From Saccostrea echinata (taxonomy: Eukaryota), in assembly GCF_033153115.1 (NCBI RefSeq), contig NW_026889803.1:7874001-7938000 (forward strand): a DNA stretch of 64,000 bases. The letters are read 5' to 3'. Within the stretch, counting starts at the first letter, position 1, and every line of letters starts with the position of its first letter. A model generated the notes under the pieces. That model searched no databases. It had not been told where the DNA came from and worked only from the letters and a program-made list of their open reading frames with translations. The translations under genes were made by a program, and so were the position numbers. Positions 1 to 64,000 of the stretch are shown in pieces.

Positions 1-539
1 GGTAGATCTTTATTAGTAGGTTGAATATTGCTCTGATCCTGCATGATGAGGGTTTGTTGTGCTCAAGAAAAATCTTGTTACTCTCAAGCACATTTGGTAT
101 TAAACCTTTTTGGTTTTAATGTTACAGAAATTTGGGGTTTTCCATATGAAAACATGGACATGCCATTCTTTCTACAAAATTGGGGAGGGGGGAACTTTCA
201 CAGAATCTTTATTTCTTGGTGCCATTGTGCTTCTCATGTTTTACATTTCGATTGGACAGAAATTTGGGGGTTCCTACAGCAAACAAGAGGCCCATGGGCC
301 ACATCTCTCACCTGAACACATTGGCTAGGAATGTGGGAGTAAGGGGTATCATTTTGTGAGTGCGGTGCTCACACTACCGCTAGTTTATTTCAGATTATGT
401 CATTTACTGTAGATTTCGATTTAATCCATTTTACATCAGAGGGCGATCACTCAAATCACATAAAATTACATGTACCATAGAATTAAAACTCTTCAGTGTT
501 TAGAGCTTCCTTGATGTTTTTTTTTCTTTTTTCACACAG

Positions 540-3500
540 AGTCCACATTCATCAGTTGTTCAGTCTGCAGCATTTGCTCTATCAAATCTGGCAAAAGAAT
601 CAGTGGAAGACTGCAAGTAAGTCACTCTCCAAAATCTCTTAAGTTTGTAAAATAAAACCCTATCAGAATACATTAGACTGAATGATTTATTTCTGTACAT
701 TTTCTGTGATATCTGTATTTAGGGAGATGGTTCAGGCCTCCGTCATTCCTAATCTTCTTCGACATTTCTCCTACTCACCAGAAAATCTAGATGTTTTGGC
801 AGAGGTATCATGGGTCTTCACTTATCTTGCAACTAGGTAAGACATCAGTAACTTAAAAATGTGGTTGTTTAAAAGTGTTATCTTACTATATTGCCTCATC
901 CCATATACACATGTACATGTATTTATTTGCAAAAGAATGATCTGTGTTTGACCTTCTTCTCACAGATTTTCTAACTTAAAATATAAAAATTAAGGTCAAA
1001 TTGAGATTCATTTAAATGATGGACATGAACTGCATGTTTTACAAAGGATTTTTTTTTTTATTTTTAAGTGGACTCTTCTTGGAGGAAATGTCATCAAATG
1101 GTGTAATAACTAAAACTGTTAGTTTATTGGTGACATTGTCAGACATAATGCCTCATAAAGCTCAGGTATGATAAACACAGAAGCTGGGACACTTGTATGC
1201 AGTTTAATGAAGTTAACATGAAATGTTATTTAATTAATTCTAACAATGTTAAGAATCAAAAATAGTAATGAATGTGTACATATGTGTATATACATAAAAC
1301 AATGTTATATTATTATATAATATAAAGGTAGGATGGGGAAGAAAGTTCATTGAGCCTGCTTCTCTTGCATTAAAACTTTAGGTTTTGTATAATTTGCAAA
1401 GATACTATGTTAGAATGTAGCAGGGGTTACTTCAGTATGAATACATTGATGTAGAACCATTGATGAAAATGATGATTGGCTATGATCATCAGTGTGTTCA
1501 ATTGTCAGTATCATAAAAAGGTAGATCATTGAGGTTTTTCACTCAAGAGATTATTATAATGAAGAAATTGAAAAACTCGGTAATTTAATATTAATGTACC
1601 ACATTTACAATATTAGTTTCTTTATGGCTGCTCTTTAAATTCAAAGTTGACCTTAGGGTAGAAATTGAAAATCAAAATTTGAATTCATTGTAATACATGC
1701 TGGGACACATCATCTTTTACATTCATTTTTTTGATATCTATTAGAAAAAGAAAAGATCTCATTTTCATAAAAACATAAAAATATTTGGTCATCAGGTCGT
1801 GACCCCTTTGCTTCGCTGTCTTGGAAACATATGCAGTGGACCAGATCAGTACACTGTTGAGGCCAAACAGAATGCTGAGTTGCTACCAAGTCTCTGTAAA
1901 TACATGACCTCTGACCTTCGACATGTTCGCAAAGAAACCTTGTGGGTTCTCTCCAACATGACAGGTAAACCTATATTGTTAAGATATAATTGTGTACTGG
2001 ATATGACAAAATTGCAAATCTCTGTTATAAATTGTAAACTTGAAAACAATGGAAGTCATACATGTAAATTGCATAAATGTCATATACATTAACATATTCA
2101 CTGTAGTTAAAGTGAAAATGTGGAATATATGTTTGTATACTGTGGATCCTTTTAGTCACGAGTTTGTTTCTGCATTTATCGCAATTGATAAATTTTAAAC
2201 AAAAATTTTTATTGATAAATAATTGTATACAAACAGAATCTTGGTGTGGATAGGAATCTCCATGTCTGTCTGTCCCACTTCATGTCTAGGTATAGTTTTA
2301 TAAATGGGGAACATTAGAAGATCATACTTACTTAGGGTACCGTGATTCTAGATCAAGATGAATTGATCAGGTCAAGGTCACATGATTTGGAAGTGTAAAT
2401 TCTATTTGTACATAGAGAAGGAATGTCATCCTTGACCACTGAATGCCCTTGTCTAGATGGTCTGTGTTGACTAAAAGTCACTGTCATTTGGACAATATAT
2501 GGGATTTAGATTAGAAGAATTAATTTTTCTAACTTTGAAATACTCATTAGAACATTTCTATTTACCTTGTTATCAGGTGATCTTGGAGTGTGTAAGGAAG
2601 TTGCATTTGGCCCAATCCTACCCCATGTCCTGGAGCAGGTGCCTGCAGCATTTGACATCAAAACAGAGGTAAGGGAATTAAATAAAATTTCTTTGACTTA
2701 AGTAATAAAACATTTATAATTTTGGAATCTAGTGATCTTTTTTGATTAACGATGTACATGTTAATGGGAATACAATGCACATTTTTAAAATTTTTTAGTT
2801 TTTTAGCTCTACTGGTCAGAGACCAGAAGAGCTTATGTGATAGAAATGTGTCCGTCGTCCGTCCGTCTGTCTGTCCGTCCGTCTGTAAACAATTTTTCAA
2901 AATGCTACTCCTCCTACAGTTTTGGTCTGATTTCAATATAATACATAATTCTGTGTATCGGTTTTTGATTTCGATGAACGGTGTTGCCATGGTTACTAAA
3001 AATAGAAATTTCTGTGAAAAACATTCAAAATGCTACACCTCCTACAGTTTTAGTCTGATTTCAATATAACTTGGCACACAAGTAGACTATACTAAGATGC
3101 ATAATTCTGTTTATCGGTTTTTGATTTCGATGAACGGTGTTGCCATGGTTACTAAAAATAGAAATTTCTGTGAAATACTTTCAAAATGCTACTCCTCCTA
3201 CAGTTTTGATCTGATTTCAATATAACTTGGCACACAAGTAGACTACACTAAGATGCATAATTCTCTTTATCGGTTTTTGATTTCGATGAACGGTGTTGCC
3301 ATGGTTACTAAAAATAGAAATTTCTGTGAAAAACATTCAAAATGCTACTCCTCTTACAGTTTTGATCTGATTTCAATATAACTTGGCACACAAGTAGACT
3401 ATACTAAGATACATAATTCTTTATATCGGTTTTTGATTTCGATGAACGGTGTTGCCATGGTTACTAAAAATAGAAATTTCTGTGAAAAACATTCAAAATG

Positions 3501-6500
3501 CTACTCCTCCTACAGTTTTGATCTGATTTCAATATAACTTGTCTCACAAGTAGACTATACTAAGATGCATAATTCTGTATATCGGTTTTTGATTTCGATG
3601 AACGGTGTTGCCATGGTTACTAAAAATAGAAATTTCTGTGAAATACTTTCAAAATGCTACTCCTCTTACAGTTTTGGTCTGATTTCAATATAACTTGGCA
3701 CACAAGTAGACTACACTAAGATACATAATTCTGTTTATCGGTTTTTGATTTCAATGAACGGTGTTGCCATGGTTACTAAAAATAGAAATTTCTGTGAAAT
3801 ACTTTCAAAATGCTACTCCTCTTACAGTTTTGGTCTGATTTCAATATAACTTGGCAAACAAGTAGACTACACTAAGATACATAATTCTATGTATCGGTTT
3901 TTGATTTCGATGAACATTGTTGCCATGGTTACTAAAAATAGAAATTTCTTTGAAATACCTTCAAAATGCTACCCCTACAGTTTTGGTCTGATTTTAGTAT
4001 TACTTAGCATACAAGTAAACTACACTAAGATACATAATTCTCTGTACCAGTTTCTGATTTCGATGAACGGTGTTGCCATGGTTACTAAAAATAGAAATTT
4101 TCTTGAAATACTTTCAAAACGCTACTCCTCCTACACTTTTTGTCTTATTTCAGTATAATGTGGCATACAAGTAGACTACAGAGATACATAATTGGTGTTA
4201 TTGTTTTTTGATTTTGTTGAATGATGTTGCCATGGTTACTTAAATCAAAATTTCAGTAAAATTGTTTTAAAAGGCTACTCCTCCTACAGTTTTAGTCTGA
4301 TATAATAATAAATCTTGCCAAAAAGAGACTAAACCAAGGATCATTATTCTATTTATTGCTGTTGCAAAGTTTCAAGTCCAAGTGCTACTTTTATCTTCCT
4401 TTATAAATACAACCAGTAGAGCTACAGTCTCATCAGAGACTTCTGGTTTTATTTTACAATGTACACTGAACCCCTAATATATAAACACATATAGCAAAAT
4501 GTACCTCCTTTTTAAGAGACCATTTTAAAGGTTTTTTGTTTCAGACAGAAGACCTTAATTTATTGATTGTATTGTTCATTAATATTTTTATTATCCCCCC
4601 TTTTTTTGTTGGCAGGATTTCTCAGAGATGATTTTATGGATTTTTTTGAAACCTTCACAGATGATAGAGAATAATATCCCAAGAATTTTTTTTCTATCAA
4701 GGGTAGATAATGAAGAAATAGCAAAAATTGGATTTTAAAATCTCCTTCTCAAAAACCTCTGTGCCAGAAAAGTTGAAAATAGTGTGAACATTTCCTAACA
4801 TTGTGAAGATTAAAATTTGTTGAAATCATTACCCATGGGGGTAGGGAAAACATAGGAAAAATCTTTAAAAATCTTCTTAAAAAAGAGGAAAGCCATGATT
4901 AGTCATATTTATATGGAAGTATCCTCAGGTAGTGTTTATTCAGGTTTATTCAAATCACGGTCCCCGGGGGTAAGGTGGGGCTACAATGGGCAATCAAAGT
5001 TTTACATTATACTTAGGAAAAATCTTTAAAAATCTTCTCAAGAACAGGAATCCCATGATTAGTCATATTTATATGGAAGTATCCTCAGGTAGTGTTTAAT
5101 CAGGTTTGTTCAAATCTAGCTGCAGATCTGTAGCTCGCTGGTCTGAAAAAAATTGGGATGGACGACCAGAGAGCTACAGTGCCACCCATTGAAAAAAGTG
5201 TATATTTATTGCGCACAAAAAAGTGCGCTGTTTCTCGATTTATTTCTCATTGTGTCCCCTGGGCATGATTTCTCAGAGATTTTTTATTTTATGCATGCTG
5301 ACATTAAGATTACCAGGTAATAAAAAATTAGCTTTAGAAATCTCACAAGTGAAGTAGACTAGCTGATGAACCTCTCATCATGTAACAGAAAAGCCAAATA
5401 TGTTCGAATATGTTTCCTCAACAACATTTTAAATCAGGGCCTGAGGGAAACATAGAACAGGTGTAGTGATGAAAATGAGGGCTTTTGAATTTCATTCAGT
5501 CATATCCAGTCCCAACAGGAAGTAGTATAATTGAAAGCCTTTTCATTTCTATAATGAGTTCCTTACTTTTTTATTACAATAAATTGATTTCCAATTATTA
5601 ACTGGACATAGAATAATTAATAAATGAAACAGTGATTTTGGTTGTACTTGGAGGTTGATATTACTGTGTACCATGTAATTATAATCCTGGATCAGGTATA
5701 TGTATAATGTATTTGTATCTTAGCTATCATCAATCTTCAATTCCTTTTATATTAGATTCTTAGATATATTGTGTCACTATTTTTTTAAGGCTCTGTATGT
5801 ATTGTGTAATCTTGCCTGCCATGGTGAGGACATCTGTACCCAGCTGGTCAACTCTGGAATGTTACAATGTGTGACTCCTGCACTAAAGTCCCATGATGTA
5901 GAAGTCCTAAATTTGGCTCTGACAATGTGTGAAATGACACTGAAAATGATCCCAAAGGTATTTAGATACAACATAGTAAAATTTATCTTACTCAACCCAT
6001 GATCTGTTAGTCATTATTTTTATAAGAATTTTTAAATACTGCAGGAAATGAGGTTTGTAATATTTTTCCACAGTATCTGTATTCAAATTGTTAATGTCAA
6101 CTTTCGATTAAAATTTTTTTAATTAGTTTTATGTAGTCTTGTCAAATTGGACAATTTTTAGTAACAGGTTACTCACTTACTTTTCCAAAAGAGTAACTGG
6201 TTACTGGGATGGATTTTTTTTAGATCAAATAACATTGTTATACTTTCTATATTTATCTCATCATTTGTATACCGTACATGTATATACATAACACAAATGC
6301 ACTGCATTACAGCATATGAATTTTATTTATAATTACAAACAACATTTTCTAATTTAATTCGTTCTTGAATACTCGTAATAAATGGTTGTTTTGCGGGATG
6401 TCCTTTTCATAACTGGTTTCAAAATAAAATTCATGATCAGTTTGAGGTGGTTTAGCATATTTGTTGTCCCATCCATGTGTTAATTCCATTTCACATATTT

Positions 6501-7769
6501 TACACAGCACAGACATAATTTCAGTCATTCTTTAAAATATTTCCATGCTTTTTATGCATGTGGCTGATGACAAAATACCAAATATGCCAGAAATTAGCAA
6601 ATAGGCGTGTGATTTAACTGAAACAGTGATGTATAACATTATAACACTTAGATCACACATGGGGTAATTCCAGATAAAAGATTTTTATATTGTATCAAAT
6701 ACTACCAAGAAGTTGGTATCATGATAAATGTATATATATATTTTTAAAATTTTTTTCTCTTGTATGAGAAGGAGTCATTGACTCCCCCACTAACTTTATA
6801 ATTATTTTGTTAATTTCTGCAGGCCAAAGAAATATTTGAGAAGGAGTGTGAAGGAATAACCAAGTTAGAGGCACTGGAGTACCACAACAATGATGCCATC
6901 AGGACTAGTGCTAACCACATCCTAGATATGTATTACGGAGAAGAGGTAAGAATATGAGGTGTAAAAAAAAGTATGAGTTAAAGACAGATAAGAAGCCTCT
7001 TAAACGAGGTCATGATCAAAATAAAATTTATAATTTTATAAACTGTAAATTTCATAATAATATTTTTTTTAAATGTGTTTTTATATATTTTCCTATATAA
7101 AATTTACCCCTTTATTCAATGGAAACAGTCATTAATATTTTATATCCCACACTTTGCATTTCAGTACCTCTTAAATTCTAGTATCAAAGCAAATTAAGTA
7201 TTTTTAAAAAAAAAAATGTTTACATTTGTAAACATTAGAATAAAAGTAAAATTATTTTAATGATATAATTTTTATAATAAATGAAATTATAGAATCAACT
7301 TCTTTAAAAAGGGCATTTTGCCTTGATGTCAGTATGCACTACTTTTAGCGATGTAATATTGTTTACATTGTTATACAGCGTAATGCAGCCGACAAGAAAG
7401 GGAAAGGGAAAAAAACATCCAAATGTAGGTAAAAATGTGATAAAAGAATCTCTCATTTTCTGTGATTCGATATGCTTTTTATCTAATTCCTGGTGTGTTT
7501 TCTGTCCTCACGCCAAAGGCTCTGGGATAAACAACACACATGGTATTAGGTAAAAATCTTTCCCAATTACAAAACGTGAAAGATCCTATATATTTTTATA
7601 TATATACATTGATTGAATTTCTGAATGTAGATTTAGGTTTTTGATAATTTTAAATTGAATTAAATTCTGCTGGAATATAATGTAGATTTGTAAATGATAG
7701 GGATGTGCAGAGTTTGTATATTCTGATTGTAAATTTTTATTGCAGGAGAAAGATTTGAACATGACGTAG
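540..7769 (+). CDS. TMCO6: ARM-repeat importin-alpha-like protein, TMCO6-like (3' portion; 5' exons upstream of the window)
   Basis: Phase-consistent GT-AG exons 540-616, 723-836, 1069-1165, 1796-1964, 2577-2668, 5790-5957, 6823-6945, 7746-7769. ARM-type motifs SAAFALSNL, EVSWVFTYL, PLLRCLGNI, KETLWVLSNM, ALYVLCNL and the C-terminal KLEALEYHNN..ILDMYY. It is too divergent to be a canonical importin alpha; the TMCO6 symbol is my recognition, not a search result. Confidence 0.72.
2801..4449 (+). mobile_element. Non-autonomous Helentron-type (HINE/pearl-like) element with central tandem array
   Basis: 5' subterminal repeat AGCTCTACTGG followed by a (GTCC/GTCT)n microsatellite. 3' CCAGTAGAGCT plus short hairpin GTCTC-ATCA-GAGAC. 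T-rich flanks. Confidence 0.85.
2901..4290. repeat. 156-bp tandem repeat, about 9 copies
   Basis: GTTGCCATGGTTACTAAAAATAG recurs every 156 bp (about 2981, 3137, 3293, 3449, 3605, 3761, 3917 and onward). The 3' copies are degenerate. Confidence 0.92.
4590..5120 (+). repeat. Degenerate Helentron-associated element with ~165-bp satellite-like units
   Basis: Units such as TTTAAAAATCTTCT...ATCCTCAGGTAGTG...TTCAAATCA resemble those at 17800-18600 and 63350-63700. Confidence 0.6.
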
Positions 7770-8247
7770 AGATGGAATCTGTAAATAAAGCTGTTGTATA
7801 ATTTGAATCATGTCAAACACATGTACCATTTATAGAATGGACAGAGGATATCAAATAAGGCTCAGTTGTTATGGATGTCTTGTTCTGCATAATTGTACCA
7901 GACGGGGTACAGTTCTTAGTGCCATATATATCTGTATATATATAAATATTTGTAGAGAGAGTCAAGTGTCTGATAGCAAAATGACAATTGCAATCTAGTG
8001 ATGCAATCTCATCTTTTTTAAGGTTTTTCTCAAATTATTTTTTTTTACTCTTGTGAATATTCATTTATGCATTATACTATAAATAAAAAGACAAATACAT
8101 ACAAAATTGTATTCTTATGAATGAAATGGTAACTAAATGCTATTAAGCATAAAAAGATTATGTATCAACTGAAATGATTTTTAGTGAATCATTATTTCCT
8201 GGTTTAGAGTCAGTTTTTCATTAGTGTTGAACAATGCTTCATGTTAC

Positions 8248-8467
8248 GTCGCGGGTTCGAGTCCCACTGCGGGACGTCGGATGAGACCGTATAACCCGAG
8301 GTCGTATTGCAGTAGGTGCTGGCACGAAAAAGATCACGCACTGCTCAATGGCCTTGAGTGCCGAGTATAGGTAAAAAAAAAATTGCAGCCCTCTAGCGGC
8401 AACTGGTGGCATCTCAATATGTGTGAAGCCCTATCGAAAAGGACGATAAACAAACATACAAACAAAC
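8248..8467 (+). mobile_element. tRNA-derived SINE, 5'-truncated
   Basis: B-box GGTTCGAGTCCC, a GC-richer body (GGTGCTGGCACGAAAAAGATC...CTGCTCAATGGCC) and an (ACAA)n tail. Confidence 0.7.
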
Positions 8468-9195
8468 ATTTTCCATGGCATGTCATGTGGATTCGAGTTT
8501 CTTTGAATTATGGACTCTGGGCTTAGAGTGGGACTAAAATATAGTAACAGTTTGTACATAATACACGTGTATACAGGGGAAAATCTTTTTAAAAATCTCC
8601 AGAACAGAAATTCCATACTTGTCGTACTGATATTCGGAACCGCCATGTGGGGGGGGGGGGGGGGGGGGGGGGGGATTGAAATTTGGACAAGTCACTACTC
8701 GACGCCTGTCATATTATGGAGGCAAAAATTTTCAGGGAAAATCTAAGTTTGTTAAATATAATGAAGGATGGCAGAGCCAAGTTGACTCAGGTGAACGATG
8801 TGGTTCCTTTATCACCAGCTGATCACAGTGACTGAATATGTGCAAATTTCAAGCATGTCTTCAGTGTGTATATGATTCACCGTTTCTAGTTTAAGGGTGT
8901 TTTAGAGCATCCTAGTACAGCTCAACTCTCAAGTGAATCAAGTCAAGGAAAACCTTTTCATTTTCATTTTCTCTGGAACTACTTGTCTAATTTTTAAAAT
9001 CATATTGCCACAAAGCTTACTTGGATAATGGTCAAGTGTATACACCGTTTCTTAGCAGGAGATCCATTATGAAATAGGTAGTAAAAACAGGATGATGTCA
9101 TTTCAAAATCAGATGATGAACCACTGATTCCAAAAAAAGACAAAACTTTAGTAAAACCTTTAATTCTATATTGTATTTTCAAAATATATCCATGT

Positions 9196-9286
9196 TAGCT
9201 GCAATAATGTAGCCCTCTCTACTTTTTTTTTCCTCTCCCAAAAACATCAGATAAACATATTGGAGAGGGCTACATAATTGCAGCTA
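9196..9286. mobile_element. 91-bp micro-MITE with 9-bp TSD
   Basis: TIRs TAGCTGCAATAATGTAGCCCTCTC / GAGAGGGCTACATAATTGCAGCTA, with TATCCATGT duplicated on both sides. Confidence 0.85.
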
Positions 9287-10041
9287 TATCCATGTCTATA
9301 GATCGGAAGGATAGGGATTTAAATTTACATAGGAATGTAATGTTAAAATACATTTTAAAATTCAATTGAATAGCAGGGCTATATTTTCAAGTAAACATGC
9401 AGTAAAAATCAACTTTTAGATATTCTTTGGGATTAATTGTAGAACTACAGGCCTGTATTAAGAAAGGGAAGGGGCCCTGACCCCTAAGACTTTTAGAAAG
9501 AGTCTTTCGCTTTTAATTTTCTTTGAAAATTTTCGGTCAAACGTTGCCCCCCCCCCCCTTCCCTTTAATGTGTATTATTCGTGTCAATTTTTGTACTTTT
9601 TTCGGTTGAATATGATTGAACAACCCCCTCCCCATGTGGTATTTAAGTTGTTTAGTCCAACTTTTTTTTATACATGACCCCCCCTTTTTTTTTAAAGCGT
9701 TGCCTGATCATATCACTCTGGGCAGAAAATTAATCACGTTCAGAAGATCGTTATATTGTTCTTAATTGAACCACACTGTGTGTAAATTTTACCAGATTTA
9801 TTTATTGACAGGGTTTGACGGACCCATGAACAAAACTGTTTGCATCAGTTCGGTTAAAAAAAAAGAACCCAGTCAATTAATGTATTGTTGTACTCTTTAC
9901 TTCTTATTATGATGCAACTTGCGCTGGCTTATCATATCTATCCACGTAACAGTTTGAGAAACAGACTCAAGTATTTGAATGAAAAAAAAAAATAAATCCA
10001 TGAAAATAATTTAAATATCCTTTTATTATAGTAAACTGTCT

Positions 10042-12680
10042 CTACGGTTTCAGTTTCCAAACTCTGATATAGTCCACCTGCATGGCCGCCTGCTCGCCGT
10101 CATTTTGATCAGGATTCCACGTAGGGTACCAGTCATTTTTGTGGTTCCAGAAGTCACGCGCCGTAAATTCGGACTTGTCTGTCCACGGTTTTGGAGAGGG
10201 GGCGTTTCTGAATTTATCTGGAAAGAATCCCACACCTCCAACGGCAACGTTCAATATGATGAAAAACTAAAAAGCAAGAAACACGATTTTTAAGGAACAA
10301 AACTGAATTTATGTCAGGAGATTGGTACTGGATACAAATTAAATATATTCTATCCTGCATTTTAGTTACTTTCTATAATGCAACTCCCGAATGTATATAC
10401 CTAACCAGACGTTCAGTGCTAAAGATGAGGATGTTATTGAAATGAAATGTTCTCATATGTCAGTTTTATAAATATAAAATTTAATCTTACCTCTTGATCA
10501 AACGGAGCCATTTTGTTAGTAGTGTATTTATAGGGGTTGTTTATATGAGTCTTCTCCAACTCTCCAAGTTTCCAGAATCCTTCCGGGGGTGGAACTACAT
10601 TCAATATCTGCTGTCCATCAAATGAAACCCTGTATGCATTGCAAAAATTACAGATTAATGTTNNNNNNNNNNNNNNNNNNNNNNNNNNNNNNNNNNNNNN
10701 NNNNNNNNNNNNNNNNNNNNNNNNNNNNNNNNNNNNNNNNNNNNNNNNNNNNNNNNNNNNNNNNNNNNNNNNNNNNNNNNNNNNNNNNNNNNNNNNNNNN
10801 NNNNNNNNNNNNNNNNNNNNNNNNNNNNNNNNNNNNNNNNNNNNNNNNNNNNNNNNNNNNAAACTGCATGTGCATTGTACCGACTTTATAATTGCATTCG
10901 TCTTATTTATCGTGAATTGCCTAGAAATCTCAATGCTGTGAAGTATCAGGAACGTTTTAGCAACAAAATGCTAATGAAAACTGTAACGAATTATTTGCTA
11001 ATAAGCTTTTTTTAAACAAGGAATCATGTAGATAGTGTACGGGAGTGAAAACTACTGTCACCGTGCAACTTACTGGATGTGATCTTCGTCCCATATTAAT
11101 GTCCATATATGGAAATCGTCATTAAGTGTTCCACTCGAAAGAGTCCTGTAAAATTATATGCACCAAAGTGACCAACCGGAACCAGTTCAGAATAGTTAAA
11201 GAATCTGGGGGGATAAGACGAGCCATGTGCCCATGCCCATTTTTCGGCTATGCAAGAACATTTATTGGAAAAAATCTCTCAATTGTTCGAATTTACTTAA
11301 GCATTTTAATGTTTACCGTAGTTTTCAAAATGATATTTATATTCTAAACAAGCTAAACAGTTGACTTTCATTTACTGTCACAAATGTCTAACATGGGTAA
11401 GGATTTCTATTAATTAATCTGCATATTGAGTGTTTACACTTATTGTGGAGAGATATTATAAAAATGTTAACATCGTATATAATGATAATGGTGATCTAGA
11501 AGCGCTTTTATTTAAAATAAATAAAACGGGAATAAAAGTATTCAAATATCTATTATAATTTTTATCCGGCATTTTAAATAATTTACTGTAAATAAGTTCA
11601 TTACTACATGTATACATTTTATTTCCAGTGAAAAATATGTTATTCCTATAGACATTTTTTATAAAGAAAAACAAAATTAAAACCAAAAAAATCAACAACA
11701 AAAAAAAAATAATCAGAGCATGACTCGAACACTTTCCTCGGTAAACATCCCTTTAAAGAGCTCATCGCTAACCACTAGACCACGGAGTCACACTAACAAT
11801 TCCATTTAAATAGCATACAGTTCTCTATATTTAGCAAGCGTTTTTGGACTCAGAATTTTTTAAGACCACGGTGAAAATTTAAGTAAGTTAACTTAATTTT
11901 TTATGTAGAGTGGGTCTTCATACCAAATTTTTGCAAGTGTAAAAAGCAACATCTTTCCATTGCCTTTCATTAATCGTTCTCAAAAAAATGGTACGATGAC
12001 CCACTCTATTTAAAAAATGTAGTTATATAATCCAATTTACGTCAGTTTCTGTGAAAATTGAGCGTGATGCCATTTTGTTGTGTTAATCAGAATCATTTTC
12101 GCTGTTACAGTATTCAGGTTTTGTCAAATTTATATGCAAATGGTAATAAGCATTAAATTAATTCAACAAAAAGTGAAATTTTTGTAAAATGAATTTATTG
12201 ATTTTTTATCGATCGTTATGTAGGCATATGGCTCGGCTTATCCCCCCAGTTTCTTTAACCTTAATTATAATGAAAAACATGTGCAACATTGAATGTCAGA
12301 CCCACTTTTCTGCGTGAGCTTTTTCGTAAGGATCATATCCGTACACCGGCCCAAAATGAAGAGTGCTCCCAAAGCTATCCACACCCTGACTGCCACCTTT
12401 CTCGTCATGGTAGTTTAAGTTGCCTATTTGAGCAGGATGATTTCAGAAGTAAAGAAAACTTGTAAATAAATGGAGATTCGGGGTGAAAATTGTTTTTAAA
12501 AAAGGCGAAACGGAAAAAAAAATCAAGGTACATCTTTCTTTTTTTAAGCATTTTAAAAGATTCAGACACAAATTCATGACAAACATACAACCTTGGCAAA
12601 TGAATAAAACAGCAGAACGATACATGTTATAATACAGAGGCATATGGAAATTAATCTTTCAAAGGTTTATCAAAGATGAG

Positions 12681-12715
<35 letters not shown>

Positions 12716-15399
12716 AAAATCCTACCTCTAGATTCTACGATATCAATTTCACCGGAAGCTGGCCATCCTCCGTAGGCATTTCTGTGTGGAAGCAGCCAGA
12801 TTGCTATTGGAAAAAAAGTAAAACCACAGCATAAAAAAGGTAAGAAGTCAACATAAATACTTGAATCTTCAATCATCACGACATGTAGTTTACAAACCAG
12901 GCCAAATCCAGTCTCCCTTTGGCATTTTTGCCCTAACTTCCATTTTGCCGTACTTGAAGTTAAAGGATTTGTCACTTCGGAGTCTAGCGGACTGAATGGG
13001 ATTAATGATATGTTCAGGAGTTCCTTGTCGACTACATCCATAAAACTGATTACTAGTGCACATGGAATTAGGTTCCGCTCCTAAGATTTGGAAAAATTAC
13101 TTTGAAAAAAAAATCTGCTTTCGTTTGTTTTACAAATTCAGAAACACCATACAGTATTATTGATTATTAAGGAAAATATCAATAATTGTGAATTAAAGTC
13201 TTACCCCATAGATCGAGGGTGCCCGATGACAGGAATCTCTCTCCATAATTATCTGCTGTTAGGGTCTATGTAGGAAAAAAAACCTAAAGAATATCTATAG
13301 GATATATCCTCGTTTCGTAGCATTTTACTGTAGAATCATATAATGTACTTACAGGTTTGATAAATAGTTTCCCGTCTTTTGTATAGCTGTTTGTTCGGTT
13401 ATTTGTATAGTACTCGAACTCCCAGTTCTGAAATTTATTAATAGTTTCCAAATCAAATCAAACTTTCCACGTTTTGTCACAATATGCTTAATTAAACATT
13501 CGAAAGTTTTACGACAAATATAAATGACCCTTTATGATAGACCACCAGTGAAACTCTTTTTAGTTAAGGACTGGCTTGTGTCTCCCTCCCAAAATTCTCA
13601 TAATATATACGAACCCCGCCTCCACTGGCTGTAATTTCATGTGTCCAGGTTTCAAAGTTCAAGAAGTCAAAGTTGTCCTCAAATATAAGACAGGGATACG
13701 ACGCGCACGTCTGCTGGGACGGCCCGTGTTGTGTGTATCCCGTACCGGAGTAGACTGTATTAAACAGTGTAATATTTTTTCCTGGCCCATGAATCATAAT
13801 TTGCGATAAATACAAAAAAAGTTTCGTATTCGATATAAGTTATAAGAAAAAAAAATACCTTGCTGAGATCCTGCAGATGAACCTCCAGAGCTACCACTAT
13901 GAGACTGTCCCCCTGATGTTCCTCCCTGGGTGTCAATCATGGTCTGTGTTAAAATCCCTCCCATTGCTGAATGACCAGAATTGTGGCCATGACCTCCGCC
14001 AGAGGGAGCAGCAGTGGTGGTAGAGGTCACCACTGGTCTGACCTTTGTGGTGGTTGTAGTTGATGTAGTGGTCGTTGTCATATCTTCAACAAGAGTTGAC
14101 AGTCAATAGTTTCCTAACCATTTCTAACCATAGACCACTAGCAATTTTCAGATTTGACTTTAAAGCTTTCAATATCTCGTACTCTATCGCATCGTCTCAA
14201 GCCACGGTCCGGAGTCCGCATATGGAATCGGAGAGGATCGTACATTTCGGCCGTGGTTTGCGACGATGACTCTATCGTTACTTAACTGAGAAGAGTTGGG
14301 ACGTTATATATATCCCTGAGAATAGGATCAAATTGAAGGAAAGTTATAATATCAATAATTATGTTCCATGTATTAAAGGCATGCTTATCGTAAGAGTCCT
14401 AGCTATTTAACAAAAAAAGCGCTAATTCGATGTGCATAGATCAATATACTAGTCTACGTTTAAAAAAAAAAAAGAAGACTAGATTCTGAGGAAAACAAGA
14501 GATGTTACCTTGGGATATTTACCTCCAATTACAGCAGACTGTCCCAGTAACTCACTCGGTGCCCCACCCTTTTGAGCATGTAACCAATAGTAAACCGTGT
14601 CTCCTTTATGAACTTGGATACCAGGCAGATCATTGGTGTGGACGAACGAAGATCCTACAATTTTATTATCAGTGTATATTCAGTTATTACTTGAAAATAT
14701 CTTTTTCCCTTAATTGTATTTAATATTTTAGATTTTTTTTTTTTTGAGTGAGTGAGTGAAGAAGTAATAAAAATTTTATTACAACGTTACTCACTCACTC
14801 AAAAAAAATTATTATTTATAAAATACTTGTGGAAGTTGTTTTTCTGTCATATGACATATAAACTTCGGCAAACTGGTTGGGATTCGCCCTTCTTATTATC
14901 ATCCGTCACAGCTAAATTATCTTTATCCTTTGTTTTATCTCAGATACTGGAGAATATTGTGTTGAAATTTCACCATGTATTCAGAATATCATAAAAATGC
15001 CAGTAATACCTTCTTTGTTGTGAACGTCATAGCCCCACTGGCCAGCTCCTACGCCGGCGATGGGTTGATTGATGGAATAGTGAACTGCGACAAAGTCGTA
15101 GTTACCATCATCTTCAAGAAAAAAAATATACATGAATTGGTTTCCAAGATAAAACTTCCTTCTATCATATTATTATATAAGTAGATGTTATACAGTAAAT
15201 GCAGAACTAGACGTAAATCTATATCCTGAAGTGTAAATTTAGGAGTATCATAAGTGTGCAAAGACTGCCCGAAACACCCCAACCAACCTGGAATTGAGAA
15301 TTTGATTCCGTGGCCATTGTACAGTTCTACTGTTGCTGGCTGTATGGCAAATACGGATCTCGATACTAACGAGGTTATCCCCAAAACCAGTAACCACAT
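10042..15399 (-). CDS. Beta-1,3-glucan-binding protein / GH16 beta-1,3-glucanase with N-terminal CBM39-like domain
   Basis: Exons 15288-15399, 15010-15111, 14523-14654, 13859-14083, 13615-13754, 13353-13427, 13205-13265, 12898-13080, 12726-12803, 12306-12423, [one exon probably in the gap], 10491-10629, 10042-10266. Signal peptide; VHYSIN and GDTVYYW (CBM39-like); Thr/Gly/Ser linker; [68 protein letters not shown]. Confidence 0.93.
10663..10860. other. Assembly gap
   Basis: Run of N. Confidence 1.
12680..12716. repeat. (CT)n microsatellite
   Basis: Read directly from the sequence. Confidence 0.9.
14190..14268. mobile_element. 79-bp micro-MITE with 9-bp TSD
   Basis: TIRs CATCGTCTCAAGCCACGG / CCGTGGTTTGCGACGATG, with ACTCTATCG at 14181-14189 and 14269-14277. 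Confidence 0.85.
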
Positions 15400-16673
15400 C
15401 TGCAACCATTTAAGAGGAAGAAGTTGGAAAATGGTAAAAGTAAGGTACTAATACAATTTCATTTCTTTTTTATTTTCTATGTAACACTGTGTAAGACAAC
15501 GCAATATGATGACAATCTTCAATAATCCAAAACAACATGAAATGAGGGGAGAAAACTTTACCTTATTCTAAAAAATCAGTTTTCTGAAGAACTTTCATCT
15601 ATATTAAGGGGGGGTCTTCTCATATTTATTGAATTTGAAATTTACTTAAAAATCATAGATTCGAGGCGACAATTTCACTAAGTGATGATATCAGTTACAT
15701 TGAAATTTGACCGTCTTGTTTCAGAAGCAAGGACAGGTCAAGGTCATTTTCTTTTCATTGATATTTAGGACAAAACAATGACTGTTGCTGATTATGTGAT
15801 GCCTACTTCTATTTGAAATCATTAAATGTTTTTCGATATCCATAGAGAGAGGATGTCATGCACATAAGTTCTATCAGATAACATTACCAAATTGAGATAA
15901 ATAATTTAAGTAAAATAGATACATATGTATTGACTAGCCCGATATCCTCTAATTTTCTTCAAATTTTAAGGAATATTAGTCATTTTTCTATGCTTCTTTA
16001 TTCATATTTGTCTTATTTCACAAATGTTGGAGTAATTGCATAAGCTAAGAGAGAACATCGTTTACTGATTTTTTTTTAGCACAAATCTAGATAAATATAC
16101 ATATAAAAGCTAAAAAGACTGAAGTTGTTTATTAACTGTACAAGTTTTCTAAAAACATAAATTCTAATGATATTTTTTTTTTTACTTCAGAAAATTAATT
16201 AAACTTTTGATTGTTTTAAATTGTGAACTAAATTCATTATTTTGTTGAAGATTTGAAAAACAGAACGTTATATTTTTCTAAGTTGCTATTTCACCAAAAA
16301 TACATATATTCCTCTTAGATTTTACACTCTGTTAACCATTTCTATTTGTGACAATGAAAGAAAAACATGATCCTTTGAATTTCTAATATCTCAATATGAA
16401 ACACAATGCGTCTTTCTCGGTGCAAGTTAAAAATAAACGCAAATACTAGATTGTTGAAAAGCTGCGGAGTATACAAGCATGGCCCTAGGATAATACACTA
16501 TAGAAAACATAACTACTTTATGCTGCCCCCCCCCCCCCCTCAATAATTACGTCTGGGTTTTTTCTGGTAGTGCCCCCCCCCCCCAACTGAAAATGTTTGG
16601 TTGTGCCCAACCCATCCCCCCAACTGAAATTGATTCTTGCGGGCCATACGCTGTATATTGTAAGTTAACTTAC

Positions 16674-16738
16674 CTTGATTTTTTCAGAGCGACGTCAAGG
16701 GGGAATACTGAACAAGGTATTTGGACATCTTTATATAG
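16674..16738 (-). promoter_or_regulatory. Probable core promoter and non-coding exon 1 of the GH16 gene
   Basis: Minus-strand TATATAAAG about 28 nt upstream of an Inr-like TCAGT (about 16709), followed by a strong AAG|GTAAGT donor at 16673. The ATG at 15399 is directly preceded by an acceptor TTGCAG. Confidence 0.6.
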
Positions 16739-17738
16739 ACGTTTACAAGTGAGTTCATTCCATTCTTGCTTGGAGATGAAACTTTGTGGAAGTAAAGACG
16801 AGCGTGATCTAGACCTGACTGCCACTGAACTTTTACATGTTATCTTTTTTTATATAACCTATTTATCTGACAAAATAATTATTAGCAAAAGTATTTCTGT
16901 TGCGTTTTTATTACATTAAAAGTAATTTATTGCATTAACGGCAAAATATAATACGAATTTAGCATATTAAAAGGAACCTAATACTGTGTAGTAACCGCTA
17001 TAATATCAAAGTCACTGATGATAAAATTCACTTGTGTTTAAAACTCACTATTCAATCTCTGGAAAATTTCAATGATTTTAATCATAACATATATAAATAA
17101 AAGTTGAGATATGTGCATTTTACATCTAGCAATATTGTGAGTTAAAGACCTGCGCATTTTTCTTTAAAGATAAACTAAATAGTAAATGTTCGTCACGCAT
17201 TTTCCATTTTTAATATACATTATAATGTTCTGCAATCTTTGAAATACTTACTTTATTTTGGTAACTTCAAGGGAAATTGTTGAATGTTGCCCCCCCCCCC
17301 CCCTTTATTCATTAATTATGAACTAGCATATATTTCTCCATTTTTAGTCTGCATGGTAGCAGATTTTTAGTTGGCAAAGTAAACTTTGAAAGAAAAACAG
17401 AACGATAAACTCTTTTACGATGGTTTTTTTGTTGGATTGATCATTACATTGTGTTTGGCTACAGTGATTATTTGTTAACCTTAAAAAAAAATCTGAAAAG
17501 AAAAGACACGCTACCAAATTATTTCATAGAGAAATCACATTTTCTATATATCTATCAGTTTCGTTTTAAAGCTTGTGAGAAGATATCAAGGAGCAAGAGC
17601 TGTAATCTTGAGTTTTGGAGAACAGACTTTAGTAGGGCGGCTGTCAGTTTGTGGAATGAACTTCCAACACGTGAAAATTACACAAAATGTTGATGTTTTA
17701 TAACATTGCATTTCCTGAGTTTTAAACCCCTCTGATTC

Positions 17739-18150
17739 TTAGGTCACCTAAGTCACTCAGGTGAACTATTGCTATCTGTTTTCGTCCGTCGTCGTGCGGG
17801 TGTGCGTCGTGCGTAAACTTTTTCACATTTTCGATTTCTTCTCAGGAACCACTGGGCCAATTTCCACCAAACTTGCCACAAAGTATCCTTAGGTAATGGT
17901 GATTCAAGTTTGTTCAAATGAAGGGCCAAGCCTTCTTTCAAGGGGAGATAATTAAGAATTAGTGAAAAATAAATGGTATCTTTAAAAATCTTCTTATCAA
18001 GAACCACTGGACCAGGTAATATGAAACTTATATGGAAACATCCTCAAGTAGTGTAGACTCAAGTTTGTTAAAATCATAACACCCAGGGGTAGGATGGGGC
18101 TACAATGGACGATCAAAGTTTTAAATAGAAATACACAGGAAAAAACCTTT

Positions 18151-18181
<31 letters not shown>

Positions 18182-18695
18182 GAAAGATTAAACTTATGTG
18201 GAAACATCCTCGGATAGTGTAGATTCAAGTTTGTTCAAATCATGACCCCCAGGGGTAGGGCGGGGCCACAATGGTTTTACATGGGAAAACATTGGAAAAA
18301 CCTTCTCCAGAGCCACTGGGCCAAGAAAGATGAAACTTATGTGGAAACATCTTCTGGTAGTGAAGATTCAAGTTTATTAGAATCATGATCCCAGGGGGTA
18401 GGGTGGGGCCACAATGGACAATGAAAGTTCTACATTGGAATACATAGAAAAAAATCGTGAAATTTTTTTTTCTCAAGAACAGCAAAGCCATGATTGGTTA
18501 TATTCACATGGGGACATCCTCAGGTAGTATAGATGCAAGTTTGTTCAAATAATGACTCTGAGGATAGGGTGTGGTCACAATGGACGATCAAAGATTTACA
18601 AAAGCTTCTTCTATCAGTTCATTTTATACTCTATGGATCCTCTATGGATTGTTGTTTTATACTCAGGTGACCGTTAAGGCCCTTGAGCATCTTGG
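17739..18695 (+). mobile_element. Non-autonomous Helentron-type element with ~165-bp internal repeats
   Basis: 5' AGGTCACCT..CAGGTGA, a GTCCGTCGTCGTGCG tract, repeated AGAACCACTGGGCCAA units, and 3' CAGGTGACCGTTAAGGCCC..CTTG hairpin end. Confidence 0.85.
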
Positions 18696-18837
18696 TTTTT
18701 TTTTTAATTTCTCAACTACTGTTTTTGTTTTTTATCAATTCATAAAGTTAACTCGTTTGTATTTTTTTCTTTAATGTTAATACTTGAGCATTTTTCTGTA
18801 ATATAACTGTTTTATCATTTTTTATATCATTTTAATT

Positions 18838-19007
18838 NNNNNNNNNNNNNNNNNNNNNNNNNNNNNNNNNNNNNNNNNNNNNNNNNNNNNNNNNNNNNNN
18901 NNNNNNNNNNNNNNNNNNNNNNNNNNNNNNNNNNNNNNNNNNNNNNNNNNNNNNNNNNNNNNNNNNNNNNNNNNNNNNNNNNNNNNNNNNNNNNNNNNNN
19001 NNNNNNN
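18838..19007. other. Assembly gap
   Basis: Run of N. Confidence 1.
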
Positions 19008-20020
19008 AATATTCGAACATTCGAATATTCATTCGATGAGTTGATATTCGAATATGAATTTAAGATTCGAATATACTGTGTTTTTTAGATTTCATAAAAA
19101 GAAGTACTGTGATTAATAAATTTTGATTAGAACAGTGCTGGAATTATCTCTGTTTAATTTACAAGCCATCAATTTCGATCGCCTAATTTCTTTTACTACT
19201 TTCTTATCTTATAAATCTACTAAATTACATGTATTTTGTTTTGAGTAAGGTGTTAAAGAATTGTACAATAATGCTTTATGTATAATACAAAACGTACTTT
19301 CATAGTTTTTATTAGTTAGATACGATCGGATCTAGAATCGAGGACAACAAATGAAATCTAAGAATGTCCAAAAGGCGTGAAGAGTAACTATACTTATAAA
19401 AAAAAAAATTAATTGAACATTGAATGAATGTCCGATAGAATTAATCTGTAATTAATACTGTAAAGGGCTTAATTTCAGAACAATGTGTAAATTACTTTAT
19501 TATCTCGGGTTGTACATAATCCTGAATTTTATATTCATTATTGGGAAATTAGTTAATTACCTACGAAAATTGTCTATGGAAATATCTGTTTACAATGTGT
19601 CAAAGATTATAATCATATCTCTTATATTAGGCAGATAATTGTAATTTATTACGACACGTATTGAAATCTGAACAGTATACCGTTACGACTATCTTGCCTT
19701 TTGTAAGACGACTGGTTCCTCAGTTGGAGCTACTAAAAATACACATTTAATTTGTTAAAATTATACTTTTCTACATTTAAATCAATTATTTATTTCAAAC
19801 ATTGACAAATATCAAATGGAATTTCTTATTGTACACCTACAAAAGTCTTCATACAATTTTACTTCCAATATAAGTATACCTAGGCTAACCCTCTCATGAG
19901 AGTAGGATGATGCATATTTAAAATAAAACAGATTTTATTTATTTTATCGCATATTCGAATATATTCGAATACTTTCATTGAATATTCGAATATGAATTAT
20001 TGACAAAATTGACATCCCTA
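19008..20020. mobile_element. Non-autonomous hAT-like element (left end in gap)
   Basis: Clusters of the palindrome ATATTCGAATAT at both ends. The right terminus GACATCCCTA corresponds to a TAGGGATG hAT-type TIR. Confidence 0.65.
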
Positions 20021-21009
20021 ATATATATATTTCACCGTTGAAAAATGTAATAAATTACTTTATAAGAAAGATTGTCCATTTCTAGTGTAGTGTGGAGTAA
20101 GTATTAGATTAAACAGAATATAATTTATTTGATTGTTACAAATATGAGATAAATAGGAGTGTATTTCTCTCTGACTGGAATTCAAAATTATTGTCATGAT
20201 TAAAATCGGGGCAAAAAAAATCATATTTTCTTCGATTTCTTTTCTAATTTAAGAAGGTTTAAATCGCCATAATCCCTGAGTTTTCCGATGATCTACCTTT
20301 GGGACCTACTAAGGCCCTCAGGGCGGCTCCCAAGAAGCTTTTAAGAATATGCATTTCAGTTCGTTCCTACCTACCAGGCCCGTTGAACGCGGGAGGGGTC
20401 AATTTTTCGGAGTATAGTATTTAGTATTTTGCTATAGTAAATTTTCCTATAGATGCTGGTTGCCCCCCCCCCCCCCCCCAATATTTGTTGCTGTAAGGTC
20501 GAGCACTGACAAATTCCAGGATTTAGACAGTTACATGTAATTTGAAACCGTTGCTACGGATCTGTCTACCCTCAAATAAGCAGTGCGTGCAAGAGTGTGG
20601 GGAGTTGGGGGGTTAAAAATCTGTGCGTGCTGTGTATTAAGTTGAACAATAAAATGCTTTCTTTGGTTGTTAGTATGGGAAATAATATAACAGCTGTTGC
20701 AGAAGAAAATATACATAACCGCATAAACGGGGTATGTAAATATTTTCTTCTGCAATCGCTGCAAGTATTAATAATTTAAGGATAGTGGTTTTCACAATAA
20801 GAAATTCAGTGGATCCGATGTAAATATAAAGATTTTCTTTATTTTTTGTCTTATTTGACAAAACCAAAGAACTACAATGTAGGTCTTCTTCGTCCTGGAT
20901 AATAACAATCGAATACATTACAATACATTTGTCCATAACTTGTCGATGAAAGAAGATCAACTCTTTTTTTACAATTCATTCAAAAAGTTCACACAAAAAT
21001 CACAATTGT

Positions 21010-21862
21010 TTATCCAACCACTGATTTGGGTGGTGGTGGCGACCGAGTGTGGTGGTTTACTTTGGTAGTTGTGGGCGTTGTTGGGCCTTTCGTTGTACCT
21101 GGGTGAGGTGGTGTCTGTGTCGTGTACGGTGGTGGTGAGTTTGTGGTACCTTTAGTTGTGGTAGTTAGTGGTGGGGGTGTATCATAACGCCGTCTTAAAA
21201 TTTTTGCCAGGTTTGAAACCGGAACTGTTTAGTTGGGAAAAAACGTCAATTCCACATATAAAATTTTTCTACATGTATATAAGCAGCAACAGCATCTCAA
21301 AAACTTGTTTTAAAATTTATGTACGCAGCGATTCATTCCGTAATATAGAAGTCTTTCCAGACATGGTCTGACGCCAAATTACAGTAGAAAACAAGCTTAT
21401 TTACGGTTGCATGTGCCCCCTAAATGATAATATTCTTTGTCAGGTGTTTTTGCTTGTCAAGGACTTTGTTCGAATTTGCCCCCACCCCAACCCTTTCCAA
21501 CTGATTTCTTTTTACAGGTTTCTATTTTGTTGTTCAAATCGTAGCACAACATACTAAGACTTTTGGTATACGGGGTTCGTAGATTCATTCTGTACATGCA
21601 TTTCACAATAAATACGAATACGCAAATATAAGCTCTTCGTTTATACCACATTAGCAGACAACTGATTACCTTTGGCAAAAGGAAATCTGGCCTCACACAA
21701 GTTGCGACAATCAAAGTATCCATTCTCCGTGCACGTGCACCATATGCAACGGGTTGCGTCAGTGAAGCCTTGCGTCCCCCCTGTACGTGCACATTTCCAT
21801 AGGGATCCCGCAGCCGCTGTGCTCACCAACAAAAGCGTCAACAATGTCAACTTAAGAATCAT
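21010..21862 (-). CDS. Small secreted cysteine-rich protein (pacifastin/VWC-like six-Cys motif) with Thr/Pro-rich tail
   Basis: Exons 21670-21862 and 21010-21224 join in phase 1: MILKLTLLTLLLVSTAAAGSLWKCARTGGTQGFTDATRCIWCTCTENGYFDCRNLCEARFPFAK-VPVSNLAKILRRRYDTPPPLTTTTKGTTNSPPPYTTQTPPHPGTTKGPTTPTTTKVNHHTRSPPPPKSVVG*. Confidence 0.8.
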
Positions 21863-23170
21863 CTAGGAAAAAGAGATTGCGTAATTCTGTGTACATTGTC
21901 TTATCATAGCAAACACATGACATTCTTAGGTGACTAGTCGCACCTTAATCATGATCTGTCGTCTGGTCACGTTAAGTTGTTGGTCACCTCTGTAGTATGA
22001 AGGAAATAATAATTCAAGGCCGGTCAGTTTCATTTTCCAATAGAATTTTGACAATGCAAATCTTAAGTAATTTTTAGAGTTCTCTCACCTGGCATTTGGG
22101 GAGGGGAGGGGATATGCATTTTTCAGATTTAAAGGGACACAGAATTTCATGTTTACAAGATATTTTATTGACCAATCAACAGTGATCAAGGACGCCCGGA
22201 AGGCATTGTAACACAAAAGTACAATTTACACATTATCACGACAGAAGACAATAATATATCTTTCAAACTTTTCGGTGGAATTTCATGACTAACATGTTGC
22301 GAGAGCGTTTCAGACCACTTCTTTTATCTGAAAATTATCAAAATTAGGACTTTCAGATGTATTCGATCAAGGAAATGTTAGAAAGCAAAACCAAAATACC
22401 AGTGTCAGTTCGTGTTCAATGACGTGTGCTGTGTTACCAAATCGAACACACCCAGTACGTATACAGCGTAAATAATAACAGAGCTCGAGTCAATGTTTGT
22501 AATACAGGTGTTTGATGCAAGAATTTTCATGCAATTTTGAATAACTAAACTAATGCTATTTTTCTAGTAATTTCAAAATTGTATTCAAAAAAGGAAATGC
22601 AAATTTGTCTATGCCCAAACAAATTTACGAAATGCTTACAAGTAGATATCCCCCCTTTCCCACCTAGTATTTGTAGTCTTTCCATTTGCATGTACGTCTT
22701 CATTTGAAAAAATAAACAGCTGAACTGTCAAAAATGCTTAAAAGTATCAGATAACACACTAAATCTAATGTTTTCTTGGGACTATAAAGTTGATCACCTG
22801 TAAACTCCGTCTTAAGGTTTCATTAGAATAGAAAAACCTAGTAGAATATTTAGAATTTATCAATACCAGTTGTCAGAAAATTTTTGAGACATACCATGAG
22901 TATTGCATTCTCCATCAATTTTGTCAACACAATAGAAAGTAGAACAGTTTTTAAAACTGCACTCGCAACCACTCATGGTGCACTTTTTCACCAGTTATTT
23001 ACATACACTTAAATAATGACCTTCAGACTTCTTTCTTATCAGTTATACTAAGCCTATCCTCAGTGAAAAGTACAACTGCTTTAGAAGATCAATTCACTTT
23101 GTACTTTTATTCAAATGACCAAAAACAAATACATAACAAATAACTAAATTCATTCTTTAAAAAATTGAAG

Positions 23171-26100
23171 TCATTTTTTCAGCAACATTTTTCTAAAATC
23201 ATCGTTGCTCATTTTTGTTGCTGTGGCATTGGCCACTGGCTGTCCATTAGATTCTGTGTTTTGTGGGGGAGGGGGTTTACTGTTTTTAGCTGTGGCTGGG
23301 GTTCTCTGGATTGACCTTGGCACCAAGGACAGCTGTGTACGAGCTTTTCCTCTCCTAAAAACAAAAAATGGTTACTAAGAATTAATCTGGAGACTTTTGA
23401 TCAGATAAACTGTTGTATATGTTCCAATATTGTATGTTAAACATTTATATCACATATCAAGTAAGAAAGTAAGTAAGAAGTGGGATGGAGGCAAAGAAAG
23501 AAAATGATCCACTAATTTACCAAACCTTGGTTTCACTTGTTAATTTATTTTGTTTTTAATATGATGTTTTACATTTGCAATCTTTACAAATGTTATCAAC
23601 CAATAAAAACTGTTCAGATCAATTAACACTAAAACAACCAATTTACTCCTTACACTTCTGTCTCTTTCTTTCCCCCTCCCAGTGTTGGGGTGAAGGAGGT
23701 TTCATCCCTGCTGCTGAGGGGGGTACCTCTCTGTGGAGGGTTACTGATGGCTACCTCAATCTCATGTTCACCAATCTTCAATCCATCTGTCTTAACCACA
23801 GCTTTAGCTGCATCTTGCTAAAACAAAAACAAAAAAAAGTTATCTTTAGGAACTGTGTGTCTGGAGTACATGTTTAGAAAAAAATTTCTGATTTACATGT
23901 GTATAATACAGATTTAAAAAAAAAAGACTTTGAAATAAAATTAACTATATAACCCAGTATGACCTTAAAGACAACATAGATTATTTTCCAATCCTATTGC
24001 ATTTTTGGGAGTTGAAGTATGTTTGATATACATGTATGTTTGATCTCCCTTGGCCATCAAAATTGTTCAAATCATTGGGCGAGCAATTTTTGTATAGGTT
24101 GTATAGTACCACTTCTTTGTGAGCTAATCTACTCGTAGGTGTACCCTGACAATCATAGGCATCTACTGTATATGCCTCCGCAATAGAAATTAAATACAGC
24201 GTACCACATATCATTAGTTTTCATTTGAAATTTTTTAGAAAATGAGTTGAAAAAGAAAATGTATACTTGAATTCTTACTAAAAGGTTACTTCAGGTTTCA
24301 TGTTCATGAAGACTGAAATGATCATTTTGACCTGATTATGCCACGCTAGGCACTGGATTGACTGATTCATTGCTGATAAGAGGGGTTAAAAAGTTAATAA
24401 CCGACTGCATAACATTCATGTCTCTAGAATTTGTTTTTTTCTTTACCCTTAAGTATTAATGTATACCATTTCATGGAGTAAAATAAAACAAATGAATAGC
24501 AAGAAAGTATTTATGTAATAATAGCATTATTTGCAGTCCATCTGACTTTCTTTAAACCATGTAATTTTTATAAAAAGAAATAGAAGGATTATTACAATAA
24601 TTTAAAGATTTTTTTCTTTAAATAATAGAAAATTCAACTCCCAATAGTACATTCTGCACTTCAATTCATTAAACAGCTCAGTGTACATCCAGTTAGCATA
24701 GCTAAGGTCCTAGCTGCAACATTATTTTAATGGTCCTCTGCCATAATCACTGGATGTGTACAAGAGGAGCATGTATTCTATTAACTGCAGCTTCTGCCTA
24801 GGGTACTATGTACTGTACATGTATAAAAATTCACTTAGGCCACACCAATTTGTAAAATAGTTCTTCGGATTTTCAAAAATAAAAACTGAGGCGAGAGGGC
24901 GAAATAATTTTACAAATATTATTTTTTATTTTGGGGTTAAAAATTATGAGGCAATCGAAATACAAGTAATATAATTTTTTTTAATGAATAAAGCATGATT
25001 TCAAAGAGCGAGCGCTTAAAAAAATAAAGACTTAAAATTATCAGATATCATTTGTATACCACATGAACTTATGATTTTTAACTTTTTGATATTGTTTTCA
25101 ATAAAAAAAAGTTTCAGTTTTCAAATACTTTATTTTCATAACAGGTAATGTTTTGCTACATTAAATAAGGTCTTTTTGAAGAATTTCCTCTCCAATCTGT
25201 TGCCCATTCTATCAAATCATTAAATAAATTCGGTGGTCTCATTTGCCTGTAATTTTTCCAGGGAGAGAATAATTTTTAGAAGCATTCATAAAACATGAAA
25301 ACGCGTCTACTTTCTGTTCGTCATGTTTTGAATGAGGTACGTATTACATTGCAATTTACTTTCATTTCTACAAATGTTCTGTTAAGTTCTGTGCAAATTC
25401 CTAAGGACATGTCCAGTCTTGAAATCTGAATTACATCGCTCTTAGAATTTTTTTTTATTTTGACAGAGCAAATATCATCAATATTCACCAAACCTTTCGT
25501 GGACTTTTTGTGGTCTCAGTAACATCTTACAGCGCTTCAAAAGTTTCCTCGGCTTCTAGTTCGATTGCAGTATAAGGAAAAAATTCACATCCACTGTTTT
25601 TAACTATTGACGTATCGTAAATATAGAGAGTAGAAAAACTTCACACATTGTTACACAGTATGATTTACGAAGTATGAACTTTCTCAATCCCGCGCTTGTG
25701 TCATTCTTCAACCACGTGTTCCGAAGGCTTTTGTGCGTTTGGTGTAAAAAGTCGAAAAAAATGTACTAGGATATTTTGATAATATTTAATTTGGAATTGT
25801 TACAAATAGAAGGGGGGAATCTGACGAACTATATTGCAAATTGGTATGGCCTTAATGATGAAAAAACAAAATTTATTAAACATGCAAATCTACCTCATCC
25901 TCAAACTCTACATAGGCTAACCCTTTAGGAGCCCCACTTCTGTACGTCACCATTCGGACCTCGCGTACAGGGCCATGCTGTAAATTACATGTATAAAGAT
26001 GAATTACTACCATTTATATACAAATGTGAAGAGACAGTAAAACATTTAATTAAATATTAAAACTGATAATTATACCTCACTGAAGATCTGGATCAAGGCC

Positions 26101-29100
26101 TCCCTGGTGCAAGTAAAAGGAAGATTCTTCACAAAAAGTTTGTTCTTCTCCATTTCAGTAGAAAACTGAAACACAATAACACAGCCTTTCATAAGCTACA
26201 TCAAGTTAGAAACCACAGGGCATGATGGGTCTTTATTTACAAGTAAATTATTTAAAAAAGAATGATATTAACACATTTTTTAAAGTTTTATTTACATGTA
26301 TGAGAAAAATAATTTATAAATTGATTTTACATCAATTCTTCTTCAATGATAATACTTAAGGACCCTCTCTACACTCCACCCCTAATTTCAGGGTACTTTT
26401 GTGTAGTTAGACTGACCCATCATTTGATATAGAAATAGAATAAATTTTAACCTGCACTGTATGACATAATTTAAAATAAATCCAAGTATTCTAAACATCA
26501 TATCAGACCCAGATAGAGTAGTTGAAAACTTTATTTGCATGTATTTTCTCCATTTGATTAAGCAAAAGCGAATTTTATTTATAATTACTTCATTATCTTT
26601 GAAGATTTTACCTGGATAAAAAAGGCATGCTCCCTATATTAAAAATGAATTAGTTAATTTCAAAACATCCTCCTTTATGCTATATAATTTTCTCAAAGTC
26701 AAAAAAACATTTTTCATCAGTGTATAGAGGGTCCTTAAAAGAACACAAAACACACATTACTGATAACAGTGAAACATTTTCCAGCTCCCTCACCTTGAAC
26801 TGAGCCTTCTTTTGGCTTCTGTCTTCACATTTTGAAACAAAAACTGGTCGACCCTCAACAGGTGTCCTGTCCAACTTTAAAGCTTCTAACATACCCAGCT
26901 AAACCAATTCATATAAAACAGAATTTTCATTTTCAGTCACTTTGAACTCTAAAAATCAAGCAGTAGGGGCTTTTCAAACAAAAATAGTTCTTAATGCTTC
27001 AAACAATATCTACTCCAAAAAATATTCTCTAATTAATCTGTATATGATGTACATATAATTACCAAAAAAAACAGGTCCTTACCTCATCTTTAAATTCTAC
27101 ATAAGCATATCCTTTAGATTTTCCTCTAATAGTTTTCACGAGTCGGATATCTGTCATTTCCCCACACTACAAAAATTTCTTTTAAATTAAGTCTTTTTCA
27201 GTGTATAATGGTATATGAACATTTAATGTTTAAAATATTACACTGCTCCTTCGATGAGACAACAAAAAGCTAAAAATTAACCTTGGCAAAAAGTTGCCCA
27301 ATGCGATCCTCATCTATGGAGTAATCCAGATTACTGACAAATGCTGTACGTTTGGATTTATTCGGATCTTGCTCAGCTTTCTCCACAAAATCTACTTGAG
27401 TGTTTGAGCCATCCCCCTGGCCACCACTGTTGGATGTTTCCTCCTCTAACAGGTAAATATTGAATTCATCAATAAAATGGCATCCATGTTTAATGAATTG
27501 ATAGTATATAAATAGTGCACGTTTTTGAGGGTAACAGTTGAAATTGACACCCCAAGGAAAACCATTGTCAACCGACGCGTCAGCGGAGGTTGACAATGGT
27601 TTTCCGAGGGGTGTCAATTTCAACTGTTACCCTCAAAAACGTGCACTATTTATTTTATTATACTGAATGTCTTATTGATTTCGGATGTCATAAAAAAAAA
27701 AATCGGAGATCGTCGTTAAGTTCACGCTTAGAAAGCTTTCAAACTCCCCGCTTCTATTTTTCTCAATAAGAAAGCTTCGGAAAAGATTTACCAACCTCTC
27801 TATTGTTTGTTTGCTACTCAAAAAGTCCTTTATCATCTAAAGTTTGCACTCGCAAGGATGTTTCGTCTGTCGTTTGTTGTTTTCAAGTAAGCTACATCGG
27901 ACGCAAGCTTTTATTGACGTCGTTTATTCGGCTTCTTTCAAACGCACAACCGACGTTTTGAGAATTCTACGGTGAACCGTACGCGCATGATTTGAACGCA
28001 TGTGATATTTTCGTAATGTTACCCGTTGTCAAGTGTGTTGCTAACGCTGAGGGTAACATTACGGATTGTTAAATGCGTCTAAACCAATCAGATTTTAGTA
28101 TTTAACATGAAAGTATAATAATACAAAATATTAGACAGGAATCTTTTGTACATGTAATAGAAAAATTTAAAATCGGTAAGTCTCATGAATGAATTTATAA
28201 TGCAATTCATTGAAGTTAGGGATTCTGTACCTATGCAATATAAAATCTGAATCTACATGTATTACATTAATGCAGAGTTTTATTGTAATCAATCAAAGTA
28301 TTTATAAGCATCAATAAAGTTAGAGTTACTGTAAACCAACTTTTATTCGCATGCGAGAAACATCCGCAAGTTTCACAACCTACATTTACTTGCGAAAATT
28401 AATCACCACGAACCATTTCTTTTGCTTTGTATTTGAAGAGAATGTTTCCTCAGTCGCGAAAATTAATCACGCGAATTGATTACAAAATGATAAATAGCGA
28501 ATAAAAGATGACGCGAATAATAGTTGGTTTACAGTATTCAAGTCAATGTACCTATTTTTGGCTTCTTGGCTGCATGCTCTCCTCCTTTATACCCTGGAGG
28601 GGGTCCTTTATATCCAGGTGGAGGGGGTCCCTTGGACTCAGGTGGAGGTGGCTCCTTGAACCCAGGAGGGGGTGGTCCCTTTGAACTTGGTACTGCAGGT
28701 ACTTTGAATTCAGCTTGCTCTTCTTCTGACTGAAACATATCCTACACAATTTAAAACTGCTAACAAGCTACCAGTGATTCAGGGAATTTGTATCCCCTGC
28801 TTCAGGAATAAAGAAGAGGGTGGAAAACCTAAAAAAAAATGTAAATGGCAAAAGAAAAAAGGTTGACCATGACCTTTCAGCTTTTGGTCTTAAAGTTAAT
28901 ATGGGTCATTTTTAAGGACTCTCTATACACTGATGAAAAATGTTTTTTGGACTTTGAGAAAATTATATAGCATAAAGGAGGATGTTTTGAAATTAACTAA
29001 TTCATTTTTAATATAGGGAGCGTGCCTTTTTTATCCAGGAAAAATCTTAAAAGATAATGAAGTAATTATAAATAAAATTCGCTTTTGCTTACTCAAATGG

Positions 29101-31523
29101 AGAAAATACATGCAAATAAAGTTTTCAACTACTCTATCTTGGTCTGATATGATGTTTGGAATACTTGGATTTATTTTAAATTATGTCATACAGTGCAGGT
29201 TAAAATTTATTCTATTTCTATATCAAATGATGGCTCAGTCTAACTACACAAAAGTACCCTGAAATTAGGGTGGAGTGTAGAGAGGGTCCTTAAGTTAAAG
29301 AAATTCATGACCTTAAGATTCATTGCAGAAAGGTTACAGAGAACTTTAAGTTAATATCAGGAAACATTTTTTGCAATGTATGAATTTCTGATCTTGGTCT
29401 TTGACCTTTTGACCTCAAAATCAATAGGAGTCCTTTTTTAGTCATATTGACTGAAGGTATAAAATTTCACTGCAAATCTCAAAGAGAACTAAAGTTATCA
29501 CCAGGAATCCATTTTAAGCAAGATATTAATATTTGACATTTACCTTTTGACCTAAAAAGTGATAGGGGTCTTCTTTAGGTCATTTGGAGTTATGATATAA
29601 AATTTCATTGACAACCTGAATGAAAGGTAAGGTCAAATGTCAGGAAATATCAGGAATATCAGGAAACAATATTTTGTAATTTATAAATGTATGACCTTGA
29701 CCCTTTGACCTTAAAATCAATAAGGGTCTTCTTTGAGTCACTGAGAGTTATGATATATATTTTCATTGAAAAAGCCCACAGAGAACTAAAGTTATGAACT
29801 GGAAATAATTATTTCCAAATATGAATTTCTTAACTTGACCTTTGACCTTAAATCTTTAAGACTTGAGACATTTAGTTATGTAAACAAAAGTGTTAAATGC
29901 AGATAGAATGACAGAAGGACAGACCCAAATTAATATCTTCCACTTTCAATGAAAGCAGTGGACAAAATAACATATTTACACATGCAAGTTTTTTGATACC
30001 GGTATATTAAAATAATTTGGAAAATACAAAATCCTTATCACATAATTCAGTTAAGTCACCTTTCTTTTCCTGTTTTCAGATTTGTCTGTCTTTTCTTTCT
30101 GTGAAGATTTGTCTGCACTTTCTTTTGGTGACGATTTTTTTCTCTCATTACCGTCTTTCTTCCCCTTCTTTCCTTTTTCTTTTGCATCAAATCTTTTCTG
30201 TTTCTTTTCTAGTCTTCTATTCTGTCTTTTTTCTTCCAATTCTGACTCCTTGAACACAACATGGTGGCATAAATCAGTAACTGAGTTACATGAAAGCAAT
30301 CATTTCAGGAAATATCTTCTTTTTTATGATTATTGTTAGATGATCAATTTCTTACCTTTCTCTCTTTATTTATGGCATCCATATGTATCTCACACTTGGT
30401 TACAGCTGTGTCATACTGTTCCAAATTCCCTATTTAATACAAATTTAACAACTATACAAGTATATCTCTATTATCATATTAAATCAAAGCTATCATGAAC
30501 TACAACGCTTGGCTCAACATATCTGACCTTCCTCTCTTTCAAAGTTGATCATAGCTTCGACAATTCCTTCTGGCCAGTCTGTTACCACATTGAGTGCTCT
30601 GTTCAGAAGTTTACGGCAGTGTTTATTATCACCGTATGCCCTTCAATAAAATAAGCCAATCAATGGTTAGCATCATATGGAATCATAAACACTAAAAATT
30701 GACATTAAAAGCAGATCTGCTTCTTATGAGACACATTGAATTTGGATTAAAAAGCAAATAAATGCATGTTTTTATAACTGGTTAAATACAGCATTTCTCA
30801 AAAGATTTTTGATGTTTTCTGGTAGTTTTGTAATGAAAGAGAAAATCTACAGATCCTCACTGTTTCAGCAATATCATCGGAAAATATACAAATACCTTTC
30901 TATTTTTAGATAATCCAACCATAAAGCTGCCTCATGATTTCTTCCTGCAGACATGATGTCATTCCAGATCTCTCTAGCCCTTGTCATATTTTTACAAAAC
31001 TTGCCCTGCAATTTTTAAAAAATTTTCTTTCTTTTTTTTTTTTTTTATATATTTACGAATATATTTCATTAATACAATTTATTCTGAGGGTACATCAAAT
31101 ATTTCAAATATGTAAATGTAAGGATAATTCTTTTTCCCCAATCATAAAGACAAATAAGAAAATGTCTCAATTTCAGGTCACCTTTCATAATGGAAATTTT
31201 GTTTCTCTATTGGCTAACAATTTAGAACATATTTTTATGATCTATACATAAACTGTACCTCTATTACTGCCCAGAACTGCTGTAAACTCCCCTTTGGATC
31301 TGCCTCCACACCATAATCTGTCATAAAATATTTAGATGATATTTTGAGTATTTCCAATTTCCTACCCAGTCCTGACCTATATGGTATATGATGGTAGGTA
31401 GCAATGATAATCACTTTATAAATTCTTATGAAGCATTTGATAACAGTGTATAAATTATTTAGTTTCATACCCCAATTTTTATTTAAATTTCACTCTGAAA
31501 AACAGCAACAAATCTTTGTGATT

Positions 31524-31554
<31 letters not shown>

Positions 31555-34500
31555 CCATAGCAAAAGAAAAATTACCAAAAATTAAATTTAAGCCTTATCA
31601 TAAATTTAAATGCCTTTAGATATTAAGAAAGGAAGGGAAGACTGACAACTACAACAAAGAAAAAGCTAACTTTAATTGATAAAAAATCAACTGCAAAAAT
31701 AAAACAAATTCACTATCAATATAAGAGTAATTTAAAGCTTACATGATAGAAAGTTAACAGCACTTTCAACAGTTATTCTGAACAACTCCAATTCATCTTC
31801 ATGTTCTGTGGGATAAAAATGTTCTCACTAGACAATTAATTACAAACGATAAAAATATATATAACATATATTAACACACAAGTAATTAAAAAAAAAAAAA
31901 GTTTTCACTTCTGCTTTTGCAAGACCTTAACACATTCGATTCTCAAGAGCAAGCCATTACCAACTTAGAATAAAAGAAGAGGATATTAAAAACTTTCAGT
32001 ACTATCCTTGTTAACTGGCGAACATGAGAGAGCATAGTGTATGTGTACTTAAAAAAGCGGGCTTTATATTTTAGCGGCTTTGGCGTAGACAAAGATGCAC
32101 TAATTCATGCATACCGCTAAGAAATCATTTATATATACAATACACGGCATGGACATGTGTAGCACTAATTCATGATTACTCTAACAACTCCATACTCGGT
32201 GATTGCACTAAATTTTGAATATGCCAATTTATGTACACGTACAGAATGTATTCAACAGTGTTACACTTGGAACATTACCCTGATCCCACTTAATTCTCCG
32301 TCGCAGATAGTCACAGTACGTGCTCCACACCACTAGATAATCAGCTCCAGAGTTAAAGCCACACTGTAATGCTCTGTCCACCAACTCTAAAAGTGTGAAA
32401 ATTTCATCATGTACAGCATTTATAAAATCCAAGATCTGATTTAATGAACAGAGTAAAGATAATATTTGGTAATACGTTGATAGTAATCATATCATCATAA
32501 AGCCATGAATATTTGGACATTTTTTTCATCTAGTTTGTTAAAAGGAAAGTCCACTAGACACTGTACCTTTGATTTCCTTTTGTGATTTATGAAATCTCTC
32601 CATAGCTAGTATGTATCTCTGCCATAGCTGTGAGCACCAAGGACAATTTCTGACAGATCTTTCATACATTCCTAGAACCAGGGTTTCCACCTGTAGTCTT
32701 TTGTGATCCTGTAAATAGAATATTAGTGGTTCAATGATATCACAAAGTTAGGAGGAAAGACAAATATCAATGCACATAAAATAAGAATAAAAGAAATACC
32801 AGATATTTAGCATATTTCAGCCATAACTCTGCATTTAAACAGTTCTCTTGTAAAGCTCGCTCAAATATGTTGTGAATTCTGGCTGGATCATCGTGAGTCA
32901 TCTCGTAATCAATATAGGACAAGTAAGCATCCAATCTTGGCGGCTCTGCTGAATTCTGCAAGATACATACAGAATACCACTAAATGCTTGTATTTTAAGG
33001 ACCCTCTATACACTGAAGAAAAATGTTTTTTGGACTTTGAGAAAATTACATAGTGTAAAGGGGGATATTCTAAACTTAACTCACTCATTTTTAATATAGG
33101 TAGCATGCCTTTTTTATCCGGGAAAAATCTTCAAAGACAATGGAGTAATGATAAAGAAAAATCGCTTTTGCTTACTCAAGTGGAGAAAATACATACAAAT
33201 AAAGTTTTCAACTATTCTATCTTGGTCTAATAAATGGTTTAGAATACTTGGATTTATTTTAAATTATGTCACCCAGTGAGGACTACAATTTATTCCATGT
33301 TATGTCAAATGGTGGGTCAGTCTAACTACACAAAAGTACCCTGAAATCAGGGTGCAGTGTAGAGAGGGTCCTTAACTGTCAGTGAATTTAATTTTAAAAT
33401 TATCCTTCTCATCTATTTTTAAACAGAAATTAACATACACATACAAGTATGAAAACCCTTAGAAGACATTTACTTAGTACTTACTAAAGCCTCTTCATAT
33501 GGTATTAACTTTTCCAGTTTATCCAGAGCTTTACTATAGGCCTCTTTGGTTCCGTCATCAATCTCATCCTCAAAATATTCTTTGAATTCTGCCATGGTTT
33601 CCTGCATATCTGTTTCATATTTAACATAATTACTTCTTCAAATAGTATGCGTACAACATTTTATAATTGTGTAGTGCAGAAGAAGTGTAATACAAATTTA
33701 CCCATTAAAGGGATGGATAGCTGTCTTTTGAAAAGGGAGACTACTCTATCCTGCTGGGTATTGAATTTTTCTTCTTGTTCAGGAGTGGCTACTTGTCCTG
33801 GTTGTGGCTAAAACCCAGAAACAAAAGCATTTCAAATGAAATTGCTGAACAAAAAGAATAGTGCACTTACAAGTCAGCAAAGGTTTAAAATAAAATATTG
33901 AATATGTAAGAATGATAAGTTTGAACAACTAACTGAACAAAAACAGACTCTATCATCTGCAGCTGGCAAGAAAATTTGTACAAAGTTCTTAAGAGTTATT
34001 CCCCTTGTCTGCTTATCTGCAATACGAAAAATCTGTCCTTTTCTTCACCTAAACTCTCCTCCCTGACCCCAAAACAGGTGACAGAGTCAAAATTGGTATT
34101 AAAATATGTCTAATTACCTACTGAAACAGTATACAAAATTTCATAAATATGAGATAATCACTGGAAAAAAACATTAGGGAAAAAACATGATATTTGTGAA
34201 TGGATAGACAGAGTCATTATTGTAAAGCATCTGCAAACTTTGACAGGGCCCTCAAGAGTCACAAAATACCACAATTATGAATAACAATAAAATAAATAAT
34301 ACGAATCTTTTGACAAAATTTTAATGTATTAAATTTTTGTAATTTTTTTTTACCATATAACCACTCATTAGAGCATTCTCAAACTCCCTATAAGCCTCCC
34401 AGAGACTAGATCCAGCTGCAACATGAAGGCCAGCTGCTGACAGAGCCCTCTCAAAGACATCCCGAATGTGGGACATTCCATCTATCTGACCCATCCCTCC

Positions 34501-37500
34501 AATACAGAACTGCACATATTCCAACCACACATCTACAGCTAAAATTAGATATGGATGTTTTATAGTATGTTTCAGTGTAAAAATGGCTAAATATAAATTA
34601 ATATTGAAACATGCAAGTATGTCTGGCCTGACAAAAATCCTTATTCAAGTAGCATGACAATTTAATGTATGAATGCAAGGAGGTTAGAAACTGTTGTTAC
34701 ATGTATCTGTTACTGTATTTTAAAAGATTAAGATTGCCATCTGGACTTTCACCATTATTTTTTTTTAATTAACATGACTTACACAGATAGTCTTTTACTG
34801 CCCTCTCAAACAGGTCATAGACATGCTTCCTCTCACTTTCATCTGTTGCCAAAGGAATCTCATCTCTGAGCCATTCCAACCACAGATCTAAACAATCAGA
34901 GAAAAATGAATACCATAAATGTCTGTAACAAAACAACGTCAAACACTATTAAATTTTACTTTAAAAAAATACCAAAAAAACCATTATATTTGCCATCATT
35001 TGGCTAAAGTGATAAAAAAATTCAAGATTCTTAAATGATGTATAAATGGTACATGTGCAAGGGGTGATCAAAAAGTTTGCGAACTATCTCTATATCTACA
35101 AAACCAAAATTCAGATCAGAATGAAATTTCGCACACATATACATGTAGTCATAAATATGTTCAATAAAGAGCAGATATTGAGTAATGTTTTGCTCTGCAT
35201 TTATGATGTCATATTGTGAAATATTTAGATGACTTGTGACAAAAAATGGTTGAATCCATTGTACTCAAACAAGGAACGGCTATAAAGTTTAAGTTAAATC
35301 TTGGAAATTCCTTTGCAGTTGCATATAATAATCTGTACCAGGTTTATGAAGGCAAATGACTTGCCAGAAGTTTAATTATTAATTTGATTGTTTTAGTGAA
35401 GGAAGGGAGATGGTTAAAAATAATGTTCGTTCTGGTGCCTAGTGAAAGTAAGCTTGGAAAGAGATGTGTCCTTAGTTAAGCAATAAGATATCAATTGTAA
35501 CAGGCTTGGGTTAAAGTTTATGACAAATGTCTGTGGACTATACAACAATTCAATTTTAATTTTTTATTCCATTTCAAACCGGCATTTTTATCAACTGAAG
35601 CGGTCAATTTGGCCGGTAGCAGCTCTTAGGGAGAACACTGTATACATATTTATACCTTGGACACTGAGATTTTTAGATCAGAAGTCTTTTAATATTAAAG
35701 GTGCTTAGACACAGATTTGAAGTTAATATTTTCTCAAATTTTCTGTATAATATCACGACTTATATATTGCAATAGCATTTCACATGAAAATATAATTAAA
35801 AACTTATTTTATCTAGAAATTATTGGAACTACGAATTCCTAGACGAGTTTGATTAACACATCATTGCACTTTCACAAATTTTATCTTTGTCCTTAATATT
35901 TAAGAAAAGAAGTGATTTTGTTGTGTATTAATGAAAAACATTACATCTATAATTCAGAAAATTCAGAGTAGAAATGTGCGAAAGCAAACCCTCTCACTAA
36001 TATCATCAGCCCGTGCTCAGTGTTGTGTACAGAGTTTAACAAATTGAATACACCCGTGAAACGTAAACTGTTTTTGTAAACAGGGCACAAGCTCTGTTAT
36101 TGTTAATGTTTACGATTCACCGGGTGTGTTCAATTGTTAAAGTCTGCACACACCACTGAGCACGGATTGACAATACTGTGAGTGGGTTTTGCTTTCGAAC
36201 ATTTCTACTCTGAATTTTCTGGATTATAGTTTTAATTTTCATTAATACACAACAAAATTGCCACTTTTCTTAAGTATTAAGAATAAATTTAAAATTTGTG
36301 AAAGTGCAAGGATGTGTCAATCAAACATGTCCAGAAATTTGAAGTTTCAATAACTTCGAGATGAAATAAGATTTTTATTTTATTTTAGTATGAAATGCTA
36401 TAGCAACATATAAGTCATGAAATTATACAGAAAATTTGAGAAAATATTAACTTCAAATCTGTGTCCAAGCACCTTTAATAATCAGAAGTAACTCATGAGA
36501 TTTCTCTGAATTTGTATGACTTCCCAAAACATCTTTTTTCCCAATTATGGAAAAATCATCATCATAAATAATACATGTTGAGGAAAGTCTAATACTGGAC
36601 CCATGATGTCATCCTTTTTTTTTTTTTTTGTTTTGTTTTTGGTGATCTAAAAAAGCAATGGCAGAAGACACTGAAGATTGTCTTCCGGTGTCATTATCTT
36701 ACTGAGTTAAATTGTATTACCTTGAGTTAGGGGAAAGTACTGGCTCATTTTCTCTCTTGCGTCTCTAAGTTTCTCCAGTTCTCCAGTGTTACGGAGAAGT
36801 TTTATCATTTCTGTGTGTCCATCATACAAGTACGGATTTTCCTCTATCTGTTTAAAATATATATATCACAATTGAATAAAAAATGATTTCACTGAAATTC
36901 AGAAAATCTTTCATCCAAGAAACTAAATTGGGTATACCTTTGATAAAATTGAAATAATTTTATAAATAATAGTTAATTAATGTAATATCGACAATTTGGG
37001 TGACAACAATTCTAACAAGAGGCTCATGGGCCACAATACTAACATGAGTCACCTTGGTCCTGTTGTTCATCACATACCTGTCAACATTCCAAATATTTTT
37101 GGGGGGAGAAAACACGCGATGACCTTTTTTGATAGTAAAAAGTCATCGCGCGTTCTTTTTGTTCATACTGATAACTAAGAAATAACAAATGATACACTTT
37201 AATGTTCTTTAATCTAATTGTAAGCTGCTGATTTAGTCAGCTTTAGAGTGTCCTTAGAAGGTTTCACTTGATGGCATTCCTCTTTACAGTTTATTTTAGC
37301 ACATAGAAGACTACATAGTGTCTGATTGTCCATGGAAGCTCTTTGTTCTGTCTGTATTTTTCTCACAAGGGAGAACACCCTCTCACAATCTGCATTGCTG
37401 TTTGGGATACAGCACATAGACTGAGCAATTTTATTAAGAATTGGGAATCTTGGTGTTCCAGAGACTTTGTTGGTGATTTTCCCCATCTCTCCCCAAAATG

Positions 37501-40500
37501 AGTCTATTCTTGTCTGCCCCTTCTCAAAGTTTGGAAGGTCACAGTCAGGAGAAACACTGAAATCCAGATACTCCTCTTCCAACTTTGGGAAGTCCTTTTC
37601 CTGAACTATGGCAGGGAATCTTCTGGCAATCTCCACTATAGACTGTAAGCTGGTCTCTTCCCTTCTGTGAGGATTCAAGAATCCTAAATTGTTGACAACT
37701 GGGTCCTTGAATGGAAAGTGCTTTAGCATTTTCTTTGTGATGGCACAGTAGAACCCCCTTACATTCCTAGAATTAGACAAAAACAAAGAGGTATAATATC
37801 AGTATGAGTTTTTGTATATTAATGCAACATTCCTTAATACATGATGAACACTGCATACCACAAATATCTGAAGAAAGTTTTTTTAGCAACTTATTAATTT
37901 ACTTTCTTTACTTAAACTGAGCTAAGAACTGACAGCTTAAAAAACTTAAAAGGTCAGAATCTAAACTTACTGGAAAAAAATTGCCAAGTCTACTGGTGGA
38001 ATATCCTCATCATTCTCTGCAATGTAGAACCTGGTAAGAATTCCAACTGCAAGTATGTTATCTTGGAGCTGGTTTTCTGGATTTTGGAAGTCCACACTGA
38101 TGAGGTCCTTGGAATTCTTGATTATTCCTGCCTTTATAAAACGGCCAAGGAATTTTCTTAGAAGTTTGTGGATTTCTTCTCCAAGATATCCAATCCTTGA
38201 TTCATCAGCCTACAAAGATAGAAGAAGAAATCAGTACTTAAGTAATATACAGTTCTGTAATTTTGTGATTTATTAAAACAAAATTATCAATATATTAAGA
38301 TTATAGCTTATATACCTGAAATGTAGTGTTGAACTCATTCAATGGCTCCAACACATAACCTAAGAAGTGGAATGTCATCCTCATCTCATGGCTTCTGAGG
38401 AGCTCTGCCACTCTCTTAACTCTTCCAGGCTTCTCTACATCACTGTGTGAGTTGAAATAGCTTGTCAGAGCAGGCCAGTGGTGCAGCAACCTTTTGACAC
38501 ACTTCTCAAGACTTAGCCACCTGGTTGAGCAGTGCTTCAGAAGTTTTGAAGGGTCAACATCACAGAAGTCCAAGTATTCCTTGTATGTTTCCTTACGTAA
38601 TGCACTGTTAAAAGAAAAGAAGTAAAATCTAAGGTCAAGATAACAGATATAAAGTGTGCAATTTGAAACTATGTAAAACTGAAAACTAAGTTAAATATTA
38701 CCAGTAGATGTATTTATTAATGTATTTATTAGATAAATGTTTTACCTATGGTGAAAATGATAATAGACGTCAACAAGGAGGTCATCTACAGGAAGGGACA
38801 GACTTTTGACACCAGCCATTGTGCAGAGATTGGCCAAATGACAAATGCAGCCAATGTCAAAAACATGTGGCTGCATTTCCTTGATCTTTGTCATCACTGA
38901 ATTCTTCTTGCCCATCATGACATTACAGTTGTCAGAGGAGAAAGCAATCAAGTTTTCCCAAGGAATGTTGTTGTTTCTACAAAATACATTGATAAATTAA
39001 GAACAATTCCCTTATTGAAATCTTTATCTGTAAAAAAAAAAAAAAAGGGGGGTATTCAATATAAAATCTATACACATTGAACTTACATAAAAACTTGTTC
39101 AAGGTGGTCAAATATATTCTGGGAAGTTCCCACATTGCAAATTGGCATGTCCAAAAATTGAGTTACTGCCTGATTGTCAAAGTATCTGACAAATATAGCA
39201 AGGGTTTTCTCAGAGTTTCTATCATTGCTTTCATCACAGGCTAAGGAAAATGGCTTTGTCCTGCAATTTTGAACTACTTCCTTGTGAAGCTGAGGGGCAA
39301 GGGCGTTCTTGACAATCATGGTAGTCTTTGTGCGGCCACAGGCAAATTTTTTTAGCAATCTGGCTGTCAGGAAACATGGACTTGCAGAGTTTCGTGAAAT
39401 GGTCTGCAACAGCAAATGGGATGTTGTGCTCCGCAATGAAATTTGAAAATAAAAATTCTGCTTTCACCACTCCTGAAATGGAAATTATTTGGTCAAAGAT
39501 CAACTTAATGTACTTGAAAATATAAACTATAAATATGTAGTTTTTTGCATGTTTAAATATTACAAAATCATTTAACTGCATTCTCCCTCATGACACTATG
39601 TCTGTTACATTCATTAAAATTTACATTTTCATTAATTTCAGTACATATTTCACCAATTTCAAACAAGTGCAATTTGCAGTTCTTTAAATTATGATACGTC
39701 TTACCTTCATCACTTGAAGTTGTCAAGAAATTTTGTATTGGCATTGTGACGTTCTGTGATTTTTTGCTGCTTTGATGAGCTGCTGATGAAACATGCTTCA
39801 TAAGATAATTTTTTTTACCGTGGTCAATCTTTATATTTTTCATACACAGTCTGCAGATAAGCATGATCTTCGCCTTTCACACTTTTTGTTAGCCAACCTT
39901 GGAATTCTGCTTCTTTTTCCCAAGAATTTAGGTACTTGCAGACGTATCTTTTCTTTTTTGGCTTTGGTGGTGTATTTTCCATGCTTAAAAACTTCGTACG
40001 TGATTATAATAAGGAATGCCATATTTCTAAAACTTATTTCCATTTATAAGCCGTTTATTAGTATATTGTCATATTTTGCTGCAGAGTGTCAATTCGACAC
40101 TAGCTCGTATCCCGTTGTCATTTTTCTAATGTGTATTTCTAAAATTTCCACATCTGGCATGCCTGTCTCTGTTAATAAACTCTGCTAATGAGAATCGGAA
40201 GCAATTACAATCCCAGTAATCACTGGTAGCACAGTTGACACCTTGTTGATTACCTGTTATCAGCAGCAATAAACATGTATCTACCGATAAACAATGAACT
40301 GCCATCTTCTCTTTCACAGGAAATATGGTATTATTCAAAGCGAAATCGGTAAAAATTCCGGATTTCTTAAAAATCAGTAGAAATTGGGGGTAAAAAATAT
40401 ATCGGTAGACAAGCGGTAGAATGGGTTCAAAATCGGTAGACTCCCGAAAAAATCGGGAGAGTTGACAGGTATGTCATCATTATTTTTACTTTTTTTTTAT

Positions 40501-41458
40501 TTGTTAATTTCTTCTTTAAATATCATGAAAATTCAGAGTACATATTGAGGACCAAAATCTAGCCCAAAGAGAGCTCATATGATTTAATCAAGAATGAATA
40601 TGTACAATGTTGGGATGTTTCAATATCAATACAATTAGCTGCAGAACTGTAGCGTTATAGTTTAATATTTTAGTCTTTGACCATAACGCTACAGATCACG
40701 TCATGCAAATATTGTGCAATTTACAGCGCAAGATTTTCTGCACTTTTTTGGGATCGATGTATTTCGCCACTTTCCAGCATTGTTCAATCAACCTTTCATT
40801 CCCTAATTCTAAACATATTCTATGACCAACCTGTATATTTTTTCCACCTCTTAACCCTTTATAATTGTCTCTACAGACCAATAAACTCGCTTGTTGTGAA
40901 TTTGTTGTTGGATGGCATAAAATTGAATTTATTCAAGACTTAAATATAAAACCAAACCGCTACAGTTCTGCAGCTACAATACAATCAACACGATCCTTGT
41001 GTTCTAAGAAGATTTTTTTCTTGTTCATGTCTACACATGCAACATGTAAAATTTAGATGTCTGATTTCGACCCAACCCTAGTGTAGACCAGTCCCAGGGC
41101 TCATAATTTAAAAAAAAATTATTCCATGTAACTTAGGTGTGTTTTGCTTTTTAATAAATAAATAAAGCCATTATAAAGGAAAAACTCAGTATATGAAATT
41201 GTGGGGTAGCATTTGTATCTATAGATGTTCTAGGGATTTGCATGTGAATCATGTACACTGTTAATCAACCTGCGTCTGAAGTTCCTCAAGCCTCTTTTTG
41301 TTTGCTTCCTCGTCGTCATCATCCTCACTCTCTCCGCCGGAATCACTAGAACTGGAGTTGTCAGATTTCATTTCTGCATCCTCTGTTTCTTCTGCATTAT
41401 TCTCGCTCTCCTCTTGAATAATTTCGAGGGAATCTCCTCTATCCATGCTTTCCGCCAT
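23171..41458 (-). CDS. SART3: SART3 / p110 / Prp24, U4/U6 snRNP recycling factor
   Basis: 23 exons: 41270-41458, 36721-36847, 34783-34887, 34354-34538, 33702-33807, 33485-33609, 32800-32955, 32567-32708, 32279-32386, 31743-31805, 31259-31317, 30896-31005, 30528-30640, 30356-30429, 30060-30248, 28552-28729, 27282-27445, 27083-27166, 26794-26898, 26076-26165, 25894-25977, 23654-23817, 23171-23354. Acidic N-terminus, HAT repeats (LWLEWL, VFERAL, NCPWCSQLW), Lys-rich region, two RRMs (AFVSNL, KGYAYVEF, LFVKNL, KGLAYVEF) and the C-terminal LSm-binding motif MSNDDFRKMLL. Confidence 0.95.
24838..25851. mobile_element. Non-autonomous PIF/Harbinger-like element
   Basis: TIRs GGCCACACCAATTTG / CAAATTGGTATGGCC with TTA target duplication. 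Confidence 0.75.
26360..26734. mobile_element. ~375-bp TTAA-targeting MITE (Kolobok-like), copy 1
   Basis: TTAA|GGACCCTCTCTACAC ... GTGTATAGAGGGTCC|TTAA. Homologous to 28916-29289 and 32999-33371. Confidence 0.85.
27508..28121. mobile_element. Non-autonomous element with a long terminal hairpin (possibly Crypton-derived)
   Basis: Near-perfect hairpin 27508-27653 with arms of about 60 bp, then a TTATTATAC...GTATAATAA-bounded, CpG-rich segment. Confidence 0.55.
28329..28534. mobile_element. TA-flanked MITE (Tc1/mariner type)
   Basis: TA|CTGTAAACCAACTTTTATTCGC ... GCGAATAATAGTTGGTTTACAG|TA. Confidence 0.8.
28916..29289. mobile_element. TTAA-targeting MITE (Kolobok-like), copy 2, inverted relative to copy 1
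   Basis: Near-identical reverse complement of 26360-26734, with TTAA flanks. Confidence 0.85.
29330..29970 (-). repeat. Degenerate pearl/HINE-like element with TGACCTTTGACCT subrepeats
   Basis: Repeated GACCTTTTGACCTCAAAATCAATAGG units ending in an ACAG/GACAG tract. Related to 43885-44470. Confidence 0.55.
32999..33371. mobile_element. TTAA-targeting MITE (Kolobok-like), copy 3
   Basis: More diverged homologue of copies 1 and 2, with TTAA flanks and the same TIRs. Confidence 0.85.
35058..35500 (+). pseudogene. Decayed mariner 5' end and transposase N-terminus
   Basis: TIR-like AGGGGTGATCAAAAAGTT, then interrupted codons resembling Q..AIKF...LG.S, VY and F.EGRE.V....RSG. Confidence 0.55.
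35699..36474. mobile_element. 776-bp foldback element flanked by TTAA
   Basis: The whole element is an imperfect palindrome: AGGTGCTTAGACACAGATTTGAAG ... CTTCAAATCTGTGTCCAAGCACCT, centred near 36087. Confidence 0.85.
37073..40473 (-). mobile_element. Full-length hAT DNA transposon with 6-bp TSD, in SART3 intron 1
   Basis: Perfect 13-bp TIRs CATACCTGTCAAC / GTTGACAGGTATG, TCATCA duplicated on both flanks, subterminal ATCGGTAG repeats, internal transposase gene. Confidence 0.92.
37214..39982 (-). pseudogene. Six-exon hAT transposase with two apparent +1 frameshifts
   Basis: Exons 39705-39982, 39087-39472, 38746-38976, 38316-38604, 37971-38209, 37214-37766. Zn finger CRLC..H....H, CDES, SSDN, CICH, TRWLS and SNADCERVFS. 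Frame breaks near 39856 and in the T7 run near 39350. Confidence 0.88.
40636..40976. mobile_element. 341-bp MITE with 9-bp TSD
   Basis: TIRs TAGCTGCAGAACTGTAGCG / CGCTACAGTTCTGCAGCTA, with CAATACAAT duplicated. Confidence 0.85.
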
Positions 41459-41514
41459 TGAGCGTAATTTTATCGTTTCAGATTTCGGACCTTCTTCACT
41501 AAAGAGTTCGTAAA
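41459..41514. promoter_or_regulatory. Compact bidirectional promoter region between SART3 and PISD
   Basis: Divergent ATGs at 41458 (-) and 41515 (+). Both lie in YY1-like AATGGC(G/T)G contexts. Confidence 0.7.
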
Positions 41515-44500
41515 ATGGCTGCGCCCATGTTGAAAAACGTTCCCATCAGGTAAGTCTAATCAAATTTTGATATATTTTTGCTTGTTAAGTATGGAACAAA
41601 AGTTTTAAGAAAAATTATTTAATAAATAATGAGATTCTACGCATGACACGTTTTTAAAAGTTCAGAAAATATTTCTCTTTAGCCTTTAGCTATGTAACAG
41701 AATTAAAAGTGGCTATAATATGCGTTGTATTTAGTGAGGCCACACTCCTACTAGCACTAGCTAGTGGGTTAACCCTTTAGCTTAGTCGGTAGAGCGTCGG
41801 ATTTTAAATCTGAGGGTTGTAGGTTCGAGCCACAGTGTGGACACTCCTATAGCTAATCGGTCATTGGTGCCCAACTACAAAACCCACATCAGGTGAGTGG
41901 TGTTTGTAGAGTCTCGTGTGCGAGATTTCTCAGGGGTAAGAAATCTCAAGAAAAAGAAGGGGGAAGTGTAACAGAATTAAAAGTGGCTATATGTGTTGTA
42001 TTTAGTGAGGCCATGCTCCTACTAGCACTAGCTATAGTGGGTTAACCCTTTAGCTCAGTTGGTAGAGCGTCAGATTTTAAATCTGAGGGTTGTAGGTTTG
42101 AGCCACAGTGTGGACACCCCTAGCTAATTGGTCATAGTTAGAATAATCTAACCCTGTCTTGGGACAAGCCCTCACCACACGTTTAAGTTAAACCGGGTGC
42201 GTAGGACAACATCAATTTGACGAAAGAACGTTCTATCTATTTATCCATTAATCTCCTATAGCATTGCTTACATCAAAGGTGCTTGAGGAGCCAAGATTGA
42301 GCAGTTGTTATCGATGAATTTGTTTTCACAATCTCTTGAAGAATTTCATGAACTTTGTAAAGGAATATTGCTGATTTTCATAAGCCACATATAAGCTTTA
42401 TAATATCATTATTTAAACTGTTGAATAAAAGGGAAACAAAAGTCTTCAAATAAAACAAAAAAACAATTGAGTGCACACCTCACTGCTCCACTGACTTTGG
42501 ATCGCTGTTTTATTCACCATCTCAATGAACACTATATCTTCGTTACAAATTTTTTGTATTTCTTTAACTTTCTCTTCATTTTCAACCTTTATGTTGATGC
42601 TGTGGTCACCGTCTCTGCAGTCCCCTTTGTGACACACAATGGCAGGGTCACCATTTTAGAATTTTCATGTTTTTTACATTCTGAATTTCAGTTAGATAGC
42701 AACAAAGATAATAATTAATTAATTAATTAATTAATTAATAATAATAAAATTAATTTATCATATTTTGGGTCAAATATTTAATATTTTCAGTCTTTGTGTT
42801 ATGTCTTGTAGATTTTTCAATTGTTGCTGTAGAAATGCAAGAATTGACAAAAGAACAGTTTCAAATGGTAAGCTATCCTTGAATATTTGAAGATAAAATT
42901 GTAAATGGAAAGTTCTCTGTCATTCAAAATAATTTTAAAAATTGCAGAGCTGCCAATATCATAAAATGAAAAATTGGAAGAAGGGGGTCCAGGGGCTGCT
43001 GGAGATTTTTTTGTGAATGGACCTTTTCATTATATAGTCAAACCTCATTATCTCAAACTAGATGGGACCGAGAAAAACTTTAAGATATCTGAAGGTTCAA
43101 GACATAGAGGGTAAAATACTTAAGAAATACATAGTTAGGACTTCCCAATCACTTCAACATATCCATGGTATTTGAGATATCCATGTTCGAGATACTGAAG
43201 TTCAACTGTATTTAGAAATGATTTATATTGCAATTTTGAATAGAAACTAACAACAACAAAACAAGCAATTGCTGGAAGAACTATGACTTTTTCATTATAA
43301 TAGTGAAAACTGAAGGTGAACAGCTACAAAAAATCTGGTATTTCAAACTTTTGACTGAGAGAAAAAAAGGAAATTGGAAGAATACATAGAAGAATCATAA
43401 CGAAGGCATATTTTAGGTGCTCAATCTGCACATGTAAGCATTACACCAAAATCATAAGGATTGGCAGTTCTGTGTGCATTATAACAATCATTTTAATACA
43501 ATTATGTCTAATTGTGTGAGCAAAGAAGTGGAAACAAATTTAATAATACCGTAACTAATTCACCAGTATTACACAATACTGAATGAGTCTTCACTGGATT
43601 TCTATACAATTAAAAAATACATTTATAGAGTAGAAAGCTGTTTTTATATTCAATGAATTTAGGTAAAATTAAGATTTATGCTGATGGACCCTCTAGGTTT
43701 AATTTCATGATAGATAATGTAAACAACAATATAAGTACACTGCCTGATATTAGAAATAGTGATTAACTGCAGCATTGCAGGGATAACCCTTGACAAGCTA
43801 ATTCAGGGAATTTTTGTCTCCTTTTTAAGGACAAAATATGAGGATGGAAGACAAAAAAAATGCAGATGGAGAAAGAAAAGAGGGATTGACCTTGACCTTT
43901 CACCTTTTGGCCTCAAAATCCTATTAATAGAGATCTTTCTCTTTAGAGAGATTTATTTCCTTAAGTTTCATTGCAAAAACTCAAACAGAACTAAAGTAAT
44001 CATCTGAAGAAAAAAACTTTACCCACTATATTAATTTTTGACCTTGATCTTTAATCTTTTGACCTCAACATCAATAAGGGTCTTAAAGTCATTAAGAATA
44101 TGATATAAAAATTTCATTGCAAAAAGTCCTACAAAAAAGTTATTTTCCGGAAATCTTTTAATGCAATATATGAATTTCTGACCTTGACATTTGACCTCAA
44201 AATCAAGAGAGGTCTTCTTATTATAATGAATTTCACTGCAAAAGTTCAAAGAGAATTAAAAGATGTTTGTGCTGTATATGAATTTTTGACTTTGACCTTT
44301 TAAGTCATCTATTATATAAGATTTCATTGCAAAAGTATAAAGGATTTTTGTGGTGATGTCCGGAAATTAAAGTATTACTCACAGACAGACATATGCATGG
44401 ACAGACAGATGGGCAAATGGACAGACCCAAATTAATATCCCATATTTGCTTGTAGTGCAAATAGGGGACAAAAATCAGAGGGAGATTTGTTTTATCCCAG

Positions 44501-47500
44501 TAACGATGCATACCAATACTTTATACATAGTTATGAGTATAAGATAGAGTTTCCAAATGTGTTTGGGTGACAAAAAAACCTCGAATTTAAAGTAGTAATT
44601 TTCCTCTTTTGGCTGTTTCTTTTATCTTATGTTTACCTACATTTGTTGTTTTTCGTTGCTCATATCATTATGAATTTTTATTTTATTTTTGTGATGAGTT
44701 TGCTGAGTTACTGTAGATTACCAAATTTTCCCGACACCTTTTTTTTTTGCAAGATAGACATTTAATATTCATTAGTGGGACAATTAAAATTTTCATGAAT
44801 TGTGGTTATTATCGTGTATAATCTACACCAATAAAAATTTTTTGCAAGTTTTCCGTCTAATATAATTGTGCGAAAATAAAGTTCTTGCAAATAAAAAGTG
44901 ATTTATAGTACATGTACCAGTATATGCACATAAATGTAATGGTTATATTTTTTTTAAATCCAAGCCAAAAATTGGGAAAAAACTGAACCAACTTCCCAAA
45001 GGCCCTCTTTATGACTGTCTTAAAATCATAAAATAATTAAAGATGTCCTAGCTAGTTTAGTATTTCATGTGAATATTTAGCATGGTTAACAAAGATTACA
45101 GGCAAAGTGCAAGTTTTCTGAAGCATATTAGTGTTATTATTTAATAAAAATTCTAATACTTATGAGAACTTAAGATTAAATTTTATTTCAATTTACCTAC
45201 TTTTCAGAAAAGTGGGTAAATTGAAATAAAATTTAAATTTCTCAATGAAAGAGTAAAGATGACAAACTGAATACATGTTGTGAAGCTATGCCCTCTGTAC
45301 TGATTGCTTATGTACTGAGCATAGATTGGACATCTTTAATACAAATTTCTATATTTATGTTGGTCAGGTGTTGTACGACCAAAGAAAAGAAGATTACTCA
45401 AGTTTCTGGGTCTGACTGTTGGAGCAAGTGCCACAACAGGGATAATGTTGTATTACCTAGCTAAAAAAAATTACGAACAGCGAACAAAAGAGGGCAACAA
45501 CACAACTAACACGGTATGATCAAGTAGAATTCTAAGTACATGTACTTTGCTTTTTTTTAATTATTTCTCAGTGACTAAAGAGCATGTTATGTAAATGAAG
45601 TATCACTCCACATCGACAGAGTCACATTGTGTTGCACATGTTTTAAAATGGGAAATAACCTGATAACCCACAATTTCATCATCGCTTATTATTGCTTTTT
45701 AATATACTCCTTAATTTAAATAAACAATTACAATATATTTGAATTAAAGAAAAATAAAAATAGATATATGAAATGGAAATATTCTATTGACAAAGACTGT
45801 TTATCTGTTATTTTTGTTCAGATAAAACATTAAAATCTTCCATTGAACCTAAAACTTGCACAGTATAACCTTGACTTATAGCCAGAAATTCACAAGTCCA
45901 ACATTGAAACTAAATCATGTGATTTAGGATTTCAGTTACATAGATGCTTAATATGAATAATACTAGTGCATTGTACTGCTGTTTTATTCAAATGTGCTCA
46001 AGGGTCAAAAGTATTTCTGCAGTGATAATTTTTAATATAGAATTTATTAAAAATGTCACATTTTAAAAATATTGCTAAAATATTTCTACTACGCTATATC
46101 ACTATAAAAAAAATTCACAAAAGATGCAACACTGTCTAGATATATAAAGCTGATATTGTTATTTTTTAAGCATGACCATTTTAACATTCTCAGGGATAAT
46201 CTTTGTGGAAGGGCTTTTTTTGAGGTTCAACTTACATAAATTCCTATTAGTCAAAATTACCAAATTCAACTAAGATTTGAGTCTTATAAAGCTACATGTA
46301 CATCAAAATACTAGATATAACAGGTAAAATTTTGATACATTCTAAATTTCTTGTGAAAATTTCATAATGATAACAATATTTGTAAAATTTTGGTATTTTA
46401 AAATAGAAGGTTTGTAAAGAATCGTATAATTGAATTTAAAAGTGCACTCATTTTGACCCTTGAGTGTATAAAGTTTGAACAATATTTTATTTGTAACAAT
46501 ATCTTTTTTTTCATTATACATGTTTAAAGGTTTTATCTGATTAAAAAAAAAAAACAACACAAAATCTGTTGGCAGACTTTAAAAAATAGCATTCCTAGAA
46601 AATATTTATTCTTTAAAAAAAATCATATTTTTGAACAACACAGAAATCACACAAATATCCAATAAAAATTTTTCATCACAGTAAATTACAGATCTTTATT
46701 GATATTGAAAAAAAAACACATACACAAACATGTACAATAATCAGCAAAAAATAACTTTCCTGAAAAAGTTTTTGAGCAACAAATTAAGGTTCTCTTTAAA
46801 AAGAAAAAAAAAATACACCAGTCTTTCAAGAATCTTTAAAATGAAATCAGTCTCAAACATTAAAAAGTTAAAATATACATAAGTTATATGTTGTTCAGTT
46901 GAAGAAAAAAGTCACAAGCAAATTGTAAATAAGAAGCTAAAAGAAGACAAAAAAAATGACTTTGTCTCTGAGGGGTCATCTTAAGTAGTACTAGTACTAT
47001 ATACTATGTACTTCTAATTAAGAAGAATTCTCTTGAATCCAGTCATAGGTGTAAGGCTTTATTATATACAGACGTAAGTTATAATCATAAAATAAATCAT
47101 TCATAAAATCACATGAAGGATTTCTCCTTGAAGTAAAGGACAATTTTGATTAGATTTTAAGTATGTGTACTGTTATAATTAGCACTTATATGTCATTACA
47201 TGGTTTGATTGGTCAGTTCAAGGACACAGTGGTATGTGTGTAGTTTAACAAGTCATGGTGATCTTCCCATGTACTCCACTCGGCTCCGCAGATAAGATAG
47301 ATAGCAGGAGGAAAATTATAGTCATGTTCTAGGTGGATGTTTCATCTTACTCATGAAATAGCCTTTGGAACTTATTGGAAACACTTCTGTAAATATGTAT
47401 AGATTTTGGTGATTATTGATCACTGTATAAATTCAAAAAATATTGTTACGGTAATTTTCGAGTAGTGAGTAATTAATATTTTAATTATAGAACTAGACAC

Positions 47501-50500
47501 ATTTTCCTTAAAAACAATAGTTATATATATATTATGAACTCAGAAATAATACGACATTCTAAAAACTATTAAACAAAGCATGAGGTGATAAACATGTCAC
47601 CGTTAACCCACCCCCCTCCCCGGAAACACACACTCACACGAGCTCGCTCTCACATATACATCAAAAAATGAAAGGAAAATAAAACTTAACCTATAAATAT
47701 TTTAAAATTAAAGGACACAAACAAACTTCTACAGATAAATTACACATAGGTGTTTAACCTATTACGTAATGATGTTTTACTAAATTATGGAGGAAATCAT
47801 TGTTCTTTGGGTTATGTACAATACCTGTGAACCATGCAGTAAAATGAGTGAGATTGATACATAGGTTATACTTATAGAAAGGGTGACATAACTAGTACAT
47901 GACGAGTTTGATAACACTGATATCTAACTGGGCTGTGAACTTTACACATATTTCCCCCCAATATAAACCATTGATTCAGTGTGCATGGTCACTTTGCGGC
48001 CCTTCCCGTTGGGGAAAACTTCGGGTTTTCATATTTTATAAATCTTAGTTCAGTTAATTTTTGCTCAATGTTTCATCGGAGAAGATTTGCGACACATGTT
48101 GGAGATTTCTGGATAAACTACCCAACGGAGCTTAAAATTTTTGAGTTAATATAAAAAAAACATTTATTATTATATAATATTTTTTTTTTTACATCTTTAG
48201 TTGATTTGTATCAAATCAGAAAAAAACATTGCTTATAGTCACGCGCAAAAGTGAAAAACAACATGATAAATGTTTTGTTTTCACTACCACTTGCTGAAGT
48301 GGACTTCGATCGGAGTGTGCTGTACAGTACAATCATTTTAGCAGTACTCTTGACTGGTAAAAATAGATCAGAGAAATTTTTGTTCAAGCTATGGGAAATG
48401 ACTCGATGGCAGACATGGTCCAAAATGGCACTTAATCGCCACAAAATCATGTTTGATGGTCTTCGTTGGGGAGTTCCATTAAGACAGATTAAGAAACTTC
48501 TTTCGATTCACAAAATAGTGCGACGCAAAAGATCCAGCATTCACAAGAAACGAGGACATAAAAATGTTAATCGCACGGTAAGAAGCGCCATGTTTTAATT
48601 CAGTTATAAAAGACAGTATTTTAAATGTTGAAACTTCAATTCGAGTTACAAAAGTTCGAGAAATAATGAGCATCGCATCATATTTGGTTGGAAATATTTT
48701 AATTTTCTACACAGGTTGTAAGCGCGGGCCTCCAAACCCCAGGGGCTTTGAGACTCGCATCTAAACGGCTATTCCATGCGGGAAGGTGACCCATAGTGGC
48801 CCCAAACTATCTAATCTTTTAATCTCTATTTTATGTAAAGTGTCACTGTAAATCTTTATTTTCTAGCAAAATTTTAATTTTAAGATGTAAATTGTGAATT
48901 ACGTATTTTTTTGCAGAATAATTTGATAAACTAAAAAAATTTTTCGTTGAACGCGAAAAGAAAAAAAATACTTAAAAAAAATACTTAAAAAAAAATAAGT
49001 AGATAGCAAAACATTTATATTTAACTGTTAATACTGTTTTGAAAATGAAAAACCTTTTTTTTTTAAAAAAAATGTTCTACCTTTCGAAAACACGAATTTT
49101 AATCATGCTTTTATTTTGGTTTTGCTGTCTACCTATCTCTAGTAAATTGTGCTAAAATTGTATCTTTCTAATTATTAAATTATATATTTGCCGCAGTTGT
49201 TAGTGATTTTGATGGTGAGCACCACAACTTATTTTACAGATTGAAATGTATCGCATCATGCCACTCAAGGCGATGTCCCGAGCCTGGGGGAAATTTAACC
49301 AGCTAGAATTGCCGGTCATTCTAAGGAGACCACTGTTAGGACTGTACGTCTGGATGTTCGACTGCAAGCTGGACGAAGCCATGGAAACGGAACTGAGGAA
49401 CTATCGCAACCTTGGTGAATTCTTCAGACGTATTCTAAAACCGGACATGCGACTGATCTCAATAAAAGAAGAACTGGTAAATTTTTATGGCAATTTCTTA
49501 TCCAGGAATATCTTCTGTTTTGTTATATTAGCTTGCTCTTCCGAGTGATTATTAGGTGGCATCCAATGGGTAAAGCGTGTCTGACTGCACTCTAAATTAC
49601 ACTGGTCAAGTCTGTTTTGGTGGCTATGCCTGACCCAGACTTGGTTTGACATAGACCAAACTTGCTTGGATAATGTATATTATAAATGTTTTCCATTCAG
49701 TGGTAATTCAAAGGTTATGTATGCATAGTGAGTTACCATCTATACAAGTTAATTTCAGTTACGTGAACTCTACTACCTAAAAGGCCTGAATTGACGGAAG
49801 TGTAAGCTATACTAAAAGATAACAATGACATGAAGATCATGAGATATGTATTAAAATAAATTTTCTTTATTATTTTTTTTAACCAGACAAATCCAGCAGA
49901 TGGAAAGATCCTTCACTTTGGAGAAGTTACAGATGGAATTTTAGAACAAGTGAAAGGAGTAAATTACTCCGTCAAACATTTTTTGGGACCACAGACCTGG
50001 ATGAACGACTCTAACGCCCCCACACCACCGGCGAACATGACGGACGAAGAGTACTTCCGGGGATTGAAATTAAGACCCGGAAACAAACTTTACCACTGTG
50101 TTGTGTACCTGGCTCCTGGGGACTACCACAGGTTTCATTCCGCTGCCAAGTGGGACATTACCTACAGACGCCATTTTCCTGGTAGGGTTTACTTTATTTT
50201 CAAATAAAAGAGTAAAAATGAATGAAAATTAATGCCAAAAGTTAAATTGGTTTTAAAAATTTGTATAATCCAACTGATATAAATTCTGTGCTATCTCTTT
50301 ATTCAAGGAGAACTACTGAGTGTAAATCCAGGTATCGCTCGTTGGATCCACGGTCTGTTTGTCCTTAATGAACGAGTGGCTTACATGGGGGAATGGGAAC
50401 ATGGCTTCTTCTCCTATACTGCAGTAGGCGCCACGAATGTAGGATCCATCAAGATTTACTGTGATCAGGTAGGTCATAAAAGTTTACGTTCCTGTATGAG

Positions 50501-50965
50501 TTTTTTCTTTAGTTTGTTTTATCAATTCTAGTAGTTGATGCATACTTATGAATATAGATATTACAAGTAAAGTGATTAAATTAAGCTGTATGCTAGATCA
50601 TTTATGATCGGGCTTCCACAAATTACAAATATGAATGTTATAAAGACTTCAAGTTTAACAAATATACTGTAAATAGTTGTATGAAATTTTGTAAACTATA
50701 AATGTAACAGCTATGTTGTTCACTTGTTCAGGAAATGATGACGAACGTAAAACATCACCCAGACACGCGTCTTACCCCTGGTGTGTACTTCGATAAAGAC
50801 TTCCGACAAAACCCAATCCATGTGGAAAAGGGTGAAATGTTTGGCGAGTTCAATCTGGGATCCACCATTGTGCTGGTATTTGAAGCACCTGAAAATTTCG
50901 TCTTCAACGTCATCAACGATCAGAAAGTCCGCATGGGTGAACCAATGGGCACGTGTATACCATAA
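41515..50965 (+). CDS. PISD: Phosphatidylserine decarboxylase proenzyme, mitochondrial
   Basis: Exons 41515-41549, 42812-42867, 45368-45513, 49240-49476, 49887-50181, 50308-50468, 50732-50965. Motifs [39 protein letters not shown] and the FNLGSTIV self-cleavage site. The first three exons (basic presequence and TM segment) rest on phase consistency and are less certain. Confidence 0.93.
41771..41843 (+). pseudogene. tRNA-Lys-derived sequence in 5' LTR
   Basis: A-box TAGCTTAGTCGGTAGAGC, arm TCGGA-TTTTAAA-TCTGA, B-box GGTTCGAGCC. The acceptor stem does not pair. Confidence 0.75.
42044..42116 (+). pseudogene. tRNA-Lys-derived sequence in 3' LTR
   Basis: TAGCTCAGTTGGTAGAGCG-TCAGA-TTTTAAA-TCTGA-GGGTTGTAGGTTTGAGCC. 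Confidence 0.75.
43035..43208. mobile_element. TA-flanked MITE (Tc1/mariner type), degenerate
   Basis: TA|TAGTCAAACCTCATTATCTCAAAC ... GTTCGAGATACTGAAGTTCAACTG|TA. Confidence 0.6.
43885..44470 (-). repeat. Degenerate pearl/HINE-like element
   Basis: TGACCTTGACCTT subrepeats, (ACAG)n tract and GGGGACAAAAA end. Related to 29330-29970. Confidence 0.55.
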
Positions 50966-51471
50966 AGTAACTGACAAACCGGAAGTGGAGAACGCAATAT
51001 CTGTGATACATTGACCTTATTCATGAGCTGCTCAATTTTGTTCTTTATTGGAGAGATGTAATTGAAAATGACGTCAATATGTCATTGAGTTTTTTCAACT
51101 CTGAAAATGCTTTTAAAATGTAACTGTAATGTCGCAACTGGTGTGATAATATGCGTATAATTGTAATAAAATGCGCAGATCATGATAGTAATGTTGGTTT
51201 TATTTTAGAACAATCCTATCATTTTAGAGAAATAAAGAAATACATTTTCCCCTTGATGTGAAGTATTCCGTTCCCATGTTCATAAGTATTTTCTTGTTAT
51301 CAAGGTCAGAGTATAGGCCTAGTTTTTTTTTTTTTTTTTAAATTCGTTTCCCTGGGGTCTATAATCCATGTGCATTTCTTAGAAAGTATAAAATTGTCAT
51401 ATCAAATTGATCTCGGTTCAATTGAATCTGGAGGAAAAAAAATAAATTTTTTGAATGTCGCAATAGGCAAA

Positions 51472-54400
51472 CCAGTGTAACGACAAAAAAGTGACCCCCG
51501 TAGAACATTGACCAGGGGGTGTCAAATTTCTACGTAGAAAAATGACCCCCCCTTCCGGTTTATATTCTGCGGCAAGTAGGATCATTTTTTGACCGTAGAA
51601 AACCCTTCCAGGCCGGTAATTCTACGACTCCAAACACGTTGAAAAATGCCCCCCCCCTAGAAATCTGACCCCTACTTTTTTACTATATTATATTAAAAAA
51701 AAAACCCCTTAGAAATCAGATGTGATACACGTTCATCCCAAGGTTATGGAAGGGTTGGCGAAGATCCAGGGATAACTGCGTTTCCAAATTTTTTTTATAT
51801 TATCATTTATTAATTTTTTAATCATTATTTTTCCCAATGAGTAAATATATTTTTATTATTGGGGAGTATTAATCTCACACCATCCCTCTCTCTCTTCCTC
51901 CCTCTCTGCATTTCTCCACTCCTCCCCATCCCCTACCCCCTCTCATTCTACCCACTATCTCTCTCTCTCTCTCTCTTTCTTTATTTTTTGTCTGTCTGAC
52001 TCGATTTATCTCTGAACTTTCGAAATAAATTATATATATACATAATTGATAGATGTTTCATAGTTATTTACAATGAAAAATAATGGGAAAAATACTTTTT
52101 CTACAATAAAGAGAAAATTCTTATCGTTATTTTAAAAGAAATTATAAAATGTTTATTCTTGATCTTTTTACTTTAAAATGGATTTAGCAGTATTGTTTAT
52201 TTGTACAAAAAATGAATGTAATTTAAAATTATAAGGGCGATAACTTTACACAACAGAAAAAACTGCTTCCAAGTTCACAATTAGATCATTGCGTTGTTTG
52301 CGTATTTAATGAACAGAAGTTTTATATGCTTGAAGATCAATACTTATATGTTTACTAACATGCAAGGAAGATGATATGTCAGCTTGAAATCCCAGTTGAA
52401 TATTATTTGTTGTACCTTATGCAAAGTGGGTGAGCGGCTGATGCCTTAAATTATCCACATACTGAGGGGAGGTCTATAAGATATTCTTTATTTGACCAAG
52501 TATGTAATTAGGGTTTGACATTCACTATCCCTTTCCCTTGTATGCATTCAGTTTACCTAAATTTTACATTTTTATAATTTTTGTCCTGTTGAATGTTAGC
52601 CAAAATTCATAATTTGCATCATGACTGCCTCGTTGTTCGACGCATTACCCAGTATGTTATTTTTTTTCTCATTGCATATAGATGTTCGTTTGGTGCTTCA
52701 TTTGGTACTGTTAATTATAAATAAACGTACAATTAACCTTTACTTGTTGCATGGTTCTCCTCTTACCACAGATTCCCACTTAACATTTTTGAATGGATAG
52801 TGTTAAATGATTAACCGTTGGGCCATCAGTGTTTGAGTAAATGTTCACCTTATAACAGGTCTTAGCCATGCTTCTGGGAAAATTACAATCATTCAATTAT
52901 TAAGCAGTAGAACCATTCAATAAAGAATAGAGTCATGTAAAGTATGTGCTTAGAAATTGTTACAAGGTTGTCTCTGTCGCGCATACCGCCTGAGTTTGTA
53001 AATCGTAAAACATTTAAAACAGAATTCATTTCTTAATAATTTAAGTAATGAAAAGGACCAGGTGAGGGTGTAGGGGGAGCGAACATGTTAGAAATTCGAA
53101 ATTTCTTGAGAAGCCAAAAAAAAAAATAATGCCCTCAGACCTTATTTATATATATGACAGGAGCAAAAATAGGAAGAACCATACTGCAGTGCAGTATGGA
53201 GTGCAGTGCAATGCAATGGAGACAAGCCAATCTTATTTACAATAAAGTATCAATCCTGGGCTCAATGTGTAAAATAATAGGATGATCACATCATACTCAG
53301 GACAAAGATATGTGAATTAGACTGAGAAGCTTTTTCGTAATGCAATAATGCAACATTCGTTTTTTTCTATTGGTAAAACTTTTACACTGCCGTGTATAGG
53401 CTTGTGTCAATTCTTGGTATACCAAACACCTCTTTTTTTAATCAATTGATTTTTTTATATAAAAAGCCTCATTTTGTTAAGGAATTTGTTGACACTAGCA
53501 AACGACAAAAGATATTGGTAAAGTTTTATAGCTAATCACTAATATGCTCCCGATATCGAAGGTCAGATGCATATTGATTTAGTTCTACGTGTTATTTTTT
53601 CACATATTCAATCTTCCCTATATTTTTATGAGAAGAAGTTTGAGACTCTATTCATAGAAAATCAAATATATTTACGAGATCGAATTTCCTTATCAATCTT
53701 GCATTTTTTTTTCACACAAATTTATTTGGGTAGTATGGAATTCCATATACGACAGCCAACTGCTTACTGCCAACTGCTCACTGGTTACTGCCAACTGCCA
53801 GCTGCTTACTGCCAACTGCTAACTGCTTACTGCCAATTGCCACTGTTTAACATTTTTTTTTATTTATCTTAATATCTTTAATTCACATGCTTGAATAAAT
53901 CTTATAAATCTTCTGATAGCAAGAAATGAATGGCGAACGATAGTATAGTTCTGCTAACTACCTCCCATTCAATTTTCATAAATTAACAATTTGTAAAACT
54001 TGTGTTTTTCACTATAGAAATCAACTGAAAACAGAAATTTATTTTCAAAACACCCCCACCCCCACCGTGAAACAATAATTCCTTTTAACAGGTATTATGA
54101 ATTGTTATTTCAGAAATTCATACCAAAGGTTTTGCTGTTTCACCGGGGAGGGGGGGGGGGCATATGTTTACAGACTAAAAACTAGAAGATAGTCATTTTA
54201 TTACCAATTTCAAATTAAAAATTCCTGAATCCGCCAATTTTTGTTATTATTGTAATATTCTTGCATAGGGTTTATTCAAGCATGCGTATTAAAGATATTA
54301 AAGATAACAAAACAGGCAATATCATCTCTAATAGCCACAGAACGTCATTATAGCCTGTAAGGTTTTCCTTTAATGGGGATAAAACATCTTGTATTAATAA

Positions 54401-54649
54401 AGTATAGTATATAACCTTTCAATTTCGTCATTTTTACTTTAAAGCTTTTAGAAATGAACACTTCATATCATAAGGCTGTGTGATTTAACCCCTATGTATT
54501 TGCCTAACAAGAATTTTTCTACCAAAACCATGCAGTTTTTTTTAATAAAAAAATGACACAGGGTCATTTTTCTACAGGGTCATTTTTCTACGTAGAAAAA
54601 TAATCCCCGGTCAATATTCTACGGGGGTCACTTTTCGTCGTTACACTGG
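51472..54649. mobile_element. 3.2-kb non-autonomous DNA transposon with long TIRs
   Basis: CCAGTGTAACGACAAAAAAGTGACCCCCGTAGAA...TTTCTACGTAGAAAAATGACCC is mirrored at 54560-54649. No coding capacity and no clear TSD. Confidence 0.75.
53752..53844. repeat. 7/21-bp minisatellite (ACTGCCA/ACTGCTT)n
   Basis: Direct tandem units. They produce the spurious YCQL repeats in ORF 53567-53872. Confidence 0.85.
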
Positions 54650-54746
54650 CCGATATATACATGTAAGAGTTGTCATAGAACGAAAAATTATGATTACTTC
54701 AGTGCCCCCCCCCCCCCCCCCAAAACCCACAAGAAAATGATTAAAG

Positions 54747-56314
54747 TACGGAAGCCCGTTGAGGCCTACGGAAGCCCGTTGAGGCCAATTCAGAGAGAGA
54801 AATATTTTTTATTGCGATTAAACGCAATAATTATTGCGTTTAATCGCAAAACATTGCGTTTAATCGCAATAATCATTGCGTTTAAACGCAAAAGATTGCG
54901 TTTAATCGCAATGTATATTGCGTTTAAACGCAAAACACTTTGCGTTTAATCGCAAAAGATTGCGATTAAACGCAATCTTTTGCGTTTAAACGCAATACTT
55001 TTGCGATTAAACGCAATAATTTTTGCGTTTAATCGCAATGATATTTTTGCGTTTAAACGCAATAATTTTTGCGTTTAAACGCAATACTTTTTGCGTTTAA
55101 ACGCAATAATCTTTGAGTTCAATGGCAATAATCTTTGTGTTTAAAGGCAGTCATTTGTATCAAACCTTGCAGAGAACAATGGACCCACGCATACTTATAT
55201 CTTTTATTTCTTTCTCTTTTTACTTATTAGGAAATTGTGTGTTGTCTATATAGAATCAGATTTCTCCGAGCAAACACTCTCTGAAAGGTAAATCACTAAT
55301 AAGAATTTTTAGAGGAGAAAAAAATGTCGGGTTGTAAAAACAAAGGAATCCTAAGAACGAGACATGTCTTAAGCTTATTCTTTACATTTTTAATGAAGTT
55401 TCGGTCAGTTGTTCTGATGAAAAAAACTGTCCCATACGTTGCAGTCACAAGTTTAAATCATGTATAAAGGGATTTTTGGAAAGGACTGAGGAAATGTTGG
55501 AATTACGTACAACATGATGAAGTATTTAGACTTCAATGTACATTCATAACCCTTCCTATGGTTGCATACAGTAAACACAAGAACATATGTGATGGATTTA
55601 TATGAGGTCAAAATCAAAATCAAATGAAAACAGATTGATCGATGTGTACTACATGTATCAAATTGAAAAGTGCTATTAATACCACTGAAACTTTCTCTAT
55701 AAGTTATGATACACGTAAGCAATTGATCAGAGACTTCATTAAGAGTTTTGGGTTCTAATACATTTAAGACATTCAGGTTGTTAAGATGCCATTGTTTTAT
55801 TACAATTTTCAAAAACTGGAAAATTTTGCAAAAAGACACAGAACAAATCGGATCTTCTTAAAGTTGAAGTGTCGGGTCCTAGTACATGTAATTATAAGCT
55901 TTGACTAATTCATGTTTGATTTTGAAACTACAGTATCATTGTGTTTAAATGCAAAGCAAATCCTTATAAGGAAGGATTATTGCGTTTAAACGCAAAGATT
56001 ATTGCGTTTAATTGCAAAATTATTGCGTTTAATCGCAATACTATTGCGTTTAATCGCAAAAGTATTGCGTTTAATCGCAAAAGTATTGCGTTTAAACGCA
56101 AAAGATTGCGTTTAATTGCAATCTTTTGCGTTTAAACGCAAAGTGTTTTGCGTTTAAACGCAATATACATTGCGATTAATTGCAATCTTTTGCGTTTAAA
56201 CGCAATAATAATTGCGATTAAACGCAATGTTTTGCGTTTAAACGCAATAATTATTGCGTTTAAACGCAATAAAAAATATTTCTTTCTCTGAACTGGCCTC
56301 AACGGGCTTCCGTA
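54747..56314. mobile_element. IS3EU-like non-autonomous foldback element with palindromic subrepeat arrays
   Basis: Termini TACGGAAGCCCGTTGAGGCC / GGCCTCAACGGGCTTCCGTA, 6-bp TSD TTAAAG, and arrays of TTGCGTTTAAACGCAA at 54812-55145 and 55980-56270. Confidence 0.82.
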
Positions 56315-56430
56315 TTAAAGCATTTTCTAGTTGTTTTTTTTTTCTTAATGTAAGTGAGCTTATTTCCTATGACATGTTTCTTCCGGATGTGCGCACTTAG
56401 CGAGAGTAATATGTTTTTGGTCTGACTGGT

Positions 56431-58261
56431 ATGGAAGATCGTGACCACCACGGACATCACTTTACCAACTTCTACGTCACTACGACCGTACAGTCCAGAC
56501 GAAATTTTAGAATCATCATGGAAGCTTTCACAGTTTACTTTTTGTCCATGGAAATTGTCATCCTTACGCACCGTCAAATAACAAATCAGAATAATTTTGC
56601 TCATGGTAAGCCCAGGGCTTTTCTTTTTAAAATACTGGATAAATTGAGAAAAAAATAAATCAAGAGTATTTTTTTTAAGTTTGTGTCGAAACAGATTTTG
56701 ACCGAAATGTCAAAAACCCAAGTGAAGATACATTTTCGGCTATTTCAGATTATGCTTTCGAAATCATCATATCAGCTTTTGGGTTAGGTATCATAATGCA
56801 GATAATTTTGTTATTAAAAGACTTCCCAACAGGGGTGATATATGAATGCATGAACGAGTGGCACAAACTTCAACTCTTTTTGCATTTTGGAGGATGTAAG
56901 TAAACGTTTAACTCTTCACAATATTCTAATACATGTAAATCCGATTTAAAAAATGATATCATACAACAGTAGATGTATATTGGACCAAAGGACGTGTATA
57001 AAATCCACAACCCTAATATAAATCCCTCAACTATTGGAATCTTTTCCCCATACATACTAGTATATATTTTTAAAGACATACCTTCATGAAAAATAGGGGG
57101 GAAATAAATTTTTTTCATATTAAATAATTTAACCCCCCCCCCATCTTATAAACACACACCCTTACCCTCACACTACACCTTTAACGCAAAGAACGAGGTA
57201 ATTTCTACATTTTGATCTCAATATATAATTGACTTAAATCAAGAGTTTTTTGTTTTAGTCTGCTCTCTTTCATTAGTTGTACTAAGTTTTCCACCATTGT
57301 ATGTTTCGCTAGCGTTTAACAAAACTAATATCATTGTCCTTCCTTCGTATAGATTTTGAAACAGAAAAAAGTTAAAATGTCTTTATTATTTCTCTCATAT
57401 TCAATCATCAATTTTAAAAATGAACTGCCACTTTGTAAGTCGATACATGTAAAAAGCTATACAAAAAAAATCCATTGAACGTGTTCCAGTTGCTAGTAAC
57501 TTTCTTTAAGATCTGTCTAATGCATTTGATCTTCAAAACTGTCTGTCCTTCTTGAATCCATATATATATAACTGATTATATGTTTACTTTCTTTCCTTTT
57601 TTCTTTATATACTTGTCTATTTTTTGACCCTTGACTGTAATTTTTGTTTGTATACATGTGTATATGTTCCTCTTGTACCAGTGATCTGGTTTTTAGTGAA
57701 AAAAGAATTGAAATTGATTAAAATCTACCTTAGAAATTATATGCAATTTACACTTATAGTTTTAAAATATTTTTTTAAACATTTTTCTCTCTCTCAGTTT
57801 TTTCAACAGCAATGGGCATCATCGCTATGGCAGTTTCAGAAACTACTGTTGAAGAACATGAATTCACAGTTACAGTGGCTGCTTTAGTGACGTCAATAAT
57901 TAACGCAACTTGGTACACCATTTCCAAAATCTACGAAAAAGCCGTGAATTTGTCTATTCCTGCCATAACCGTAACCGACACTGGCAAAGAAGAGACTATA
58001 GTGCTAGAAGGGCCATTTGGTGTCAGATCATGGCTACAAACTCCGAGACATAGACGGCAAGACGGACATTTCCTGGTGGCCCCGGATATTTCGGGCTCCC
58101 AGCCCATTCACAAGGAAGGCAGTCGGTTTATGAGAGTACCATCAGAAATGTTGTTAGAACAAGCCTTGAATCGGGAGAGGTATCAAGAAGAGATGTCAAG
58201 CCTTGGGCGAAATTTGTCTGCGGGATATCAAAAGAATAATGAAAACCTTGAAGTCCTTTAG
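56431..58261 (+). CDS. Uncharacterised two-exon protein
   Basis: Exon 56431-56605 (donor G|GTAAG, phase 1) splices in frame to 57798-58261, which contains the 149-aa ORF. The start could be 56431, 56518 or 57812. No family recognised. Confidence 0.6.
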
Positions 58262-58438
58262 AGAAGTCGTGAAACATGTTGCACGATAATGGACTGGTTC
58301 ATAGCGCTTGATGACATGGTTGCAAATGCATCGCTTTATGCATGGTAAACAAAATTACATGAACAATGATTCTTTCATATTGCTTTAATGTTAAGAATAT
58401 TTTATATACTCATAATCATTGCAAAATGTATGTCTTTT

Positions 58439-60770
58439 TCAAGGCTGTGACAATCGGTCATATATCTAGAAAAAGAAAATATATAGCATCACTACAAGAT
58501 GTACATACTTTTTAACTCTCGTCAGATTATATAGTGCATCTTAATATATTATTTTCATACTTACAAAAAGGAGTAAACCATCAAACTCATTCTTTTCAAT
58601 AAGGTTATCCTCTGTAAATAAATTAAAAAACGTAACTTGCAGACATCTTGATGATAGATTGTTCACAGACACTGAATGGGTTCATCTCTTCAAACACTCT
58701 TGGCGCCTACTTTCAAAAAGTTTACATTCCCATATTTAATCTGTCGTCTGTGTTTTCTTGCTCTTATTGCTGTGCATGTTATTTAAAACTTAAACATAAC
58801 TCACTATTATGGTCTGCGGCGGTGAACAATTCCTGGATGTCATTGTGACAAACAGCACCACTGTGGTCCATGTCAAAGTGCTGGAATACATGTACCGACG
58901 CTTGATGTGTGTCCTGGTAATTATGCTGCCATTGGTGAACAAACTCGTGACTCACGGCGCAACCGCTTCCTAGAAAAAAAAATGAAAATCGTATATATCG
59001 TGACCACCTTTTCCAGATCATCAGGTAATGAATCCTGTATATATTCCAACTATGTGGTGAACATATTTTTAGGTGTTTGTTTTTGTCCGTCGTCGTGCGT
59101 CATCCGTCGTTCGTAAACTTTTTCAGCTTCTCTGCATAAGCTGCTGAACAAATTGAACCCGATTTTGGTATGTAGCATCTATGGGTAAAGGAGAACATAA
59201 ATTGTTAATTTATGGCCTATGAGGTCGGAGGGATGGAGTTAAAATCTTCAAAATTAAAGTAATCTCTTTACTCCAGTCAAACTGTATGACTGTAATGAGC
59301 ATTGAGCCATCTACAACAATTACCGTATGAAATTTATGGCCCCATGGTCAAGATTATAAAATTAAAGGCCCCTAGGTCAGGGGTTTTTGTGTTAGGACAG
59401 GGCTCTATTGAACATAATTATAGTGAAAATGATTATTTTTTTGAAAATCTTTGTCATCTACAAAGAAACTAACTGCATGGTTATGATGAGCAAGGGTGCT
59501 TCTTCTAAAATTATAGAATTCGGAGCTCCTTGCTCAGAGGTTCTTCTTTTCGGACGGGTCTCTATTGATTATATACTGAAAATACATTAACTCTTTTAAA
59601 ATTTTCTTACTAGTATCTGCTCTATGTTTAAGCAGATAATCTAAGTGAATGGATATTATGAGCAGTGCCTTTTGAGAAATTTATTGCCCCTGGATTAGGG
59701 GTTCTAGTGTTAGAGCGGACTCTATTAAATATATTTTAAAATTCATTAATTCTTTGAAAATCTTTTCGTCTGCCCCTGGGTAGATGAACTAAGTGCATGG
59801 TTATGATGAGCAAGGTTTGTAAATTTCATGGCCCCTGAGTCAGGGTGTCTGGTGTTAGGACAGGGCTCTTTAAATTATATAGCGCTGGACAGGGTTCTAT
59901 TTATCTCGTAGGGAAATTTATACTCTACTCTGAGAGAAGTTATTCCCCTTTGATTGCCAAGGTATGATAATTGATGACATAATGCAATTGATTTGTCGAT
60001 TAGAATAAAAGAATTAATTTATACAAGAATTTGAGTGTGATATACAAAAAGTAATTTTATAGATTTTATTGTCAAGAGGACTTGTAAATAATAAATAATT
60101 AAAAATGCGGTAAAAATACTCCATATTTGTACATAAATGTTATCCAAGACCAATTAAGAGAGAACATGTGGTCTATGTTATACTGTTTTATGTGATCATG
60201 CACTATTGTGACAGCGTTGTTTAGTCTGGTGATAGTGACAAATGGGTCTGGAGTGTTTTGGCACTGGCGAGTACAGGCAAGTAAATAGATCTACATTTTT
60301 ACCTTGAGTTGGTGCTGAATACTAGACTAACTATTTTTGCTGAATTCTGATCGTCCTACTTCTCTTGTTTGGGGGCGAAATATTTTCATCTTATCTGTTA
60401 ATTTTGTTACTTCTATGGATCCTTCACAGTGTTGTACTTTACTCAGATGACCGCTAAGGCTCTTGGGCCTCTTGTTACTTTTTGCTGAGAAAAATATCAT
60501 ATGTATTGTATTTTGCAGTCATAAGAATTATTGAGTAAACCTTCCGATAAGGTGCCTCTCTAAAAACTGGAGTTTTTAATCTCAAGATTGATAATCTACA
60601 AATATATTATGTCCTTACCATCATGATCAAAGTTTGTGACAAATTCTCGCTCTAATTCAGCCAGGGACAAATGACCATCAAGGTCAAGGTCTCCTAGTGC
60701 CCAGAGTTTGTCCGTTAATTCCCAGATGGTCAGCTGGCCACCATGGGGATTTCCCCCATGAGGACTATTG
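58439..60770 (-). CDS. Four-EF-hand calcium-binding protein (5' exon unresolved)
   Basis: Phase-consistent exons 60619-60770, 58805-58969, 58565-58611, 58439-58465. Loops DLDLDGHLSLAE, DHDGSGCAVSHE, DMDHSGAVCHND and DHNKDNLIEKNE; ends IYDRLSQP*. Confidence 0.8.
59068..60476 (+). mobile_element. Degenerate Helentron-type non-autonomous element in EF-hand gene intron
   Basis: GTCCGTCGTCGTGCG tract, internal degenerate repeats, and 3' end CAGATGACCGCTAAGGCTCTTGGGCCTCTTGTT. Confidence 0.7.
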
Positions 60771-63234
60771 CTACAAAATATTATGTCACAAAATTATTTA
60801 GATAGATACGATGTTTAGTGATAATAATCAATGGCAATGGAATGGGTTTTATAAGTTCAAAGGAATCTAATCAAATACAACAAATTTGAAGGTCAAACTT
60901 CAATAATTCAGCGGTACGTTTATTTTCAAGCTTTTCGTGCTGCACTTGCTCGCTTCTTCGTTTGCACCATTCAGTAAATCTATACTCGTCTGAACTAGTA
61001 CTATATAGATAAAGATAAAATTATCAAGAACTCTATAAGCGATAATTTATTATAATACTGTTTTTAGATATGAAAAATACGATGAATTTTGAAAGCGCCA
61101 ATATATTGATGTTTACAATAAAAAAAAGTTCCTGTTTTCATCTGAAACTGCATATTATCAATTTAAGAACTAGCGACAACTTAAACGTTTTAAGTACATA
61201 GCAGTAATATTTTAACACTTTCATTTCATTGATCTCATAGGTACCGATTACTTTACAATTGGGGTATATATCTATTAAATTTCTTTTCCAATACGTACGT
61301 ACCAGATAATTCCCGAGAAGCAAATTGTCAAGAGAATAATCTCTTTCATACTCTTTATCTCGTTTGCAACGATTATTCAGATCACGACAATATATAAGTA
61401 CAAATACTTATCTTCAATCCACGTCTGGAAATACTTGTGCTATGAAAGACACCTATGTTGAGTGTTTAACGAGTTTAAGTACATAAATAGATAAATGTAT
61501 CGAACCTCATCTATATATTTTAATTCTATTCAGGCTCTGTAAAGTCTAACAATACATATAAATGGTAACATCAAAGTATACGTCAGATCTTAAATATATT
61601 ACAACATGTGCGTGTGTGATCAAAAAGTTTTTGATTGGTGTGGCAAAATACCATCAGTGTTTCAAATGTATATCGTTATATACTAATATACGCCATGTGT
61701 GCTTTCTTATTTTGCTTGGTCAGATAAGTAATCCCTTCTGACTGATTAGTTATGTTAGCATCTCAGAATCAATTTTAAGAATCATTGGTTGTGATTTGAT
61801 ATTTATTTATCAATCATTGTGGTAATTTTTGGTGATTGATGTAATTCACAGACATATATTTTCATTTTATACAGACTCCTTAGAACACCTGCAGTGTTGT
61901 AAGTGCTGTTTGTTTTAGAGCTGTGTTTATTTGTTTCTTTACTAGTTCTTCAATTGTCCTTTAATCATTTCTAAGCAAGTCATCTAAGGGGACCCCGATT
62001 TTTGAAGAAGGTGGCCGTGTAATATATTACCTGAACGATGGGCCCTACTTTGAACAGACTTGAATCTAAACTACATAATGTTTTAATATATTTATTGCCT
62101 TGTTTTTTCAAATATTTTTGCTTACGCATTCCCTTGAATAATTTTGACATTTCACCCCCTCTCCAAAATATGATCCTTTGCGAGGACATAAAAAAAACTG
62201 AAAATTACTCATCAGCTAGAAAATGTTATATAGTTTCTGTATATTGAAAAACAGGGACAAAAGAGTTGCAAAAGGTTTGACGCATGCACGTACGTGTAAA
62301 TACTAGTACAGACAAGATGTGAAGGGAAGTTGGTGTACAATTTAATTAAATTCCTGTATTTAAAGGCTAGAAATTGACTTCCGAGTTATTTCATCATCAG
62401 ACATACATTCTATTTCAATTTTAGGAATGAAATGTAATCTTTCAACGGTACTAATTTCAAAGCTTAAAAATTTGATTTAACTGTTTTTTCTTCAAACTGA
62501 TGGACATTATCTTGTAAATACATACAGGTTTAAGTTTTTCCTTCTACCAGTCAGTGTATAATTAAATAATTAAAAAAAATACATCAGCTGACCTGAACTT
62601 CGGCACATGAAAAGTATCTGTCAACTCCAAAAACATTCACGGTCAATCACATTGGTTCAAGCAACTCCTGCTCTTAAAACTTCGGTGACCTTCTCGGTAG
62701 TAACGCAACCTTAAACACCTATTTAGTACACTTTCAATAAAAATTTCCCAATTATGCATAAGGGATAATTTTTATACATTTTCTCTTTTCAATCAATGCT
62801 CTAAAATCAGCATATTCCACCTATTTTGCATCCAATGAGTTTTTAGAAAACTATTTCTATCTTTAGAATTGAACTTCTTGCATGGTCAATGGATAAGGGG
62901 TAAATTATGTGATCTTTTATTTGGACAACTACGAAGAAAGACAAAATGTTTTCTCTAAAACATTTGCTATTTTAGTCTGTGATCAACGATGTCTGAATCC
63001 TACGTATGGGTAAATTTATAAAAAAAAATGGCCAAATATATATCTATCAACCTGTACAAAAAAGCAGGCAATGGGAATAAATTTCTATGTCTCAGCATAT
63101 GTCTTTACATAGTGTCTAAATACCTGCCAAATATCTCATTGATATCTCAATTCACAAAAAAGTTATGCCCCAAAATGATGCTAAAAATATTAGGAGTGCA
63201 ACACCTTTTTATGACATTTTGAAAATTCAATATT

Positions 63235-63700
63235 TTTAGCTCACCTGAGCTGAAAGTTCAAGTGAGCTTTTCTGATCACCTGTTGTCCGTCGTCCGTCCG
63301 TCTGTCTGTCTGTCCGTCCGTCTATAAACTTTTCAATTTTCAACTTCTTCTCAAGAACCACTTGGCCAATTTTAACCAAAGTTGGTATAGAGCATTCTTG
63401 GGTGAAGGGGAGTTTAAATTATTAAAATGAAGGGCCAACCCCCCCTTACAAGGGGAGGTAATCAAGAAAAGACAAAAATAGGGTGGGGTCATTAAAAAAT
63501 CTTCTTCTCAAGAACCACTGGGCCAGAAAAGTTGAAACTTATGTGGAAGCATCCTTGGGTAATGTAGATTCTAAATTGTTCAAATCATGGCCCCTGAGGA
63601 TAGGGCGGGGCCACAATAGGGAATAAAAGTTTTACATTGAAATATATAGGCAAAATTTTTTTTAAAAAAAATTTCTTCTCAAGAACTACTGGGTATGATC
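63235..63700 (+). mobile_element. Helentron-type element 5' portion with ~165-bp satellite-like units
   Basis: TTTTAGCTCACCTGAGCTGAAAG..GTGAGCT start, (GTCC/GTCT)n tract and TTCTTCTCAAGAACCACT repeats. Confidence 0.82.
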
Positions 63701-64000
63701 TACATGTATATAGCCCCACTCTAGCACCAGAACGCCAGGAAAATATACTATAAAATATATTTTATCTTCTAAATATATATTTTAGCTAGTTTTTGACATA
63801 AATAAGGAATAATTCAAGATATAAAGCCAAGTTTAAATACTTTAATGTTTTTTTAATTATGAAGTATTGGACTATAAATATTACACAATTTCGTTACCAC
63901 ATGATGTTGCCAACACTTCATAAATTTTAATGTTCTATGGTTTTATTTTTTAATTTTACTGCAGTCAGGAGTGCAACAAAACCGTTTTAAAATATCAATG

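What the first reader, a model, noticed from the sequence alone, without database searches (positions are those of the whole stretch)
41693..42134. Miniature LTR retrotransposon carrying a tRNA-Lys-derived Pol III promoter inside each LTR
Seen: two ~170-bp direct repeats bounded by TG...CA, a PBS (TGGTGCCCAAC) one base after LTR1, a polypurine tract abutting LTR2, and about 100 bp of non-coding interior. Each LTR holds a tRNA-Lys-like A-box, arm and B-box. Known: the tRNA-Lys(CUU) PBS is TGGCGCCCAAC, one mismatch away. Plant Cassandra TRIMs carry 5S rRNA in their LTRs, and I recall tRNA-bearing counterparts (Ajax) described in invertebrates, so the class may be known even if this family is not. 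Inference: a SINE/LTR hybrid transcribed by Pol III, primed by tRNA-Lys and mobilised in trans. It sits about 180 bp from the SART3/PISD shared promoter.
Basis: partly seen in the sequence, partly recalled or inferred. Interest (0 to 1): 0.85.

Follow-up and report, generated by a model that had tools for sequence, protein, structure and literature searches.

The report
Known tRNA-bearing mini LTR retrotransposon (Helenus)
This is an old, non-coding miniature LTR retrotransposon with a decayed tRNA-like Pol III promoter module in each terminal repeat, lying in the first intron of the PISD gene of an oyster-like bivalve; it is real, but it belongs to the Helenus group, and almost certainly to the Helenus-6 family, published for oysters in 2024.

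Summary
Window 41693-42136 is a 444-bp LTR-interior-LTR element. Its two LTRs (about 171 and 170 bp) are 94.6% identical. It has a tRNA-Lys primer-binding site, a 19-nt polypurine tract and a 4-bp target-site duplication (GCTA/GTTA). Each LTR scores as tRNA in Rfam (32 and 35 bits; threshold 29).

It is not a local duplication. The genome holds 23 interiors and about 85 LTRs, including solo LTRs. Ten of 14 independent insertions have perfect 4-bp duplications.

That paper's Helenus-6_SaGl from Saccostrea glomerata (LTR 168, interior 101, total 437 bp, 4-bp TSD) has the same termini, PBS and PPT, and by eye nearly the same sequence.

Corrections:
- The LTRs are TGT...ATA, not TG...CA.
- The family PBS is TGGCGCCCAAC. 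The window copy carries a CpG C>T change there and a 2-bp deletion at the LTR/PBS junction.

The copy is old (LTR K2P 0.057, all transitions). It sits inside the terminal repeat of an older MITE and is spliced out with PISD intron 1. Pol III transcription and the autonomous partner remain unshown. Another agent of this scan reported a Helenus elsewhere in this genome (s1-812203).

The parts
41689..41692 (+). left copy of the 4-bp target-site duplication (GCTA)
   Evidence: Matches GTTA at 42137-42140 in 3 of 4 positions. Ten of 14 independent family insertions have perfect 4-bp TSDs at this register, and shifted registers do not match.
41693..41864 (+). 5' LTR (TGTAACAG...GGTCAT); the family LTR ends GGTCATA, and this copy has a 2-bp AT deletion at the junction with the PBS
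   Evidence: Contigs of other copies show 'AT put in behind 41862'. Same boundaries as the published Helenus-6_SaGl LTR.
41778..41834 (+). tRNA-like module of LTR1: A-box-like TAGCTTAGTCGG at 41778-41789, anticodon-loop T4 at 41802-41805, B-box-like GGTTCGAGCC at 41822-41831
   Evidence: Rfam RF00005 at 32.2 bits (gathering 29), model positions 8-63. No ARAGORN call. The triplet at the anticodon position reads TTA.
41865..41875 (+). primer-binding site TGGTGCCCAAC (family: TGGCGCCCAAC), complementary to the 3' end plus CCA of a tRNA-Lys(CUU)-type tRNA
   Evidence: The genome holds 17 sites reading GGGTTCGAGCCCCACGTTGGGCG. Kojima's Fig. S2C lists Helenus-6_SaGl under tRNA-Lys-CTT.
41876..41947 (+). 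non-coding interior between PBS and PPT
   Evidence: Conserved at 88-95% among family copies. The whole interior (PBS to PPT) of family copy L003 is 76% identical (z = 11.6) to that of a sister Helenus family whose LTRs are unrelated.
41948..41966 (+). polypurine tract AAGAAAAAGAAGGGGGAAG, abutting LTR2
   Evidence: The exact PPT/LTR junction occurs 11 times in the genome, always in TRIM copies.
41967..42136 (+). 3' LTR (TGTAACAG...GGTCATA)
42051..42107 (+). tRNA-like module of LTR2: A-box-like TAGCTCAGTTGG at 42051-42062, T4 at 42075-42078, B-box-like GGTTTGAGCC at 42095-42104 (CpG C>T in the box)
   Evidence: Rfam RF00005 at 35.2 bits. Motif tally.
42137..42140 (+). right copy of the 4-bp target-site duplication (GTTA)
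   Evidence: Other copies of the host MITE read TAGTTAGA at this point, so GTTA is the original target and the left copy changed T>C.
41687..41692 (+). first 6 bp (TAGCTA) of the left terminal repeat of an older MITE that the TRIM split; the MITE's own 9-bp TSD TTTAGCCTT lies at 41678-41686
   Evidence: full copies at L055:1191-1619 and in L027 start TAGTTAGA and have perfect 9-bp TSDs.
42141..42239 (+). rest of the internally deleted MITE (ends ...TTCTATCTA); the right copy of its 9-bp TSD, TTTATCCAT, lies at 42240-42248 (7 of 9 match)
   Evidence: (very high contig depth, edges at 42135, 42179, 42187 and 42239).
41550..42811 (+). intron 1 of the + strand gene (PISD), which contains the TRIM and the MITE
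   Evidence: A contig of run X2 runs from 41549 straight into letters found at 42812. A PS_Dcarbxylase domain lies at 49950-50207.

Best explanation
The element is a decayed copy of a Helenus-type TRIM. [quoted passage not shown] This copy belongs to the family published as Helenus-6_SaGl or to its counterpart in this oyster-like genome.

Shown here:
- LTR-PBS-interior-PPT-LTR architecture with fixed termini TGTAACAG...GGTCATA.
- 4-bp target duplications.
- Solo LTRs.
- A dispersed family of 23 interiors and about 85 LTRs.
- A PBS complementary to the 3' end of a tRNA-Lys(CUU)-type tRNA.

Inferred:
- New copies were made by reverse transcription primed by tRNA-Lys and integrated by the integrase of an autonomous Gypsy-type element acting in trans. 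The element has no coding capacity, and Kojima links animal Helenus with Gypsy.
- The tRNA-like module (A and B boxes, no acceptor stem, anticodon position TTA) acts as an internal Pol III promoter, not as a tRNA gene.
- A transcript would start about 10 bp upstream of the A box in the 5' LTR and run through U5, PBS, interior and PPT into the 3' LTR.

The window copy integrated into the terminal repeat of an older MITE inside PISD intron 1. It has since collected 9 transitions and 3 indels between its LTRs, a PBS mutation, a junction deletion and a B-box mutation in LTR2. It is spliced out with the intron. It is best read as an inactive relic.
For: - Anatomy.
- tRNA similarity in both LTRs above Rfam's gathering score.
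- Family census.
- Ten of 14 independent insertions with perfect 4-bp TSDs, and none at shifted registers except in low-complexity flanks.
- Solo LTRs with TSDs (L022-L028).
- PBS TGGCGCCCAAC in most copies.
- tRNA-Lys(CUU)-type 3' ends in the genome.
- Published class and family with the same LTR ends, interior ends, sizes (168/101/437) and 4-bp TSD.
- B box GGTTCGA intact in 20 of 31 LTRs despite its CpG, and a single T4 in 25 of 31, always in the anticodon loop.
- Nested insertion in a MITE, which rebuilds an exact empty site.
- Intronic position and splicing.
- Age.
Against: - No RNA evidence for a Pol III transcript. No listed run is on record as RNA, and the contigs that touch the LTR are low-depth pieces of other copies embedded in unrelated sequence.
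- No autonomous partner was found. The exact PPT/LTR junction occurs only in TRIMs. Of the 73 sites with an LTR end plus the Lys PBS, most of the 30 fetched carry a tRNA-like LTR end, and none shows a gag or pol ORF in the 1.5 kb downstream.
- Nine of the 23 interior-bearing copies owe their number to amplification of a larger host repeat, not to their own retrotransposition.
- All intact copies have LTR K2P of 0.025 or more, so no recent activity is seen.
- The Lys isotype of the LTR module rests on my recall of tRNA-Lys(UUU) and on Kojima's Fig. 2d, not on a test here.
- Identity to the published consensus was judged by eye, not computed.
Confidence: 0.9

Rival explanations
1. It is a TRIM, but transcription is by Pol II from the 5' part of the LTR. 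The tRNA-like module is then a passenger relic of an old SINE or tRNA capture with no promoter role.
For: - The tRNA module begins about 85 bp into the LTR, which leaves room for an upstream promoter.
- A CTATAT/CTATAAT motif lies at LTR positions of about 20-30.
- The module has lost its acceptor stem.
- A T4 lies only about 35 nt after the predicted Pol III start and could stop Pol III early.
- No Pol III transcript was shown.
- Kojima states that functionality is unproven.
Against: - A and B boxes persist across unrelated Helenus families in this genome and in six animal phyla.
- The B box is intact in 20 of 31 LTRs although it contains a mutable CpG.
- No AATAAA signal is present in the LTR.
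- Cassandra, the 5S analogue, is stated by Kojima to produce transcripts from its Pol III promoter.
Confidence: 0.3
2. It is a local tandem duplication of a tRNA-derived SINE and not an LTR element.
For: Two tRNA-like units 273 bp apart in one orientation.
Against: - The same LTR-interior-LTR unit occurs at 23 places.
- PBS and PPT are conserved.
- The 5' end is fixed about 85 bp upstream of the tRNA-like part.
- TSDs are 4 bp in 10 of 14 insertions.
- There is no A-rich or simple-repeat tail.
Confidence: 0.01
3. The LTR modules are functional tRNA genes, either tRNA-Lys or a UAA suppressor.
For: Rfam scores above the gathering threshold. Sister Helenus families in this genome fold as tRNA-Thr cloverleaves.
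Against: - Only model positions 8-63 match.
- There is no acceptor stem.
- ARAGORN finds no tRNA in the window or in 22 other loci of this family.
- The T-loop is one base short and the T-stem has an inserted base.
Confidence: 0.01
4. The copy has been co-opted as a regulatory element (Pol III/TFIIIC-bound insulator or enhancer) for the nearby head-to-head SART3/PISD promoter.
For: It lies 144 bp inside PISD intron 1 and about 250 bp from the mRNA 5' end of the minus-strand gene. LTR1 keeps an intact B box. SINE-like roles for such elements are suggested by Kojima.
Against: - Decay is neutral-looking (CpG transitions, indels) with no sign of constraint.
- The B box of LTR2 is mutated.
- No conservation data from other species could be obtained; the one related-species contig ends at 41555.
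Confidence: 0.04

Closest known systems
Helenus-6_SaGl (Saccostrea glomerata), Kojima 2024, Biology 13:119, PMC10886601, Data S1 and Table S1
   Same: - LTR starts tgtaacagag and ends ggtcata.
- Interior starts ttggcgcccaac and ends aagaaaaagaagggggaag.
- Sizes are 168/101/437 bp, against 170-171/102/444 here.
- TSD is 4 bp.
- The tRNA-like core is the same, including gattttaaatc and ggttcgagcc.
   Different: - All copies in this genome read AACTACAAAACCC and CACATCAGG or CACATGG variants where the published consensus has aactaaaaaaccc and cacatgg.
- Identity is roughly 90% by eye, so this is probably a different oyster species or subfamily.
- The host species is coded in the tools and could not be named.
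- No computed alignment to the consensus was made.
Helenus as a class (TRIMp3, tRNA type)
   Same: A TRIM with a tRNA-derived A/B-box module in both LTRs, PBS at a tRNA 3' end, PPT, 4-bp TSD as in all animal Helenus, and occurrence in Pteriomorphia bivalves.
   Different: The tRNA module here does not fold as a tRNA and is not followed by a T5 run. Sister families in the same genome do fold (tRNA-Thr-like by ARAGORN) and carry ATTTTT directly after the module.
Ajax (Kojima 2024) and Cassandra (Kalendar et al. 2008)
   Same: TRIMs with a small-RNA-gene-derived Pol III promoter inside the LTRs. Both are proposed to arise by SINE insertion into an LTR.
   Different: Both carry 5S rRNA-derived sequence and make 5-bp TSDs. 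Ajax is known only from two nemerteans and Cassandra from plants.
biv-TRIM (Satovic et al. 2019, PMC6934838)
   Same: A miniature LTR element of bivalves.
   Different: biv-TRIM has no canonical PBS and no reported tRNA module in its repeats, and it was not detected in Ostrea edulis. It is a different family.

Membership tests
TRIM (terminal-repeat retrotransposon in miniature) | Two direct terminal repeats of about 100-250 bp around a short non-coding interior, under 1 kb in total | tested here: met
   LTRs of 171 and 170 bp, interior of 102 bp, 444 bp in total. No ORF.
TRIM (terminal-repeat retrotransposon in miniature) | PBS just after the 5' LTR and PPT just before the 3' LTR | tested here: met
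   TGG(C/T)GCCCAAC one base after the LTR, and a 19-nt purine run abutting LTR2. Both are conserved across copies.
TRIM (terminal-repeat retrotransposon in miniature) | Dispersed copies with individual target-site duplications, plus solo LTRs | tested here: met
   23 interiors and about 85 LTRs. Ten of 14 insertions have perfect 4-bp TSDs. Solo LTRs L022-L028.
Helenus (Kojima 2024) | tRNA-derived sequence with box A (TRGCY...YGG) and box B (GGTTC) inside each LTR | tested here: met
   Rfam tRNA hits in both LTRs at 32 and 35 bits. Motifs TAGCTYAGTYGG and GGTT(C/T)GAGCC.
Helenus (Kojima 2024) | Animal Helenus make 4-bp TSDs | tested here: met
Helenus (Kojima 2024) | Transcription from the tRNA-derived Pol III promoter | not testable with these tools
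   No run on record as RNA, and contigs only. This is unproven in the literature too.
Helenus (Kojima 2024) | Mobilisation in trans by an autonomous LTR retrotransposon (Gypsy in animals) | tested here: inconclusive
   No partner was found among 11 PPT-junction sites and 30 fetched Lys-PBS sites.
Helenus-6 family (Helenus-6_SaGl) | Sequence similarity of LTR and interior to the published consensus | tested here: met
   Three exact word matches (10-13 nt) found only this family in Data S1. Ends, sizes and most of the printed sequence agree by eye. No computed percentage.
Functional tRNA gene | Complete cloverleaf with acceptor stem and a sense anticodon | tested here: not met
   ARAGORN found nothing in the window or in 22 family loci. 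Rfam aligns positions 8-63 only. The anticodon position reads TTA.
SINE (LINE-mobilised) | Starts at the Pol III transcription start, has a 3' tail, variable-length TSDs | tested here: not met
   The fixed 5' end lies about 85 bp upstream of the tRNA part, there is no tail, and TSDs are a fixed 4 bp.

The most novel reading that the evidence does not exclude
In this family one tRNA relic may supply both ends of the genomic RNA. Pol III would start about 10 bp upstream of the A box. The only T4 in the whole element, the one in the former anticodon loop (41802-41805 and 42075-42078), would act as a leaky terminator that is read through in the 5' LTR and used in the 3' LTR. That would define an R region of only about 35-38 nt and an RNA of about 310 nt.

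Sister families in the same genome instead place a T5 right after a complete tRNA-Thr-like module. Two LTR designs would then ride on one shared interior (76% identical) and one PBS, which implies modular exchange of Pol III LTRs on a common chassis served by one autonomous partner.
Probability: 0.15. Interest if true: 0.5.

Novelty: already known. Interest (0 to 1): 0.2.

Why it matters
As a discovery it matters little. Class, family, TSD length and primer were published in 2024, and this copy is an old intronic relic.

It does have practical value.
- It shows that a reader can spot a TRIMp3 element from raw sequence.
- It adds a census for one more bivalve genome: a small, old Helenus-6 family beside much larger tRNA-Thr-like Helenus families that all use the tRNA-Lys PBS.
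- It warns that tRNA-like hits in such genomes are mostly LTR modules.
- It shows that nine 'copies' of the family were multiplied by a host repeat and not by retrotransposition.

The open questions are experimental: whether Pol III really makes the template RNA, how a terminator inside R would be bypassed, and which Gypsy element serves Helenus. This genome, with several families on one interior chassis, would be a reasonable place to test them.

Tried and rejected
- ARAGORN on the window and on 22 loci of this family found no tRNA. The 'functional tRNA' reading is rejected.
- Search for an autonomous partner:
  - The exact PPT/LTR-start junction pattern gave 11 hits, all TRIM copies.
  - The LTR-end plus Lys-PBS pattern gave 73 hits. 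Of the 30 fetched, most carry a tRNA-like LTR end, and none has a gag or pol ORF in the 1.5 kb downstream.
  - Pfam on the longest ORFs gave only sub-threshold scraps, including an rve_3 fragment on the opposite strand of L085.
  - Two odd PBS hits (L053/L054 and L050/L055) proved to be further Helenus relatives.
I did not try to fetch more by another tool.
- RNA evidence: the one run search found no holder on record as RNA. The best share of words was 0.22, and organisms are coded. Laying four runs gave contigs only. They confirm the exons, the intron 1 splice and the high-copy MITE. They show no discrete LTR-initiated transcript, and no contig bridges the insertion site in a relative. This says nothing about silence.
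- Naming the species: no ORF of 200 aa or more is in the window, so a protein search was not spent on it.
- The bacterial-type promoter and terminator scan is irrelevant to a eukaryote and gave nothing.
- TG...CA ends with a 5- or 6-bp TSD were considered and rejected. The base after GGTCAT is A in nearly all 3' ends while the upstream flank varies, and only the 4-bp register matches.
- Primer read-through as the origin of the tRNA module was rejected. The module is in sense orientation on the same strand as the PBS, whereas copying of the primer would leave its complement.
- biv-TRIM (2019) was checked and is a different element.
- Comparisons are pairwise or by motif.
Full report
**What is there.**

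Window 41693-42136 reads as follows.
- A 5' repeat TGTAACAG...GGTCA(T).
- TGGTGCCCAAC at 41865-41875.
- About 70 bp of non-coding sequence.
- A 19-nt purine run AAGAAAAAGAAGGGGGAAG at 41948-41966.
- A second repeat TGTAACAG...GGTCATA at 41967-42136.

The two repeats align over 166 positions at 94.6% identity, with 9 transitions, no transversion and 3 indel events (K2P 0.057). Most of the transitions sit at CpG sites (read).

Rfam's tRNA model matches both repeats above its gathering score (41778-41834 at 32.2 bits; 42051-42107 at 35.2 bits; threshold 29). It matches only over model positions 8-63, that is D arm, anticodon arm and T arm without the acceptor stem. ARAGORN calls nothing. The triplet at the anticodon position is TTA.

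**It is a mobile family, not a local duplication.**

A search of the window's own 923-Mb assembly found the whole LTR-interior-LTR unit at many places, and LTR-only hits at many more. Exhaustive pattern counts give:
- 23 PBS-plus-interior sites;
- about 85 LTRs for one 28-mer at up to 3 mismatches;
- 11 exact PPT/LTR junctions.

Lining up the ends shows three things.
- The family LTR runs from TGTAACAG to GGTCATA.
- One T separates it from the PBS.
- The family PBS is TGGCGCCCAAC.

The window copy differs by a CpG C>T change in the PBS and by a 2-bp AT deletion at the LTR1/PBS junction. Contigs of other copies laid on the window show the same AT 'put in' there.

With the end placed at GGTCATA, 10 of 14 independent insertions have perfect 4-bp target duplications and the other four match at 2-3 of 4. 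Shifted registers do not match. Solo LTRs with their own duplications exist (L022-L028).

All favour an LTR element.

**The window copy in its setting.**

Laying public contigs showed a very high-copy repeat that starts directly after the element. Two full copies in fetched loci define it. It is a MITE of about 430 bp with terminal repeats TAGTTAGAA...TTCTATCTA and perfect 9-bp duplications.

In the window this MITE is internally deleted, and its first six bases (TAGCTA, 41687-41692) lie upstream of the TRIM. Removing the TRIM and one copy of GYTA rebuilds an intact MITE end, flanked by TTTAGCCTT and TTTATCCAT (7 of 9 match).

So the order is MITE first, then the TRIM into the MITE's terminal repeat with a 4-bp duplication. 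The original target was GTTA, and the left copy is now GCTA.

Both elements lie in intron 1 (41550-42811) of the + strand gene. A contig of run X2 goes from 41549 straight into letters that occur at 42812. The minus-strand mRNA ends at 41447-41467; I did not verify that it is SART3.

**What it is called.**

A full-text search led to Kojima 2024 (PMC10886601). That paper defines:
- Helenus as TRIMs with a tRNA-derived sequence in the LTRs;
- Ajax as TRIMs with a 5S rRNA-derived sequence;
- both, together with plant Cassandra, as 'TRIMp3'.

According to the paper, animal Helenus make 4-bp duplications, occur in Pteriomorphia bivalves among others, often use tRNA-Lys, and share PBS-region similarity only with Gypsy elements.

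Searching the paper's sequence file for short words of the window element hit a single family, Helenus-6_SaGl of the oyster Saccostrea glomerata. Its printed LTR starts tgtaacagag and ends ggtcata. Its interior starts ttggcgcccaac and ends aagaaaaagaagggggaag. Its table entry is LTR 168, interior 101, total 437 bp, TSD 4.

The boundaries I derived independently from the copies are exactly those of the published consensus. By eye the sequences are about 90% alike. All copies here share a few differences from that consensus, for example AACTACAAAACCC against aactaaaaaaccc. The host is therefore probably another oyster-like species or carries a sister subfamily. The tools give organisms only in code, apart from the labels 'mollusc metagenome' and 'seawater metagenome'.

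**How it most likely works.**

Shown:
- The architecture, the PBS and the PPT.
- The 4-bp duplications and the family structure.
- The genome holds 17 sites reading GGGTTCGAGCCCCACGTTGGGCG, 14 of them in a regular array on contig C54. With CCA added, that sequence is complementary to TGGCGCCCAAC(GTG).
- Sister Helenus families in this genome extend the match to 18 nt (TGGCGCCCAACGTGGGGC). The primer is therefore a tRNA-Lys(CUU)-type tRNA, as in Kojima's Fig. S2C.

Inferred:
- An autonomous Gypsy-type element supplies reverse transcriptase and integrase.
- The tRNA-like module is an internal Pol III promoter.

In favour of the promoter reading:
- GGTTCGA is intact in 20 of 31 LTRs although it contains a CpG, and the deviants are CpG decay products.
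- Unrelated LTR families in this genome all keep A and B boxes.

The module is in sense orientation on the PBS strand, so it is not a product of copying the primer.

The only T4 in the whole element is the former anticodon loop, present in 25 of 31 LTRs. If Pol III drives the element, that run must be read through in the 5' LTR. It could then mark the R/U5 border in the 3' LTR, giving an R of about 35-38 nt and an RNA of about 310 nt. This is my speculation and nothing here tests it.

**What argues for caution.**

- No run on record as RNA holds the stretch. The contigs touching the LTRs are low-depth pieces of other copies embedded in unrelated sequence. Transcription by Pol III remains unshown, as it is in the literature. 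A Pol II promoter in the first 80 bp of the LTR cannot be excluded.
- No autonomous partner was found.
- Nine of the 23 interior-bearing copies (L002, L008-L014, and L030 as a solo LTR at the same site) sit in a host repeat of at least 2.5 kb that is about 99% identical between loci. They were multiplied as passengers.
- Every intact copy has LTR divergence of 0.025-0.085, so the family looks long inactive. The window copy, with its mutated PBS, junction deletion and a mutated B box in LTR2, is a relic. CpG decay in a probably methylated gene body inflates its apparent age. I give no date because no rate was available here.

**Verdict.**

The name recalled (Ajax) belongs to the 5S type, and the LTR ends and TSD needed correction.

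The class and this very family are published, so novelty is 'already known' and interest is low.

The least ordinary things seen are side observations:
- several Helenus families with different LTR designs share one interior chassis (76% identity, z = 11.6, against unrelated LTRs) and one PBS;
- the loop T4 is the only possible Pol III stop in this family.

Noticed in passing
window 41678-41692 and 42137-42248; full copies at L055:1191-1619 and L027 about 2386-2795 (-): A very high-copy MITE with terminal repeats TAGTTAGAA...TTCTATCTA and 9-bp target duplications, about 430 bp at full length. In one DNA run its contig depth was about 6400, against about 4 for unique sequence. The window copy is internally deleted to about 105 bp and split by the TRIM. 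A 9-bp TSD suggests a Mutator-like origin, which was not tested.
   Followed up: partly
L008-L014, L002, L030 (G000 contigs C54, C33, C13, C16, C5, C1, C9, C3, C36): A repeat of at least 2.5 kb with a sharp 5' edge about 640 bp upstream of a Helenus copy. It is about 99% identical between at least 7 loci and carries the TRIM as a passenger. One locus (L030) has a solo LTR at the same site, and L002 (96.7%) keeps an undeleted interior. The nature of the host repeat is unknown.
   Followed up: partly
L055:9509-9829 (-), and 73 genome sites matching TGT[TG]ACATTTGGCGCCCAAC: Further and more numerous Helenus families. The LTRs are about 117-140 bp and contain a cloverleaf-forming tRNA-Thr-like sequence (ARAGORN anticodons GGT, AGT, TGT). 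This is followed directly by ATTTTT, a short U5 ending CTGTTACA or CTGTGACA, and the same tRNA-Lys PBS. The L055 copy is 321 bp with TSD CAGA. Its interior is 76% identical to that of the window family, while the LTRs are unrelated.
   Followed up: partly
L054:1000-1900 (G000:C56:6860000-6860900): A degraded Helenus relative. Its 5' LTR carries an insertion, and its 3' LTR region has expanded into a tandem array of about 9 units of 54 bp (seven overlapping 162-nt copies spaced 54 bp), which creates a spurious 154-aa ORF.
   Followed up: no
G000:C54:40109953-40125859: Fourteen exact copies of a tRNA-Lys(CUU)-type 3' half (GGGTTCGAGCCCCACGTTGGGCG), spaced about 1220 bp apart on one strand. This is probably a tandem tRNA gene array on the same contig as the window. 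The sequence could not be fetched.
   Followed up: no
window 37214-37786 (-): A 190-aa ORF with a hAT-family C-terminal dimerisation domain (PF05699, E = 2.6e-11). It is a DNA-transposon remnant near or inside the minus-strand gene.
   Followed up: no
window 41300-41549: Contigs of two runs that are probably RNA match exon sequence with no differences. The minus-strand mRNA ends at 41447-41467, and exon 1 of PISD ends at 41549. This supports the head-to-head arrangement noted earlier (s1-810221).
   Followed up: partly
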